From a virus, in IMG/VR virus record IMGVR_UViG_3300024983_000001, positions 1 through 64,000 of that record: a stretch of 64,000 nt of DNA. One strand, written 5' to 3'. The position numbers and the translations under genes are program-made. Position 1 is the first letter of the stretch. The number at the start of each line of letters is the position of its first letter. The notes beneath the pieces were generated by a model. It had not been told where the DNA came from. It did no database searches and worked only from the letters and a program-made list of their open reading frames with translations. Below, piece by piece: positions 1 to 64,000 of this stretch.

Positions 1-304
1 ATTCAAAACCGCTCCGGAGCTTGATATGATGTGGGCTGTTGAACACGTTGCTGATCGTCAGCAAGATATCGACCAAGGTCAAAGTTTTAATATTTTTATT
101 CGTCCAGATATCAGCGTCAAACGCTTACATGCAATTCATTTTGCTGCTTGGAAGAAGGGTGTTAAAACAATGTATTATGTTCGAACCGAGAAGTTGGTAA
201 ACACCGAAAAGGTTTCGCAGAAAGTTGCCCGTATGCGCATCGAAGACGATATCGACTTAACAGCAATTGTTAATGATGATGTTTGCATTGCGTGCGAAGG
301 TTAA
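1..304 (+). CDS. nrdA: Ribonucleotide reductase class Ia alpha subunit, C-terminal part (truncated by window start)
   Basis: RQQDIDQGQSFNIF, AWKKGVKTMYYVR and terminal CIACEG redox cysteine pair. Confidence 0.95.
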   Translation, partial: FKTAPELDMMWAVEHVADRQQDIDQGQSFNIFIRPDISVKRLHAIHFAAWKKGVKTMYYVRTEKLVNTEKVSQKVARMRIEDDIDLTAIVNDDVCIACEG

Positions 305-325
305 ATACGCCCACGGGTAGGTAAT

Positions 326-333
326 CATAAATA
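326..333 (+). promoter_or_regulatory. T4-like late promoter (CATAAATA) upstream of homing endonuclease
   Basis: ATAAATA core, then AGGAG RBS and ATG at 351. Confidence 0.6.
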
Positions 334-350
334 GATGCAGGAGAACTTTT

Positions 351-1061
351 ATGATTACCTACCTTTACGTAAAAACGCATAATATTACAGGACTAAAATA
401 CTTTGGAAAAACAACCCGAAATCCAAATACTTACCGTGGTTCCGGGAAGTATTGGTTGCGACATCTGCGCAAGCACGGAAATGATGTATCCACCGTTATT
501 ATTGGAGAGTATTTAAACTGCGATATGTTAACGGAAGCCGCTAAAGAATTTTCTGATGCTAATAACATCGTAGATTCTAAAGGGTGGGCAAATCTTATAA
601 TGGAGAACGGTTTAGATGGGGCGCCTCCTGGAAACATAGTGAAGGCTGAAACGAGAAAAAAGATTTCAAATGCGTTGATGGGTAGATCTTTACCAAAAAC
701 GATGTATAAAATGAACGAACCATCAAGTGTGCGTAGTACACGTGCCCGCAACGATCAACTTGGACGAATATGGATTACGGATGGATATAATGATTTAAAG
801 GTAAAAGGCACCGCTGATATTCCCGCCGGTTGGAAACGAGGGCGATCCAAAACGGAGAATTTAAAACCACCAAAGTCTAACACAAGCGGAAATAACACAA
901 GAAATAAAAAGATTTTTAATAACGGCGTAGTACACAAATATTTTTATCCTGAAGAAGTACCAGAAGGATTCGTACCGGGTAAAATGGACGGATACCAAGG
1001 TGGCACAGGAGCTAACAAAAAAGGAAAACATTATGGTAAAGAAAAAACTGCGGCTGACTGA
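351..1061 (+). mobile_element. Free-standing GIY-YIG-type homing endonuclease with NUMOD3-like segment
   Basis: YLYVKTHNITGLKYFGKT...Y.GSG.YW N-terminus, ETRKKISNAL motif; sits between nrdA and nrdB and overlaps the nrdB start. Confidence 0.8.
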
Positions 1062-2028
1062 TAAACGGGATACGTTTAAGCCGTTCCAACATCCATGGGC
1101 ATATAAATTGTGGCTGGAACACGAGCAGATTCACTGGATTCACTCAATCGTTCCGATGCAGCAAGATGTGCGGGACTGGAAAAAGCGTCTTAACCCAGAT
1201 CAAAAGAACTTCCTTACTCAAATTCTTCGTTTGTTCACACAAGGCGACATCGACGTTGCTGGAGCATATATTGACAACTATCTGCCAGTATTTCCACAAC
1301 CCGAGGTACGCATGATGTTGTTGGGTTTCGCTGCCCGTGAAGCGGTGCATATTGCCGCTTATTCACATCTTATGGAAACGCTGGGTTTTCCTGATTCTGT
1401 GTATGACGAATTCATGAAATATAAGGAAATGGCAGACAAACACGAATTTTTTAAAGAAATTTCGGGTACTGACCACAACCATATTGTTCAACAGATGTGT
1501 GCCGTATCGGCCTTTACTGAAGGATTACAATTATTCAGTTCATTTGTTATGTTGCTCAATTTTGGTCGCAACAATTTGATGCCTGGTATGACCAAGATCG
1601 TTACGTGGTCAATCATTGACGAAGGTAAACACGTTGAAGGAATGACAAAATTATTCCGCGAGTTTATTAAGGAAAATCGTGATATATGGACCGATGAACT
1701 AAAATCTCAATTGTACACCATTGCAGAGAAAATGGTAGAATTAGAAGATGGATTCATTAACCTTGCGTACGGTGTGATGGACGGTTCTGAATTTAAACAA
1801 CCACTACTCAAAGAAGACATGCATACCTATATTCGATACATTGCTGACCGCCGATTGATTGGTTTAGGGTTGAAAGGTATTTTTAAACAGAAAAAGAACC
1901 CTCTTCCTTGGGTTGATGAAATGTTGGTACTCCCAAGCCACTCGAACTTTTTCGAGCAAGAAGAAAGCTCGTACTCGAAGGGTGCTCTTACAGGCGATTG
2001 GGATGATGTTTGGGGTGCTGTTGAATAA
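1033..2028 (+). CDS. nrdB: Ribonucleotide reductase class Ia beta subunit
   Basis: FTQGD, REAVHIAAY, FTEGLQLFSSF, DEGKH, NFFE diiron/radical motifs; ATG 1033 follows AAGGA. Confidence 0.95.
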   Translation: MVKKKLRLTDKRDTFKPFQHPWAYKLWLEHEQIHWIHSIVPMQQDVRDWKKRLNPDQKNFLTQILRLFTQGDIDVAGAYIDNYLPVFPQPEVRMMLLGFAAREAVHIAAYSHLMETLGFPDSVYDEFMKYKEMADKHEFFKEISGTDHNHIVQQMCAVSAFTEGLQLFSSFVMLLNFGRNNLMPGMTKIVTWSIIDEGKHVEGMTKLFREFIKENRDIWTDELKSQLYTIAEKMVELEDGFINLAYGVMDGSEFKQPLLKEDMHTYIRYIADRRLIGLGLKGIFKQKKNPLPWVDEMLVLPSHSNFFEQEESSYSKGALTGDWDDVWGAVE

Positions 2029-2083
2029 GGCTTGATATTTGGTTAAAATGGGGCTATAATGGCCCCATTATTATTTTCAGGAA

Positions 2084-2626
2084 ATGAATATGGCGCATAG
2101 AAATATTATCACTGGGTCGTTTGATCCACCAACGCACGGACATCTATCTATTATCAATCGTGCCCAAAAACTTCTTGGTGAAGTAACTGTTGTTGTTTGT
2201 AGCAACCTTGATAAAAAACATATGTTCGACCATCACGATCGTCTTGATATGGTTGTGCAAATGGTCAAAGACATGCCAAACGTTCGCGTGATGGGCCTCG
2301 GAGAAGGGCATTTAATTTCATCATTTATCAAAAGACACAAGTCCAAAACTATGATTCGTGGAGTGCGCAACGGTCTGGATTTGGAATATGAACGATCCGT
2401 CGAGCAGTTCGTTAAGGGGTATGGTATTGACGAAGTTTTGTATTTGTTAAACGAGCCTGAACTATCAATCATCAGTTCGTCACTAGCTCGAAACCATTTG
2501 TTGGCGATGAAGGATGATCGAAAGTTTGATATGTTAATTTATCGTCACCTACCCAGGTGTGTGGTGCAGTTAATCGCGCGATCACCATTCGCAGATGAGT
2601 TTTGTAATGCTGCCGATTTCAGTTAA
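2084..2626 (+). CDS. coaD: Phosphopantetheine adenylyltransferase-like HxGH nucleotidyltransferase
   Basis: GSFDPPTHGHL, IRGVRNGLDLEYE, IISSSLAR. Confidence 0.75.
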   Translation: MNMAHRNIITGSFDPPTHGHLSIINRAQKLLGEVTVVVCSNLDKKHMFDHHDRLDMVVQMVKDMPNVRVMGLGEGHLISSFIKRHKSKTMIRGVRNGLDLEYERSVEQFVKGYGIDEVLYLLNEPELSIISSSLARNHLLAMKDDRKFDMLIYRHLPRCVVQLIARSPFADEFCNAADFS

Positions 2627-2628
2627 AT

Positions 2629-2653
2629 AAAAAGGGCGTTTAACGCCCTTTTT
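2629..2653. terminator. Bidirectional intrinsic terminator
   Basis: AAAAAGGGCGTT-T-AACGCCCTTTTT inverted repeat between convergent genes. Confidence 0.8.
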
Positions 2654-2654
2654 A

Positions 2655-4081
2655 TTACATATAGTCATCATCAAATCGTTGTTTGTGTTGCATGTGTTGA
2701 AAACTATTAACAATTTCTTCGTCGACGACTGACTGGGCCCACATCATGAGTGTGTCAAACCTTTTTTCACTAATAACATCAAAAACAGTACCGTCTTTGT
2801 TAAGTTCGATGCCATGCGTTGATAAAACTTCTTCCGTGTCCATTTCCTTGACTTCATTCATAAGTCGTGTGACTTCGAACATTATGGAAGAATGGTAATG
2901 CTTGCTCATTTCTGTTGCTCCTTTGCGTTGTTAAAAATGTTGAATGCTTCTTTCTGGTCGCTTATCCATTTTTGGTCGTATATGTAACCAAATACTTGAC
3001 CAAACGAATTGAGTGATGTGGTCATGCATACAGCAAGAATGCCTCCCAATATAGTCAAAACCAACAAGATGGTGTCCAAAACTAATTGAAAGGGGGATAT
3101 AATCATTGCTGATATGTGCAGTTTTATGCTGGATGGGGTTTGATTGTCGAGAGAAAGTTGCCGCCTGGCAGCCAACAACACATATCTGTATCTGTGAAGC
3201 AGAATCAAAAACAGAAGCGTTGTGGCAGCGACTATCACCGAAGTTTATTTGAAATAATGCAAGTAAGCTACAACACCACCCAACATACAGGCAGTACACA
3301 AAATATTAATAGCAACTATTTGTGCTACACGCTTGACGATGGTGTTGGCTTGATTCAAAATGAACGCATTTTGTGCAACAAAGGCAAATTTAATTGCTTC
3401 GTTTTGTGCTTCTGGTGTTACAATATCGTCACTAAAAGATTTCATAATTTTACCTACTAAATTCCCAAACGTCATTTTCTCGCGCATTTGGTCTATTTGC
3501 AAATGGTGAGGTAGCAGTTTTGTCTTTATTTATAATCGAAAACTGGTCAACATACAAGTTGTACAGAAAAAGAATATCACTCTTCACGGAAGGATCAAAC
3601 CCTTGCCGCGTAGGACGATTTGGGTCGGTATTAACGACCAAACTTTCGAGATATACCGTGACTTCAGGGTATCCCCAGATGTACTTTAGCTTTTCAACGA
3701 TGTGTGCAAACCGCTCAATCGGAGCAGCCTCTGTCCCATCCGACTTAATTTCGGTGGTTTCTTGCACTTTGTAGTTTGAAAGTGTCCATTTTGGATCATC
3801 CGCTAATCCAAAATCAAAATCGTTAATCATGATTTTCCTTATACAGTCTTAATAAACGTTCTCAAAAAGTCAAAAGCCTCTTTGAGTTCGGCTTTATGCT
3901 CAATTGTTGCTGACAAATCATCAATCTTTTTCAAATCCAACAAATCGTTGGAAAGCTCTTCATATTCGTCAGGAGTAATTGTACCTGCTTTTAATTCATT
4001 TTGCAACCGTTCAGCATACACCGCTGTTTCGAAAACATCTTTGTTCTTACTGTTGAGTAAATCTTGAATAGTAGTAAACAT
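2655..4081 (-). CDS. Run of small hypothetical genes (2655-2909, 2906-3238, 3245-3502, 3450-3830, 3839-4081)
   Basis: Abutting or overlapping minus-strand ORFs; two are hydrophobic. Confidence 0.6.
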
Positions 4082-4082
4082 G

Positions 4083-4472
4083 TCAATTGGTCCTCTTTGT
4101 TAATACGGCTTCCATTGCGCGTTCTGCGCCCTGTTTAATGATTTCTGTTTTTGCCTTACAGTATTCATCTGACATACCTTTTTGGCTTCGTTCATCCAGT
4201 TCAACAGCCTGGTCATGTAAAATTGAGGCAATTTTATGTGATTCTTCGTTATACGGAATGTGTTTTGTGTAGATTTCTAAAAACTCTGTTTCGTTGCGGA
4301 GTTGTTTGATATACGAACCAACAGCATCCGTACCACATTGTTCTTTTGCGTGAGTTGCAACCAAATCAACAACAACATACCGTTCGTACTCGTTGGTATC
4401 TTTAACAGCACCAAACGGCGCACAACCAACAAGAACACCTGCTACAATAATGGCAATAATAGTACTTTTCAT
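4083..4472 (-). CDS. Lipoprotein
   Basis: MKSTIIAIIVAGVLVGC signal peptide with lipobox. Confidence 0.7.
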   Translation of the reverse strand: MKSTIIAIIVAGVLVGCAPFGAVKDTNEYERYVVVDLVATHAKEQCGTDAVGSYIKQLRNETEFLEIYTKHIPYNEESHKIASILHDQAVELDERSQKGMSDEYCKAKTEIIKQGAERAMEAVLTKRTN

Positions 4473-4754
4473 AAGTTCTCCTTTTCGTCTTCATCAGAAC
4501 TCATAAACCAGTACTCTCCACCCGTACCCTCGAGCTCCATTTTGTCCCATTCCTCACATTGTTTGTGATAATCAATCATTGCATCTGTGCCAAATTCTTC
4601 GATTAAAATGCGATTAATCATAAACTTTTGTGGAAGTTTATTTAACGATGCTGTTGTCACTTCTTCATTAATAGACCTGTATTTACTACGAAGAGTACGG
4701 ACGTCTATCATTGATAGAATATAACCACGTTGGGTAATGGTTCTGTACGAGACT

Positions 4755-6107
4755 TCATTTTCCATATTTTTTCAAAACCTCTTTTAACTCGGAGATGTAT
4801 ATTTTAGTACGCCTTTCGGATGAAGACAAGATGTCGAGATATTCTTTCTTTTTTTCCGCTGCTTCCACAAGTTTGGTTTCTACTTTAATGCGCTCATCAT
4901 CTGTAAACCTGTATACGGGTAAATTGGCGATGTAATCAGTGTTAACAATTTCAACAGCCTCCAAAAACTCAATCAACTCCCCACGCGATTTCGTTTTCTT
5001 TGCAACCCCACCCACATTTGATGCGATTGCCTTAATAATATCACGATAACGTTGCATTTCTTCTTCAAGCAAACGCAGAAGCCGCTCGTAACGGTTAACA
5101 TAATAACCAAGCCGCCACGAAGTAAAATTCTTGATAACATCAGGAAAGTTGGTATTTAAAATGGATGTGCCATCAAAATCCAACAAGTTCATGATTTCGG
5201 ATTCGGTATTAGTCAAACCAAGCAATTTTAGCATGTCCTGTTCCGACATGTTATCAACGCTGCCTCGCCCCAACCGAACGACAATATTGATCGCATCTTT
5301 TGAGAAGTCGTCAAAGCTTGCAATATGGTATTGTTCTTCTAGTTTCGATAGATGATCGGTAAACTTGGAATGAGTTACACCGTATGGTAGTTTTGTGATA
5401 CGAACACTTGAGCCATTAATACGTTCATAAGTACCATTAAAAACAAAACGCATGTTTCCTGATTTGGGATCTTCGTATTTGAGGTGTGACACCGAATTTG
5501 TAGGGTTAAAACGAGGTAATTTATCCTCAACAATCGCCTTTTCTCTTTTTTCCAAAAACTTGATTTGTTCTGTTACAATATCACCCAAATCCCGTGGCAA
5601 AATATTACACGAGAAACCACCTGCGATACCAAAAGTGGGGTTTAAAAGAGCAATTGGAATCAATGGCAAGAAATGTTTAGGTTCTTCTAACGTATCATCA
5701 TAGTTGGATTGCATTGGAATGATTTCGATGTCTTTAAACACGACATCCTTCGTGAAATCGGAGACCTTAACGGAAGTATAACGTGACGCACCATAACTGT
5801 TTGGTAAAACCATTGTTCCAAATGCGCCAATGCCCGTAAATAATGGAATGTTGTTTCCAAAAGGTGCCGCTAACGTGTTAATTGCATCATCGGGTGATGC
5901 ATGGGGGTGAATAGGCATCGTGGCACCTGCCAGGGTTGCCGTTTTATACTTTTCTCCGTTTCTACCCGTCCACAAAACCCGGCGGCCTGACGGTTTCAAC
6001 CCATCGGTAATCGCCGGAATAGCTCGGGATGAAATGGTGTATAAAAAGAATTCTCTGCGTTGGTCTTCGATGTAATCGGACCCAACTGCCTTTACCGCTG
6101 CACTCAT
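4755..6107 (-). CDS. Type II DNA topoisomerase, cleavage subunit (GyrA/T4 gp52-like)
   Basis: RAIPAITDGLKPSGRR, catalytic ASRY, EPKHFLPLIP. Confidence 0.92.
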   Translation of the reverse strand: MSAAVKAVGSDYIEDQRREFFLYTISSRAIPAITDGLKPSGRRVLWTGRNGEKYKTATLAGATMPIHPHASPDDAINTLAAPFGNNIPLFTGIGAFGTMVLPNSYGASRYTSVKVSDFTKDVVFKDIEIIPMQSNYDDTLEEPKHFLPLIPIALLNPTFGIAGGFSCNILPRDLGDIVTEQIKFLEKREKAIVEDKLPRFNPTNSVSHLKYEDPKSGNMRFVFNGTYERINGSSVRITKLPYGVTHSKFTDHLSKLEEQYHIASFDDFSKDAINIVVRLGRGSVDNMSEQDMLKLLGLTNTESEIMNLLDFDGTSILNTNFPDVIKNFTSWRLGYYVNRYERLLRLLEEEMQRYRDIIKAIASNVGGVAKKTKSRGELIEFLEAVEIVNTDYIANLPVYRFTDDERIKVETKLVEAAEKKKEYLDILSSSERRTKIYISELKEVLKKYGK

Positions 6108-6739
6108 TCAGATTCCTTGTTCAATACTTCGTTTAAAATGTCCACAAAGTTTCGTGGTCTATAATCCGTATTTTCTACACACACGTTAATGTGTAGTGGA
6201 TTGTTAGTCTTGTGCACATGAGTGTGACCATGAATATGGTAATAACCACTCGGAACGTTATTCCAAGGGTGATGACTGATAATAAAATTTTGTAAGGAAA
6301 TTATACTATGCATTTCATCAAAATCCAACCGTCGAGGAACACTACGATCGAAATCATGATTCCCCATAATAAGAATCTTGTATCCGGGTAGATTGCGTAG
6401 AATATCATTCATAAACGTATCGCCCATGAATGTAACATCACCAACCCAAATAACAACATCATCTTCATTTTTAATTGTATCAAGATAGTTAGCAATCAAC
6501 TTATCTTCCATATCCTGACAATCCACAAACGGACGATTGCAGTATTTGATAATGTTTTTGTGGTTAAAGTGTTGGTCCGACCAAAACCACAGCTTTTCCA
6601 TTGGAACCGATCCGAGATCAAGTTGTTGGCTTTTTATTACAGGCTTAAATTCCGCCCACGGTTTAATGCGTTTAACTCTTGGACCCCACTCGGGATCCAC
6701 GTAAGAAAGCTCGTCAATTAATAGTTGGTGTAGATTCAT
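6104..6739 (-). CDS. Calcineurin-like metallophosphoesterase
   Basis: SDQHFNH, VGD, GNHD, SHHP, IHGHTH motifs. Confidence 0.88.
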   Translation of the reverse strand: MNLHQLLIDELSYVDPEWGPRVKRIKPWAEFKPVIKSQQLDLGSVPMEKLWFWSDQHFNHKNIIKYCNRPFVDCQDMEDKLIANYLDTIKNEDDVVIWVGDVTFMGDTFMNDILRNLPGYKILIMGNHDFDRSVPRRLDFDEMHSIISLQNFIISHHPWNNVPSGYYHIHGHTHVHKTNNPLHINVCVENTDYRPRNFVDILNEVLNKESE

Positions 6740-8659
6740 GTTTTGTATCCATTTTGGTGGCAAGTTCGTTGAGGATTTCATCAACAGCCAGAGACAATGC
6801 GCCGACGTGAGCCATCAATAAGTTGAGATTGAGAGGGTTACCCTTAATTGTTGTAAATGATGCACTAATACTTTTTGCCATATCACGAAATCGTGCGGCT
6901 TTCTCATCAGGCGTAAGTTCTTTTTCTGTTGTCATGGAATTACTCGCTTGTAGATAACTATTGCAACTAGACCAAATGCCACAGCACAGATACTAGCAGG
7001 TGAGATTATACTCGCATTATTTGCGTACCAGTTATATGCTGCAATCGTTACAAATATTGCAGGAATAACAGCAAGTTGTCCTGCAAATTTTATTTTTTCC
7101 TTGGTGGCTATTTTTTCTTTGGGTCCCCAATACATATTTACTCTCCCGTTTTGTGACGTTCCCGCCAAGTGCCAATAAATCCAAGATTTTTGCCACACTG
7201 GCTACAAACTGCATCACAAGCTCTCGTTTCGTGCACGTTATCGTGTTTGCATCGCGCTTGTTTAAACCACTGCTTTAGGGATCCAATTAGCACAACAAGA
7301 ACAATTAAACCAATCGCCAACAAACTAATAACATCACCAAACGTCCACACAAAAACAAAATGCATGATTATTCCCTTGCAGTATTAATTGATTTCAGTTT
7401 TGGATCAAGTTTCCATGAAGAACAACCCGCATCCAGGAAAACGGCTTTTGAACCATCAGTACAGTAACAAAGACTTGTTCGTGGATGACAAGCTCTAAAG
7501 TTTTCGCAAACCAAACAACTTTTTTTGGCAGTTTGGTTCTTTATAAGCTGTTCACTATCTTTTGGGTTGTGTTTAGACACTCTGTCGGGAATGAGCGGCA
7601 TTATTGGTCCACCTTTTTCTCGATTGTAATCGTGAAGCATGTTTTTTCTTTAATACCCTTATACCAAAGGGCAAGCACGCTCGGTTCGTGTTGCTTGCAA
7701 TCTTCTGTTGTTTTGTCTCGGTTCACATAATCCCGAATGATCGGTACAAATTTCTCTTTGCACACGATGAAGAACGCAGTGCCACCAATGAGACAAATTG
7801 CCCCAATGAAAAGTCCAGCGGGTTCGTTGGGGCGAATCCAATCGTGTAGTGTAATAGATGCAGCTACCCACGCCATAAAATCACCAACAAATAATGACAC
7901 AACTGCAAGCGCAATCAAGATAAGTAAAACATTTTTAACGCCAACCAGTACAGCTCTAGCATAAGAACAAACGTCTGTTTTTATGTCTTCGGATTTATTC
8001 CAATCATCAATGGGACCATAATATGAAGCCAGGCGCCAGCTTAACGAGTCACGTTTCATTGTTGTTTCTCCTGTTTTTCGATTATGCCATTTACTAGTAA
8101 AAATCCAAGCTTGTTCAACTGCTGACACAATGCGGCTCGTTCAGTATCTCGTGAAGTTACTGCTCTCGTCATCATGGCAAGGCGTTCTGACAATAACCGA
8201 TTTTCCAACTTCAACTCTGCCAATTGTTTGTACACGATATTTTCATTTTCCACAACAATCCCCTTTGTTTTTATAAAGGACTGCTTGTGAGGGATACGTC
8301 ATGCCCTCATCAGCGAGCAGTATTACATACTTACCTTCAACATTATACACAACATACATATAGTGTTCGTCCGAGCGTGTTTTTCCGTGCCGTTCGTTGT
8401 AACCTTCGGGTTGAAATTTGACGAATGTCCCCACAACGGAAATGTTTTCGGGGTGGTAGGGTGTGTAGGATATTTTCCACCCAAGTCCCATTATGGTGGT
8501 TATTATAACGGTTGAAACGATCGCCGTGGTTGAACTACAATTTTTATTGAGATAATCCAAAATTACAAACACCAAAGCAACAATTGCCATGGCGAGAAAC
8601 ACGTAAAATATGGTATGATCGTTGGATGTATCCACCACAGGTTGAAAAGTATAATGCAT
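6714..8659 (-). CDS. Cluster of small hypothetical/membrane genes (6714-6935, 7138-7365, 7368-7640, 7601-8128, 8056-8253, 8243-8659)
   Basis: Tightly packed minus-strand ORFs, several with TM segments or CxxC. Confidence 0.55.
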
Positions 8660-8692
8660 TGTATTTACTCACATGGTTGTTAAGATAGAATC

Positions 8693-8720
8693 ATTATACC
8701 CAATATAAACAAAATGTCAA
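8693..8720 (-). promoter_or_regulatory. Sigma70-type early promoter
   Basis: TTGACA-16 nt-TATAAT on minus strand. Confidence 0.65.
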
Positions 8721-8948
8721 CAATCGTGAATGATAATCTCTGGAACTAATATAACCGATGCTATTAACTTGTAGTGTTTTTTCCAATGCTCGAGTCCATG
8801 GTCTCGTATTGCATGATATCGGTCAGATTTTGGGTCGAGCATGATGTGCATCTTATGCTCACCCTTCCTCAATACATAATCAAGAACGATATCGTAGTTT
8901 GTATTGCCGCCATCAGTATGCCAACCATTTTCGCCCATAATGTATACC

Positions 8949-9491
8949 TCACCCTTGTGACATGATGTTAAATGGACCACAAACGCCAGCACTGAATTCC
9001 TCTGCACCTTCGAGGGCGGTCAGGACAATTTCTTTAGGTGAAAGATGGGCTTGTTTGTGTAAACCATGCATAACACCCAGAGCCAAATCCTTCCCACATC
9101 CCACAGCATCGTACGGAACACGATTCCATCCCAGCTGAAAATCACTCTCTACAACAAAAATACGACCTCTTGTTGCCACAAGAAATGTGCCACACGATTC
9201 TTCACCATTGTCGGTTTTCAAAATACCATTATCTTTAAAGACAGCACGTACTTCATCAATAAACGTTGTGCTCATATGTCGTTCGATATCGTCATCAGGA
9301 CATGACGAAGGTTTTAGTTTGTAATGAAGTAACTGCCCCATCCTAAAACTGGATGTAAACCCAATCATGTAGTCACCATTAATGAATACTTTGGGGTCAC
9401 CACGAGCTGATATCGAATACCCGGCGACGCCGGCACTATCCCCACCCATCCAAACCTTACCATCTCTTTCATATGCTACAATACACGTCAT
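8949..9491 (-). CDS. HslV/proteasome-beta-like Ntn threonine peptidase
   Basis: Thr follows Met (MTCIVA...GGDS), DPKVF, AVGCG..ALG, A.EFSAGVCGP. Confidence 0.7.
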   Translation of the reverse strand: MTCIVAYERDGKVWMGGDSAGVAGYSISARGDPKVFINGDYMIGFTSSFRMGQLLHYKLKPSSCPDDDIERHMSTTFIDEVRAVFKDNGILKTDNGEESCGTFLVATRGRIFVVESDFQLGWNRVPYDAVGCGKDLALGVMHGLHKQAHLSPKEIVLTALEGAEEFSAGVCGPFNIMSQG

Positions 9492-10207
9492 ATTTAAATT
9501 CCTTCTGTTTGTATTCTTATGTCACCAAAATCTCTTTTACACTTTTCCGCAAGAAGTTTTAACGCTTCTTCACAGGAACGTTCATTTGCAATAACTATTA
9601 CTTCACTTTCTTCTGTTATATCAGATTTTGGACAACCGTACATAACAATGTCCCCACCTAATGATTCCATCGAAACGACAATGTCATTCTTTACAAAGTA
9701 CTCACAATCATCAGGATATACGTTCGTGATATGGGTTTCATCCATATAACCGTATGGAAGTCTATAAATTCTAACTGGTAGGCTGCACTTCATTATTAAT
9801 TCACCAACGGCGATCAAATCAATCAACCGTGACTTGTGTTCGATGAGTATTTGTGAAATAAACTGTATCGGTTTCATATATTTCATGGAGATATCGAGCG
9901 GCAAAGTACTTATAGCACTCCATCGCCACTTGATTCATCCAAAGCACAGGTGTGCTATCAGGAATATTATGCTTTTCCATGAACGAACAAGTTGTATTTC
10001 GAAGCTGACATTCGCCAATCATACCATCCTTTTCAAATTGCTCATAATCGTTGATGATTGTGATCTTGGTTTGATCTAATAGCGTACTAACGTATTCAGC
10101 AACAATGTTCATTTCATTTCTCCAAAATCTATTATGGGCATATTAATAATTGTCTAACAGATTTGATTATTTGGCAAGGTTACATCAAAACACGATTCCC
10201 ATTTTTT

Positions 10208-11101
10208 CTAACCGTGACGTCTCTGTGTCAACCACTGCTCCACCGCTGTTATAACTTCAGCAATATTAATGCCTCTTTGTCCCATACCATTACCGTATCG
10301 TGACCAGTCTATACTTTGTATAGCTTTCAGTACGCGATTCTTATCTTTAGTAATCGTGATAAACAACCACCCCCCTGTAGTTAGTTTTTTCCATCCAGTC
10401 GTAGCAATTGTTCCAGCACTCGCCCCGGTTCGCCGAATTGCAATATCAGGAGTTGATAACAACGCTCTCCCTTTGTTTTGGGCAATAACAAAATACTGCG
10501 ACGATGTCACTCTGGTGAGGATTTTTCGCTGATTGTTCTGTTGTCTCACCCATATTTGAGCAACAGACGGCACGTCCCACACTTTGTTGTTATTATCAGG
10601 CAGATAAAATGAATTCGGAGGGATGTCTTTTTGCGCTAGTAAGACAAAAGAGTTGTTCAACCGGCGTGTGATACCATTATTTTGTTTACCCCATGTTTTG
10701 GGAACTACTATTGATAAAATATCAGCAAACTGGGCCGCGTGATTGAAAAACTTGACGGCCATATTCGAATTGGTTCCATAAGGCACATTCATCAACATCA
10801 ACAAGTCAGGCTCATGCTCTTGATTGTGTGCCATGAAATCCCGTTGCTTAACATCAATTCCGTGTTGGTTGGGTTCTGGATTTAGATCGAACGCGGCTGC
10901 ACCCGGAAAATGACAAGTCATTTCGCCACTCCCTGCACACGGGTCTTCGACACGATTGTAGATTATGTTTTTGTTTTTCAGTGTATGTTTAATCCACGAT
11001 GATAATTCGGCTGATATATTACTTAACATAAAATATCGATCGTCACGTGCACCCGTACTTTTTCTAAATGGCACGGCACGGGTAATTTCACTCGATTTCA
11101 T
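10208..11101 (-). CDS. SAM-dependent DNA amino-methyltransferase
   Basis: Motif I EDPCAGSG, DF, motif IV variant NVPY. Confidence 0.75.
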   Translation of the reverse strand: MKSSEITRAVPFRKSTGARDDRYFMLSNISAELSSWIKHTLKNKNIIYNRVEDPCAGSGEMTCHFPGAAAFDLNPEPNQHGIDVKQRDFMAHNQEHEPDLLMLMNVPYGTNSNMAVKFFNHAAQFADILSIVVPKTWGKQNNGITRRLNNSFVLLAQKDIPPNSFYLPDNNNKVWDVPSVAQIWVRQQNNQRKILTRVTSSQYFVIAQNKGRALLSTPDIAIRRTGASAGTIATTGWKKLTTGGWLFITITKDKNRVLKAIQSIDWSRYGNGMGQRGINIAEVITAVEQWLTQRRHG

Positions 11102-11131
11102 TTATAGCACTCCGATTGAATAGAGCGTGAT

Positions 11132-11159
11132 ATTATACCCACATTAATTCAAATGTCAA
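11132..11159 (-). promoter_or_regulatory. Sigma70-type early promoter for the methyltransferase
   Basis: TTGACA-16 nt-TATAAT; same GGG-TATAAT context as the promoter at 8693. Confidence 0.65.
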
Positions 11160-11165
11160 CAATCA

Positions 11166-11630
11166 TCACATTTCTGAAACAAATCCACACTCTTCTATCA
11201 TTTTAACTGTAAACTCGCACACACGCCTACCCCACATCACAAACGTTTCGATATCGTTTCGGTCCAAATATTCTTGCATATCCTTCCGTTTGTAAATATA
11301 TAACACCTCTGATGTAGCATTTCCGTGGATGATATAGGTACTCGTTTTTTGGGGATTATACAACCATCCATTTCTGCCGACTTCAACATAAAACTTCCCG
11401 TCTTTGAAATTTCCTTTTAGATCTGCGGTGAATAAACTAGATGGAGTGTGTATAGTAACATCACACCCAGCTATCTGCATTTTCTTATCACTTTGGTGAC
11501 GGCTGACTCGCCATCCCTTACGTTCTATCAGTGATATTGCATGTTCTTCGAATGCATCACCCTTTATACCTGATTCTCCAAACGCTTGTGCTGGAGTTTC
11601 GGTCCATTCGTTTGTTAGTCGTCTACTCAT
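11166..11630 (-). CDS. Putative PD-(D/E)XK nuclease-fold protein
   Basis: G..FEE helix, GCDV...ADLK pattern. Confidence 0.45.
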   Translation of the reverse strand: MSRRLTNEWTETPAQAFGESGIKGDAFEEHAISLIERKGWRVSRHQSDKKMQIAGCDVTIHTPSSLFTADLKGNFKDGKFYVEVGRNGWLYNPQKTSTYIIHGNATSEVLYIYKRKDMQEYLDRNDIETFVMWGRRVCEFTVKMIEECGFVSEM

Positions 11631-12112
11631 TATTCTACCCCAAAATGTTTCTTAATATCAGCAATATGTGTCATCGTTCGGCGATATTGTGGTGTGTCAT
11701 GCCCATCACGAGTTATGCCCGATTGAATAACCTTAATACACTCCTCGATTACTAAAGTAGCAACTCGTTCTTCCCATTCCCAAGCCACTGGTGTGCCCTG
11801 TGCATTATCTTCGCACCAAACTGTTGCTGCTGTTAATATTTCACGAATTCTATTATTCATATTCTCTCTTCATTATGATTCTTAACCGATATCAATGTTT
11901 TCCATCCCCGCATTATGTTTTGGGCAAACCATCATAGACCCTAACATAAACAGGATGAAACTTGTCTTGTAGTTTTCTGTGGGGAATGCGATAAACTACG
12001 TAGTACACCATCTTGCACAATTCAGCCCCCCAACTAACATAAATGAGTAGGTAGAAACCACAAATCATCAACCACATTCCAAGTGTTTCTAAAAAGCTTT
12101 TCAGTATTTTGA

Positions 12113-14020
12113 TCATTCTTCAACCTTTCCTTTCTTATCATTACTCATTAACCACTCTTTTCGTGGTTCTGAATCAGGACCAAATAAAAGATGTAAAGTC
12201 TCTTTCATCTTACCGTCGCCCGTTATGGGAAGAAGAAACTTATCGTCACTGATAATCATTTCCCAGTCCTCTTTTTCCATTGAGCCGAGTCCCTTATAGT
12301 ATGAAATTGTATAACCAGCAACCCTGTCTTTATTTTTTTCGTATTCAACACGGTTTGCAAAATGAATACGTTTTTTACCCTTAACAGCAGCAACGTTAGG
12401 AGCTAGTAGTCTGTAAAAATACGGCTTTTCTTTTGGATTAAAAAGCTCGGGCCAGAACTGATAAAACAGGCTAATTAAAGTAGCCATGATGTCTGAACCA
12501 TCCGGATCGCTGTCAGTTGCAATAACAACACGACCAAACCGTAACTCACCCCTATGTGCTTTTTGTCCTGGTATAAGACCTATACTTGCCAGCAAATCAG
12601 TTAACTTGCCCATTGCCAACACTTGAGCTACTGTGGAACCGTATACGTTGTTGATCTTACCACCCAATGGAAACGATCCGATGAGGTTGGGGTCACGAAC
12701 CTCAACCAAACTCGATGCAGCCGACAAACCTTCCGTGATAAACAGTGTGCACTTGTGCCGTTCTTTACTGACGGCGTCCAAAAGTCCAGGAACCTTCTTC
12801 TTCAACGACTTCTTGTGGTCTTTAACAGCTTTGTCGTTAGCATCAGCGTGATAGCGCTTGTATGCACGAGCCAAAACTTCATCTAACCACGTTTTGTTCT
12901 TACGGGCAAATGCAGACCAGTTTGACGATACAACATCAACCATTTCTTTGCGCATGCTTGGTCCAGTTAAACGTGTTTTTGCTTGGGAATCATACGTAGC
13001 ATTATTCAACTTCATAATACCAAACACTAACAGGTTTTGGCGGACATCATTCTTCGATACTTCACACTTCTGTTTCTTTGCTTCTTTTGCATGATGAGCA
13101 ATTACTTGGTCATAAAAGGCGTTAGTAAACTGTGTATTACAGATACCACCATCAAACAACAATGAGCTGTTTACCCACGTAAACACAGCCTCGTCCACTC
13201 CTTCGTAAGCATCAAACACAACATAGAACTCCATGTTTTCTGCCACAAATTTAAAGTAATTTGTCGAAATGTTCTTGACGATGTCTTCAAAGCCCTTCTT
13301 GTATTTGTGTTTAACACCGTTGTAATATACAGCAAGGTCGGGATTGTTAAATGCTAACTCAACCGCACGATTGCTCATCAACTCATCAGGTAAGGACACA
13401 TCTTTGAACACGGTATTGTCTAATTGAAACGATACTTTTGTGCCGGTTTCGGTGGATTTTCTTGATGTAATGCTTGGGGATAGGATTTTGCTAGCCCCAT
13501 CTTCAAACACCTGGATATATTGTTTGTTGTCACGATGAATTTCGACTTTAAATTCTGTGCTTGTTGCAACAACACAGGAACTTCCCACGCCGTTAACACC
13601 AATAACACCAACCTGTTTTTCATCATCGTTGAAGTTACGACCGGATCGAAGTGAACCAAATACAACTTCGGGCGTGTACTTACCCGTTTCGTGTTTATCA
13701 ATAGGCACACCTCGACCGTTATCAGCAATTGAGTACATACCCATACTTGGTGTTGCCTCGATCACCAATCGTTTATCAACAGTATCAATTTGAGCGAATT
13801 CGTCAATTGTGTTGTCAATAATTTCACCAACCGCCTTATACACAGCAGGAATAAAATCATATGTTTTGATTGAGAAGTTCCCACCAACAAACAATGGAAC
13901 ATTATACGAAGTTGTATTCATGTTACCCAAGTAAATTGCGGTCCGTTTACGAATATGCTCGTGGTCGGTTAGAACTTTGATATCACTACTTGTATATTCT
14001 TTTTTGCGCGAAGCTGCCAT
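12113..14020 (-). CDS. Type II DNA topoisomerase, ATPase/TOPRIM subunit (GyrB; T4 gp39+gp60 in one ORF)
   Basis: EIIDN, DNGRGVP, GVNGVG, EGLSA, PLGGK, DSDPDG, YKGLG. Confidence 0.93.
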   Translation of the reverse strand: MAASRKKEYTSSDIKVLTDHEHIRKRTAIYLGNMNTTSYNVPLFVGGNFSIKTYDFIPAVYKAVGEIIDNTIDEFAQIDTVDKRLVIEATPSMGMYSIADNGRGVPIDKHETGKYTPEVVFGSLRSGRNFNDDEKQVGVIGVNGVGSSCVVATSTEFKVEIHRDNKQYIQVFEDGASKILSPSITSRKSTETGTKVSFQLDNTVFKDVSLPDELMSNRAVELAFNNPDLAVYYNGVKHKYKKGFEDIVKNISTNYFKFVAENMEFYVVFDAYEGVDEAVFTWVNSSLLFDGGICNTQFTNAFYDQVIAHHAKEAKKQKCEVSKNDVRQNLLVFGIMKLNNATYDSQAKTRLTGPSMRKEMVDVVSSNWSAFARKNKTWLDEVLARAYKRYHADANDKAVKDHKKSLKKKVPGLLDAVSKERHKCTLFITEGLSAASSLVEVRDPNLIGSFPLGGKINNVYGSTVAQVLAMGKLTDLLASIGLIPGQKAHRGELRFGRVVIATDSDPDGSDIMATLISLFYQFWPELFNPKEKPYFYRLLAPNVAAVKGKKRIHFANRVEYEKNKDRVAGYTISYYKGLGSMEKEDWEMIISDDKFLLPITGDGKMKETLHLLFGPDSEPRKEWLMSNDKKGKVEE

Positions 14021-15066
14021 TATTGTCCTTTATTTTTCGTTGCTTTTTTACGTTTTTCACTTCGTTCGCACCACACCTTGACTTTCATCTGTGCTTCTAG
14101 TCCCGAACAGGTATTATCCTTTATAGATTTCATCACATAAAGCTTGCCATATTTTTTGACCGCCTCATCGACATCCTTACAGTTGCCAATGTCGGGAAGG
14201 CTTACACTCCAACCCAACTCCAAACCCTTTAGTGCTAATACATCACCATCACCTTTTCGGTCTGGAATAACAACTTTCAACCGTCGAGATCTGTTGATAA
14301 TTTTGCCCTGTGCTTCTGACAACTCGTTACCCAATACAGCAATTCCGTCAATAGCATATGCGTCAAAAAATCCTTCCACTATATATAACGGCAAATCTGT
14401 GTGTTGTTGAAGTTGGTCATACCCAAACAAAACGTTATCCTTTGTTGATGTTGCCACGTTCAGGTATTTGTTACTCTTGTTTCCTGTTAAATCTCTGCCT
14501 TGGTAAAAAATCAACTTTCCGTCTTTGTAGATGGGAATGATTAATCTGCCCTTCCACGACTTCTCTTGTGGTAAGGTGCCACCTTTAGACAAATAAAACG
14601 GATAGTCTCCAACCTTCATACCCCGTTCGTGTATCAAATAGTCTTCCGCAATTATTGACCATGGATCCTTGCTATTTGCTTCAAGTTTGTAGAAATGATC
14701 TGGTAAAGTTAGTACTTCTGGATCGAGTTTGATATCGATGCGCATAGGTGCTTTGGACTTGTTTCCACGCTTTTCTAACGCCTTAAATTTGATAATATCA
14801 AGGTATTCTGGAGGTATTCCATAAGCTGTCAGCACTTTTGTCATGTCATCAGACAAAAAACACACATCGTCATCAAATGTGGCTTTTGCCCCACAATTGA
14901 AGCAGTGATATGCAGTTTTACTATTTTCAAACTTCCATGCACCACGTTTCTTGTATTTGTGGTCATTACATACCTGACATGTAATAGCATACCATCCCTT
15001 TGCCGTTGTATTTGCGGGTAATGGTACGTACTGTCTAATGATTTGTTCTAATTTGATTTCATCCAT
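14020..15066 (-). CDS. DNA primase (T4 gp61-like)
   Basis: CQVC/HCFNC zinc ribbon, YQGR, KYLN, TOPRIM VEGFFDA and DRKGD. Confidence 0.85.
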   Translation of the reverse strand: MDEIKLEQIIRQYVPLPANTTAKGWYAITCQVCNDHKYKKRGAWKFENSKTAYHCFNCGAKATFDDDVCFLSDDMTKVLTAYGIPPEYLDIIKFKALEKRGNKSKAPMRIDIKLDPEVLTLPDHFYKLEANSKDPWSIIAEDYLIHERGMKVGDYPFYLSKGGTLPQEKSWKGRLIIPIYKDGKLIFYQGRDLTGNKSNKYLNVATSTKDNVLFGYDQLQQHTDLPLYIVEGFFDAYAIDGIAVLGNELSEAQGKIINRSRRLKVVIPDRKGDGDVLALKGLELGWSVSLPDIGNCKDVDEAVKKYGKLYVMKSIKDNTCSGLEAQMKVKVWCERSEKRKKATKNKGQ

Positions 15067-15109
15067 CTAAACGATTATACAGAAATTAGTATTTTTTTCA
15101 ACTGCAAAG

Positions 15110-15134
15110 AAAAAGGAGTCAAAGACTCCTTTTT
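15110..15134 (-). terminator. Intrinsic terminator after clpP
   Basis: AAAAAGGAGTC-AAA-GACTCCTTTTT. Confidence 0.8.
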
Positions 15135-15157
15135 GATTCGATCATTTGTTTTGTGAT

Positions 15158-15826
15158 CTAGTTTGTGGCAACTTGCTCCAATCCCTCAACATCATCGGTT
15201 ACTTTCCCAACTTTTTTGCTGGTTTTGGGTTTGGTTTGAATCGTCGATGTTTTTGTTAGATCCTTAAACATCTTGTTTAACCGCTTACGAACATCATCTG
15301 TATCTAACCATAGGTCCTCACCTTTCGTAATACGCTCAATTTCTTCGTGTGTCAAAAATGGATAACACAATTTTTTCATTAGTTTGTTAAACCATTTCTT
15401 TGTAGCTAGTAATTCGGCCTCTTGTTCATTGCCTTTACCATACATGCCGCTTGAATATGTGTGAAACATCATTTGACAGTCTTCATGAACTTGGAATTCG
15501 TCACCAGCAAGAAAAAGAAGTGTGCCTAGCGAATGTGCGGTTGATTCTAACACAGTAACTACGTGGGCTTGTGAACTACGAATGGCATTGATGATTTGCA
15601 CACCTGTATCTAATCTACCGCCTGGGGTATTAAGATGAATATAGATAACATCTTGTGGATTTGCTACTTTAATTCGGTGAATCATATCAACGTATTCGCC
15701 TGGTTCTCCCACAGGATCGCTTATGTAAAACGATATGTGTTTTGAAGGAATTGACATTTCGTACATCGAATATGGAAGCTGTTTGAACTCATCCTTACGT
15801 GTACTCGTTTTTTTATTATGGGACAT
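15158..15826 (-). CDS. clpP: ClpP-family serine protease
   Basis: HLNTPGG, AHSLG (Ser), MMFH (His), EDLWL (Asp). Confidence 0.85.
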   Translation of the reverse strand: MSHNKKTSTRKDEFKQLPYSMYEMSIPSKHISFYISDPVGEPGEYVDMIHRIKVANPQDVIYIHLNTPGGRLDTGVQIINAIRSSQAHVVTVLESTAHSLGTLLFLAGDEFQVHEDCQMMFHTYSSGMYGKGNEQEAELLATKKWFNKLMKKLCYPFLTHEEIERITKGEDLWLDTDDVRKRLNKMFKDLTKTSTIQTKPKTSKKVGKVTDDVEGLEQVATN

Positions 15827-15908
15827 ATAGATTCCTTCTGTTATGGTTATAATTATGTTCTAACTACAAACGTATTTATTATACCAAACTTTTTTGAAGA
15901 CCTCAATG

Positions 15909-15933
15909 AAAAAGGCTCCCGAAGGAGCCTTTT
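15909..15933 (-). terminator. Intrinsic terminator ending the tmRNA transcript
   Basis: AAAAGGCTC-CTTCGG-GAGCCTTTTT (UUCG loop) on minus strand. Confidence 0.85.
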
Positions 15934-16195
15934 AACCGTTTTGTTACAACGTGGTCAACGTCGGATTAGGCTGCAAGAGCCATATCGAAATGCGAGTCAT
16001 TTGCATTTATAGTTTTTGCTAGATTAACGTGATTCGCCTCACGAGTCTCTTGTTGTCATAATTCCCGTCAATCGATACCGTGGCATCCCCAGTGTCATTC
16101 AACATAAATAGATGTGGAATGGGTGCATATTATGGGTGGAGATGGAGGGAGTCGAACCCTCTTCTTGCCCAGCTTTGCTACAACCGTCATCAACT
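15934..16195 (-). ncRNA. ssrA: Circularly permuted (two-piece) tmRNA; acceptor piece ~16195-16134, intervening segment ~16133-16091, coding piece 16090-~15934; tag (A)ANDSHFDMALAA
   Basis: GGGGAUG (16090-16084) pairs with CAUCUCC (16144-16138) including G3.U70; discriminator A; T arm GAGGG-UUCGACU-CCCUC; resume codon GCA at 16004 after AUAAAU; tag ends LAA-UAA at 15966. Confidence 0.93.
16103..16110 (+). promoter_or_regulatory. Late promoter (CATAAATA) inside the tmRNA intervening segment, facing the endonuclease
   Basis: CATAAATAGATG at 16103-16114 is identical to the 12-mer at 326-337 upstream of the other endonuclease. Confidence 0.55.
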
Positions 16196-16200
16196 GGATA

Positions 16201-16208
16201 TATTTATA
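16201..16208 (-). promoter_or_regulatory. Late promoter TATAAATA for the tmRNA precursor
   Basis: Perfect TATAAATA immediately 5' of the acceptor piece. Confidence 0.7.
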
Positions 16209-16209
16209 C

Positions 16210-16818
16210 ATGAAGAATCGAAAAAAATCAACAATTTCCCTTACGTGCACAAAGTGTGGGGATCCCTTTGAACGAACCGTGTCCGATCACCAACGCCGTT
16301 TGAATAAGTTGCCAGATAGTACGAACTTCTTTTGTGGGAGAAGTTGTAGTTCAAGTTACCGTAACAGTCATCGTGCTAATAATGGTAACCATTTAAAGGA
16401 ATATCGGTTTGTGGTGGGTGATACCGCACGAATGGTATACGATCGGAATTTTACGTGGTATATTCATCGGCTCACTACAGATCGCAGACGTGGTTTAAAA
16501 TATAGCGGCGATCGGTTAGAGTTGCAGAGCATGCTAATGGATCAGTGGAAAATACAACAGGGGCGATGTGCCATTACTGGTGTACACTTACAATTACGAA
16601 TTGGCGCATCTGGTCAGTGTGACACAGATAATGTGTTCCAGATTGCCTCGGTCGATCGTATTAACAATGAATTGTCGTACACAAAAGGAAACGTACAGTG
16701 GGTTTCAATGGCGATTAATCGAGCCAGAGGGAACACAGATTTGTCTTTATTTAAGGAGCACTTATCCAACCTCGTGCAGACTATAGAGACAATTAATCAA
16801 GAACAATACAAAAAATAA
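16210..16818 (+). mobile_element. His-Me finger (HNH-like) endonuclease with N-terminal zinc ribbon
   Basis: CTKC and FFCGRSC; QQGRCAITG...SVDRI...YTKGNVQWV...IN. Confidence 0.7.
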
Positions 16819-16867
16819 ATCTTTTATTTTAAGGTTTACAACCATTAAAACTATTTATTTAAAATAA

Positions 16868-16983
16868 TACACTAAAAGACATTTCGGCCAAGAGCTTCGC
16901 GGCTCGTTCTGATGGGTCACGGCCTTGTCTGGTCAAGAACAAGCAAAAAATCCAGTTTACTAACCAAAATGCCTTTTAATGTA
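16868..16983 (-). ncRNA. Unclassified ~116-nt rod-shaped RNA with a central bubble
   Basis: 22-bp terminal stem with five G.U pairs, inner stem GCUUGUUCU(U)GA/UCAGAACGAGC, TATAAATA at 16993-16986 directly upstream. Confidence 0.7.
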
Positions 16984-16998
16984 ACTATTTATACAACA

Positions 16999-17411
16999 AT
17001 TGTAAGGCGCGCATCGTAATTCCCTCTGAATATGCCAGTTAGGTCAATTCCCAAACTAGACTACAAGATATCGAGAACTATCCAGGATTACCGCAACGCT
17101 GTTACAATAGTTAAACTCGTTTGTTTCAAAATGCAGTCAATGGCTCTATTCACTTTAAACGGTCTTCTGTGGCCGTACCGTAATGACGCAATCCGGTATT
17201 GCATCATCCAACTGCATTTTCAAATATTCGCGTCAGTGTTTGTCGCTAATTCGGCCACATAAGGGGGTAGATTTGTTGTCAGGTAAATCACCAAGCCTTA
17301 TATCTAGCTCAAAAGAACGAGATTTAAAAAAGGACTCTCGATCAGACCTAGCGTGTGTTTTGCGAGATCGATATCCTACACTCACGAATATTTGAAAAGT
17401 GTTTTACTCTT
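16999..17411 (-). ncRNA. Unclassified ~410-nt multi-domain structured RNA (or tandem small RNAs)
   Basis: Three stem-closed domains (17398-17217, 17220-17128, 17108-16999); no credible ORF; consensus sigma70 promoter upstream. Confidence 0.65.
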
Positions 17412-17417
17412 TTGTTA

Positions 17418-17446
17418 ATTATATACCAAAGTAAAAATATTGTCAA
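17418..17446 (-). promoter_or_regulatory. Consensus sigma70 promoter
   Basis: TTGACA-17 nt-TATAAT. Confidence 0.8.
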
Positions 17447-17994
17447 CAATCTCGTTATCAAAATCTTCTTTTATTTTGCTTTTGGAACCGTCTTTACAAT
17501 GTACTTGATACCATTAAACACAATCGGCTCGCCCATTATTCGGTGTTTGTTTACGTTTATTCCAGCATCAACCATACGCCGGAATAAGTCTGATTGTAAT
17601 GCTTTCATTGTTTTGATTCGAAAAACTTATGATTAAACCATCGTTTTGCTGTGGCCGACCTACTAATCCACATTAGTGCAGAACCTGCCAATAACATCAT
17701 ATTGAAATATGGTATAGCGGAAAGTAATAGTACTGTAAGGAAAAAATCTAGCGTCAAATATCCATCTAGATCTCGTTGAATCAACGAGATTCCTACAAAG
17801 GTTAGCACAGCAGACACCACCCACAATACCCAAATCATTTTATTTCTCCTACCTTATGAAAGGTGATTCCTAAAAACTTTTCTGCAAATCGTTCCATCAA
17901 AATAAGTGGATACATATTCGCGATTATAAAATATGCCCACACTTTATAAACTGTTGGGTGCCAGCCATACATGGTATTCTCCCGCAATAATCAA

Positions 17995-18315
17995 CTATTT
18001 GTTTTTCTTTAGAACGTGTATTGTATCTGGAGTATCCCAATGAGTGCACCACATCCTATCTGTGATCCATCGATCTACTTTTGGATTTGCGCACCAAACC
18101 TTGATATCCGTTGTTGTTTTTCCAGGCAATGTTATTAATCTGGCATCTTTAGCACGAGCAATGTCACCCTCATCAGTGCTATCAATTCCACCCTGATCGT
18201 TTAATTCATCGGCCTCGACAACTTTGTGGCGTTGTCCTTTGCTGAACATGCAACTAGAACAGTTGAGTCTAGTAACTAAATGTTCTGCTTCCAACAGTTG
18301 TTGTAGTAAACGCAT
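17995..18315 (-). CDS. Small 4-Cys protein (HiPIP-like Cys pattern), paralogue 1
   Basis: CSSC...WC...WCTHW; aligns by eye with 18328-18642. Confidence 0.6.
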   Translation of the reverse strand: MRLLQQLLEAEHLVTRLNCSSCMFSKGQRHKVVEADELNDQGGIDSTDEGDIARAKDARLITLPGKTTTDIKVWCANPKVDRWITDRMWCTHWDTPDTIHVLKKNK

Positions 18316-18327
18316 TTTTAGTACCCT

Positions 18328-18642
18328 CTACTTATACTCTTCGTGAATACCAGGAGCATTCCAAAAGTTACAACACATCCGTTCCGTTACCCACTGATCC
18401 ACGGCGGGTTGTTTACACCAGAGCTTGATAGTAGGGAACTTTGCACCAGGCATTGTAATCAAATCTGCTTTCTTGGCGCCTGCAATATCTTGTTTTGATG
18501 TGGGGTCAATCCCCCCAAACTTATTCAAATCGTCTTCTGTAACCTTTTCCGTTTTTTGATGTTTGGTAAAGTCACAATTAACGCAAGATGTGCCTTCTAT
18601 AATTTTTGGTTGTTCTTGCTCCATCAGTTCACGAATGTTCAC
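18328..18642 (-). CDS. Small Cys-rich protein (HiPIP-like Cys pattern), paralogue 2
   Basis: CVNC...WC...CCNFW; shares LN..GGID, DIA.AK.A.LIT.PG. Confidence 0.6.
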   Translation of the reverse strand: MNIRELMEQEQPKIIEGTSCVNCDFTKHQKTEKVTEDDLNKFGGIDPTSKQDIAGAKKADLITMPGAKFPTIKLWCKQPAVDQWVTERMCCNFWNAPGIHEEYK

Positions 18643-18676
18643 ACTTGATCACCACTCAATTAGTATCGAGCGTTGC

Positions 18677-18847
18677 TTATGCAAAACACGGGCAGTTGTG
18701 TTGTTCGGGGATATCATATGGACAAGATCCGCCGGGTTTTACCTTCTTCGCAACACAACCGGGCTTGCATGTTTCAGTATCAGCTCTAAATTTTTTACAC
18801 TGTCTGTTTGTTGTTTCTTCAATAACTTTGATGTCATTAAGTTTCAT
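18677..18847 (-). CDS. 56-aa six-cysteine protein not in the ORF track
   Basis: MKLNDIKVIEETTNRQCKKFRADTETCKPGCVAKKVKPGGSCPYDIPEQHNCPCFA; GAGG RBS; TATAAATA at 18904-18897. Confidence 0.7.
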   Translation of the reverse strand: MKLNDIKVIEETTNRQCKKFRADTETCKPGCVAKKVKPGGSCPYDIPEQHNCPCFA

Positions 18848-19109
18848 GTCGTAGTCCTCATTGTTGGTAGTTGGTTTGGGTAACCAACCATCTGTATATT
18901 TATATCTAGCTGTTAACCGCCGTAATAATCTACTCCTATCATCTTGACAACTTCCTCATGAATCCAGTTGAGGGCCATATCTTTATTCGTAAAATTTTTA
19001 ACAACAGGTTTATTACTGTCGATATAAAGAGATGCGACAACTTGACTACAATCTCCTTCAACGCAAAATGGATATGCTGCTTCTTTGCCCGCGACGATAA
19101 ATCGATTCA

Positions 19110-19658
19110 TTATTTGGTCCTTTTGTAGGTTAAAAAATATAGATTATCTGTTTGTGTACCACTGTCAATAGTAAAAAAATGATTGAGATATTTCAACTCG
19201 AAATATCTATCGCAATCATATGAATTTTTTACTACAGTCATGTATATAGTATTAGTCAGTGACAATGCCTCAACAAATAATTTTTCCCCACCTATAACAA
19301 AGATTTTCTTGTCGTCGTCTTTGTGATTATCACGGACTGCCCTCAAGTTCGGCACAACAGTAGCACCAACAACTTCAAGTTCCTTATTACGAGACACGAC
19401 ATAACAAACCCTGCCAGGTAATATGGAATCTATTTCTTCTTTGGTCTTCTTTTTGAGCATCATATCAAGGATTTCTTCGTATGTTTTACGACCCATCACA
19501 CATACTGAATTCTTTGTCGTTTTTTGGAAATGTTTGAAGTCATCTTTAGCGAATGCTTCATCTTTCCATGGAATCGCACCTTTGTTCCCAAATCCGCCTG
19601 TTTGCTCAACGGCGACAATGATATTCAGTGGTTTATATTCCGTATTAACCATATACAC
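19110..19658 (-). CDS. folA: Dihydrofolate reductase
   Basis: G.IPW...DFKHF, VMGRKTYE, LPGR, FVIGG, CDRYF. Confidence 0.92.
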   Translation of the reverse strand: MYMVNTEYKPLNIIVAVEQTGGFGNKGAIPWKDEAFAKDDFKHFQKTTKNSVCVMGRKTYEEILDMMLKKKTKEEIDSILPGRVCYVVSRNKELEVVGATVVPNLRAVRDNHKDDDKKIFVIGGEKLFVEALSLTNTIYMTVVKNSYDCDRYFELKYLNHFFTIDSGTQTDNLYFLTYKRTK

Positions 19659-19675
19659 GATTCCTTTGTTCTGTT

Positions 19676-19912
19676 TTATGAAAAGTTTGGTGATTTGCGA
19701 ACACTAATACTGCACCGATTAAACAATCGGCGAACAACATATCCCTTTATAAACATAGCTACGGTAAACCAAATCCCAATTTGGATGTTTTGATGCAAAG
19801 ATACCTGAATACCATACAGTGGAAAAATAACAATTTGCAACAACAGACTCAAAAAATAACCAGATACCACTTGAATAGCGGTTTCTATAAAACTATGACG
19901 TTTTGTTTGCAT
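19676..19912 (-). CDS. Small two-TM phage membrane protein
   Basis: MQTKRHSFIE...VRRLFNR with two hydrophobic helices. Confidence 0.6.
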   Translation of the reverse strand: MQTKRHSFIETAIQVVSGYFLSLLLQIVIFPLYGIQVSLHQNIQIGIWFTVAMFIKGYVVRRLFNRCSISVRKSPNFS

Positions 19913-20430
19913 TATTTTTTACCACCCTTATTATTTGCCCAATCCAAATCGAGGTCTTCACTATATTCCTCTACAATTTTGATCTCTTTTACCGTATCTT
20001 TAAGAGGCGGAAAGTGGTCGATATCAATATCACCGATATCATAACTTAAAGTAATGTGAGTTTCGTATTTGTCGAAATCGTATGTAGCGCCATATTCTTC
20101 CATAAGAAGTTCGTGTCGTGCCACAAGTTTGGGGCAGTCAATTTTAACAACTAGACACCGCTTTGGTTTCTCATTGGGATCTTCTGGTTTTGTATCCCAG
20201 ACAACGAACTCACCAGGGGTAGCAATCCACGGCGGATCTATTTTACCCTGTGCTTTGTAATCAGGTAGATATTTTCTACTATACAATAATGTGGTGTGAA
20301 GTTTATCCGCCCTAATGGCGTTTGGTACTTCATTTTCTTTCATGTATGCATGAATAGCCTTTTTGGTTTCGGTATCAAAACGAACACCAGCATATGTGCC
20401 CCGAGATTTTGCAATTTCAGTTAGTTTCAT
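19912..20430 (-). CDS. acb1: Anti-CBASS 2H phosphodiesterase Acb1 (T4 gp57B-like)
   Basis: KLHTTLLYSR and GATYDFDKYETHITLSY motifs, EYSEDLDLDWA C-terminus. Confidence 0.85.
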   Translation of the reverse strand: MKLTEIAKSRGTYAGVRFDTETKKAIHAYMKENEVPNAIRADKLHTTLLYSRKYLPDYKAQGKIDPPWIATPGEFVVWDTKPEDPNEKPKRCLVVKIDCPKLVARHELLMEEYGATYDFDKYETHITLSYDIGDIDIDHFPPLKDTVKEIKIVEEYSEDLDLDWANNKGGKK

Positions 20431-22427
20431 TTATTTAATCAGCTCCATTATTGTTTTGGTGACATCATCAATTGAGTTTCTCATATTTAGCGCTGCTTTG
20501 ATTTGAACGGCGACTTCGTTATACATCGAACTACGAATGTCATCACGAACATCATCATCCAGTTCATCCCAAATGGCATCATATCCACTTCTATCACCAA
20601 GGTCGTCTAAAATTGCTTTCGTTGCCTTTTTTGCTAAGGCGTCTACAACAAGATTGTAAACATGTTGTTCATTAAACACTAATTTGTCACCCATTTTTAT
20701 CTCCATAAATATTAAACATTATCACACTACACTCACTTATGAAACCAGCTCTTATAGCAGATTATGAACAACAGCGCGTCATAATCAAAGGCATAACACA
20801 ACAGCTTGCTGTTAAAGCAACCAATGCTAAACACTTAGCGCTGCTCGAAACAGCAAAATTGGTTGTTCTTGAAGATATTGTTGGGGATAAACAATTTTCG
20901 CTACTGCTAGCAATGTCAATCCCCGAATCGTGTCAATATCTTGCCCCACAAGAAATCGAAGTTAATATGTGCGATGAAATCACAATGGTTAGAACGATGC
21001 AGCTGTTAAGAACAAAATACTATGTTGCGGGCGTTCGTTCAAAACCGAAACCTTATTCCAAATCCACATGAAACTCTTCGACAAGTGCCTGCAGGTTTTG
21101 GAATTCTTCTTCCAGTTTTGCTCGTTGGGTATCTATGATTTTGGCAAGTCTGGCATGCGTTACCTTTTTACAATAACTGGCGTCACATTCTCTTGTAGCT
21201 TTGCCATTTACACGTTTGCCAACGTTGTTAGCAATCTGTACATACCCCAACAAATCACTCGCGTTATCACGGAATGTAATACTTACCACCACATGATAAC
21301 CACTATGGTATGCGGTAATAACTTCACCAATTTTAAATTGACCTGTTGATAGTTCCATCACAACACCTCATAAACTGTGTTTACGGCGGGAGTCATTACC
21401 CCTTGCTTGTAGTGTTCCGCAAATACTCGCTCATCATAATACATTACGCGCCATTCGGGAAGTTCTTGTTTAATTGCTTTCGCGATGTTTAAACCTTGCT
21501 CGCTAAATTGTTGAACGTCGAACAAGTCCCCATATCCATCTTCGCCCAAATACGAATCGTTGGTTTCGTAGTACCGAACCCAATCACTTATGGTCATTTT
21601 GGGGGTATCGCTAACAGGCAAATCATCAATGCTCATCATAATTCCGTTAGATTCCCATACTCCCGATGAACAATAATCAGCCATTAGTTTAACGTACTTT
21701 TCCATTCATTTATTCCTTTTTTACACATTGAGCGCAAGTGCTGTTGCGTGCATTGCATTGCAACTTCCCCGTAGATGTTTTTTTACTATAGGTGTTGTTG
21801 ATCCAGTTTGCCATCTGTTCGCACCGAGATTTTGTTTCGAAATCTGTGAATGTTACGATGGTTGGATCAGGTGATCCGTGTGCAAAAAGCGTTGTTGTTA
21901 CTATAAGTAACCAGTTCATGGATTTGTCTCCTCTCCAAACGTTAATTTCCGCATAATCTTTCCTTTTGGAAGTCCTGATTCTGCAAGTTCGCATGCAACG
22001 TCATAATCTGTATCACTAACGATGATCATATCAATCGCATACCAACAATCATAAACATCAATTGTTTTTGTTACAGCAACAGCCAACGACTCTGGAACAA
22101 TCAATATTTTCTTGTCAATCATTTTCTTTTTCCATAAGTTTTGCTGCCTGCTGTAAAGCTGCGTAATATGCATCAATCATGCCACTTCCATTTTCGTCGT
22201 AATATGCAATATACATTGCACCAAGCATCTTGGCGGTTAGTTTTTGGGGTACAGCACACCACCCATCGGGGGTAGATTGTTGTTTGCGTAAATGCTCTTC
22301 TGCTTCACGCAATTTATCCACAATGTTTATATAATCCCTGTATTTTACCCAATGTCCATCCTCTGTGCCCTTCTCGACTAAAATGTAGGTACCATTATAA
22401 AATTGATAATTATTCATACATTCTTCC

Positions 22428-24434
22428 TTATTCAACCAAAGCCCAAGCATCCATCAGGCTAATAATACCAGCGCCATCTTTGCGAGCTTTTTGCAGTTTG
22501 CCACTATTTTCATTAGGATCTTTCGCAATAACACAAGTGACTTTTTTGCTGTACGAATTAGCAATTTCGCCACCTTTAGCAATCAATTCCTCTTCAAGCT
22601 TCTTGTCACGAACGCCCGTAAACACATAGACTTGACCTGTCAGCTCACCTTCAACAATCTCCTGTTTGGTGTAAGGTGCTACCGTGACATATTCAATGAT
22701 ATCAACATAAAACTGATTCCATTCTTCTTTACCGTCAATAATACGTGTAGCAGTTTTAACATCAAATCCTTCAACCGCACAAATAGCAGCCATGTCAGTA
22801 AATTTGGTCAAATCCCCTTCCACAGCCTCATACAGTTTTTTCAGTTTGCGAGTACCAACACCTCGACCGAAGCAACCGCTTGCACCCATCAATTTGTACA
22901 GCGGTACATCTGTTAGCCGTTCGTGCAAACTCTTGTAAATTTTGGAACCATTGGCTCCAATAACTTCCACCAATTCGCGTTCGGTAGCTTGAATGATTTT
23001 TACAGGCGTATTGATACCATCGTTAAACAGTTTTTGAATATTACCCTCACCGAGATGAGCGACTTCCAGCGACGCAAACAGATCCTTGGCTTTCTCAATA
23101 GCGATATCTGGATGGTCGCTGATTAGAAAGGCGTCGACCATAGTATCGGTCCACTGCCAATCACCAATTTGGTCAAGGCGGTCATCAAACCAATTTGAAT
23201 AGTTGGTAATAGGTGCTGGTTCTACTACATCCGTAACGAACGGAATTACATCCCCACTGCGCGTGATTCGGATTTTGGCACCAGGACCAATTTTATTCTC
23301 ATAGACAAACTTGGCATTAAAACCAGTTGCGTAAGTAATGGTAACGCCAACCAAATCAACAGGTTTAATTTCAATACGTGGTTTCAAATATCCATGCTTG
23401 CTTACACCCCAATGAATACTAACAACATCCGCAATGGCAACGTTGTCATCGCTTGCAATTTTGAATTTGCGAGCATATTCAGGATTCAATGTGTCTTTCG
23501 ATGGGTTAATCGTTTTACGCAAATGTTCTGCATCAACTTCCATCACAATACCATCGATTGCATAGACGGTTTTGGAACGGCGGTCTGTGAGATATTTGAT
23601 CAAAAACGAATCTGTCAAATCACAGCCCATAAAGTTGGTAACATACGGGATGGTAAATCCACATTCGGTAAGCATATCAAATTGATGTCCTTTCGACTTT
23701 ACGGTGGGGACAATTACCTGATAGGCAACAAATTCGATGTATTGATATACAGCTGGATCATTCTCGGAAGAATTCATCAACCCTGCAACAGCATTCCGTG
23801 CATTTTTGTAAGTAGAGCCACCACGACGGGTTGCAACCGTTTTCAGTTTTTCAAAATTAGCTTCGGAAATAATGACTTCACCACGCACAACCATTTTTTG
23901 TCCCACATTCTTGGGAACATTTGGTAGGCGAGAGATATGGCGCGTGATATCCGCACCTTCAAAACCATCACCACGACTGAAGGCGATTTGTAGATTGCCC
24001 TTCTCGTCAAATAGCACTTCTGCACTGGTACCGTCGAGTTTATCCGAACAAGCAACATACTCGGATTGCACTCCATACTTGTTGATCCACTTCAGCGTAT
24101 CACCTTCGTACGCTTGAGTTAGAGATCCCATTGGGTAGGGCAGTTTGACTTTACCACCCCGAACTTCACTACCAATACCGGTGAAATATTCGTTGGATGG
24201 GTCGAGTTTTTCGGAATAGCGGCGCACTACATCGTATTGTTCATCAGACAGGAAACTTTCCTGTTCGTTGTAATACAAATCATCGGCAGCACGCAACATG
24301 TTGATCAGATCATCGATCTCCACATCTTCCATGGGGGTATCCAACAGAAAAATGAGTTGAGTGGTTTGTTTCGCCAAAAAGAGATCAAAGTTTTTCATAG
24401 CAGAGAGGTCAATAAGGTTCATGTTTATATCCAA
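22428..24434 (-). CDS. ligA: NAD+-dependent DNA ligase
   Basis: DLYY...SDEQYD, KLDG, SRGDGFEG, RGE, NARN, DGIV, RSGDVIP, C-terminal BRCT; no Cys4 zinc finger visible. Confidence 0.95.
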   Translation of the reverse strand: MDINMNLIDLSAMKNFDLFLAKQTTQLIFLLDTPMEDVEIDDLINMLRAADDLYYNEQESFLSDEQYDVVRRYSEKLDPSNEYFTGIGSEVRGGKVKLPYPMGSLTQAYEGDTLKWINKYGVQSEYVACSDKLDGTSAEVLFDEKGNLQIAFSRGDGFEGADITRHISRLPNVPKNVGQKMVVRGEVIISEANFEKLKTVATRRGGSTYKNARNAVAGLMNSSENDPAVYQYIEFVAYQVIVPTVKSKGHQFDMLTECGFTIPYVTNFMGCDLTDSFLIKYLTDRRSKTVYAIDGIVMEVDAEHLRKTINPSKDTLNPEYARKFKIASDDNVAIADVVSIHWGVSKHGYLKPRIEIKPVDLVGVTITYATGFNAKFVYENKIGPGAKIRITRSGDVIPFVTDVVEPAPITNYSNWFDDRLDQIGDWQWTDTMVDAFLISDHPDIAIEKAKDLFASLEVAHLGEGNIQKLFNDGINTPVKIIQATERELVEVIGANGSKIYKSLHERLTDVPLYKLMGASGCFGRGVGTRKLKKLYEAVEGDLTKFTDMAAICAVEGFDVKTATRIIDGKEEWNQFYVDIIEYVTVAPYTKQEIVEGELTGQVYVFTGVRDKKLEEELIAKGGEIANSYSKKVTCVIAKDPNENSGKLQKARKDGAGIISLMDAWALVE

Positions 24435-26127
24435 GTGAATTTAATATGATTATTATACCTTAATCATCGCTGACTGACAACACCTTATATTCATCTTCGT
24501 TGAATACTCGTTTCACTTTACCTGCACCATGAGTGGTGATATTATCCTGCACTTGCCAATACCCCTTACCAATTTGTACAACACCTCTATACAATGCATT
24601 TGTGGCGTATTTGGGGGATATGGGCCTCATTTGACGACAAATAACATCACCTTGATCAACTCTGATAACTCTACGCAAACCGTGCCCATCTCTGGTACCA
24701 TTCATCGTTACCATCATGCCGGGTTTCAGGTTGTCGACAACCCACTTCTCCATCTCACGTTCTTTGCTGATACGAGCAAGACGTTTACGCTCATTTTCGT
24801 CCCGTATAGCACGTTGTTCAGCGGCATACTCTTCGCTTAAGTTCCAATCACGTCGCTTACGAGAAATGATAGATCTGACCAGCATCTCAAAATTGGAGTC
24901 AGCAGCCTCTTTATCTGTGAGGTTGTTTAATAGTTTAACTATTTGTTCGTGATTATCAGTCATACCCCAATCCCCAATTTTCTTAATAAGAAATCGACAT
25001 CAGGGTCGTAAATATTCAGCTCTATTATTTCTGGTTGAAAATTACTACCAATGTCATATTTGACGGTACGTCTATTATTCTCGGTGTTATAATCATATTT
25101 TTTAATTAACCGGATGCGATCCGTATCCATCACTATTGAACTATTGGGCAATTTAATAAACATTATGCATCCTCCATGGGTGTTTCGACAGGCTGTTTCT
25201 CTTCAAAAGGTAACTGAATCAAGTATAACAAACACGGAACTCTTTCGGACGCCTTCACCGCCATAGCGTATCGGGGTCTGTCCGCGCCATGACTAGGTAA
25301 CATATACGCGATTTGGTAATCTGTAACAACAGTCGCGTCCCCATCTTCAGTTGTTATAGATATCGTTTTTGCAAAATTCGCGTTCTGTTCCATACTATCA
25401 AAAAAATCAAACATATTATTCTCCTTACCACTCAAACTCTATATCAGGGCGCTCTTTTGAGTTGTCGAAAATCTGCAACAGTTGATTCCCATCGGTGTGA
25501 GTATCAACAACAATCATCGTGTAATCCTTTCCACGATATACCCACTTGGATAAGTGACGCTGTGTGTATATGCTATTAGTATAGCAGTTACCATTGCGTG
25601 TCATTAATTCTTCTTCGCTATCAGCAAACGTTACTTCACCTGGACCAACCCCATCAAGAAACCAAAAATAACTACGGGCATCATCAAGTGGTAGCGTGCG
25701 CCAATCTTCTACATACCCAAAGTACTCGAATATTTCATCTCGTACTTCTTCGTATTTGTCCAGTAGCTCCATATTATTCTCCTAATAAAGGCTTTGCCCT
25801 GATATTATCAAGCATCTTATATTTGCATGAATCTGCGTGATACCAAGCATTTGGTGTCTTTGTAAAACAAGTACACGACCCCATACTGGCAATCATATAC
25901 ATTTCGTTGATCCGATCACGCGCTTTCGCTAACATATCCCGAGCTTCACTCTTTGATATGCTGTCATAAATCTGTTGTTGGAGCTCATCAACAATTTCGT
26001 TGTGTTCAATCAACATCGTTGCATAAAAATCACCCAAACTTTCTCTGGACACGATGTACTTACCGTATCCAACACTACCCTCAAAGATGCTTGTTTCGTC
26101 CGCAATTTCCCCAAAAGATTTCATAAA

Positions 26128-26880
26128 TTACTCCTCCGAAGCCGTTAAATATCTGTTAATATAGTCTCTATCTTGCGTGAAGATGGGAGTGTCCTTATCT
26201 CGCCACCAACCGTCGTTGAGTCTGAATCCGTTTTTGACAATAGCAGTACCGTGTTTCTTCCACGTAGCCAAATCATTCCAATCAACATCCAGCTGGGTGC
26301 GCATCATATTCTGCACCTCATTGACATTTTTTCCCTGCAATTCACGATGTGGGAAGTGATATTGTGCAAGCATGTTGATGCTGTTACGTATAGCATCCTG
26401 TTGCCTCCAAACGAAATAGTTGGTAACCTCTTCTTTTGGAAGGTTGAACACACGAGCATCAAACAATGGCACTTCCGAGCAGTTTTCGATATGTTCCACG
26501 AGTTCGTGTGATCTGTTGAAGAACATCGTCGCCATTGCGGCAGAAATTGATGTGATTTTTTGTACCTGACCGTCAAACCACGCCTCTGTATTCAGATTTT
26601 TCCAATCTTTCAACAGAATACTAATCTCGTCGCTTTGATGATACACAAACGCCGCAGTTTGAATGGAACGAGCTAATCCGAAAGCTGTTGCGGTCATATT
26701 GTTCTGCATAATCACACTAAATGGATCACCACTACAACCGTCTTTGATCGATTGTCGTTTTGTGAACGTGTGGAACGCTTTACCATCCAACCGAATGATA
26801 ACAGGAGTCCGTCTCAACAATTTGTTTTTGGACACCTCCTCGTACGTCTTCATGCGTGTTGATATGTTATCATACTTCAT
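26128..26880 (-). CDS. thg1: Thg1-like tRNA(His) guanylyltransferase / 3'-5' polymerase
   Basis: RLDGKAFHTFT, QSDEIS, FDARV, YFVWRQQDAIRNS. Confidence 0.92.
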   Translation of the reverse strand: MKYDNISTRMKTYEEVSKNKLLRRTPVIIRLDGKAFHTFTKRQSIKDGCSGDPFSVIMQNNMTATAFGLARSIQTAAFVYHQSDEISILLKDWKNLNTEAWFDGQVQKITSISAAMATMFFNRSHELVEHIENCSEVPLFDARVFNLPKEEVTNYFVWRQQDAIRNSINMLAQYHFPHRELQGKNVNEVQNMMRTQLDVDWNDLATWKKHGTAIVKNGFRLNDGWWRDKDTPIFTQDRDYINRYLTASEE

Positions 26881-27595
26881 CGTTGGTCCTTATTTGAGGG
26901 GCGTGACTACCCCAATTAGCATGTAGTTGTTTGTGACATGATCTACATAGTGTTATTCCATTTTGTAACTTTTCATCAACAATAACCGGATGACAAATCA
27001 ACCAATTATACTTTTCTTCTTCGGTTTCAAATATTATATCTTTGGTCAATTGTTTTGTCAACAGACTCAACGGTGTTATGTGATGGGCATCTAATTTTTT
27101 AGCGGCATTGCATTGTTGACAACAGCCATCTCTGTCTATTACTCTGTGAAACCATTTGTAATTTCGTTGAAGAGCCCCCTTGATGCGTTGGTTGAGACTA
27201 GTTCTTCCGCCCTTCCACGCGGTTGCATTTACCCCTGTTTTACCTCGACGTGAATTTGACATTTTGAGTCGAGTTTCAGATGTGTGAGTCTTTCCAAACA
27301 TGTGGTTAAGTTCTCCTGTTCGTTTTGGAGTATTTTTTACCCCCAATTGCCACAGTTCACTTTCAGTAACACAAGATGCATGGTGCTTTCTTTTTTCGGG
27401 AGTCCAATACGCTGTTGTGTTTTGGGGACGCAAATTCTTTTTACACAAACAACTTCGACAAACGTATAACCCATCATGTTTCTTTCGATTCCGCTTTACA
27501 GTTATTAACAGTTGTTTGTATGTGTTGGTACATGTTGAGCAAGCAACAACAACCTGCTCCGTATCTTTTATTCCATCAGCGTTTGGTCTAGGCAT
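26870..27595 (-). mobile_element. HNH homing endonuclease with NUMOD3
   Basis: FGKTHTSETRLKMS, CQQC..LDAHHI...NGITLCRSCH; late promoter at 27615-27622; overlaps thg1 start. Confidence 0.8.
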
Positions 27596-27662
27596 AAGTA
27601 ATATCCTCCTGTACTATTTATGCACAATTCATTCGAGTGTCCAGTAAATCCTCTGAAGGTCC

Positions 27663-28136
27663 TTATCTACCCAGCATAACAAACGTCGTTTCATCATCTT
27701 CGTTGGTTAAATTTTTATAAAAAACGTGTTGCATTACACCAGCAAACACCAATTTCGGTTCATCTACATATACATTTTTAAAATTGACCGTTTGGTTGAT
27801 TCGAAGCGCTCTCGTTATAGGGGAGTCCATCTTGTCAACATCATCCGCCGTAAACACCTCAATGCCATCTTGTAATGCATAATAGTCACGAAAATGTTTC
27901 TTCATCGCTGTATTAGCAACAACAACCAAATCTCCCGGCCTGGCACGTGACGCGATATATGATGTCTTACCGGTTTGTCTTCCAGCATTTACTTGCACGG
28001 TACAAAATTCGTACGCAAAGCTGATTGTCCCCATAGAGTCAACATGTTTCGTGAACTGCTTACGGAACAATTTATTCAGTTCAATTATTCTATCAACATC
28101 TTCAGCAAACAAATCATAAATTGTATTCCCCATCAT
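27663..28136 (-). CDS. Small P-loop NTPase-like protein
   Basis: AGRQTGKT Walker A, VYVDE Walker B. Confidence 0.6.
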   Translation of the reverse strand: MMGNTIYDLFAEDVDRIIELNKLFRKQFTKHVDSMGTISFAYEFCTVQVNAGRQTGKTSYIASRARPGDLVVVANTAMKKHFRDYYALQDGIEVFTADDVDKMDSPITRALRINQTVNFKNVYVDEPKLVFAGVMQHVFYKNLTNEDDETTFVMLGR

Positions 28137-28603
28137 TCAATCCTCAGTATTTTTTTAGTTTCGTATGCAAGCTGTTCGATGGTATCAACCATCTGAATAG
28201 CGTACCTGTCACACACAATATCAACATTACCTTTCCGGTGGAAACCCTCTGGACAACACACCACCATATCCTTACCAGCAAATAACCCCAATTCTAACAA
28301 CGAAATAGGGGAAATAGTATCTGGTTGCAGATACATCGCGATAACATCACAGCTTTCTAACATTTGCAATTCCCAATCCACCTGTTCCTTGAATCGTGGA
28401 TCGTCCTTTGATTGTGTAATCGTGTTGTCCCAATCTGGACGACGTGGATTGAATAACACGACGGTTTGAATGTCAGTGAAATATTCAGCAAATTCTTTCT
28501 GCCAATCAACTGCCTTGTTCATCTCGATAGAACCAGCGAGGAAGACGGTGGGGTGATCCCATACGTTGATATACGGCATTTTAGGTGGATAACATACAAT
28601 CAT
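28133..28603 (-). CDS. Nucleoside 2-deoxyribosyltransferase-like protein
   Basis: VFLAGSI, FNPRR, QVDWE, SPISLLELG. Confidence 0.8.
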   Translation of the reverse strand: MIVCYPPKMPYINVWDHPTVFLAGSIEMNKAVDWQKEFAEYFTDIQTVVLFNPRRPDWDNTITQSKDDPRFKEQVDWELQMLESCDVIAMYLQPDTISPISLLELGLFAGKDMVVCCPEGFHRKGNVDIVCDRYAIQMVDTIEQLAYETKKILRIE

Positions 28604-28922
28604 TTCACAAATTCCTTTTCGTACCAATATATCACTTCTCCATATCCCTGTTTACGAATTTCGGGTGGAATATAACCAGTATACACAATTTCATATACGC
28701 CCTCAGCAATCACTCCACCCATAGGCCATGACACAGCTTCATTTTTTCCGGTAGCACGACTAAACCACATAGGGAAGCGACCATTAATCACGTTAGCAAC
28801 AATTCTGTCCATACCAACCTCTTTATCCACATAACAGTATTGAACCTTTTTGCCTGTTTTGACGTCGGCTGCAATGAAGTAATCATGCAATTGTAGATTT
28901 ATTGGGTCACAAGTCCGTTCCA

Positions 28923-29423
28923 TTATTTTGCCAACCCATACGTGTTCAATCGTTCAATTAGTTCAACCTCGAACGGGGTGAACGAATAATCATCGTTGGT
29001 GACCAGTGAGCCGAGAAGATCCAATCCTTCCAACAACGTTTTGTTGCCAACATTCACGAACCGACCAGAACGGTTACGAATTTTTTCTGCGGTTTCGTAA
29101 ATGATTTCGGGAAGAATAATCGCAACCCCCGTCAACACTCCACCCAACGATTGTTCATCTTCGTGAAATTTGATGTAGGGGAATCGCCCCGCTACCCGAT
29201 CCTCGAAAAACGCATACAACTCTTCAAGCGCCTGATTGTTACCGCCGTTCATCGTCATAATCGTTTTGTGATTAAACGACCAATTGTTCAACATTGCGCT
29301 TTGGGTGTCGTGACCATCTCCCATAGCATCGTACTCGTTGAACATTTCGTGCACTAAATGCGCCGTTTGGATGCCTTGCTGTATTGAACTAAGGTAAAAA
29401 TTGATGAATGAATAAAATCTCAT
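28923..29423 (-). CDS. Pth2-fold (peptidyl-tRNA hydrolase II-like) protein
   Basis: LSSIQQGIQTAH...W...HKTI...FHED..SL...LTGVAI. Confidence 0.5.
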   Translation of the reverse strand: MRFYSFINFYLSSIQQGIQTAHLVHEMFNEYDAMGDGHDTQSAMLNNWSFNHKTIMTMNGGNNQALEELYAFFEDRVAGRFPYIKFHEDEQSLGGVLTGVAIILPEIIYETAEKIRNRSGRFVNVGNKTLLEGLDLLGSLVTNDDYSFTPFEVELIERLNTYGLAK

Positions 29424-30564
29424 TTTGTATCTCCATTTTCTAATCTGTTTGCAACAACAGCCTCAACAGAAGGATGTTGGCTCATATATTCCAATACTTC
29501 AAATACGCTGGTTGGTTCTTCAAAAACACAACCCCACTTATACTTTCCTCCACTGTTGGTGTATATCGTTCCTTCCAACGTTTTCATGTCGGTGGATTCA
29601 TTGAATGTACCATTAAATTCAGATTGTCTGTTGTCTGTTGGTTCGTTGGTCTTTTTCCAATCAATTCCAGTTGCAATTATATCACGAAGGCAGTTAATTG
29701 TCCACTGTTTTTTACATTCAAACCGGCCGCCGTAGTAATTCCAACCGCTGCCATAACCCTGCTCTGTATCAACAACACAGCCATTTGCCAGCACGTAACA
29801 CCACGCGTATTCTTTAGCTTTCATCATCGTTATTACTCCTTTTGTGTGCATACACCCTGGAGGTATACAAGTCTCCAGTTAGGTGAAGTTCGTGCCCCTC
29901 TGTTGGGCAAATTGTTACTGCCTCTTCGAGAGTAACATCTCTACCTAAATGGTTCGAGATGAGGCAAGCAGCATACGCCACACTTATTGACTGGCGTTCG
30001 CTATACATCAGACCGATCTCCACTATAGAATGGTTGTTTTTGTATTTTTAGAATAACCCGACTCTTGTAATATTCCCGGAACTCTTCTAAATGATTATCG
30101 TGTATAAAGTCCGCAGCAACCATCACCAAGTCTACTACTGGTTTGCGAAGCATACGCTTGGTCGGCTCATCAATCTCGAGTGCCCACGATAGTAACCACC
30201 ACACACCACCGACCACAACGATATATGGCCACAAAATTTCCCACATCATTTTACAGTCCTCTCACCGTTTACCGTATCCCAAATAGCTAACAGTATATTC
30301 ATCGAAACAGCATCAGGATGATTGGGGTGATGATCAATACCTTCAACCAAATACCTTGTATCTCCCTGATCTTTTGCCCACTGTGCTGTCAATGGGTTAT
30401 CTATATTCCATAAATCGTAATTATTACGAATATCCATCCCAACTGTTGAGTGGAATTCGATCATACTTTCCCGTTCAATGGATTGTAATGTATCAATATC
30501 AGCCTGTTCCAACTTGACGAGTTCTGCTTTTACAATTTGATCAAATGTTTTAAATGTCATAATA

Positions 30565-31533
30565 TTATACCGCAATGTTAAATTTAATGGCGGGTAGTGG
30601 GTTGTAATCTTCCAACTCAAAGTCGTCAGGTACGTAATCATAGATCGAATCGCGCTTATTGATCGTCAAAATGGGTGAGTTGGGTTCATCTTCACGCATC
30701 ACATACTCCTTTGCTGCATCAAGAGCGTTGTGATAAATGTGACAGTGTCCACCAGAATGATACAATTTACCGGGTTTCATACCCAGTTGTTGCGCAATCA
30801 TATAAACGAACAAAGTACCCGTCAGCAAATTACCCATACCAACACCGATTGGATAGTCATTCGAGCGCTGGAAGATGTGCAGATCAAGAATCTTCATTTC
30901 ACCATTTTCATCAGGCGAAACCATAAAATCATAAAATGCATGACAAGCTGGAAGAATAGCTTGGTTGTTGGTGTCGGGACGCCAGAAGGTAAAACATGCT
31001 TGACGCGACTTGGGATTATCACGAAGAGTGTTAATGACGTAATCGAGTTGATTAAATCCGTGCGCGTTGGGATATGCCATATCAACACTATCGCACCAAT
31101 TATCGAAAGAGCCTTTACCGTCCCAACCTTCGTTCATAGCCTTGTTCCAACTGATGTAATCGTGTATATCTGCCCCAAAGTGGATCAGGTTAAATCCATA
31201 CACGTACCCAGCAGAACCAGGCGGAAGTCTGTTCTTCTTCGTAAATTCATCGTTCTTCCAAGGTGTCCAAATCTTTGCCCCCATCGCCTCCAAATCGTTG
31301 ATGTTGTGGCTACCAGAAATGTACCAGAGAACCTCTTTAACGATGGATTTCCAAGCCACTTTACGTTTGGTAAGAACAGGAACACGCTCCGAAATATCAT
31401 ATTCGGTATTCAGTCCAAATTTGCAGGTGGTACCAACGCCGGTGCGGTCACCTTCAATATCAAAGCCGGTATCAATAATCTTTTTTAGTGCTTCATCATA
31501 CTCACGCATGATGTATTTGGGATTGTTTTGCAT
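30565..31533 (-). CDS. thyA: Thymidylate synthase
   Basis: DRTGVGT, EVLW, YG, QL, P.SR, LPACH, QRSND...N, HIY. Confidence 0.92.
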   Translation of the reverse strand: MQNNPKYIMREYDEALKKIIDTGFDIEGDRTGVGTTCKFGLNTEYDISERVPVLTKRKVAWKSIVKEVLWYISGSHNINDLEAMGAKIWTPWKNDEFTKKNRLPPGSAGYVYGFNLIHFGADIHDYISWNKAMNEGWDGKGSFDNWCDSVDMAYPNAHGFNQLDYVINTLRDNPKSRQACFTFWRPDTNNQAILPACHAFYDFMVSPDENGEMKILDLHIFQRSNDYPIGVGMGNLLTGTLFVYMIAQQLGMKPGKLYHSGGHCHIYHNALDAAKEYVMREDEPNSPILTINKRDSIYDYVPDDFELEDYNPLPAIKFNIAV

Positions 31534-32490
31534 GAAAACTCCTATTATAGTTATAGGAGCATTATAAGGGAATATTACGTGGAGGACAACTCTTTATCTG
31601 ATTCACAAATTTTGTATAAATCTGCTTCTCTAACCCACTTTTTCCAGGTCGGACCTTCGGGATCAGAAGGTTTAATTTCTACTAATTTGTCTTCTACTAT
31701 TTTTGATGTCATGCGTATTTGTTTAACTGCGTGTCTGCCAGTCATAACAACTTCAGTTCCATCAAATACATAACTTGTCATGGTGTAATTGTCTCTTTTG
31801 TTCTTGAGTGACGAACACTCCCACCACTGCACAATCCAGGCCAAGCCGCAAGATTAGAATAGGAGATAAAGCTGAGATATACTGTATACCACATATTAGC
31901 AATAAGAGCAGCATCCGCAAGATTTGTTAACCAATCCGAAAATGCAAACATTACAGTAGTAAATGCAATACCTGTAAATGTGGTTACGATAAAATTTGAT
32001 ATGTCTGTACGGCGAATAGTGTGGCCGGATTTCCAAAGAGATAACATTATTTGACCCAACGCCACCCCCACGCAAAGACTCCACGCAATTAACAAACCAC
32101 TCCAAAAAATAATAACTATGTATAGCTGAGTAATCATTTGTTTTAATTACCTAATACATCATTGTGTTTGGACTTCTCCAAATTGGATAATCTGTGGTCC
32201 AAACTATTAATTCGTTTTGTGTTATCTTCTACTTGACCCATTATAGCTTGGTTTCTAAGTAACATATTTGATAGGGTAACATATGCAGGTGGTTTTGAAT
32301 GTTTATAGCCAAAATATCCAATAGTACCACCTAATACCAAAACAACTGCAATTAATTTGATCCAAAAAACACGAATTGTTGCTTGTGAAGTCATGGCTTT
32401 ATCCTCTCGTATGTCATATTTATAAACATTATCGAAAATCACGAAATAATCTAACAAACGATAAATACTATAAAGATTTGGAGTAACACA

Positions 32491-32787
32491 ATGTCTGAAA
32501 ACAACCAAGAAGATAACACAATCAAAGTTCGTATCCCCGCAACTTTAACACTGCGGGATATTGTTACGTTTGTAGCTCTTGCTGTGTCTATTACTATGGC
32601 TTGGGGGGTTTTTGGAACACGATTAACAGTTGTGGAAAATCAATTAGTTACTATGACCAAAACCGACGAAGAGCTTAAATCTCAGATAAAGGATATGAAC
32701 CAGCGTATTTTTCAATTGGAAAATAGACTGCGTGATAATGAGTCTGCGATGGAAGATATATGGCGTTATGTTAGGAAGGCTCCGTGA
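32491..32787 (+). CDS. Single-TM coiled-coil membrane protein (possible holin-like)
   Basis: TM followed by coiled coil; ATAAATA at 32461 and GGAG RBS. Confidence 0.45.
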   Translation: MSENNQEDNTIKVRIPATLTLRDIVTFVALAVSITMAWGVFGTRLTVVENQLVTMTKTDEELKSQIKDMNQRIFQLENRLRDNESAMEDIWRYVRKAP

Positions 32788-33230
32788 TTATCAAAAAAAT
32801 CTTGTTTATTTTAACGTTAGTGTTTGTTGTGTTCGGTTCAGCAAACGCAACCGGCCCACAACCCGCTACTATGCCTATTATTGAAGGAGCAAACCCAACA
32901 ACTTCATTAACGTATGAAGATTTGCGAGCTATATTCACTCTTGTGGTATCCAGATGGGCAGATGGAAGTAGGATTGTCGTTGTAATCTTATCAAGCGATA
33001 ACGAATTACAACGACAATTTTTATTTGAGTATTTTGGTTTGACGCCAGCCAGATACAACGAAATTGTTGAATCTCGTGTTAGTTCGGGTAGAGCTAAACC
33101 ACCAGTTATTGTCAACACAGAAAGTGAAATGATACGCAAGGTGAGTGGTACTGTAGGGAGTGTTGGGTTCACTAGCCGTGACATATACATCGGCGCCAAA
33201 GATGGCGTCAAGGTTGTTCCGATTTTTTAA
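32784..33230 (+). CDS. Exported periplasmic-binding-protein-like domain (PstS-like half)
   Basis: Signal peptide; LT.EDLRAIF....RW.DG..I, V..T.GSVGF. Confidence 0.55.
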   Translation: MIIKKILFILTLVFVVFGSANATGPQPATMPIIEGANPTTSLTYEDLRAIFTLVVSRWADGSRIVVVILSSDNELQRQFLFEYFGLTPARYNEIVESRVSSGRAKPPVIVNTESEMIRKVSGTVGSVGFTSRDIYIGAKDGVKVVPIF

Positions 33231-33288
33231 TACAAACGTTGGAAGTTGTTAGGTACTGCTTCTAATTAGACCCGCCGGGGGAAACAAT

Positions 33289-33309
33289 AAAACCGCCAGA
33301 GGCGGTTTT
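33289..33309. terminator. Bidirectional terminator
   Basis: AAAACCGCC-AGA-GGCGGTTTT. Confidence 0.75.
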
Positions 33310-33328
33310 ATTTTATAACAGATTGTGG

Positions 33329-34093
33329 TTAGTCTTCCGTTTGTTCAGCAGCAACAATCCAAGCTTTAACCAAATCGCTGCGTACAATATCACTCGATGT
33401 AAATTGTACTGACGAAAACTGTTTCATCTTCTCAGCAGTTGAAAGTAATCGTTGCATGCCTGTTTTTTCGGTTGAACGTTTGTTGAGGTCCGTTTGAACT
33501 AAATCGCCCGTAAAGATAACGCGCGAATTTTCGCCAACTCGAGTCATAACACTGTTGATTTCGTGCCAGGTTAAGTTTTGTGCTTCGTCCACAATAATAA
33601 CTGCATTATCCCACGTCAATCCACGAATGTAAGAAGTGGTTACGAAGCGAATAAGACTAGCCTCTTTCATGTTTTCATATGTACTGTATCTACCAAAAAG
33701 GTCAGCAAGAATATCACGATAAGGAGTTTCGAACAAGGCCGTTTTCTCTTCCAATGTACCAGGCATATATCCCAAATCTCGGGTTGCCACAGCAGACCTA
33801 ACAATCACTACGTGATTTTGTGGACGATTTCCATCTAAAACATCACACAGTGCTAGATAAAATGCGAGATATGATTTACCTGTACCAGCTGATCCGTATG
33901 CTACTAACTGATCTCCCTGAAAATACTGGGTAAACATATTATGTTGGTTGTTCGTTAGAGGTTTAATGCTTTTGAGGTCAAATTTACTCCAAGTTTTCTT
34001 GTTTGGTCCTTCCTCCATTGCACGTTTATTGTTGTTGATCAAATAAACTTCTGCAATTTCATCTCTCTGTCTAGTCCTTCTACTTTTAGCCAT
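33329..34093 (-). CDS. phoH: PhoH-family ATPase
   Basis: GSAGTGKS, LGYMPG, YIRG.T, DEAQN, TRVG, GD..Q.D, DIVRS. Confidence 0.93.
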   Translation of the reverse strand: MAKSRRTRQRDEIAEVYLINNNKRAMEEGPNKKTWSKFDLKSIKPLTNNQHNMFTQYFQGDQLVAYGSAGTGKSYLAFYLALCDVLDGNRPQNHVVIVRSAVATRDLGYMPGTLEEKTALFETPYRDILADLFGRYSTYENMKEASLIRFVTTSYIRGLTWDNAVIIVDEAQNLTWHEINSVMTRVGENSRVIFTGDLVQTDLNKRSTEKTGMQRLLSTAEKMKQFSSVQFTSSDIVRSDLVKAWIVAAEQTED

Positions 34094-34187
34094 TGTTGTA
34101 GACTCCTTTACGGTTGTTGTTTTTGTTACTTTCCTAGACGATCGTGGTTTTGGTAGTGTTGTTTTGATAAAATCTCCTTTCGAATTG

Positions 34188-34772
34188 TTACACAATCGTA
34201 TCCAAGATACGCTTTCTTTTATTAACGTCCCCATTACTCTGAATAATGTGTGACGATAATTTCATTACATCCACCGGCAAATGTCCGTTTGTAGCACGAG
34301 CATCGATTTTATCCAATATTCTATTGAATGTTTGCTCAACGGATTGTTTTTCTTCAGGTTTGCCAGTAAGATGACCAAGCACTGTTTTGATGTTGTCCAC
34401 CAAATCAATTTGTGTACTGTCAGAATGTGTTGCAGGTTCGAGTTTACGGCTAGTTATATCGGCAGCGACATCAAAAATCATTTTAAGATTTTTTTGTAAC
34501 TCGGGTGTTTTCTTTTTGGTTAATTCAAGTTCCAATTCCTTGGTAAATGCATATACCTTGGCTATGGTAAGTGCAAGTGGTTCCGGAATTACTTTGTTTG
34601 TCATCAGTACCTTGCGTACTGTCTGCTTGAGGTCGTCTACTGTTTCTGAAATTAATTGTGGAGAAGATTCAGACTCCACAAGTACTTTACAGTGGTTCAC
34701 AACAAATTCAAACATTTGCTGTTTTCGATATGTTACATTTTCTAAATCTTTAATCAAAACACTGTCACGCAT
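34188..34772 (-). CDS. Hypothetical late protein
   Basis: ATAAATA upstream (~34800); helical ORF. Confidence 0.55.
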   Translation of the reverse strand: MRDSVLIKDLENVTYRKQQMFEFVVNHCKVLVESESSPQLISETVDDLKQTVRKVLMTNKVIPEPLALTIAKVYAFTKELELELTKKKTPELQKNLKMIFDVAADITSRKLEPATHSDSTQIDLVDNIKTVLGHLTGKPEEKQSVEQTFNRILDKIDARATNGHLPVDVMKLSSHIIQSNGDVNKRKRILDTIV

Positions 34773-35090
34773 TAAACACTAATCCTCTGTAGATGATTGT
34801 ATTTATGCTACTACGTTTTCAACTTAAAATAAGTTTCAGATGCCCTTATAAAACATACTTAAATCACCCATCGGCTCTTTAAGCCCAAAATTTCCAAGCA
34901 CCCAATCTTCAGCTTCCTGAAGCTTGAAACCGCAATACAATAAGTTTTCATCAATCGTATCACTGATGGCCTCCAACACCAAGTTGGCTCCCTCAATAAA
35001 ATCTGGATCCATGATATCTGCTCCCAATAAAAAAGGTATAATAACCTGAAGTCATTATACCTTTATTTTTGCTTCTGTGCAACAGGTTGT

Positions 35091-35744
35091 TTAAATGCCT
35101 GCTGGCGCCCCTGCACCTGCAGCAGGTGTTCCTCGTGCGCCGCCACCCGCTGGCGTTCCTTGCGCAGATGTTGCGGCAACTGCAGGAGTTTGGTTTGGAT
35201 TTTGCGTTGGTTGCTGTTGAGATGCAGCACCACTTGCTTGTCTGTAGAACGAAGCCAAGCGCTGAAGTTTTTGTGCAAATTGCTGCTTCTGTTGATCATC
35301 CATCTGTTCAATTTGTGACAATGTCTGCTTGTTGCTATCCGCCAAAGCCTTGCCATTTTGTTGTGCCACTTGAATGAGTACCGAATCAACTTTACCAGGG
35401 GCATCCGAAGGTTTGGAAACACCCTTCATGATGGTAGCAAGATTAGAGGCAGGATCGCCTTTGAAGCGTGAAAGAATCGCGCCTTTGGTGTCTTCTTGGC
35501 TCAAAAGCTGAAGAGTTGCAAGCTCACTTGCAATTCTATCGACTTGTGCAGGATCAACTTTGCCTGCGCCAACCATGGCAGTGAGTTGTGTCAAGAATTC
35601 TTCAGCTGTTTCAAACAATGCTGCCGACTTATCGAATCCGGTAAGATTGGATTCGATGATAGCAACAGCTTGTTGATGTGCAGCCCAGTTAGCAGCAACT
35701 GCTTGTTCAAGGCTCTCATTAATGTCTTTAATTAGTTTGGTCAT
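35091..35744 (-). CDS. Hypothetical late protein with Q/A/P/G-rich tail
   Basis: TATAAATA at ~35769-35776, AAGGAG RBS, terminator at ~35030-35065. Confidence 0.65.
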   Translation of the reverse strand: MTKLIKDINESLEQAVAANWAAHQQAVAIIESNLTGFDKSAALFETAEEFLTQLTAMVGAGKVDPAQVDRIASELATLQLLSQEDTKGAILSRFKGDPASNLATIMKGVSKPSDAPGKVDSVLIQVAQQNGKALADSNKQTLSQIEQMDDQQKQQFAQKLQRLASFYRQASGAASQQQPTQNPNQTPAVAATSAQGTPAGGGARGTPAAGAGAPAGI

Positions 35745-35778
35745 AGTAAAACTCCTTATTGTTTCATGTATTTATACT

Positions 35779-37281
35779 TCATTTATTCTTTTGAGTATGA
35801 AACAAAGCTTTAATTGTGTTTTTGTTATCAACGGTTTCTAATTTTACATCAAAACCCCACAATGTCACAACGTGTTTAAGAACTTCTTTTGCGGAATCAC
35901 TGTCGAGATACCGATGATTGTTCATGTAGTGGCGTAGAGTCAGAGAACGATCACCCCAGCGATCCACATTGTACACCTGAATATTGGGTTCTGCTGTTGT
36001 CAAGTCATATTGGTTAGCAAGCAATGTGCGTACAGTCTTGTAACCTTCATCGTCGTGAATAGCACTAATGACATAGTCACTATCTTTCTCTTCGTCGCGA
36101 ATGCTAAACAATTTAAGGTCACGCATCACCTTAGGTGACAGATATTGGCGGATGAAACTCTCGTCCTTGAAATTTTCCATCGCAAAGTGAATTGTTTCTT
36201 TCCAATCACTACCAGCGAACTTCGGAAACCACCGCTTGTCTTCTTCAGTTGGTTCTTCACAAATGCGTTTGATGTCCATGAACATAGCAAAACCAAGTGC
36301 ATAAGGATTGATACCACTGTAGTACTTGTGGCTAAAAGGTAGTTGGCGTATAACACCTGTATGAGATGCCATAAATTCCAGCATGAAACCATCAGTGATG
36401 AGGTTTTCTTCACGCAACTTATGCATGATCGTGTAGTGTGTAAACGTAGCAAATCCTTCATTCATCACCTTGGTTTGTTTTTGGGGATAAAAGTATTGCG
36501 AAATTTTGCGCACAATACGAATAATCTCACGTTTCCACTGTGGCAGATTAGGTGCGCTCTTTTCGATGAAATATAAAATGTTTTCTTCCGGTTCAGCAGG
36601 GAAAGTCTGTTTACGTTTGAGTTCAGAATCTGGTTCATTTGATGGAACGGTACGCCACAAATCATTTACCTGGCTTTGTAGCCATTCGTTACGGTCCTTT
36701 TGACGCTGTTCTTCTTTTACCATTGAAATCTTTGACGGGCGTTTGTATTTGTCCACACCATAAGATTGCAGAGCATGACATGCATCAAGCACCTCTTCAA
36801 CTTCGTCAATGCCGTATTTTTCTTCGCAATCGTTGATGTATTTTTTTGCAAAAACCAAATAATCAACAATGCTTTCGGCGTCTGTCCACTGTTTAAACAT
36901 GTAATTGTTTTTGAAGAATGCGTTGTGGCCAATACCCGCATGTGCCATCACGAGAATCTGCATCATCATTGTGTTTTCTTCCATGCAATACACCAAACAC
37001 GGAGACGTGTTCAACACGATTTCGTATGCAAGCCCCATTTGACCGTGCTTATAACCCTTTGCATTGCGCACAAACTCTTTACCAAACGACCAGTGATTAT
37101 AATTGATTGGCATACCCACTGCAGCATAGGCATCCAGCATCTGTTCAGCACTGATAATTTCGATTTGATTTGGATAAATTTTGCATCCGAGGTATTCCGT
37201 ACCAATACGTTCAATCTCCTTGTAATATGCATCAAGTAGTTCGAACGTCCATTCGCTTTTGGTTGTAATAGGTGTACGCAT
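35779..37281 (-). CDS. ycgB: SpoVR/YcgB family protein
   Basis: GMP..Y.HWSFGK, GLAYEIV, HNAFFKNNY, YFYPQ.QTKVMNEGFA, NPYALG. Confidence 0.93.
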   Translation of the reverse strand: MRTPITTKSEWTFELLDAYYKEIERIGTEYLGCKIYPNQIEIISAEQMLDAYAAVGMPINYNHWSFGKEFVRNAKGYKHGQMGLAYEIVLNTSPCLVYCMEENTMMMQILVMAHAGIGHNAFFKNNYMFKQWTDAESIVDYLVFAKKYINDCEEKYGIDEVEEVLDACHALQSYGVDKYKRPSKISMVKEEQRQKDRNEWLQSQVNDLWRTVPSNEPDSELKRKQTFPAEPEENILYFIEKSAPNLPQWKREIIRIVRKISQYFYPQKQTKVMNEGFATFTHYTIMHKLREENLITDGFMLEFMASHTGVIRQLPFSHKYYSGINPYALGFAMFMDIKRICEEPTEEDKRWFPKFAGSDWKETIHFAMENFKDESFIRQYLSPKVMRDLKLFSIRDEEKDSDYVISAIHDDEGYKTVRTLLANQYDLTTAEPNIQVYNVDRWGDRSLTLRHYMNNHRYLDSDSAKEVLKHVVTLWGFDVKLETVDNKNTIKALFHTQKNK

Positions 37282-38582
37282 TAAACTGATTCCTTTTCAA
37301 AAAGTTTTCTAAACACGGGAAAAATATCTTCTGGTCCATCAATAAACGCCATATCTACGTTATCGTGTGATGGCATCACTTTACTCTCAAACATTCGTGA
37401 CAATACGTTGTCATCATCACCAATTTGAATATAAGCATAATACTGAATTTGTGGAAGAATTTCATTCAACAAATGTGTGCAATACGTACTATCGTACGAA
37501 TCGTTGTCGCCATCCGATGCTTGGCAGAAATAGATATTCCACGTGCCATCATATCGTTCGGCCATAATTTCCTGCGCCAATTCGAGTGATGGCGAAACAA
37601 GTGTACCACCAGTTTCTTTGGAATAGAAAAACTCTTCTTCATCCACCTCTTTTGCGAGTGTGTGATAACGAATCGGCACAATATCAATATGTTCATATGT
37701 TCTATGTAGGAACACATACAATAACATATAGAAACGTTTTGCCATTTCCTTCTTAAATTCGTCCATACTTCCAGAAACGTCCATCAACATGAACATTACA
37801 GCGCGCGTCGTTGGAACAACCACCGTTTCAAATCGGTTGTAGCGCAAATCGATGTTATCAATGAATGGTACTGCTTTAATTTTGCGTTTCAGTGTTTCGA
37901 TTTGTTTGACGAGATCAGCAATTCTAATTTGTTCATCAGAACAATCTTTCTGCAAAATACCTTGATCATCAGTGTTATCCGCAATGTATTGGATCAAGTC
38001 AGCCAACTCTGCTTCTAACTCTTTAAGTTTACGCTTTTTTGGATTACGCAATGCAGCCCGACGTCCAACCGATTGTTTTAGTGAACGCACATAATTCAGT
38101 TTACTCGGAACCCCATCCACCGAAAAACCTGCACGTTTTAGCTTAGTTTCCTCGATGGAAGACAGTTGTTTTTTCACAAGATCGGGCAATTCCAAATCCT
38201 CGAAGAATATGTCCATGTATTCCTTTTTGGAAATCATGAATTCAAAATCATCTTCTCCATCTCCACCATTACCACTACCGCTTCCACCACTATCGCCTAG
38301 CGGTTTGGGGATGCGATCTCCTGTTACATAATCTTTATTTCCTGGATATACACGATCTGTGTCTCCACCTTTAGCATGATGAAACCAAGGTTCGCTGATA
38401 TCTTTTTTCGGAACAACAACGTTCTGATCTTTGCTATCGACAATATCACGAATATTGCCATTTTTAATATTTTCTCTAATTGCTTCTCTTACATGTTTAT
38501 TGACGCGGCGTACAAACCGTTGACGGTTTGACGAACTTTTGTTTTTACCATTAACGCGTCTGTCTACTATGTGAAAACTCAT
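37281..38582 (-). CDS. yeaH: YeaH/DUF444 vWA-domain protein
   Basis: IVDRR..K..S.NRQRF, FEDLELP, MDVSGSM, GGTLVS, SDGDN. Confidence 0.92.
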   Translation of the reverse strand: MSFHIVDRRVNGKNKSSSNRQRFVRRVNKHVREAIRENIKNGNIRDIVDSKDQNVVVPKKDISEPWFHHAKGGDTDRVYPGNKDYVTGDRIPKPLGDSGGSGSGNGGDGEDDFEFMISKKEYMDIFFEDLELPDLVKKQLSSIEETKLKRAGFSVDGVPSKLNYVRSLKQSVGRRAALRNPKKRKLKELEAELADLIQYIADNTDDQGILQKDCSDEQIRIADLVKQIETLKRKIKAVPFIDNIDLRYNRFETVVVPTTRAVMFMLMDVSGSMDEFKKEMAKRFYMLLYVFLHRTYEHIDIVPIRYHTLAKEVDEEEFFYSKETGGTLVSPSLELAQEIMAERYDGTWNIYFCQASDGDNDSYDSTYCTHLLNEILPQIQYYAYIQIGDDDNVLSRMFESKVMPSHDNVDMAFIDGPEDIFPVFRKLFEKESV

Positions 38583-38726
38583 ACTATCTCCAATTTTTGG
38601 TTGTATTTGTGGGCTGCATAGTCATATCTCAGTTTCCATTATAATAAACTAAAACCAACAAAAAGTCAATACTTGTATCTCTATGTATAACGAATATAAA
38701 TATAAACACATAATAAGGAGAACATT

Positions 38727-38969
38727 ATGAAAACATGTAGCAAATGTGGTGTAGAAAAGGACGTTGTAGACTTCAATTATGATGGTATGTCAATTGACCT
38801 TTTGAGTTCTGTATGCAAGGATTGCAAAAGCGGTTCGGTCAAACCTGTAGTTAAAAAACCAGTAGTTAAAAAACCAGTAGTTGAGAGTGTGGCACCAGTT
38901 GTGGACGCAACGACAGCGTCCGTTATACCAGCAAGTGAGGTTACACCTTTAGAGCCTCCAAAAGAGTAA
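38727..38969 (+). CDS. Small zinc-ribbon protein with tandem KPVV(K) repeats
   Basis: CSKC...CKDC; 15-nt repeat x3 at ~38841-38883; TATAAATA at 38695 and AAGGAG. Confidence 0.65.
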   Translation: MKTCSKCGVEKDVVDFNYDGMSIDLLSSVCKDCKSGSVKPVVKKPVVKKPVVESVAPVVDATTASVIPASEVTPLEPPKE

Positions 38970-38997
38970 TATAAAATAAGGCCCAATGGGCCTTATT

Positions 38998-40122
38998 TTA
39001 TATCAAGTTTGAAAATGTCACTTTTCTGTAATAGTTTTTGCCTGCACTTTGTTCTTTACCTGTTATAACTTTTCCATAACGTGTTGTCAATAACGTACAA
39101 GGCGCAAATGTGTTTGGATTAATAACTATTCCACTACTGATTGTTAGAATATATGGGCTGTAAATGTACCCCGTATCCGTTTCGCCAGCGGCCCCTTTAT
39201 AACCCACCAACACCACGTTGTTATTTGGTTGTGATTCTACAGTAAAACCGGATGTAGCGTATAGTTTAATAGTGCCACCAACATAACCAACATGCACCAA
39301 CCCATCACCTAGCTTAATATCGTCAAACAAAAATAGTACGTGATTACTTACTTTACTATTATGAGCTTGTAAATATGCTAGCATCGAAGGATCGATAACA
39401 GCAAAGTTGCCCGCACCTCTTCGGGTTGCGCGTGCTATTTCGTTAGCAGCCATGTTAATGTGTAATATTACTGATGTAATCTTTTCCGCACTAGCAAAGA
39501 CATCCTGCGCAATGTTTACTTCTTCATCAACTGCTATTTCGTACAGTTCGTTCATAAGGATGTTGTTTAGTTCAAGAGCTATTTCACTTGCCATTGCCGC
39601 AGTTAGTTCTTGTTTGGTGTCAATATCGTGAAGAGCCTTTAAGTCCTTTTCTGCTTCAACACTCCACGTTGCCGACAGCTTTTGGCTGATCGCTGTCATT
39701 GCTTGTGAAACGATTTCGATCGAAATTTTTTTATCTTGTTCATCCGTTTGGTTTAACAGGCGGGATTGTAATGAATACACTAAGCCAACTGGGCCAGATA
39801 ACGGTTGCATTCCCACTAAATTCCAATGGAAGAGTTTATCCAAAACAAGTTTTGTTATGATAAACATATTATCATTTTTTGCTAAAAAACTTGTTGTAGT
39901 GTCTGAGAATATAGCCAACAATTTATTCAATGCCTTAGGCTGTTCATGCAGTTCGTTGTCTGGAATATTACGCATCGTATTGTCGAGGATGGTGTTATAG
40001 ACTACCAGCCGCTTCTCATCAACACCATTACAGATACTATTTTTGTAAGCTGTCCATTTTTTATCAAATTTGCGTTGTTTGTAAAGTTTGTAAACGTCTT
40101 GTAACAATTGTAGTTTAAACAT
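38998..40122 (-). CDS. Divergent T4 gp23/gp24-family capsid protein paralogue
   Basis: VGMQPLSGPVG, KL.A.WSVE...DLKALH.ID, EIALE.N, IARATRRGAGNF, VGYKG, Y.PY, TRYG. Confidence 0.85.
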   Translation of the reverse strand: MFKLQLLQDVYKLYKQRKFDKKWTAYKNSICNGVDEKRLVVYNTILDNTMRNIPDNELHEQPKALNKLLAIFSDTTTSFLAKNDNMFIITKLVLDKLFHWNLVGMQPLSGPVGLVYSLQSRLLNQTDEQDKKISIEIVSQAMTAISQKLSATWSVEAEKDLKALHDIDTKQELTAAMASEIALELNNILMNELYEIAVDEEVNIAQDVFASAEKITSVILHINMAANEIARATRRGAGNFAVIDPSMLAYLQAHNSKVSNHVLFLFDDIKLGDGLVHVGYVGGTIKLYATSGFTVESQPNNNVVLVGYKGAAGETDTGYIYSPYILTISSGIVINPNTFAPCTLLTTRYGKVITGKEQSAGKNYYRKVTFSNLI

Positions 40123-40294
40123 TTGATTTCCCTTTGTTTTTTATTGTATTGATTATATATTAGGGTTATTTTTTGTGATACCAATCGGCTATTTTAATAA
40201 TTTACAGCCTGAAACATAATAAGGCAACAAGTTTGTTAATGCCAATAAAATAAGGAGTACAATTGTTCTCCTTATTTTTGTCTAACTACTTGAT

Positions 40295-42214
40295 TTAGTT
40301 GTTCTTTCTGTAACGCATGTACCACGAAACCAACAACTCGACCTGTTTCCGTGTATAACCTTTTTCAACCATACGGTCAACGAATGCATCGTGTTTGTTC
40401 TGCTCTTCTTTCGAACCTTTTGCGCTAAAGGACACAATAGGTAGCAGTTCTTCGGTGTTTGCAAACATCTTCTTCTCAATCACCTCACGAATCTTTTCGT
40501 ATGAAGTCCAATCAGGATTCTTGCCGTTGTTGTTAGCACGCTGACGAAGAGTGTAGTTGACAACCTCATTACGGAAATCTTTTGGATTTGCGATGCCAGC
40601 AGGTTTTTCAATCTTTTCCAGTTCAGCATTCAGGTTTTCACGATCATACATTTCACCAGTATCTTGGTCGCGGTATTCGGTGTTTTGAATCCAGTGATCT
40701 GCGTAAGTGATATAACGATCGAACAGATTCTGTCCATACTCACTGTACGATTCGAGATAAGCAGTCTGGATCTCTTTACCAATGAACTCACCAAACTTTG
40801 GTGCAAGAATCGTTTTGATGAAATCAATATACTTCTCTTCGGTTTCACCATTAAACTGTTCTTGTTCAATCTGCTTCTCCAAAACATACATCAGGTGTAC
40901 AGGGTTAGCAGCAACTTCGGTATTGTCGTAGTTAAACACCTTCGACAAAATTTTGTATGCAAATCGAGTCGACAGACCACTCATGCCTTCATCAACGCCT
41001 GCATCATCACGATATTCCTGAAGTGGCTTGGCTTTTGGATCGGTGTCTTTTAGATTTTCACCATCATACACACGCATTTTCGAGAAAATAAGCGAATTTT
41101 CAGGTTCCTTGAGTCGAGTCAGCACAGCAAACTGGGCCATCATCTCAAGAGTGCCAGGTGAGCACGGAGCATCAGCGAGCGAGCTGTTACGAAGAAGCTT
41201 TTCATAAATGTTGGTTTCTTCGGTCACGCGCAAGCAATAAGGTACCTTGACAATATAAACACGATCAAGGAAGGCCTCGTTGTTCTTGTTGTTGCGGAAC
41301 GACTGCCATTCAGACTCGTTGCTGTGTGCAAGAACAACACCACTGAACGGAATTGCAGCACCTTCTGTACCATTGAAGTTACCTTCTTGGGTAGCGGTTA
41401 GCAGCGGGTGCAACATTTTGATGGGAGCCTTAAACATTTCAACGAATTCGAGAATACCTTGGTTTGCCAAGCAAAGACCACCGCTGTAGCTGTATGCATC
41501 AGGATCATCTTGCGAATAATCTTCCAACTTACGAATGTCGACTTTACCAACAAGAGCGGAAATATCTTGGTTGTTCTCATCACCCGGTTCAGTTTTAGTA
41601 ATGCCAACTTGATTCAAACGAGACGGCCAAACTTTAACAACCTTGAATTTGGTGATATCTCCACCAAATTCACCAAGGCGTTTTGCAGCCCACGGAGACA
41701 TAACGTGATTGAGGTAGCGGTCAGGAATTCCATAGTCTCGTTCAAGAGATTTGCTGTGTTTTTCCTTACTAAACAAACCAAGCGGAGATTCGTGTACAGG
41801 AGAACCTTTAATGGCATAAAACGGAATCTGCTCCATCAACTCTTTAAGTTTTTCCGCAAGAGACGATTTGCTGGAGCCAACAGGACCCAACAGATACAGA
41901 ATTTGTTTCTTTTCTTCAAGACCTTGAGCAGCATGTTTAAAGTAGGCAACGATCTGTTCGATCACATTTTCAATACCATAAAATTCTTTAAAAGCAGGAT
42001 AACGCTTGATGACACGATTCATAAAGATTCGGCTCAACCGAGGATCGTGTTTCGTATCAATAGTTTCAGGCTCACCAATCGCCATCAACATACGTTCGCC
42101 GGCACTGGCGTATGCAGTTGGGTCTTCTTTGCAGAGGTCGAGATATTCCTGAATGGTCATCTCTTCGGGTTGATGAGATTTGTATTGCTCTTGGTACTCG
42201 GTAAAAATACTCAT
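40295..42214 (-). CDS. yeaG: PrkA/YeaG AAA+ serine-kinase family protein
   Basis: LLGPVGSSKS, TEPGDENNQDIS.LVG, EFVEMFK, HSNESE, NEAFLDR, EGMSGLSTRF. Confidence 0.95.
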   Translation of the reverse strand: MSIFTEYQEQYKSHQPEEMTIQEYLDLCKEDPTAYASAGERMLMAIGEPETIDTKHDPRLSRIFMNRVIKRYPAFKEFYGIENVIEQIVAYFKHAAQGLEEKKQILYLLGPVGSSKSSLAEKLKELMEQIPFYAIKGSPVHESPLGLFSKEKHSKSLERDYGIPDRYLNHVMSPWAAKRLGEFGGDITKFKVVKVWPSRLNQVGITKTEPGDENNQDISALVGKVDIRKLEDYSQDDPDAYSYSGGLCLANQGILEFVEMFKAPIKMLHPLLTATQEGNFNGTEGAAIPFSGVVLAHSNESEWQSFRNNKNNEAFLDRVYIVKVPYCLRVTEETNIYEKLLRNSSLADAPCSPGTLEMMAQFAVLTRLKEPENSLIFSKMRVYDGENLKDTDPKAKPLQEYRDDAGVDEGMSGLSTRFAYKILSKVFNYDNTEVAANPVHLMYVLEKQIEQEQFNGETEEKYIDFIKTILAPKFGEFIGKEIQTAYLESYSEYGQNLFDRYITYADHWIQNTEYRDQDTGEMYDRENLNAELEKIEKPAGIANPKDFRNEVVNYTLRQRANNNGKNPDWTSYEKIREVIEKKMFANTEELLPIVSFSAKGSKEEQNKHDAFVDRMVEKGYTRKQVELLVSWYMRYRKNN

Positions 42215-42300
42215 TATTTACATCTCCTTTGATATTTGTTTTGAACTTCTGACATTAATCTTCTTACAATTTTAATAATACGTCAACCAATTTTACCAAA

Positions 42301-42585
42301 TCACTTTGTAAAATTGCTTACACTTCCTACAGAATATACTTTGGTAAAACCCATTTGTTCTGCGTAGTTTTCGAACTGGCGAAGATCAGAATCATCATCC
42401 GTTAATCCAAACAAAACAAGTGTATCAGTCGGTTTGTATTTTACACGAAGTGTTGATACATTGCGTAGCACAATATTAGCTGCCCCACCAACCGTACCCT
42501 TTGCGTAGTCAACTGGAGGACGAACATCAATTAGTTTTGCGCCCTTATCAATCAACTTTTGTGCTTTTTGTGCTGAAATTTTCAT
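42301..42585 (-). CDS. Rhodanese-like domain protein (no catalytic Cys)
   Basis: LIDVRP..DY..G...GA.NI, MGF.KVY. Confidence 0.7.
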   Translation of the reverse strand: MKISAQKAQKLIDKGAKLIDVRPPVDYAKGTVGGAANIVLRNVSTLRVKYKPTDTLVLFGLTDDDSDLRQFENYAEQMGFTKVYSVGSVSNFTK

Positions 42586-42879
42586 AATTTCCTCCATCGT
42601 TGTAAAATCAACCAAATATTCTTGTTGCCACTTCCGAACAACCTACAATAAAACAATCGTGCGTATCCCAATATTCCGCTACTTCGTGTACATAAAAAAT
42701 ATACGACATTGTTCCAATAATACGACCAGTATTGGGGTCAAACGTCCTAAAATAGTCTCCTATACGCAAATCAACTACTCTACAACTCTTCCAGTTGAGT
42801 GAATCGTGTTTGACCATTTCCTCACCTTCGGGTTCGATTGTTTGGAAAATCTGATCCGTCCAGTCAGCAACCATCATAT

Positions 42880-43476
42880 TCATTTTTTATCGAATCCTTG
42901 TTCTAGAATCTCTCGTTCACCCACCAAGTCTCTGTTGATAGCATTTTCGTTAGTGTATTTTTCTGGGTAGCGCTTCCGCAATTTTGCAATTACAGTATAT
43001 AACCCATCTTCGGGGTTAATTCCAAGCTCATCCCATGCAATTGCTTGATACCAAGCTGTGTCAAATGTTTCTTCGCCGAAATTAACGCGATCAACAGGTT
43101 CACCATTTCTTGTAGCGGAATCAATTGCTTGAAGCATCTCAACAGATTCAGTATACATACCAATTGCAGCATGGAACAAACGAGTGTTTTCAATGCCAAC
43201 ATCGCCTTTTTGACCTTCTTTTAACCAGTTGGGTGAGCCCGAACGTTGAACGACAGCAATATTGTACTGAATTTGCTCAATATACTTATTCCAAGCTTCA
43301 ACATTGATATCACGTTTGTAAAATACGGTTTTTTTAACAATATCCATCACTTCACCCAATGCGATAGCAGCATTCATGAGTGCCCAAAATTGTTCTTGGT
43401 TGAAGTTTATGGTAGGTACCACACTTTCTGTGCGGATGGCGTTTGGAACGAATTCGTTAAGAGTCATTGTTGTCAT
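42880..43476 (-). CDS. MazG-like NTP pyrophosphohydrolase
   Basis: HAAIG..TES.E, EETFD..WY, KLRKRYP.KY. Confidence 0.75.
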   Translation of the reverse strand: MTTMTLNEFVPNAIRTESVVPTINFNQEQFWALMNAAIALGEVMDIVKKTVFYKRDINVEAWNKYIEQIQYNIAVVQRSGSPNWLKEGQKGDVGIENTRLFHAAIGMYTESVEMLQAIDSATRNGEPVDRVNFGEETFDTAWYQAIAWDELGINPEDGLYTVIAKLRKRYPEKYTNENAINRDLVGEREILEQGFDKK

Positions 43477-43614
43477 TATTATATCCTTTGTGTGTTATAT
43501 GTTATATGTTATATGAACAGACGAATGTTATTATTGTATGGTATATCCTTCATAAAGTCAACACATAAAAACAAAAAGGAGACCGAAGTCTCCTTTTAAT
43601 AGTGCAAAGTGGTA

Positions 43615-44067
43615 TTAAAGTGTGCCGTAAGGAACGTAAGTACCAGTTGGTTGTGGAGTCGATGAAGCGTGTGGAGTCATCGAGATTGGAAGACCAAAAC
43701 CATCTTTAGGATTTACAACACCACCACAGAAATCGAGCTTGCCATCAGCAGGAGTCGTATCTACCGTTGGGGCAACAAAGTGTTGATCCATAGGCAAACC
43801 AAAACCTGTGTGGTTTGGATCAAATGTAGCTGCTGCAACAACTTCTGGCCAAGCTTCTGCAAGTGTATCACTAACAACATATGTGGTACCTGGATGAGCT
43901 GCAACGAAAGCTGCATCAACCGTATCACCTAATGCATAAGCAGCGCAACCAGGGTGAGCTGGAACAACTGCCACCACTGCAACTGGAGCAGGTTGTGTTC
44001 CTGCCGAACCACCAAATGGGGTAGGAACTGTTTCTGTTAAACCAAAACCATCTTTAAATGTAGCCAT
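43615..44067 (-). CDS. Hypothetical Pro/Ala/Thr-rich protein, probably virion-associated
   Basis: Three (KD)GFGL repeats; AAGGAG RBS; terminator at ~43574-43597. Confidence 0.55.
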   Translation of the reverse strand: MATFKDGFGLTETVPTPFGGSAGTQPAPVAVVAVVPAHPGCAAYALGDTVDAAFVAAHPGTTYVVSDTLAEAWPEVVAAATFDPNHTGFGLPMDQHFVAPTVDTTPADGKLDFCGGVVNPKDGFGLPISMTPHASSTPQPTGTYVPYGTL

Positions 44068-44605
44068 TATAAATCTCCTTAAAATAGAAAACGGGTATGT
44101 CGTACTTCATAGAGAGTATTTGTGTAATTGGGTAATTTAAATGAACTTTTACATAGTAATGTATTGTGACTGCGCTTTTTTTGTTTGAAGCACGCCAATA
44201 CACTTACCTGTAATGAAACCATTAATCCAATCGGGTGATTTTTCTTTAAATGCAGTTGTCGCCATTATGGCTTCTGCAACCACCACATCGGGAATATTGG
44301 GGTATTTGGCTTTTAAAGAGCTTATAATTTCAGGTACTCCCTTACCACTATCTCGAAGATGTGCTGCAAAGGCAACAAACTCTCCATATTCAACACACAT
44401 CGTTGCTTCCTGGGGGGTAATTTTTGTGGAGTTGGGTTGTACAGCGAAAGTTGCTGTTGGTAGTATGACTAATAGTAAAACAGCAAATAGTTTTTTCATA
44501 ATTATTCTCCTGCGTGAGTGTGATATTCTTATATATTACTCAACCGAGAGACGATTTGCATTAATTAAGATACAAAACAAAAGGGGCCATTTAGCGGCCC
44601 CCTTT

Positions 44606-45127
44606 TTATACTAACGTTGCAGATAAGGTGTAATACAGATCAGATAACGTGGAATCGGCACTACCTGGCGCATCCAACGACAAAACATCGCCGGGGGCGA
44701 ACGACGTTGCAGAGGCAAATGTAAAGGTAGCTGTAGCACTTGCTGCCGCAAAATTTACTGTACCAATAGAAGATCCATTCTTCTTAATAGTGAAACTGCT
44801 TAAAGCGGTGGCTGCTGCATTAGCTTTGCAGAAACTACCCGTCAATCCCACAGGAAGCGTGAACGCTCTTGGGGCAACAAAACGAAGAATGGTGGCACCA
44901 GCGCCCGGCTTTCCAACCGTTCCGCTTGCAAGGTCATATATCTTGCTTCGTGTATCAGCAGTATTTGCTGTTGTTTGTGCAGTAGCAGCAGCAGTAACAG
45001 CAGTATTTGCTGTTGTTTGTGCTGTAGTAACCGAAACACCAATACCACCCGGTGTGCTATCTGCTGCAAGATTAACGGTAACGGATGGGGTATCCAAAAC
45101 GGTTGGATTAACTTTTGTGAGTGACAT
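44606..45127 (-). CDS. Putative virion/tail-associated protein
   Basis: TAQTTANTA repeat, beta-rich C-terminus, late promoter at ~45160. Confidence 0.55.
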   Translation of the reverse strand: MSLTKVNPTVLDTPSVTVNLAADSTPGGIGVSVTTAQTTANTAVTAAATAQTTANTADTRSKIYDLASGTVGKPGAGATILRFVAPRAFTLPVGLTGSFCKANAAATALSSFTIKKNGSSIGTVNFAAASATATFTFASATSFAPGDVLSLDAPGSADSTLSDLYYTLSATLV

Positions 45128-45167
45128 ATTACATTCTCCTAATTAACACTTTGTATCTATATTTATG

Positions 45168-45665
45168 TTATAGAGGGGTAATACCAAGTTTTTGTAGTTG
45201 GTTTAATGTTTTGGGCCAGGTGCGATGTAAAATGCCGATGCCTCCTTGTGCCTTCCATTGAGCGATATTGTCATTACGATCATCTATTAGAATAGCATTT
45301 GGCTCTGCATATCGTTGTTTATCTGCTGATCTGCACACAATTACAGGAACGTTTCTACCGAGATGTTCAGCACACCATAATTGTTTCTGTTGTGCTCCAT
45401 TTTCGGATGCTGGTAACCCTGTCAAAATCGTAGGATTCCAACCCTTAATGTAATTCCACAAATTTCTGCCTTCTGGGATCCAATCAAGAGTTTGAAAAAA
45501 GTTGGGAATGCTATAAATGGCATTCCACATATCCTTTTTGGACTGTTCATGGGGATATTTGCCTGTTAATTTCTTAACACCCCTTTCAAAATCAGCAAGA
45601 ACACCATCCAAGTCACAATATATTTTGTATTGTGAATTTTCAAACAACTCACGCAATTTCATCAC
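45168..45665 (-). CDS. HAD-family 5'(3')-deoxyribonucleotidase-like protein
   Basis: DLDGVLADF, ILT, K..W, LIDDR..N..W...GG.GI. Confidence 0.85.
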   Translation of the reverse strand: MMKLRELFENSQYKIYCDLDGVLADFERGVKKLTGKYPHEQSKKDMWNAIYSIPNFFQTLDWIPEGRNLWNYIKGWNPTILTGLPASENGAQQKQLWCAEHLGRNVPVIVCRSADKQRYAEPNAILIDDRNDNIAQWKAQGGIGILHRTWPKTLNQLQKLGITPL

Positions 45666-45944
45666 TTACTTCCTGCTTGCACTAACAACGCTTTGATTTC
45701 TTTTGCTCGTGCGCGAGTAGCACCTGTACCCAAATCTGCTGTTACTCCAACGCTATCTCCCACAACACGAATTTCGTATTTGGCTTTACGTTCTTCGATG
45801 ACGTAGACGAGTCTGTCATCTCCCGAAAGTTTATCATCATACACATAGAAATGTTTGTTGATGTATGTTTCTACTTTACGCGAAAATGTTTTAGGAGCCG
45901 AGGCCTCGGTAACCACCTTTTGCAGTATATCTTGTAATTTCATC

Positions 45945-46580
45945 TTAATTTCCTGTCCAACTTACAATAATTGCACCTGTTGTTCCTGGGCAACCGGAAT
46001 CGTCACCACAGTTAAAGTTATAACATCCGGTAGTGCCGCCGCCACCTGATCCATTTCCTGTTGGTAAAATTGATGTTGATGTACCACCAACACCATAAAT
46101 GTTTCCAGGGCCGCAGCCGCCGCCATGGCCGCCTGTACCATTTGTTCCTGGTTGGCCATTCGGAACACCACCAGGGCCGCCGGTCCCCCCTTCATATCTT
46201 ACAGATTTTCCTGGCCCACCGCCTGTTGATGTAAAGCCTGCAAATGTAGTGTCACCGCCCGTGCGGGCAGGATAATCTGTTCCAATTGGTCGGTAATGTC
46301 CACCTTCCCCACGTTTTCCAATAGTGTATGGAATTACTTGGCCGGGTGTTACACTAATTGTTTCAACACGCCAGCCACCACCTCCACCACCTGCTCCACC
46401 TGTACAACCATCCTGTTCACCTCCACCACCTCCACCTCCACCAATAATAGTTACTGTAATCGTGTATACGCCGGCAGGCACCGTAAAGGTGCTCGAATAA
46501 TCTACTGTTGGGGTGGGATTGGTTAAGTTAACCGAGCCTGGTAATACTTGTAGTTTGTACGGTTCGATGTATACTAGCAT
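45945..46580 (-). CDS. Glycine-rich domain protein (tail/fibre-associated type)
   Basis: TFTVPAGV...GGGGGG...VTPGQ...G..G. Confidence 0.65.
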   Translation of the reverse strand: MLVYIEPYKLQVLPGSVNLTNPTPTVDYSSTFTVPAGVYTITVTIIGGGGGGGGEQDGCTGGAGGGGGGWRVETISVTPGQVIPYTIGKRGEGGHYRPIGTDYPARTGGDTTFAGFTSTGGGPGKSVRYEGGTGGPGGVPNGQPGTNGTGGHGGGCGPGNIYGVGGTSTSILPTGNGSGGGGTTGCYNFNCGDDSGCPGTTGAIIVSWTGN

Positions 46581-46595
46581 AATTAATTCCTATTC

Positions 46596-47213
46596 TTATG
46601 TTAAGCTACTTGGTTTCCACGACACAATAGCCAAATTTTGCCCATAATACTGTGATACGGGACCAGCCGAAACACCCTGTGTAACATCAGCCGTCGGAAG
46701 CAGGTGTGCTCCATAATACGATGGGTTGCTGATTTGATAGTCAGCAACGAAAAGTGCTGATATATATGGTCCACCATTAAAAGTGCCGTATCCAGCAATG
46801 GCCAATCCCTTATCATATACAGGGATGGAAGTATTTAGTGATGGGTAGTGGGCTTGTGCGGTATTGTCAGGAGGGCCCAATAATTTATCGACCGCATATA
46901 CCCCAACTACCCCAGGGGCATATGGAGAATATCCACCAAAATTTGCTACTCCTGCCACATTATTGATATAAAAAATTGAAATATCCTGATCGTATTCTAG
47001 AGGTGTAATTGATCGTATAGCAAGTGTAGCGGGCACACCATTAACCGTCATGGTGTTAGTGCCGTGTTGTTGATATCCGTTAGTGAGCAATTCTGTTACT
47101 ATAATAAGCGACTTGTATCCCACCGGAACGGTGAGACCACTGCTGTTTCCCAGAAAAAGCAAACTCGGCGCAACTATCGTTTTTTGATATGGTGGCACAT
47201 AAACAAGTGGCAT
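46596..47213 (-). CDS. Hypothetical beta-rich virion-type protein
   Basis: N-terminus LVYVPPY resembles neighbour LVYIEPY. Confidence 0.5.
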   Translation of the reverse strand: MPLVYVPPYQKTIVAPSLLFLGNSSGLTVPVGYKSLIIVTELLTNGYQQHGTNTMTVNGVPATLAIRSITPLEYDQDISIFYINNVAGVANFGGYSPYAPGVVGVYAVDKLLGPPDNTAQAHYPSLNTSIPVYDKGLAIAGYGTFNGGPYISALFVADYQISNPSYYGAHLLPTADVTQGVSAGPVSQYYGQNLAIVSWKPSSLT

Positions 47214-47221
47214 ATGTGCTC

Positions 47222-47620
47222 CTATTTCAACAATTCGACGTTGGTGTGTATGGTTATTGGATCAACTTTTGTATAACCCGATTGTACCAAGGATTTTGAT
47301 TGTACTGGCTTCCTTCCAAGTGACCTATCAAGTGACCACGTAATGTGATAAATACTACCGTCCGGCCTTTGTATTCTTCCGTTTACTTCAACTACAAGTG
47401 CTTCCAACCCCTTACCATCGTCCGCATATCCAACAACTTTAATACTTTTTGCATTTGCTGGTAATTGGACATCTGGGGAAACGCCAAAATTTAGAGTTAT
47501 GTGATGACCAACAAACTCTGGATATTTAGGTGGGAATTTTTCCGCAAGTAGTTTTCTCGACTTTTTGTCAAGCACATATGCAATATACATTTCGTTTAGT
47601 AAAAATCCTATAAAGTTCAT
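47222..47620 (-). CDS. 2H phosphoesterase-family protein
   Basis: Two HxT motifs (HHITL, YHITW). Confidence 0.7.
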   Translation of the reverse strand: MNFIGFLLNEMYIAYVLDKKSRKLLAEKFPPKYPEFVGHHITLNFGVSPDVQLPANAKSIKVVGYADDGKGLEALVVEVNGRIQRPDGSIYHITWSLDRSLGRKPVQSKSLVQSGYTKVDPITIHTNVELLK

Positions 47621-48882
47621 TTTGATAATTGCTTAATTTGTTCTTCTGCAGTATCTATGTTACTTTCCAAATCATGTATAACACACTCATCAAGATTTGG
47701 GGACTTTTTTGCGGCAGATAATTTTACTTTCATTGCTGCAATTTTTGCTTTCAGTTTCTTGATCTCTTCTGTGTTTTCTTTAGTTTCTACACCTTCATGA
47801 TAAGAACTGCGGCGACCCGAACTTTGTTTTTCATGCCAATCGTCGGACGCTGTTCTATCAGCAGTTCCTTCTCTATAACCTAAGTTATAGTATGCTGCGT
47901 TATCATACCCAAACGATTTGACGGGATCAATTTTATCAACACCTGACACACCATGCGACTTTCCCATTTTGTATGCAGCGCGTTGTCCACCGTTCATCTC
48001 CATTAGCTCATCTTCTTTAACAATCTTAAAATCAGCACGTTTGCGTTCGGCTTTAAGATCACGAAGCTTTTTATTAAGTGGGTCAGTTTCTGGAACAGTA
48101 CCACCTTTGCGCCAAATATCGTGTATTTTTAATTCCACAGCATTGATATCTTGATTAATTTCTTTTTTAGAACGACCTGCTTCCGTTACTACATTATACC
48201 CTTCATTGTGGGAGATTGCATAACCTTCCACATATTCGGCTCCATGTACTTTGTAACCTTTGTTTTTAAAATGTTTTTTGGCTTTTTCAACAGCATCAGC
48301 TTTATCACCTTTCACCCTAACAAACTTCTGCACTTGTTCCTTGCGTTTGGTAACTGCTGGATGATCAGGTTCGGATACAGTAACGGCAACACGATGATAT
48401 GGAGCATCAGCCTCCGCAACAACACCTTCAATAATGTGAGCATCAACATAATCATTTACAGCTTTTGTTGCTGCCTTATGGTCCATATTATGCATGCGTC
48501 CAAGTTGAGTAGCGGCATGACCAACTTTGTTAGCAAACCATTCAGCCCCACCACGTTTGTTATACTCAGCAATGTGCTTATCCAACAGATTTTTAATATC
48601 TGCAGTAATACTCCCTGCTGATTCATGAAGCATACCAGGCATTTTTGATTGGGATAGATTATCAAAGTGTCCCTTATCATTGCCTTCACTATCCTTTGCT
48701 GTCCAATAGTTATTATCGGAACCATCTTTTGGATGAACGGCTGAACGAACAACAAATCCTCTATCTTTAGCGGCAGCTTTCCAATCCGATAAACTGCTAT
48801 ATTTGCCACCAATAGCTTCATCAAGACGAGTTACTTTATATTTTGGATGAGGTAACATTGATTCTAAAACTTTTTTTAACAT
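47617..48882 (-). CDS. Putative internal head protein
   Basis: Charged, modular, many hydrophobic-x-E sites. Confidence 0.5.
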   Translation of the reverse strand: MLKKVLESMLPHPKYKVTRLDEAIGGKYSSLSDWKAAAKDRGFVVRSAVHPKDGSDNNYWTAKDSEGNDKGHFDNLSQSKMPGMLHESAGSITADIKNLLDKHIAEYNKRGGAEWFANKVGHAATQLGRMHNMDHKAATKAVNDYVDAHIIEGVVAEADAPYHRVAVTVSEPDHPAVTKRKEQVQKFVRVKGDKADAVEKAKKHFKNKGYKVHGAEYVEGYAISHNEGYNVVTEAGRSKKEINQDINAVELKIHDIWRKGGTVPETDPLNKKLRDLKAERKRADFKIVKEDELMEMNGGQRAAYKMGKSHGVSGVDKIDPVKSFGYDNAAYYNLGYREGTADRTASDDWHEKQSSGRRSSYHEGVETKENTEEIKKLKAKIAAMKVKLSAAKKSPNLDECVIHDLESNIDTAEEQIKQLSK

Positions 48883-48883
48883 A

Positions 48884-49243
48884 TTATTCTCCGGATGGAA
48901 GCGAATTTTGCAATCTCGTGCTTGCGTTTAAACGCTTATCGATTGAATCGAGTTCACGCTTATAACGCTCTATTAGAGCTTTATCAAGTTGTGTTTTTTG
49001 TTCTTTAAATTCTAACGCAAACAAGTTGTCTTCAATTTGTTTCTTGCGCAACCCGTCAATCATAAGACGTTGCTCAACACGCAGTTGTTTCAGTTGCGTA
49101 GTTTGATTAAGTTGTTCTTTATTAAAGTCATCAGCATGAACATACCTACCATCTATTGCAAACGCAGTCGTGATAATGACTGCGAGAGCTGAAATAGTAG
49201 ATACTCCAATTTTAACAGGATTGTTCTTGATGATGTCCATCAT
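48884..49243 (-). CDS. Single-TM coiled-coil protein
   Basis: N-terminal TM followed by coiled coil. Confidence 0.5.
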   Translation of the reverse strand: MMDIIKNNPVKIGVSTISALAVIITTAFAIDGRYVHADDFNKEQLNQTTQLKQLRVEQRLMIDGLRKKQIEDNLFALEFKEQKTQLDKALIERYKRELDSIDKRLNASTRLQNSLPSGE

Positions 49244-49245
49244 TC

Positions 49246-50922
49246 TTAGTCCTTTGTTTTAGTAGCGTGTGCTTTAACTTCCCTAAATTTGTCCATTAAG
49301 TTGGATTTTGAAACGGGATTAGCGTAATCAAACGACATAAACTTCCACACTTCCTTTGGTATCAACACCTTTTGGGGACCTTCGAGTGAGGTCAATAGAA
49401 TACCAATCTTCTTCATAGAATATTCACACCCCTTGTCCATCAACTCAAGAATATTAGCCATTACTTGAATCGCCCCATTCATGTTAATGATTTCTTGCTC
49501 CTGACTTGGGAGATGAGATGTATATTTGATTTCGGCTTCCAATTCTTTAATTTTGTCTTTAAGAGATTTTGTAACGGCGGCGGGAATCTTGGCAGTTTCT
49601 ACCTTCTCTTCCTTTTCATCCTTAACAGCATCACCAAAATCAACAACTTTAATTTCTGATTCATCCAGTTTTTCAAACTGGTCTTTTGAAATCTCTTTAA
49701 CAGACACAGAAATCATTCTATCATGAAGTGTTTTAACTTTAGCCTCTGCTTCTTCATTGGACGGAGCCTTAATAACACCCTTTTCAAAATGTTCTTGAGT
49801 ATCGTCACTTTTATCTTCCCATGAGTATTCATAGGAGAAATATTTAGACTCAGACATTGAGGAATAATCATCAACACTCTCTTTGACACCACTGTCTTTA
49901 GCAGCTTTGCCAAGTTTGACGCTATTTTTCAACCGATCAACCAAACGCTTCTGTTTCGCAACTTCATAACGCATATCATCAACAGCATCATTTTCTTTTT
50001 CGGTACGGGCAGCACTCATCATGGAACTCAAATCTTCCTCCATCTCTTTGAATTTGGCTACTTCAGCTTTCAGTTCTGCTTCTTTATCTGCAGATTCTTT
50101 AACGGTTTGTGCAGCGTAAACGGATCCAACTGCACCATCCCATTCACCCACATCTTTACCATCAACAACACAGGCACCAATATCTATATCACCACGGAAC
50201 GAACAACCGGGATGTGCCTTCTTACAAGCAGCTTTCCAGCTACCATAGGATTGATATTCGCGGTCACCCATGTGATTCTTGGCTTCCTGCATACCTTCGT
50301 CGCCTTCTTCCTCTTCGTCAGACTCTTCTTCATTGTCCTTTTCTTGAGCAGCAGCAAGTTCTTTTACAGCACTCTCGACCTTTTTGATCTTTGCTGTAAC
50401 CGTTGTATCGTTTGCATCTTTTGTTCCCTCGTCAGCATCGTCCTTCTCTTGATCCTTCTTGATTTGGGCAACATCCTTTTTAAGCTGTTCAATATCCTTG
50501 TCCACAGCGACATCATTTTCATCAGCATCGTCATCACCTTCTCTTAACAAGGTTGTTCCGAAATAAGCAGCGATGATCTTACGTGCTTCTTTATCGGTGG
50601 TAACTTCGAACACTACGTCACGGCAAGCCGTATCCATATGCGCCCATGCTTTTGCTGCAGCGGCTTGACGACCGCTTGCAACAAGTCCTAAAATTGAATC
50701 ATAATCTTCAGCATCACGTTCATATGTTTTGCGGAGATTGGGGCTTTTAACTTCAGAAGCATCCTTCTCGCACTGACGAACTGCTTTACGAACAGCCAAT
50801 TTAACAGTAGCTACTTCTGGTGAATTTTTTGCAAAATCAACAGCCGCTTTTTCTTCCGCCTCAACCACGTTTGCCGACTCGGTTAAACCAGCAAGTTTCA
50901 AGAATTCTTGTTTGACGTTCAT
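49246..50922 (-). CDS. Putative internal head/core protein
   Basis: Acidic coiled coils, repeated xxES sites, TATAAATA at ~50955-50962. Confidence 0.55.
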   Translation of the reverse strand: MNVKQEFLKLAGLTESANVVEAEEKAAVDFAKNSPEVATVKLAVRKAVRQCEKDASEVKSPNLRKTYERDAEDYDSILGLVASGRQAAAAKAWAHMDTACRDVVFEVTTDKEARKIIAAYFGTTLLREGDDDADENDVAVDKDIEQLKKDVAQIKKDQEKDDADEGTKDANDTTVTAKIKKVESAVKELAAAQEKDNEEESDEEEEGDEGMQEAKNHMGDREYQSYGSWKAACKKAHPGCSFRGDIDIGACVVDGKDVGEWDGAVGSVYAAQTVKESADKEAELKAEVAKFKEMEEDLSSMMSAARTEKENDAVDDMRYEVAKQKRLVDRLKNSVKLGKAAKDSGVKESVDDYSSMSESKYFSYEYSWEDKSDDTQEHFEKGVIKAPSNEEAEAKVKTLHDRMISVSVKEISKDQFEKLDESEIKVVDFGDAVKDEKEEKVETAKIPAAVTKSLKDKIKELEAEIKYTSHLPSQEQEIINMNGAIQVMANILELMDKGCEYSMKKIGILLTSLEGPQKVLIPKEVWKFMSFDYANPVSKSNLMDKFREVKAHATKTKD

Positions 50923-51036
50923 GTATTTCTCCTAAATTATGAATCTTTATCAACTATTTATAACAGAACGCATTATGCAAACACTTTTAATAGAAAAAGG
51001 CTAACCGAAGTTAGCCTTTTTGTGTGGTGGAACAGA

Positions 51037-52161
51037 TTACTCGATTTCTTGTGCGGGCTCTTCGTCTTTAATACCAAACATTTCGAGGTTTTTGATTGCG
51101 AATGCTTTGTAATCATTTGCCTTTTCGAGAAATAGATTCATTTTCAACGAAAACAGTCCATCATTCACACTCTGACCTTTGATTGCATAATCTTTACGAG
51201 ACAGGTCCTTGTTTTCAGCATGGAAAGCTTCAACAGTCTTGATCATCGCATCAAACTTATGCACAACCTTGTTCTCCATTGCAGTAATCATCCCAAGAGC
51301 AACAGGATCGTCAGCAAACAACGAACGCAGGTCATCCGACGTCTCGTTGATAACACACTCAAACAACCGGCGAGGAGTGTTGATCGAGTCTTTGGTGTGA
51401 TGAAGCACGAGGTATTTGTTAGTCTTGCGCTTGAATGCGAGACCACTCTTCATCAAAAATACAAACCCTTCAATATCTTCTACCATCGTGGGTACGGCAT
51501 CAACGAATGCTATGGGATCATCAGTTTGGATCTTTTCAATAACACGATCTGCCTCAAACTCACTGACCACTTCGTCATACTGCATAAACCCACCCGTCAT
51601 ATAGCTACGGCAATTCAAAACCTTTAGATGGGGGTTCGCATATCCGATCACAATTCTGTGAACCGGGCTGCACCACTCCAAATTAACTGTATATCCACGC
51701 AAGGTGAGTAATTTCAAATCTTCACGAAATGTGTCATTTACCGATTTTTTCAGCCAATCCATAGCAGCAATGCACTGCTCGGAAGATATGGAACCTTTTG
51801 ATTTCAACTTTAGCTCATCATCTTCCATATAAGTTGACATGAGACTGCCGTCTGCTTTCAGCAAAATCTGATCAACTTGAGTCAAGTCAAGATTCATTGT
51901 AAATGGGTTTTCACAAAAATTGAAAAATTTGGGCATTGGTAACGCCTTGATTTCAATAGGATTCCCATCCATATCTACTTCAAACATCACTCCCCGCGCC
52001 TCGAGTGCGCCTGGCTGTAGGAAGTCGGTGTATGATGCAAGTCGATAGTTAAAAATCCGCAGCGTGCGCGCCCCAGAGTAGAAGTCTTTAAAATAAAAGG
52101 CATCGTTTATTGCGACAAGCCCCATTAATTCATTAAAGAGAGAACTTTGAAAAGTATTCAT
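51037..52161 (-). CDS. rnlA: RNA ligase 1 (T4 RnlA-like)
   Basis: IFNYRLASY.DF, EARG.MF, PMPKFFN..ENP, KADGSL, EGFV. Confidence 0.9.
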   Translation of the reverse strand: MNTFQSSLFNELMGLVAINDAFYFKDFYSGARTLRIFNYRLASYTDFLQPGALEARGVMFEVDMDGNPIEIKALPMPKFFNFCENPFTMNLDLTQVDQILLKADGSLMSTYMEDDELKLKSKGSISSEQCIAAMDWLKKSVNDTFREDLKLLTLRGYTVNLEWCSPVHRIVIGYANPHLKVLNCRSYMTGGFMQYDEVVSEFEADRVIEKIQTDDPIAFVDAVPTMVEDIEGFVFLMKSGLAFKRKTNKYLVLHHTKDSINTPRRLFECVINETSDDLRSLFADDPVALGMITAMENKVVHKFDAMIKTVEAFHAENKDLSRKDYAIKGQSVNDGLFSLKMNLFLEKANDYKAFAIKNLEMFGIKDEEPAQEIE

Positions 52162-52196
52162 AAATAATATCAATCCGATTAGAAGGAGTAGTATTC

Positions 52197-53060
52197 ATGA
52201 TACATCACATATACAAAATAGTCAACAATGTTAATAATAAGGTTTACATAGGTTACACGTCAAGAAAAAGACCAATTGATAGGTGGAAGGCACATATCAG
52301 AGATTCGGTTAAATTGGATAGGCCGTTATATAGAGCTATGCGTAAATATGGTGTAGATAACTTTTCGTTCGTGTTAATATATTGCTCGAAGGATGGGGAA
52401 CATGCACTAAAAACTATGGAAACATTGTTTATTACCACGTTCCATTCCTTTATAACAGATCATGGGTATAATCTCACGCTAGGTGGCGAGTCTAATTATG
52501 GTTGGGTGCCATCATACGAACTAAAGCAGCTGTGGTCACGCCAAAGATCGGGCAGAAAATTAACAGAAGGGCACAAGAAAAAAATAAGTGTGAGTGGAAG
52601 GAAAAGGTATGAAGATAATCCGGGGTTGAAACTTTTTTATAGAGACCTTGCGTTGGCCAACGGAACACGCCCCCCAGCACCCACTCCAGAATCGTGGGCA
52701 AAAAGCGCACTTTCACGAACTGGGAAGCATATTCATACACAAGAACATCGCAATAAATTATCAACTGCTTTTTTGGATACGGACCACCCCTTCAAGCAGC
52801 CAGAAATTATAGAAAAACGTAAACAGGTGTGGATGGAGACGGGGAGAGGTGTAGGAGCTAAAAACGGAAATGCAGTATTTGCTCAGGTAGTTGACCCCGA
52901 TGGTTTGACTGTGGGCGAGGGGTTTTTGAAAGATGTGTGTGAAAAAATCAACGCACCATTCAACAAATTTTTAGCAGCCTCCAGACACCAGAAACCGTTA
53001 GAACGCGGTCTATGGAAAGGTTGGAAAATTCGCCGAATTAACAAACACGAAGTATCTTGA
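52197..53060 (+). mobile_element. Free-standing GIY-YIG homing endonuclease (Seg-like)
   Basis: IYKIVNNVNNKVYIG, RW..H, LYRAMRKYG, GYNLT.GG, NUMOD3-like segments; CATAAATA at 52159 overlaps the rnlA start codon. Confidence 0.85.
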
Positions 53061-53061
53061 T

Positions 53062-54841
53062 TTACTTCGCGGCTTCTTGCTCCAACTTAGATGATTCAGA
53101 CTTCCAATCATCGTTACGAATGCCTTTATCAGTTGCTTTTTGAAGCTCTTTAACTGCGTACTCAATAGCTTCCTCGTACTGTGCCCACGCATCTTCCATG
53201 GAGGGGGTAGGACGCTGTACATCGGCAACTTCGTATGCTCTATGAACCAAGTCCAAAGCGTTTGCCCAATTGTGATCTTCGTCTTGGGCACCCTTCTTAA
53301 TTAATTTTTTGACTTGTGTCATTTGCTTATATGGAACAGCATCAGACATTTCTTGTTCAAATAATTCTTGCAGTTTCATTTTACAGTTCTCGCAAATTTG
53401 ATAGCATTCTTTTTTTCTTCAACTTTATCAGCGGCGTCTCGCGGTGTAAAGAAAAATTGATTCATCTTCTTATCACCTTTGAACACCTGCCAGGACGACT
53501 CATCCGTATTTAAACGGATTTCACAATTGTTAACAATCATGGGTGCCGACTCGTTTACAAATTCAGTAAATGTCATGTATGTGTATGAACTCCATACTGT
53601 GCACGAGCCCACGCAGCCGCTTCCTTCTTCGCCGCAGGTTTACCATCAGCGTTTTTGAATTTAACAGAATGAACCTTGTTATCATCAAGGTAAACATCGT
53701 AGGACCAATCCTTGTTATTGAGGAAGATGTCGTAAGCGCCGCGCTTAATGTGGGATTCTGTAACGTCTCCTCCCTCTAATTCAGAAATTTCTTTTTTAAT
53801 TGCGCGAAGATCATTTTCCGCATCAGCAATATCGTCTTCGTCTCCGTCGATGAGTGCAGCATTTAATGCCTTTTTTGCTGCATCACGTTCGATGTAGAGA
53901 TTGCGAAGTCTGTTGGATTTTTGGTGCTCGTCTTGACGGGATTCAAACAAATCAGCAAGTTTCATTGTTTAAACTCCTGTTAAGTATTTTGCTTTGAATT
54001 CAGGATACATCATCCTATTCAAATCGTTTGTTAGGTCTTTCTTCAACTTGGCATTACCACCCACAATATTTTGTAATGTGGCATAATCAAATGCGCCGGC
54101 AGCATAGGCATCTTTGGCGGTCATATTGTTTTGATCACGATCCATCTTCCAACGAGCTGCGTGTTCTGGATAATCTTTTAACGCACGTTGATATACTTGA
54201 CCAGGGAAGCGGGATGGTCCCGTAATTGAAGCGCTGTCACGAGCCCGAAGATCATTACGTTCTACAAACGCCTCGATTTCGTTTGCGAACACGTCAATCA
54301 TATCAAATTTCAAGTTTTCTTCCCCGCCAGCAATGTTAACCATGCGAACATCACCACGATCGGGATTGTCTTGCCGGTTTGCGCCCACCATGAACGCCTT
54401 TTTAATATCATCACCCATACTATATCCGTAGTATACCTGTTCGGTTGTTGGTGCTGATACTTTGTACACGACAAAATCGGTATAATTTTCTGTTAAAGTT
54501 ACAATTTCAGCAAGTTTCATATTAAATCCTTCTACTATTTTAAATATTTATGCCGTAGACTTGATAAAATTGTGAAAACGACTAATAGCACCCTTTAAAG
54601 TTGGCGCAGTATCATACGCTCTGTGTGTATTGGTAATATATGTAACTTTTCCACTATCATCAACACTTTTCCAGACAGCAGGGGAAGCACCGTGACCGTT
54701 GTTCATGTGCCAAACTGCCTTTCTGTCCATACATTCAGCACGTTCTTCTGGCGTTAGAGGAACTTTATTTTTCTTGAGTTTCTTGAAGTGACTCATCTTT
54801 TCAATAAGAAACTCTTCTGTCAAAATTTCACTTAACTTCAT
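53062..54841 (-). CDS. Five small late proteins with shared N-terminal leader (53062-53379, 53376-53576, 53573-53965, 53969-54520, 54548-54841)
   Basis: Starts MKLQELFE, MTFTEFVNE, MKLADLFE, MKLAEIVTLTE, MKLSEILTE; 53969-54520 has GIY-YIG-like VVYKV...YYG. Confidence 0.65.
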
Positions 54842-55124
54842 TGTCCTTTTTCCTGTAACCGTCGATGATTGCATCACGTTCTCTAACTGCTCCTTGGAGC
54901 TGTTTAACGGTAGCTTTCCAGTATTGAACTACTTTGCCAGGGTCTTTCTTATCAGCATCTGTTAGCTTGTTGAAATACAGATCTGGGTCTTCAACTGCAG
55001 CAGGGGCAGGACATTCTTTGGTAATGATTTTATCCACATAAACAACTTCTGTTTTTGGGGGTAAAGTGCCTGCGCACCCAGCCAAAGCTGCTGTGAACAG
55101 TATTAGTAGCGCAACATTTTTCAT
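54828..55124 (-). CDS. Outer-membrane spanin (Rz1-like lipoprotein)
   Basis: MKNVALLILFTAALAGC lipobox, Pro-rich; ATGA overlap with the upstream gene. Confidence 0.7.
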   Translation of the reverse strand: MKNVALLILFTAALAGCAGTLPPKTEVVYVDKIITKECPAPAAVEDPDLYFNKLTDADKKDPGKVVQYWKATVKQLQGAVRERDAIIDGYRKKDNEVK

Positions 55125-55549
55125 TTTTTGTCTCCCCACTGTAAATCTTTGACGCCATCTACAAGATAATCAATGGCAGACTGGCAATCCTTGGGCTTTG
55201 GACCATGAATAATTGTAAGAACGCCTGAATTGTACATACGACGATATTCAGCCAACTTATCTGCTGCCGCTTTCATTCGCGCATCCTGTTCATCAGATTT
55301 CTTCTTAAAGTCTTCAATTTCCGCATTTTGTTTAGCAATAGTATCTTTAAATGTTGATGATTGAGTATTAAGTTGCACACGCAAATTGACGATCGTATCC
55401 GCTTGTGTTTTAATGGTGTGTGTACGATCTGCCCAGTACAAATATATTAAAACTAGTGCAATAGCAACAACTATTTGTTTCCAGTAGGCCTGAAGAAATC
55501 CAACCACCGGACCTCCCGCCATTCCCGCCATTTTAAATAAGGCTCCCAT
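55121..55549 (-). CDS. Inner-membrane spanin (Rz-like)
   Basis: N-terminal TM, long coiled coil, C-terminal Cys. Confidence 0.7.
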   Translation of the reverse strand: MGALFKMAGMAGGPVVGFLQAYWKQIVVAIALVLIYLYWADRTHTIKTQADTIVNLRVQLNTQSSTFKDTIAKQNAEIEDFKKKSDEQDARMKAAADKLAEYRRMYNSGVLTIIHGPKPKDCQSAIDYLVDGVKDLQWGDKK

Positions 55550-55992
55550 ATTATTCTCCGTTCTGATTCATGCGTTTTTTAAGATTAAACAGCTCATGTT
55601 CCAACCGAATCGTTTTTCGCTTTTCTTCACGAAGGTTGAGCTCTAACCGCTTGATATAACGTTGTAAACGATCAATGAATGCTCGCAACTTTTTGTTATC
55701 TAGTTCGGTATTAGGTTTAATCATTATGTTATTTATGAACGAGTGATAAAGACTGTCAAAGCCAAAACTGTTGACACATCCGCAATATAGGAACTATTAC
55801 ATGCTGCCACGAATATACAATAATAGGAACACCAAAATATACATATACTATGATGGACGGTATAATACCAGCATACATGAGTGGTACAGCCACACGTTCA
55901 AAGGTTTCATAACCAAAAATCTTTGAGGTAAAATACATTAAAATGAATCCGACAAAATTTATATAACTACTCAACAAAATTAATTCAAACAT

Positions 55993-56283
55993 TTATCGCC
56001 TCCGTTTATTCTTGCGGTCATTTGTGTCTTTTGACTTGATGTAAAAATCAATAGGTTTGTTTTGTAACCACTTAACGAAGGCAACAATATCTGCATTCTC
56101 GAGCAAGCGTTCTATAGTATGATAGTAATTCAGCAACTCTCGCTCACTAAACACAGTATGAATTTTTCGGTGACACACTTTGTGTAACCAAACTGTTTCT
56201 TTACCCTTGAAGGTTTTAGGAATTAGGTGATGTTCATCTGCAGTATCATCCAACTCACGTTTACATAGTGGACATAAACTCAT
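55993..56283 (-). CDS. Small HNH-domain protein
   Basis: CPLC...HHLIPK...VCHRKIH. Confidence 0.75.
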   Translation of the reverse strand: MSLCPLCKRELDDTADEHHLIPKTFKGKETVWLHKVCHRKIHTVFSERELLNYYHTIERLLENADIVAFVKWLQNKPIDFYIKSKDTNDRKNKRRR

Positions 56284-56284
56284 T

Positions 56285-56611
56285 TTATTCACTCTCAATA
56301 GCAAAGTGACCATCAGAACCCACACGAATTGTTTCAGGAGCAATTTTGCAGCACGCTGCTTTGCGCTCAAGTACTCTCGCCTCATGCAACACAAGGGCCA
56401 TGCGTAGATGGTGGATAATTCCTGCATTACCGTCCCAATGAAGCTTGTTTTCAAGGTACTGAACTCTGTTGATTAGAGCACGTAACACTTCTTGGTTTTG
56501 TGTGCCTTCATGACTGCAATTGCCTTCACGATTCACAAAAGTTAGTTGCTGGGTGCCGTCTCCATCTATATGAGCTAATTCATAAATGTGACCTTCTTCA
56601 ATTATTTTCAT
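56285..56611 (-). CDS. Tad1-like helical-hairpin protein (candidate immune-signal sponge)
   Basis: GH.Y.L...L.F...GT.N.EVL..LI.R...L......N..I..L..AL...E.R...R. Confidence 0.45.
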   Translation of the reverse strand: MKIIEEGHIYELAHIDGDGTQQLTFVNREGNCSHEGTQNQEVLRALINRVQYLENKLHWDGNAGIIHHLRMALVLHEARVLERKAACCKIAPETIRVGSDGHFAIESE

Positions 56612-56682
56612 AATGTTTTCCATAAAAATGAGTCCACAATTACTTATGGACTCATAAAGTATAACCAAATTACAAATTTAAA

Positions 56683-56982
56683 TCAACCACGAAACAAACT
56701 GTGCTTTTTTAGGGGCAATCGTTCTTCCCCGTACAGGGGTTTGGTAGCAATTGCAGTATATCCTGTATTATAGTCTGGTTCGTAAAATATTTGACTTTCA
56801 ATACCACAGTTCCCCAGTCTTTTACGAATTTTTAACAGTTCTTCCTGATTTTTTGCACCCATTAAAACGATGTGCGTGCTTCCCTCCGGTTTGTTGTAAG
56901 CAAACCCAGCCTCAAGGGCTGCGTGTGATGCTTGCACGATTTTTTGTGGTGTTGTTAAATCTTCACGCACAAAAATGTACAT
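56683..56982 (-). CDS. Pth2-like peptidyl-tRNA hydrolase
   Basis: MYIFVREDL...QASHA...IVL...EELL...FYEPD....TAIA. Confidence 0.65.
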   Translation of the reverse strand: MYIFVREDLTTPQKIVQASHAALEAGFAYNKPEGSTHIVLMGAKNQEELLKIRKRLGNCGIESQIFYEPDYNTGYTAIATKPLYGEERLPLKKHSLFRG

Positions 56983-58541
56983 ATATGGTTTCTCTTCAAT
57001 CTAAATCATTGTTAATCCTTTCTAACCACGCTTCAGCCAAATATCGACTGTCACATTCGTTGTACATTGCAGCAATATCTCTGTTTAAACTAATGCGTAA
57101 GGCAAAATTCTTTTCCACTGACATGATGGCGTATAAGCCACTTCTGCTACGTTGACCACTCTCCAATGGTTGACCAGTTGTGTAAACGAATCGTTCTGCC
57201 TTATAGTCACCACCCAACGTGGCTGCTATCATTTCGCACAGGCTCTTACTAAAAGTAAGTCGGTGTAATTTGTTGGTTTTGGTGTTGATAAGCCCCCAGA
57301 TTTTATTCTGTTGTTTACAACCACCGCCCAAATAACACGCATTTTCGATATTGTCAATCTATTTCATTTTCATTTCCTTTCAATATTAACTGCAAAATTT
57401 TTAATAACTTCATCCTGAATCGTTTGTTTAACAACCCCTTGCACATAATCAACAAATGACGAAGTGTGATATCTATCCACTTTAACACCATGTTCGATAA
57501 AATCAAGCACCACCTTTTTAATAGTACGTTCTAACAAATTGGTGTTCAATTCACGTAGATATTCTTGCGTTACGCTCGATATTTTTTCTTCGATCAGTTG
57601 TTGTGCATACTCTTTGGTAATACCATATTCGTTATTGACCAAATTTCGAATAGCTTTGTGAGCCTGTGTACCCGTCATGTGTTGCATAGTATCCATGTTT
57701 ATTCTCCCTTCTTGTGGTAGTCAACTTCTTCGAGGTTGGCTAGGTGATCAACTGTAACAGTTCCGGCGAACGGTGCCAAAAATTTACTCACGGTGGCAAT
57801 GCGATCGATTTGAAGTTTGACCAAGTATTCCTTCGATTGCTTTAATGTCCAGGGCGAATCCACATCTTTGCCAACAATAAGTCTTGCCTGTTTGCATACA
57901 GAATTGATAGTATGAACTGCACAATTAAGCGCATTATACGGATCGTTTAGATTGCTGGTGATTTTATTGGCACCCTTGATCGGCGAAAACCCCACCGAGG
58001 CGTCCTTACCACGGATAATATTAAACAGCACGTGGTGTTCGGCACAAATCCATCCTTTAACAAGACGCCGTCCAGTTCCTTTGGACAAAGTCCATTTGTA
58101 TGACGTTCTGTCAACGAGGTATTCATCACAAGGTTCAAGAATTGGTTTAATACGAATATCGTTCACTGCTAATTTCCATGCGGAACGAAAATTGAGGTAT
58201 TGCTCTTTTGTTTCAAAAAAATTGGTTTTCATGGTATTTCTCCTTAAATTAAAATATAGTTGTTCAAAACATTGCATCTTGATAAATCTACACTACTTTT
58301 ACGGAGGACCGTTATTCAAAATCTACATCATGATTTTTTCTCCTGTTTAATGTCATACACTTTGGGCCAAACGACATCGGTTATATCACTCGACGTCAAA
58401 TCCTTTAAAATCTCACGCTCTTTATCTGAAAGAGCTAAAATAGCATCACCTGGCTTATATTTTATTGATTCAATCCAACGTGCAAATTCGTATTTATCTG
58501 CAAGGTTGGCCATCAACTGCCGTTGGCGATTACAGATTCTC

Positions 58542-58747
58542 TCACTCATAATCATACCAATTTGGATGAAGCTCTTTGAGAGCTGCTAAAACATATTTAT
58601 CATCAAGTTCACAAAGATTGTCGCAATCAGCATCTTCAAAGATGGTAACCAATTTTTTACAAACAGTCAACTTTTTGCTTTCTGGAATATTTTTTTAACA
58701 ACATCCCACACATCATCAAAAACATTTACGCCGCTGCTCCAACCCAT
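58542..58747 (-). pseudogene. Small gene split by a one-base frameshift in an A7 run
   Basis: MGWSSGVNVFDDVWDVVKK continues in the -1 frame as IPESKKLTVCKKLVTIFEDADCD...WYDYE. Confidence 0.5.
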
Positions 58748-59520
58748 ATCAATGCACCTTTTTTTCAACTGCGGCCGAAATGGCCGTCGCAATAATACCA
58801 AAGTTTCCATTTATACAATGTTGAGCAAGTTTTGTTAAATCTTCTGCAGTCAATTTTTCAAAAACTTTAACCAACTCTACGTTTGGTTCATTCTTTGTAA
58901 TATACGACATAATGTAAACTCCAACAAGTGATATATTATATATCTGTACGATCAAAGAGGTTATTTACCCCTTTGGTTTTTATTTCTTTCGTCCCATTCT
59001 TTTGCTTCGATTGCATAATCAATAACAGCTTCTATATCATTGAGTGTGTCAACATCATTTTCGGAAAACTGAAAAAACAAAGGTTTCAGCTCCAAGAGTC
59101 CATCACCTTCCCAAAAGTCAACATGGACAACTTTAAGATATTTTATTAGAAATGCGTATCGTTCTTCAATTGTCTTCATTCTAACATACAAAATAAACAA
59201 ATTACAGCGCTCATAACGGTCGATAACCCAAGAGCAAGTTGTGTGTGGTGCAAATTGAGATCGCCCGCAACGCCTGTAGCAATACCGAGAGTGATTCCCA
59301 CCATAGCCCAAAAATTCCAAGTTTTTGTCATTTCTTTGCTCCAATGTCCTTAAAATAAGATGATGTAAACATTCAGCTTCAATTTCCTGCAGTTCTCATA
59401 CCCCAGCCCATAAATGAACTGTTGCGTTCTCAACATTTATCTCTCCGGAAACTCAAATCCCGATTGCCTACTATATCCAGGGTTTTTATGAACCAGTTAC
59501 GGATACTGTTTACATCAATC

Positions 59521-59596
59521 TGGTGCGCTCGGGGAGGATCGAACTCCCACCAAATCGGGTTTAGAAGCCGTTGCTCTACCATTGAGCTACGAGCGC
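59521..59596 (-). tRNA. tRNA with encoded CCA; anticodon CUA in canonical register (amber suppressor-like) or a distorted Arg-UCU
   Basis: GCGCTCG/CGAGCGC acceptor stem, GCTC/GAGC D stem, GGGAG-TTCGATC-CTCCC T arm; anticodon arm ACGGC-TTCTAAA-CCCGA has only 3 WC pairs. Confidence 0.85.
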
Positions 59597-59601
59597 AAAA
59601 A

Positions 59602-59904
59602 TCATTTCCACAGTTTATACTTTTTAACTTGTGGAGGAAAAACGTGTCTTGGCATAAGCACAAGAGCAACTTCTTTATTATCTAACGAACTTTCAGTAAT
59701 TACAACACATCGTTCTATTTGTTTCGATTCTTCGAATTCTTCGCGGGTTACTTGTACTACCACTTTCTTAAAAGATTTTGTTACCCACTCAATAGTGTCT
59801 GGATCGTTTACAAACCGCAAATAAGCAGACAGGCTGGCGTGTGCAGTAACCAACGGCACGATTCCAGTTGGCACGTCATCGGGAATAAGAATATACATTT
59901 TCAT
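59602..59904 (-). CDS. Pth2-like peptidyl-tRNA hydrolase
   Basis: KMYILI...AHASL...W....FKKVVVQV..EEF...ITES.L...EVAL...PR. Confidence 0.7.
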   Translation of the reverse strand: MKMYILIPDDVPTGIVPLVTAHASLSAYLRFVNDPDTIEWVTKSFKKVVVQVTREEFEESKQIERCVVITESSLDNKEVALVLMPRHVFPPQVKKYKLWK

Positions 59905-60426
59905 GGTACTTTACCGTATTTTTCCGTTATGAAAATTTACTAAAAACTCTGCTTCTAATGCATATACAAAAAACTGTTGGTGGTTCACCAAATCAACCCC
60001 ACCATTATTGCTTGTTCGTTGTATAGACTGCACCAAACACGGATAACTCACCGGAGGGTTACCAACTATATTATGGCACTCACCTCTGCTCTTTGTAACA
60101 ACCAAATGTGTTTGGTAATGTTCCCAATCTTCAGTTCCCCGCAATAATTTCCATGGTGAATACATTGTTTAGTCTTTCTTTGATTATGAATAATTATATA
60201 TCAAAAAGAAAAACCGGTCAACGACCGGTTTTATATTACTTATTAGACAGGAGTTATTCCTGGTCTGTACGATACTTTTTCTTTTTTGTACGAACGTAGT
60301 CCCGGTGATAAACCTTCTGTGCGAGTGTCTTTGCAACCTTAGGAGCGCCTTCCTTTTTCTTTTCTTCCTCTTCTTTTAAGAGGTTATCCATTTCTTGTAA
60401 CAGCTTGAATTCCATTTGTATACTCC

Positions 60427-61095
60427 TTATGAACACTTAGCTGCATCAACCGATACAACTTTTCCCTTTGATGATCCATCAACGATGCGAGTGGTATAAA
60501 ACTTCTTACCAGCATCATTTTTACCTATACGAGCGATCTTGCCTTCAACCTTCTCGCCATCGTGATCAAATTTCACAAAATCCCCAACACCAGGATTATC
60601 AGCAGCTTCATTAATTAAAAACTCCATGAAAGTGGATGCTTTCAGTGCCTTCAGTTTCTTTTGAACCTTAGCTTCTTGGACAAGAATAACAGCTTTTGCA
60701 ACCTTATCTCTTGCTGACTCATTTGTGTTGTGATATGCCTTGTATCCATCCATAAATTCTGCACTAGCTTCTTTATCACCAGCATATGGATTGTTGGATA
60801 ACGAAAATGGTCCTGATTTTGGACTATGAAATGTATCCCCTTTAGCCTTACTATCTGCCTCTAACCTAGCAGACGACATCCCCGCCTTCCAATAAGTGGA
60901 GCGAACTGGTTTATTCTTATTTGGGGTGGGTGCACCCTCCCCCATCATTTTTTTGAAAATTCCAGTCACATAAGCAAAATCTTCTTCGTGCCCTTCCTTA
61001 GCAGCAGATTTTTTAGCAGCACTCCAGTGTTTCTCAGCGGCGGCTACTGTCATTTTGTGCTTTTTAGCTAATTTTTCAACATATGCTTGTGGCAT
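60427..61095 (-). CDS. Basic late protein, probably an internal head protein
   Basis: Lys/Ala-rich; late promoter at ~61125; internal TFMEFLINE. Confidence 0.5.
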   Translation of the reverse strand: MPQAYVEKLAKKHKMTVAAAEKHWSAAKKSAAKEGHEEDFAYVTGIFKKMMGEGAPTPNKNKPVRSTYWKAGMSSARLEADSKAKGDTFHSPKSGPFSLSNNPYAGDKEASAEFMDGYKAYHNTNESARDKVAKAVILVQEAKVQKKLKALKASTFMEFLINEAADNPGVGDFVKFDHDGEKVEGKIARIGKNDAGKKFYTTRIVDGSSKGKVVSVDAAKCS

Positions 61096-61133
61096 TCTAT
61101 TTCTCCTAACAACAAGTTTAAAAGTATTTATGG

Positions 61134-61550
61134 TTAAACCACAATAACAATATCATTTTGCGCCGTTTTAAAGTTGGCTTTATTCATTATGGTCTTAACA
61201 ACAAATTTAAACTTATTTCTTCCAATCGGTTCTATAACACATGGTATATTAATGACACCACCATCCATTGTGTGTTTAATAGTAATCTGTACTGGAGTTC
61301 CTTGAGCAGCTTGTGTAAACGCATCCACCACGGCAGGGTGTTTATTATCGAAGGCTTTTAAAAATAACTGGAGGGTTTCCATAACATGCGCTTCTTCTAC
61401 AGAATCACCTCTACCAACTTCGGTGGCACGGTCAAAAGAGTGAGTGGGTAGCAATAGGGATAACCCCCTACGGGCAAAATTACTAGAGTGAACCATCTTC
61501 ACGGTAGTAAATGATTGAGCAGCCATTTCAATTATATCGCGTATTTTCAT
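61134..61550 (-). CDS. Hypothetical protein with MKIRDIIE leader
   Basis: HSFDR...VVKTIM pattern. Confidence 0.5.
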   Translation of the reverse strand: MKIRDIIEMAAQSFTTVKMVHSSNFARRGLSLLLPTHSFDRATEVGRGDSVEEAHVMETLQLFLKAFDNKHPAVVDAFTQAAQGTPVQITIKHTMDGGVINIPCVIEPIGRNKFKFVVKTIMNKANFKTAQNDIVIVV

Positions 61551-61561
61551 TATGGATCCTA

Positions 61562-62440
61562 TTACAAGACTGGCACTCTCATCTGATGTGCGACAGTTTT
61601 AGTTTTTTCATTTGTTCTGTCAAATATAACACGTTGGACCGCTGGTGGGAATCTATCCTTAATCAATTGGATGATCTGTTCCGCTGTTTCAACATCTTCT
61701 ATATTTATACCACCACCAAACATTACTTCCAATGCTTCTTGAGGATCATCGATTACGATCGAATCACCAACAAAATCCAAATCTGGATGTGCCCTTTTGA
61801 TATCATCTGGAGTCACGGATTTCATGGTGGATAGATAACCATCCCCACGAACCTTTTTTGGTCGCATTTGAAAGATTCTCTTGAGACCTAAGTTCATATC
61901 CATTGAACGACCCACGCGAACGATTAGGTCACCCGTCTTATCATCATAAACGAATTTATCAACACCTTTTTGATCCAAAACAGAAGCAACAGCCTGTAAC
62001 AACATTCTGCGAATTGCCCCTTTGTAAATACTCTTATCTCCTGCTGATGCATATGCAAATTGTGCCCATTTAGTATTGGGCACATACATGAAGTCTACCT
62101 GTACTAAGCCGTTATTTGGATCTCCAGCAATCGGGACCGCATAAGAACCCACCTTTGTTCCTGGATTGTATGCGGTGTAGTCATCACCCAATACACCAAC
62201 CATTTTTTCGTGTATATCTTGTGGGTTATGAGTAGTAATGTTGACTGCGATATCAATATCACCACTTGTTGCTGTTTTTCCAGTTGACCCCAATGGAAAC
62301 ATATCAGCAACAGAAATCCCTGAAATTTTACTCACATATTGTAGAGTGGAAGGAATGTCGCCCCTATTGATGCGAATAACGCCTGCATTTTTTAGTGCAT
62401 ACCCACCTTCTTTGATAAGCTTGATTTCACGAATCTTCAT
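61562..62440 (-). CDS. Pol-beta-superfamily nucleotidyltransferase
   Basis: LGSTG....SGDIDIAV and VQVDFM. Confidence 0.7.
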   Translation of the reverse strand: MKIREIKLIKEGGYALKNAGVIRINRGDIPSTLQYVSKISGISVADMFPLGSTGKTATSGDIDIAVNITTHNPQDIHEKMVGVLGDDYTAYNPGTKVGSYAVPIAGDPNNGLVQVDFMYVPNTKWAQFAYASAGDKSIYKGAIRRMLLQAVASVLDQKGVDKFVYDDKTGDLIVRVGRSMDMNLGLKRIFQMRPKKVRGDGYLSTMKSVTPDDIKRAHPDLDFVGDSIVIDDPQEALEVMFGGGINIEDVETAEQIIQLIKDRFPPAVQRVIFDRTNEKTKTVAHQMRVPVL

Positions 62441-62892
62441 ATAAAAAATTATTCATCCGCCAATGTTTCCAACTCGTCTCTCAATTCTCTTGCAAGCTCG
62501 ATTGCGTTTTCAAATATATCAATATCCAAATCAAGGCCAGCGCCGTCGCTCATCTCGGCAATCATGTTATTAATGCGATCGACCAAATCAATGACAAAAT
62601 CCGTTTTGCTTTCAAACATACTACTATCTCCTGTGGATGGGTTTCGTAGTATTTAGAAATATAATGCGTTTTTACAAAGATTTTACGACAATATGTGGTC
62701 GTTGAGTACTAATTTTAGCCGAACAAAATATCCTGTCCCGATTCGGTTTTTTCAAGAATGTTATTAGGAACTCCAGGGGTTTGAGGAATCTGGCCCATGG
62801 CAATAGCCATTTCAACGAGATTTCTCGAAGGATATGGTCCAAAAGTACCGTTAGCATTTTTTACATAAAATACCGTTTTCGTTGGGTTATCG

Positions 62893-63333
62893 TTAGTAAG
62901 CATAAACATCTCCAGTTGAAATTAGTCTTGGCTCGAGCCATTCTTTCAAGTGAGGCTCGTATTGTTCTACATAGTTATCAGGCATGTCAAGAAAATAATT
63001 ATACAACCGAATGCCGACACAACGACGATTGTTTAAAATATCACCTATCGTTACAAATATAAAGCGTTGGCCGTTTGGCACAACATACAATTCTGTGGTC
63101 GACATCAGATTGTGTTTAATATGTTCTTCTACCAAAACATCGCTGAAAATACGCATTAGTTGTTTGGCCCATGTATCAGTATGAGTCACAATCATGGTTT
63201 CAGCATAAGCGTTACCAACTTGAGCAATGCCCAAAAGTTGTGTTAACATAGCAGTGGTTTTCCCCACTCCCCTTCCTACCAGTTTTCCTTCTATAACAGC
63301 GTGTAGTCTTTCAGTATCAAGTGTATCAATCAT
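62893..63333 (-). CDS. Small P-loop protein
   Basis: GRGVGKTT. Confidence 0.5.
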   Translation of the reverse strand: MIDTLDTERLHAVIEGKLVGRGVGKTTAMLTQLLGIAQVGNAYAETMIVTHTDTWAKQLMRIFSDVLVEEHIKHNLMSTTELYVVPNGQRFIFVTIGDILNNRRCVGIRLYNYFLDMPDNYVEQYEPHLKEWLEPRLISTGDVYAY

Positions 63334-63379
63334 TATAAATCCTTTTTGTAATATTTACTGTAACTTTTTGGGGGGATTC

Positions 63380-63847
63380 CTATTGTTCACACACAAACAC
63401 TGCTGTACCATATTGTTTCGACAACGTTTTCATAACAGGTTCAACTTCAGTTGACCATGACAGGCCACCCAAACCGCACCCAATTTTTGGCATATAAAAT
63501 GGTAAACCTAATGCATCCGCCAGGTCAAGTGCATTGTGAACGGACTCCTCAACAGCTTCAAGTTTTGCAAATTTGGCACCGGTTCTTCCATAATACTCTT
63601 GGGTAAAACAATTTGCAATTATTAATTCTGAATTAATAGTAGCAAAATCAACAATACCCAACAAGTATCCCGCATTATTTTTTCGTTTATATATTTCACA
63701 CAGCTCGTGATATTTTGTAAAAATAGACGGATGTTTATCACGAAGACATTTTGCTACGCCGGAACCCATTACACCTTGACAATTTACACCATGTGCCACA
63801 ACTCCACGAGTAACAGTAGCAATGTCCTTTTTAATATATGTTAACAT
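63380..63847 (-). CDS. Macrodomain ADP-ribose hydrolase
   Basis: DI, AHGVNC.GVMGSGVA, N.FTQ, PKIGCGLGGL.W. Confidence 0.88.
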   Translation of the reverse strand: MLTYIKKDIATVTRGVVAHGVNCQGVMGSGVAKCLRDKHPSIFTKYHELCEIYKRKNNAGYLLGIVDFATINSELIIANCFTQEYYGRTGAKFAKLEAVEESVHNALDLADALGLPFYMPKIGCGLGGLSWSTEVEPVMKTLSKQYGTAVFVCEQ

Positions 63848-64000
63848 TCAAACGCTTCCATTTTCAAATTCTTTTTGGTTTTCGTATGGTGCTACATATT
63901 TGCGGTAGTATTCTTGTTTGCAGGATTCCAACATTCCCATTACTTCATTATATCCATGATAATTTTGTTTTGAGTCGGGATACACAGACAAAATTAGTTT

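Follow-up and report, generated by a model that had tools for sequence, protein, structure and literature searches.

The tmRNA is an RNA that frees stalled ribosomes. A two-piece form has been experimentally validated in Caulobacter crescentus, where a permuted gene gives rise to separate coding and acceptor pieces that carry out trans-translation (Keiler, Shapiro & Williams 2000, as cited in PMC3985003), and the betaproteobacterial two-piece tmRNA is that of the Rhodocyclaceae lineage of Sharkady & Williams 2004 (cited in PMC3985003 and PMC9004378). Loss of the pseudoknots PK3 and PK4 is typical of two-piece tmRNAs according to reviews (PMC3985003, PMC3968760). Among phages, Buchholz et al. 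2022 reported that 53 of 133 unique tmRNAs are two-piece, with 50 of those coming from aquatic phages, and a two-piece ssrA has been described in the Methylophilales phage Melnitz (PMC9004378). Two-piece tmRNAs are already known in phages, and the gene presented here is a beta-type addition to them; the rarity in phages implied by an earlier note on this DNA does not hold, since such genes are both published (PMC9004378) and abundant in IMG/VR.

The window, meaning the whole stretch of DNA that was analyzed, is 64,000 nucleotides long and opens a 257-kb IMG/VR record (IMGVR_UViG_3300024983_000001), of which it covers positions 1 to 64,000. The record derives from an uncultured T4-like jumbo phage of wastewater bioreactors and has a CheckV completeness estimate of 78%. 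The genes around the tmRNA (topoisomerase II large subunit, primase, DHFR and RNA ligase) are the usual T4-like phage set. Very probably the locus is a genuine phage two-piece tmRNA gene of betaproteobacterial architecture that has long been kept in a clade of large T4-like phages.

Detection and anatomy of the tmRNA gene

ARAGORN, run in its default mode, calls a permuted tmRNA (tmRNA*) on the minus strand at 15875–16226, with the tag ANDSHFDMALAA. The Rfam family for permuted tmRNAs (tmRNA_permuted, RF04321) is matched over its whole length, model positions 1–213, and scores 103.2 bits where the threshold is 47 (E 5e-19); a search of the whole record confirms this. The beta_tmRNA family (RF01850), with a threshold of 84 bits, is passed marginally: the score of 90.4 bits (E 6e-26) is the lowest in the compared set, where bacterial-like copies reach 270–280 bits. 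Detection of the tmRNA is far beyond chance. The earlier note had proposed a circularly permuted tmRNA gene at this place, and every element that it listed is found on the minus strand; the check that it outlined, with ARAGORN and with one- and two-piece covariance models, returned a permuted call from ARAGORN and scores above threshold for both RF04321 and RF01850. Its expectation that standard annotation could miss the gene is not borne out, as the gene is found both by ARAGORN with default settings and by Rfam searches that apply the gathering thresholds. The features of the locus are as follows, in window coordinates.

16201–16231, minus strand: promoter region, with TATAAATA at 16208–16201 and a −35-like TTGATT at 16231–16226, 17 nt 5′ of TATAAA (sequence reading).
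16135–16195, minus strand: acceptor piece, about 62 nt once the A is added (the RF04321 model starts at 16195; the 5′ end is placed from the promoter position).
16195–16162, minus strand: 3′ strand of P2, in the acceptor piece.
16161–16145, minus strand: T arm, GAGGG/UUCGACU/CCCUC (sequence reading).
16144–16138, minus strand: 3′ strand of the acceptor stem, CAUCUCC, with the discriminator A and CC at 16137–16135.
16091–16134, minus strand: intervening segment of 43–44 nt (44 if the C standing in place of the CCA terminal A is included), which would be removed in maturation.
15907–16090, minus strand: coding piece of about 184 nt, made up of GGGGAUG, the D-loop analogue GGUAUCGA, the 5′ strand of P2, PK1, the tag, PK2 and the terminator (the 3′ end is placed from the terminator).
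16090–16084, minus strand: 5′ strand of the acceptor stem, GGGGAUG, which starts the coding piece.
16018–16043, minus strand: PK1, with stem 1 CGUG/CACG (4 bp) and stem 2 GC..A with U.GC.
15966–16004, minus strand: tag frame, with the GCA resume codon, 12 codons giving ANDSHFDMALAA, and UAA (ARAGORN).
15932–15963, minus strand: PK2-type H pseudoknot, with stem 1 CGACGU/ACGUUG, stem 2 (UU)GACC/GGUU(AA) and loop 3 UAACAAAAC.
About 15909–15933, minus strand: intrinsic terminator GGCUCC-UUCG-GGAGCC plus U5 (these letters occupy 15929–15909), which aligns to the RF01850 terminal hairpin.
15906–15878, minus strand: promoter of clpP, TTGAGG-17-TATAAT, sigma70-like and TG-extended, which immediately follows the tmRNA terminator.
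15158–15826, minus strand: ClpP-like serine peptidase gene, directly downstream of the tmRNA (PF00574 2e-13; phrog_1827 5e-57).
16210–16818, plus strand: divergent endonuclease gene of homing-endonuclease type (phrog_3322 and phrog_1035, endonuclease and endonuclease VII, ~1e-14).

Several points emerge from this arrangement. First, the gene runs to about 15907 rather than ending at 15934, and its two pieces measure about 246 nt together (62 + 184), not the ~215 nt from which the RNA had been called minimal, with no room for pk2–pk4. An Rfam span of 342 nt, compared with 295–384 nt in relatives, is the usual size of a beta-type two-piece tmRNA; PK1 and a PK2-type knot are both retained, and only PK3 and PK4 are missing. 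Secondly, several elements are present as the earlier note had described them: the tag frame, the promoter-like motif and the terminator belonging to the tmRNA gene are all located in the sequence, GGGGAUG lies opposite CAUCUCC so as to form the G3.U70 alanine pair, and CCA is not exactly encoded, the tail reading ACC-C at 16137–16134. Thirdly, the coding features follow known patterns, with an upstream context for the resume codon (UAAAU-GCA) that equals the beta_tmRNA consensus, and a tag (the AANDSHFDMALAA tag) that ends in ALAA, is of the canonical hydrophobic degron type and is closed by an in-frame stop.

Two of the helices are weak in this copy. P2, whose pairs were read by hand and from the Rfam alignment because MAFFT misaligned the P2 arm of the window, consists of about 12–14 pairs with interruptions; its duplex energy is −9.4 kcal/mol, and several of the pairs are marked non-canonical by the Rfam alignments. 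PK1 has all four pairs of stem 1 and three of the four family pairs of stem 2, and the knot is weak. An alternative fold, the MFE cofold in which the arm of the acceptor piece pairs with the last part of the tag, at −19.5 kcal/mol, was rejected, as a shuffled arm equals or exceeds its binding to the coding piece in 334 of 500 cases.

The intervening segment contains no ORF and is at the long end of the family range of 15–45 nt. The divergent endonuclease gene is a neighbor that lies outside the tmRNA, and it is missing at the corresponding position in two contigs with related loci (L108 and L109). We note that CATAAATAGATG occurs within the intervening segment at 16103–16114 (+), ~100 nt 5′ of the endonuclease ATG at 16210, and that the endonuclease ORF, if GTG-extended from 16114, would overlap the acceptor piece.

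Covariation, promoter and proposed maturation

A search of IMG/VR with a single degenerate pattern describing the permuted tRNA-like domain recovered 85 contigs, 83 of them with a permuted call from ARAGORN, representing 59 unique sequences; a stricter pattern recovered 19 bacterial genomes, nearly all of which are Rhodocyclaceae (Accumulibacter, Propionivibrio, Azonexus and Rhodocyclus). The earlier note had said beforehand that relatives lacking covariation in the acceptor stem would speak against the gene. That covariation is present: at positions left free by the pattern, the acceptor stem pairs at 7 of 7 positions (9 combinations) and the T stem at 5 of 5 (14 combinations) in all 71 of 71 unique relatives. 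In a 40-sequence alignment 96% of the cells are paired, compared with 80.5% in shuffles and 39–52% with the partners slid, and compensatory changes are seen in 26 of 38 pairs, both PK1 stems included. PK1 stem 2, entered as a pseudoknot, covaries among these 40 sequences (UA27/CG11/AU2 and GC29/CG7). The PK2-type topology is possible in 51 of 66 unique relatives, compared with 22% of shuffled sequences, and its stem 1 reads CGACGU/ACGUUG in the window where the bacterial stem reads CGGGG/CCUUG, a difference that amounts to one compensatory exchange of G-C to C-G. Compensatory change among related sequences is strong in every helix. The phage two-piece tmRNA is probably functional.

The motif TATAAATA upstream of the acceptor piece has 34 copies in the genome, and 20 of these sit 10–45 nt 5′ of an ORF starting with ATG, against a background of 5.2% (p 1.5e-17); control motifs with the base composition of TATAAATA show a far weaker association with gene starts. 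Late promoters of the T4 type have a motif at about −10, have no −35 requirement, and are read by a gp55-type sigma factor, and the enrichment before gene starts argues that TATAAATA is a real signal of this type. A homologue of T4 gp55 was not found by a genome search or by tblastn at E 10 in the record, which is estimated to be 78% complete. The tmRNA copy of the motif also reads as a sigma70-like TTGATT-17-TATAAA, and the Rfam beta_tmRNA model aligns this stretch over the columns of the bacterial sigma70 promoter. From the promoter sequence late expression of the tmRNA is plausible, and early-plus-late expression would be equally possible. We also note that TATAAATA occurs just 5′ of tRNA genes or clusters at genome positions 183282, 215422, 131786, 132252, 176621 and 176701 (+), for example 10–13 nt before tRNA-Pro (183300) and tRNA-Ser (215443), and several small RNAs of the phage may be driven by late-type promoters.

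The tail of the acceptor piece departs from that of most viral copies, in which ACCA is encoded in 51 of 59 unique sequences and ACCC in only 4 of 59; ACC-C is usual for the Rhodocyclaceae type, and the RF01850 consensus tail is ACCcA. The phage has 48 tRNA genes, and CCA is encoded by 43 of 49 tRNA-type genes. It also encodes a tRNA nucleotidyltransferase at genome positions 206947–207612 (+) (L114:1396–2061; PF01743 1e-26, phrog_2244 2e-42), and either this enzyme or its host counterpart could complete the ACC tail. The nucleotidyltransferase is 221 aa long with the head domain only, also matches phrog_24229, and lies near one tRNA cluster, outside the window. With 48 tRNA genes, a tRNA nucleotidyltransferase and an RNA ligase in the phage, the tmRNA fits the pattern of large phages that carry their own translation-maintenance kit.

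The absence of smpB from the window, recorded in the earlier note, extends to the whole 257-kb record, and SmpB was likewise not found in five other large phage records with a permuted tmRNA, including one that is 94% complete. Because the record has no SmpB gene the RNA must use host SmpB, and it must also rely on host AlaRS, EF-Tu and RNase P. From known tmRNA biology we infer every step of the following pathway. Transcription would start at the TATAAATA/TTGATT promoter and stop at the UUCG terminator to give a single precursor of ~290 nt, whose upstream acceptor 3′ half would pair with the downstream GGGGAUG 5′ half to form a tRNA-like minihelix. RNase P would cleave 5′ of G16090, the 44-nt intervening segment would be trimmed back to ACC, and a CCA-adding enzyme, such as the one encoded by the phage, would supply the terminal A. 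Charging by host AlaRS via G3.U70 would be followed by delivery, through host SmpB and EF-Tu, to ribosomes stalled on broken mRNAs, where translation would resume at GCA, append ANDSHFDMALAA and terminate at UAA. The ribosome would then be recycled, and the tagged peptide would pass to Clp-type proteases via its ALAA end, with the adjacent phage ClpP as a plausible partner.

The clpP neighbor and the origin of the gene

The only less ordinary feature of this tmRNA is that it lies, at a constant position, immediately 5′ of a phage ClpP gene. The ClpP of the window matches PF00574 at 50.9 bits against a cut-off of 20.2, and alignment to solved ClpPs places the triad residues in AHSLG (Ser), FHT (His) and EDLW (Asp). 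The order of tmRNA then ClpP on one strand is conserved in three diverged lineages, those of the window, of L108 and of L109–L112; the ClpPs of the latter two are 57–59% identical to that of the window and have a strongly diverged permuted tmRNA directly upstream, with the tags ANDAFYHEDFALAA and ANDAFYGEMRLAA, both open frames ending in LAA. In four further lineages (L044/L067, L054, L063 and L080) a canonical ClpP gene (PF00574, 105–117 bits) is located 1.3–1.9 kb 3′ of the permuted tmRNA on the same strand. We found no description of a tmRNA–ClpP linkage in the literature.

Some of these loci have individual features. The permuted tmRNA at L108:2660–2910 (+), whose ClpP is 59% identical to that of the window, is uncalled by ARAGORN; its acceptor stem is normal, its tag is ANDAFYHEDFALAA and TATAAATA lies upstream, but its T loop is UUAUCAUAUA instead of UUCGAxU, and it is either a variant of the tRNA-like domain or a decaying copy. 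In L080 (8002–10296) a GroES (Cpn10) gene directly follows the tmRNA, and a cell-wall hydrolase gene precedes clpP in both L054 and L080.

As read from gene order, the clpP linkage supports a putative pairing of tagging and degradation, and it yields a cheap and concrete hypothesis, that the phage ClpP degrades proteins tagged by the phage tmRNA. In a stronger form, tmRNA and ClpP would make up a dedicated phage tag-and-degrade cassette by which nascent chains, of host or phage, are routed to a phage-controlled Clp protease, the purpose being, for example, amino-acid recycling or the clearing of products of cleaved mRNAs, with general ribosome rescue secondary. The order kept in the window, L108 and L109–L112, the canonical ClpP genes downstream in the four further lineages, the residues of the window ClpP that align with the Ser-His-Asp triad and the ALAA end kept in the tag are all in keeping with such a cassette. 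However, the two genes have separate promoters with a terminator between them, and the position of the clpP promoter right behind the tmRNA terminator makes the two neighbors look like separately timed transcription units. The phage also gives no AAA_2 hit that would indicate an unfoldase of the ClpX or ClpA type, its sole AAA protein being the clamp loader; ClpP is found near the tmRNA in only 10 of 85 phage loci, most of which show none; and an interaction does not follow from linkage alone. We regard the dedicated cassette as rather unlikely. Similarly tentative, and in our judgment doubtful, is the proposal that promoter, two-piece tmRNA, terminator and clpP form a phage-owned proteostasis unit in the clade of large T4-like phages. 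If it were true, the phage would bring the tagging RNA and the peptidase and borrow only SmpB and an unfoldase from the host, it would control the fate of stalled-ribosome products during infection, and the recurrence of ClpP in seven viral lineages, once together with GroES, would reflect functional coupling and not chance.

The tags of the diverged orthologues also bear on whether the RNA is a working rescuer at all, or instead serves as a decoy or inhibitor, by titrating the SmpB of the host or by competing with the host's own tmRNA. Such a role would be compatible with the weakened P2 and PK1 stem 2, with the imperfect CCA tail and with a phage that does not bring SmpB, and it has a precedent in what has been proposed for the TLD-only RNA of mycobacteriophage DS6A (cited in PMC4131195). 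Against it, the tag frame is intact, with a consensus resume context, an in-frame stop and a canonical degron, and both PK1 and PK2 are kept; moreover, the syntenic orthologues in diverged phages have open tag frames ending in LAA, which is unexpected if only the tRNA-like domain mattered. A decoy is very unlikely on this evidence, and a functional two-piece tmRNA remains the preferred reading.

The same synteny is informative as to origin. The GC content of the tmRNA gene is 40%, compared with 59% in its bacterial counterparts, and in a tree that is indicative only, being built from a short alignment with a midpoint root, the phage copies fall outside the tight Rhodocyclaceae cluster with the window gene on a long branch. 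The tmRNA stretch is present in 10 DNA runs from 6 studies of bioreactors or wastewater, no RNA run being recorded for it, and the IMG/VR pattern search found an identical copy in 2 other contigs; among 50,697 GenBank phage records the gene gave no blastn match. Synteny with a diverged ClpP, the GC content, the long branch and the identical copies elsewhere together point to vertical inheritance within the phage clade, not recent capture. That the locus is instead recently captured host DNA, an assembly chimera, or a pseudogene in decay that plays no part in the phage, could be argued from its architecture, which is that of Rhodocyclaceae tmRNAs from the same bioreactor habitats, and from its ACC-C tail, which is the bacterial state. 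This explanation is disfavored by the difference in GC, by the long branch outside the bacterial cluster, by the identical copy in independent contigs and runs, by the synteny across phages whose ClpPs are only 57–59% identical and by helices that are all still paired, and we consider it highly improbable.

Habitat and tmRNA type suggest a Rhodocyclaceae host. When the tmRNA of a relative was compared by blastn with GenBank phages, only the tRNA-like domain was matched, in phages of Stenotrophomonas, Pseudomonas, Xanthomonas and Acinetobacter. The match spans the T arm, the intervening segment and the 5′ acceptor strand in KU682439 (Stenotrophomonas DLP_6), MZ593728 (Acinetobacter BUCT628) and AP018399 (Xanthomonas XacN1), and these isolated phages seem from their sequences to carry permuted tmRNAs, mostly unannotated. 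The hosts of these three phages presumably have a one-piece tmRNA, so that the type of tmRNA found in a phage is a poor marker of its host.

Comparison with known systems

The one-piece phage tmRNAs (those of the mycobacteriophage Bxz1 group and of Bacillus phage G) and the TLD-only RNA of DS6A resemble the window RNA in being phage-borne ssrA that depends on host trans-translation. All of these have the standard, non-permuted order (PMC4131195), and DS6A lacks a tag frame, whereas the window RNA has one. With the tmRNA of Caulobacter crescentus the predicted window RNA shares a permuted gene and a reduced number of pseudoknots; the Caulobacter gene differs in being of alphaproteobacterial descent, sitting on the chromosome and acting with the cell's own smpB.

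Melnitz and the pelagimyophages (PMC9004378) are closer in setting, since they too have a permuted ssrA in a lytic T4-like phage, with no phage smpB reported there and with translation maintenance or tagging for degradation as the proposed roles. In Melnitz, however, the ssrA gene follows the alphaproteobacterial pattern, is preceded by an early promoter and is linked to a glutamine riboswitch (PMC9004378). The window gene follows the beta pattern, is flanked by a late-type motif and a terminator of its own, and adjoins clpP; Rfam calls no riboswitch in the window.

The closest likeness is to the betaproteobacterial tmRNAs of RF01850. Gene order and helices are the same (P1, T arm, long P2, PK1, tag, PK2-type knot and terminal hairpin), as are the UAAAU-GCA resume context and the ACC-C-A tail, and the overall length is similar; the PK2 topology and a UUGUAAC-type loop motif are shared with the Rhodocyclaceae copies. 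The core of the tag is also similar, ANDERFALAA in the bacteria and ANDSHFDMALAA in the phage, the phage tag being two residues longer. The differences are that P2 in the phage is weaker, has been rearranged and carries an additional distal helix (AGUU/GACU), that the sequence of PK2 stem 1 is changed and the GC content is 40% instead of 59%, that the phage TATAAATA motif replaces the bacterial TATAAT, and that the carrier is a phage without smpB. Set beside these systems, the locus adds a well-characterized beta-type example, and it shows that such genes pass vertically within a phage clade instead of being recent captures from a host, and that they travel without SmpB.

Follow-up and report, generated by a model that had tools for sequence, protein, structure and literature searches.

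What might be transcribed from a perfect sigma70-type promoter that no gene follows? Such a promoter lies within the first 64 kb of a 257-kb record of an uncultured T4-like jumbo phage in IMG/VR, a record that is 78% complete. These 64 kb are the window analyzed here, and all positions are counted from its first nucleotide. A first-pass annotation, made from the letters alone, had described about 410 nt of structured RNA in three domains behind the promoter and had offered two readings, i.e., a new early noncoding RNA or a precursor of several small RNAs next to the tmRNA. We find that the locus is a real, uncatalogued, promoter-driven structured RNA candidate, the significant parts of which are smaller and more variable than first noted.

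The locus and its neighbors

The genes of the window are on the minus strand almost throughout, and they include those for topoisomerase II, a DnaG-type primase, a ClpP-like protease, DHFR and Acb1. The topoisomerase is only ~35% identical to that of the nearest isolates. The RNA genes of the genome comprise 48 tRNA genes, a suppressor tRNA and a two-piece tmRNA, and the tRNA clusters are at 122-215 kb, far away from the noncoding block. This block is flanked by a run of small ORFs, the last of which ends at 17471, and by a plus-strand ORF at 16132-16818. Small early genes, that for Acb1 among them, adjoin the locus. Beyond the plus-strand ORF come the tmRNA gene (16248-15907) and clpP, in this order. 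The downstream neighbor at 15907-16248 is a permuted tmRNA gene on the minus strand, detected by Rfam models RF04321 (103 bits) and RF01850 (90 bits) and by ARAGORN.

The plus-strand ORF at 16132-16818 is a free-standing HNH/EndoVII-like homing endonuclease gene (phrog_3322 and phrog_1035, E 2e-14), convergent with the predicted noncoding transcript. Its 228-aa product is identical across 14 public contigs and 100% identical in both alleles of the locus, which are described below. The gene is confined to the same lineage and is not found in the more distant relatives. One of these relatives (L005) has a different HNH endonuclease-like ORF in another position (1978-2721), with C-terminal similarity at E 1e-7. 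Because this ORF is different and located elsewhere, endonuclease invasions appear to be independent in this phage group.

A consensus promoter without a reading frame

The promoter (17418-17446, minus strand) consists of TTGACA at 17446-17441, a 17-nt spacer and TATAAT at 17423-17418. It matches the consensus at 12/12 positions, as had been reported, and transcription is predicted to start near 17411 on the minus strand. It belongs to a promoter class that we define as TTGACA-N16-18-TATAAT on the gene strand, enriched over chance. There are 13 perfect sites genome-wide, against 0-1 in Markov simulations, and 69 sites with at least 11/12 matches, against 6-15; these sites are co-oriented with the genes. 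Since both counts are far above the simulations, the promoter at 17446-17418 is not a chance match. It is one of only five among the 69 strong promoters that have no ORF of at least 35 aa preceded by a Shine-Dalgarno (SD) sequence within 1.5 kb. For the other strong promoters, the median distance to an SD-preceded ORF is 51 nt. Strong promoters without a close ORF are often just upstream of tRNA genes (e.g., 131779, 132244, 176693 and 182098). Because several of them directly precede tRNA genes, we conclude that the phage uses sigma70-type promoters for RNA genes.

The first-pass annotation had seen neither a ribosome-binding site nor an ORF after the promoter, and this holds on closer inspection. 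The only minus-strand ORFs behind an SD-like sequence are 9, 16 and 23 aa long. A Pfam search of the six chance ORFs in the block returned no matches, and tblastn of the proteins that occupy the syntenic slot in the relatives found nothing in 16819-17470. A pseudogene is rejected on the latter ground, since these proteins have left no trace in that interval. A 39-aa frame in domain 2 was likewise rejected because its changes between the alleles are mostly non-synonymous. With neither a Pfam match nor a credible SD-preceded ORF, coding readings are rejected overall.

A second promoter-like element is found further downstream. The T4-type late-promoter motif TATAAATA is at 16986-16993 on the minus strand, just upstream of the last structured module, in the long allele only; it is absent from this position in the short allele (L002). 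This motif has 34 copies in the genome, whereas simulations give 9-21. The window contains nine of them, eight on the minus strand.

Strand-specific folding of the noncoding block

Downstream of the promoter, ~540 nt of the minus strand are gene-free and structured. The block extends further downstream than the ~410 nt first described, because a module that we call the rod (16983-16868) directly follows them. Folded as a whole, 423 nt give a z-score of -2.96 on the minus strand vs. -0.79 on the plus strand.

Domain 1 (17217-17398, minus strand) has a closing helix of 16 bp + 5 bp around two hairpin branches. All of the stems previously listed for it are present in both the MFE and the centroid structures. 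Its MFE is -55.5 kcal/mol and none of 200 shuffles was as good; the z-score is -5.56 (minus strand) vs. -2.31 (plus strand). Six consecutive U follow its first inner hairpin. Domain 2 (17128-17220, minus strand) folds as it had been drawn, with a closing helix of 10-11 bp, two hairpins (one of 10 bp, the other of 5 bp with a 13-nt loop) and 21 nt of single strand. It is nearly equally stable on the two strands (z -3.77 minus vs. -3.41 plus). The rod (16868-16983, minus strand) consists of a 24-bp helix with six G.U pairs that closes a branched interior, and its z-score is -4.41 (minus strand) vs. -1.99 (plus strand). After it, no further structured element precedes the endonuclease gene.

Thus, of the three stem-closed domains that had been proposed, shuffle z-scores support the first two, and the third does not stand. 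"Domain 3" (16999-17108, minus strand) is not significantly structured (z -0.77 minus, -0.96 plus). The complementary strings listed for it do exist, yet 43 of 200 shuffles fold as well, and the MFE and centroid structures disagree. We regard it as an allele-specific spacer. It holds a 9-codon mini-ORF behind a GAGG motif.

A search of the 64-kb window for inverted repeats (at least 13 nt, within 250 nt) gave 18. Two of them close domains 1 and 2, and the domain 1 stem is the sole perfect long-range one. A z-score scan of the first 30 kb in 249 windows, with a background of -0.5 ± 1.4 (mean ± sd), puts the window inside domain 1 third. Since some coding windows in the same 30 kb score about as low, the z-score alone is no proof of an RNA.

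Three further observations concern folding and composition. The most extreme fold in the first 30 kb is that of a 180-nt window (z -7.7) around a perfect 16-bp hairpin at 316-363, which is located at the point at which the direction of transcription switches. Within the block, 17263-17252 of domain 1 is complementary at 11/12 positions to the 13-nt loop of the second hairpin of domain 2 (17175-17164) on the minus strand. Judged from this pairing, the two segments could form a kissing contact; the complementarity is not beyond chance, the loop is unchanged in the short allele, and its partner is missing there. Finally, GGCC is under-represented in the genome, with 338 copies against ~480 expected. 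Four copies are found in the 545-nt block at 16868-17412, each in or beside a predicted helix or loop.

Two alleles and helix-preserving changes

Neighbor-protein and exact-protein look-ups yielded ~20 public contigs of this phage species, contributed by several projects, and we compared them. Measured between fixed anchors, the block shows just two forms among them, and both recur unchanged in many independent assemblies. The long allele, which is the form in the window, has 711 nt between the anchors. Its sole real variant is an A to G change at 17197 in a loop of domain 2 (L027 additionally has two N calls). The short allele has 476 nt, and all of its copies are identical. Between the alleles, the flanks are 98-99% identical, and the block is 73-94% identical with large indels.

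The short allele retains domain 2 and the rod and is without domain 3 and the TATAAATA motif at 16986-16993. In domain 1, the interior (~17384-17231) is replaced by a 2-nt loop, which leaves a small hairpin with both strands of the closing helix kept, so that here the indels respect helix boundaries. The existence of two such different alleles indicates that the domain 1 interior and domain 3 are dispensable. Domain 2 is the sole module of the originally noted region that is common to both alleles, at 94% identity, and in the short allele a G to C change extends its closing helix to 16-17 bp. The promoter of the short allele matches the consensus at only 9/12 positions.

The differences between the alleles preserve the main helices. 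Three pairs differ in the helices of domain 2, and all are still paired via G.U; six pairs differ in the main helix of the rod, and all are still paired, one by a double change. Thus, all nine differing pairs in the main helices of these two modules remain paired, though the choice of main helices is partly post hoc. Eight of the nine alternate between Watson-Crick and G.U pairs on the minus strand; read on the plus strand, they would be A.C mismatches. The remaining one is a double change from G-C to A-U. If either strand were equally likely, finding 8/8 on one strand would have a one-sided p of ~0.004. When the MFE structure of the window is used as it is, with no choice among helices, pairing survives in 9 of 13 changed pairs on the minus strand vs. 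1 of 8 on the plus strand; the four broken pairs on the minus strand belong to minor predicted hairpins. Because there are two alleles only, covariation statistics are weak. We take the pattern as modest but real evidence of selection on a minus-strand RNA, seen in domain 2 and the rod and limited by the two alleles available.

The haplotypes also differ outside the block. In the short-allele haplotype, clpP and the primase gene are separated by 2.5 kb of additional sequence (window 15084-15183 vs. L003 6644-9141). This insert encodes the anaerobic ribonucleotide reductase NrdD and its radical-SAM activase, and the haplotype of the window is without it. At 17972-18669, small Cys-rich ORFs of 106 and 104 aa in the window are replaced in the short-allele haplotype by unrelated sequence with ORFs of 82 and 96 aa, and the flanks of this island are 98-99% identical between the haplotypes. 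In addition, an 11-bp perfect direct repeat brackets the noncoding block (16820-16830 and 17467-17477). One copy is right after the stop codon of the endonuclease gene, and the other overlaps the stop codon of the upstream 45-aa ORF. The repeat may be due to chance, since it is AT-rich and not exact in the short allele.

Searches for homologs and known families

The first-pass annotation had recognized no tRNA, RNase P, SRP or intron core in the block, and covariance-model searches against Rfam 15 found no known family there. The models (4227) include group I and II introns, 6S, Y RNA/YrlA, GOLLD, ROOL, HEARO, riboswitches, ribozymes and DicF. At gathering score, they found only the tmRNA and one tRNA in the window and nothing in the block. 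With permissive filters and E<=5 over 15500-18000, nothing was found within 16819-17470, and the short allele also was without a match. ARAGORN detected no tRNA-like element in the block.

Searches for homologs gave the same picture. BLAST against 50,697 phage records returned no match for the block or for the surrounding 8.5 kb. Exact-word scans of IMG/VR with words from four modules found just the two close relatives. Further 17-mer matches in IMG/VR (L033-L036) were set aside as chance, with model scores of at most 15 bits. The rod 19-mer had eight matches in unrelated taxa among GTDB genomes, about the number expected by chance, and none was supported by the models. A metagenome scan with the ClpP neighbor found no new close relatives. 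In the phage's own genome, BLAST at word size 7 and covariance models found no second copy of any module, and DNA and covariance-model searches of the records of four more distant relatives found no homolog.

In the more distant relatives, whose ClpP is 50-59% identical, an ORF lies directly before the tmRNA, and the endonuclease, the noncoding block and the upstream small ORFs are absent. One of them (L004) lacks the entire 2.7 kb from the 65-aa ORF to the tmRNA. Because the relatives are without the block, the endonuclease and the upstream small ORFs, we place the locus in a hyperplastic slot. As far as these searches reach, the noncoding block is confined to one phage species. By the same comparisons it matches no catalogued RNA family and has no homolog beyond that species, and it is thus an uncatalogued candidate.

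Several types of element can be rejected. A retron msr-msd is rejected, as there is no RVT_1 match in the 257-kb record (78% complete). A Y RNA/YrlA acting with Ro60 (Rsr) is rejected because there is no TROVE match in the record, no match to the Rfam Y RNA models and no tRNA-like element in the block. A MITE or IS-derived repeat is rejected because the block is single copy and the flanking 11-bp direct repeat is AT-rich and not kept in the short allele.

Comparison with known RNAs

The T4 rnaC and rnaD RNAs (species 1 and 2) are similar to the block in being small, stable, folded RNAs of T4-type phages, encoded in an RNA-gene neighborhood with a free-standing homing endonuclease gene (in T4, segB in the tRNA region). 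The fold of rnaC is also strong (z -4.6). However, our covariance models R1 and R2 of the block did not match the T4 rnaC/rnaD locus (L032), i.e., there is neither sequence nor structure similarity. In addition, rnaC ends in a tRNA-like T arm, of which the block has none. The T4 RNAs directly adjoin tRNA genes of their own strand; the block, in contrast, is parted from the tmRNA by an inverted gene. With no R1 or R2 match, no tRNA-like element and distant tRNA clusters, we do not assign the block to the rnaC/rnaD type. The T arm of T4 rnaC (L032 1909-2047) is closed by a terminal helix, which is reminiscent of the tRNA-mimicking Y-like RNAs.

The larger noncoding RNAs GOLLD, ROOL and HEARO, together with 6S RNA, are comparable in being multi-domain phage noncoding RNA or in the stem-bubble-stem outline of the rod. 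They differ in that the block is smaller, is not conserved across lineages, and has no Rfam model at E<=5 within 15500-18000.

Some precursor RNAs are processed at long helices. Examples are the RNase III sites of T7 early RNA, the processing stems of rRNA and the DicF precursor of the dicBF operon. The block resembles them in its tandem modules with ends joined by helices of at least 20 bp, located after an early-type promoter, though its processing is predicted. There is no sequence similarity between the block and DicF or the other processed precursors, and the Rfam DicF model has no match.

A different precedent is CfrI in the T4-like cyanophage S-PM2. According to the account accessible through PMC2984593, this noncoding transcript lies opposite a homing endonuclease gene and has been proposed to be antisense (Millard et al. 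2010, via PMC2984593). It is given there as ~225 nt long, overlapping the endonuclease gene and psbA, and as seen experimentally (PMC2984593). On that account, CfrI and the block are alike in lying opposite a homing endonuclease gene in a T4-like phage, and they differ in that the fold of the block is outside the gene, with any overlap presumed. At our locus, the geometry is convergent, and no terminator is called between the promoter and the endonuclease gene.

A model for the locus and the rival explanations

We suggest that the block is a lineage-specific, stand-alone, modular early noncoding RNA gene in a hyperplastic region, whose transcript is processed and acts in trans. We hold this reading with about even confidence. 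It builds on the promoter, the absence of ORFs, the strand-specific fold, the helix-preserving variation and the modular alleles, all of which are observed; transcription, processing and function we infer from them. Host sigma70 RNA polymerase would start near 17411 on the minus strand, and the transcript would fold co-transcriptionally into domain 1, domain 2, the unstructured spacer ("domain 3") and the 24-bp rod. Domain 2 and the rod would be the conserved scaffold, and the domain 1 interior and the spacer would be exchangeable inserts. Terminal helices would join the ends of the modules; they measure 21 bp in domain 1, 24 bp in the rod and 16-17 bp in short-allele domain 2, and they may delimit and shield stable RNAs that are 100-180 nt long. 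Precursors cut by RNase III are expected to have helices of ~20 bp or longer where modules meet. Domain 1 (16+5 bp) and the rod (24 bp) have such helices, and the 16-17-bp helix of short-allele domain 2 was counted along with them. Cleavage is probably by a host double-strand-specific RNase of the RNase III type. Since we found no RNase III gene in the phage record, such cleavage would need the host enzyme. Once excised, the RNAs may bind proteins or serve as decoys in trans while the host is being taken over. Read-through past the rod would also give RNA antisense to the endonuclease gene, which is possible because there is no canonical terminator between the rod and this convergent gene.

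Of the two original readings, a new early noncoding RNA is thus retained in part. The block is ORF-free, promoter-driven, structured and without a known family; domain 3 is unstructured, and the transcript would be early as judged from the type of its promoter alone. A precursor shared with the tmRNA is unlikely, because the 687-nt endonuclease gene lies between them in the opposite orientation and the tmRNA has its own TATAAATA promoter at 16208. Some observations speak against the reading that we prefer. Divergence between the alleles is higher in the block than in its flanks, and half of the block can be dispensed with. The promoter of the short allele matches at 9/12 positions only, and domain 2 folds nearly as well on the plus strand. 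The four broken pairs, the coding windows with similar z-scores and the lack of homologs beyond one phage species also count against it.

The main rival is an antisense or cis-acting unit, which we consider unlikely but serious. The promoter would drive transcription head-on into the endonuclease gene so as to shut this gene down early, through antisense RNA or transcriptional interference, and/or would provide early read-through to the tmRNA and clpP, and the folds would just stabilize the 5' part of the transcript. The promoter, the folded block and the convergent endonuclease gene, 100% identical in product, are arranged alike in both alleles, no intrinsic terminator is called between 17411 and 16818, and CfrI against a homing endonuclease gene in S-PM2 is a precedent (PMC2984593). 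However, interference needs no 540 nt of helices under RNA-level selection. The rod ends 50 nt before the 3' end of the gene, so that an overlap depends wholly on presumed read-through, and the tmRNA has its own TATAAATA promoter at 16208. The second rival, also improbable, is a nonfunctional hypervariable spacer left over from cassette exchange and endonuclease-linked recombination, with hairpins that are relics or due to chance and with an orphaned promoter. Such turnover is visible around the locus, i.e., in the 2.7 kb missing from L004 and in the neighboring islands swapped between haplotypes (17972-18669, and 15084-15183 with its 2.5-kb insert in L003). The unstructured domain 3, the dispensability of the domain 1 interior and domain 3, and the divergence of the block relative to its flanks also favor this rival. 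A spacer does not account for strand-biased folds, for G.U-rich helices without A.C, or for main-helix changes of which 9/9 are still paired, and it is hard to reconcile with a perfect promoter and with alleles that are each invariant across many samples.

Two other explanations carry far less weight. A DNA-level element, either a T4-type replication origin at which the promoter transcript primes replication or a protein-binding palindrome or operator, is very unlikely. It is suggested by a strong gene-less promoter near the primase and topoisomerase genes, with a 14-bp perfect inverted repeat just downstream. There are no iterons or tandem repeats at the locus, though, and the cumulative GC skew shows no turn at 17 kb, so that neither mark of a T4-type origin (iterons or a switch in strand composition) is found. 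A DNA palindrome also does not explain why G.U pairs make the fold better on one strand, and the relatives, which must replicate too, are without the element. It is least probable of all, and hardly credible, that the product is just a short sRNA of ~85 nt that ends at the first inner hairpin of domain 1 (~17328), with the rest untranscribed or incidental. A hairpin with a U-run at 17377-17326 is visible in sequence and fold. But with a loop of ~22 nt this hairpin is beyond what the terminator scan can call, it is missing from the short allele, and the signal of RNA-level selection is further downstream in domain 2 and the rod.

Returning to the stand-alone RNA gene, a more far-reaching version of it is conceivable, though we regard it as quite doubtful. 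The locus may be an RNA counterpart of the protein-gene cassettes in hyperplastic early regions of phages, i.e., a scaffold of domain 2 and the rod with exchangeable structured inserts, of which natural populations would maintain two alleles alongside each other because the RNAs serve as decoys or inhibitors of variable host factors or defenses.

Implications

Restricted to a single phage species, the candidate is of limited general importance for now. Nevertheless, structured phage RNAs such as T4 rnaC and rnaD have been unexplained for decades, and they are seldom annotated in uncultured phages. Here, a natural pair of long and short alleles marks the core and the optional modules. Because the promoter is defined and should be recognized by an E. 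coli-type polymerase, the RNA can be made and probed without the host of the phage. In addition, the head-on position relative to the endonuclease gene offers a test of early antisense restraint of selfish nucleases. Other units of this kind may be present in the same genome. Near-consensus sigma70 promoters at 185669-185823 (+), 138653 (-), 119948 (-) and 95278 (-) have no SD-preceded ORF, or none for 0.9-1.25 kb. They are not beside tRNA genes, and they may mark further noncoding units.
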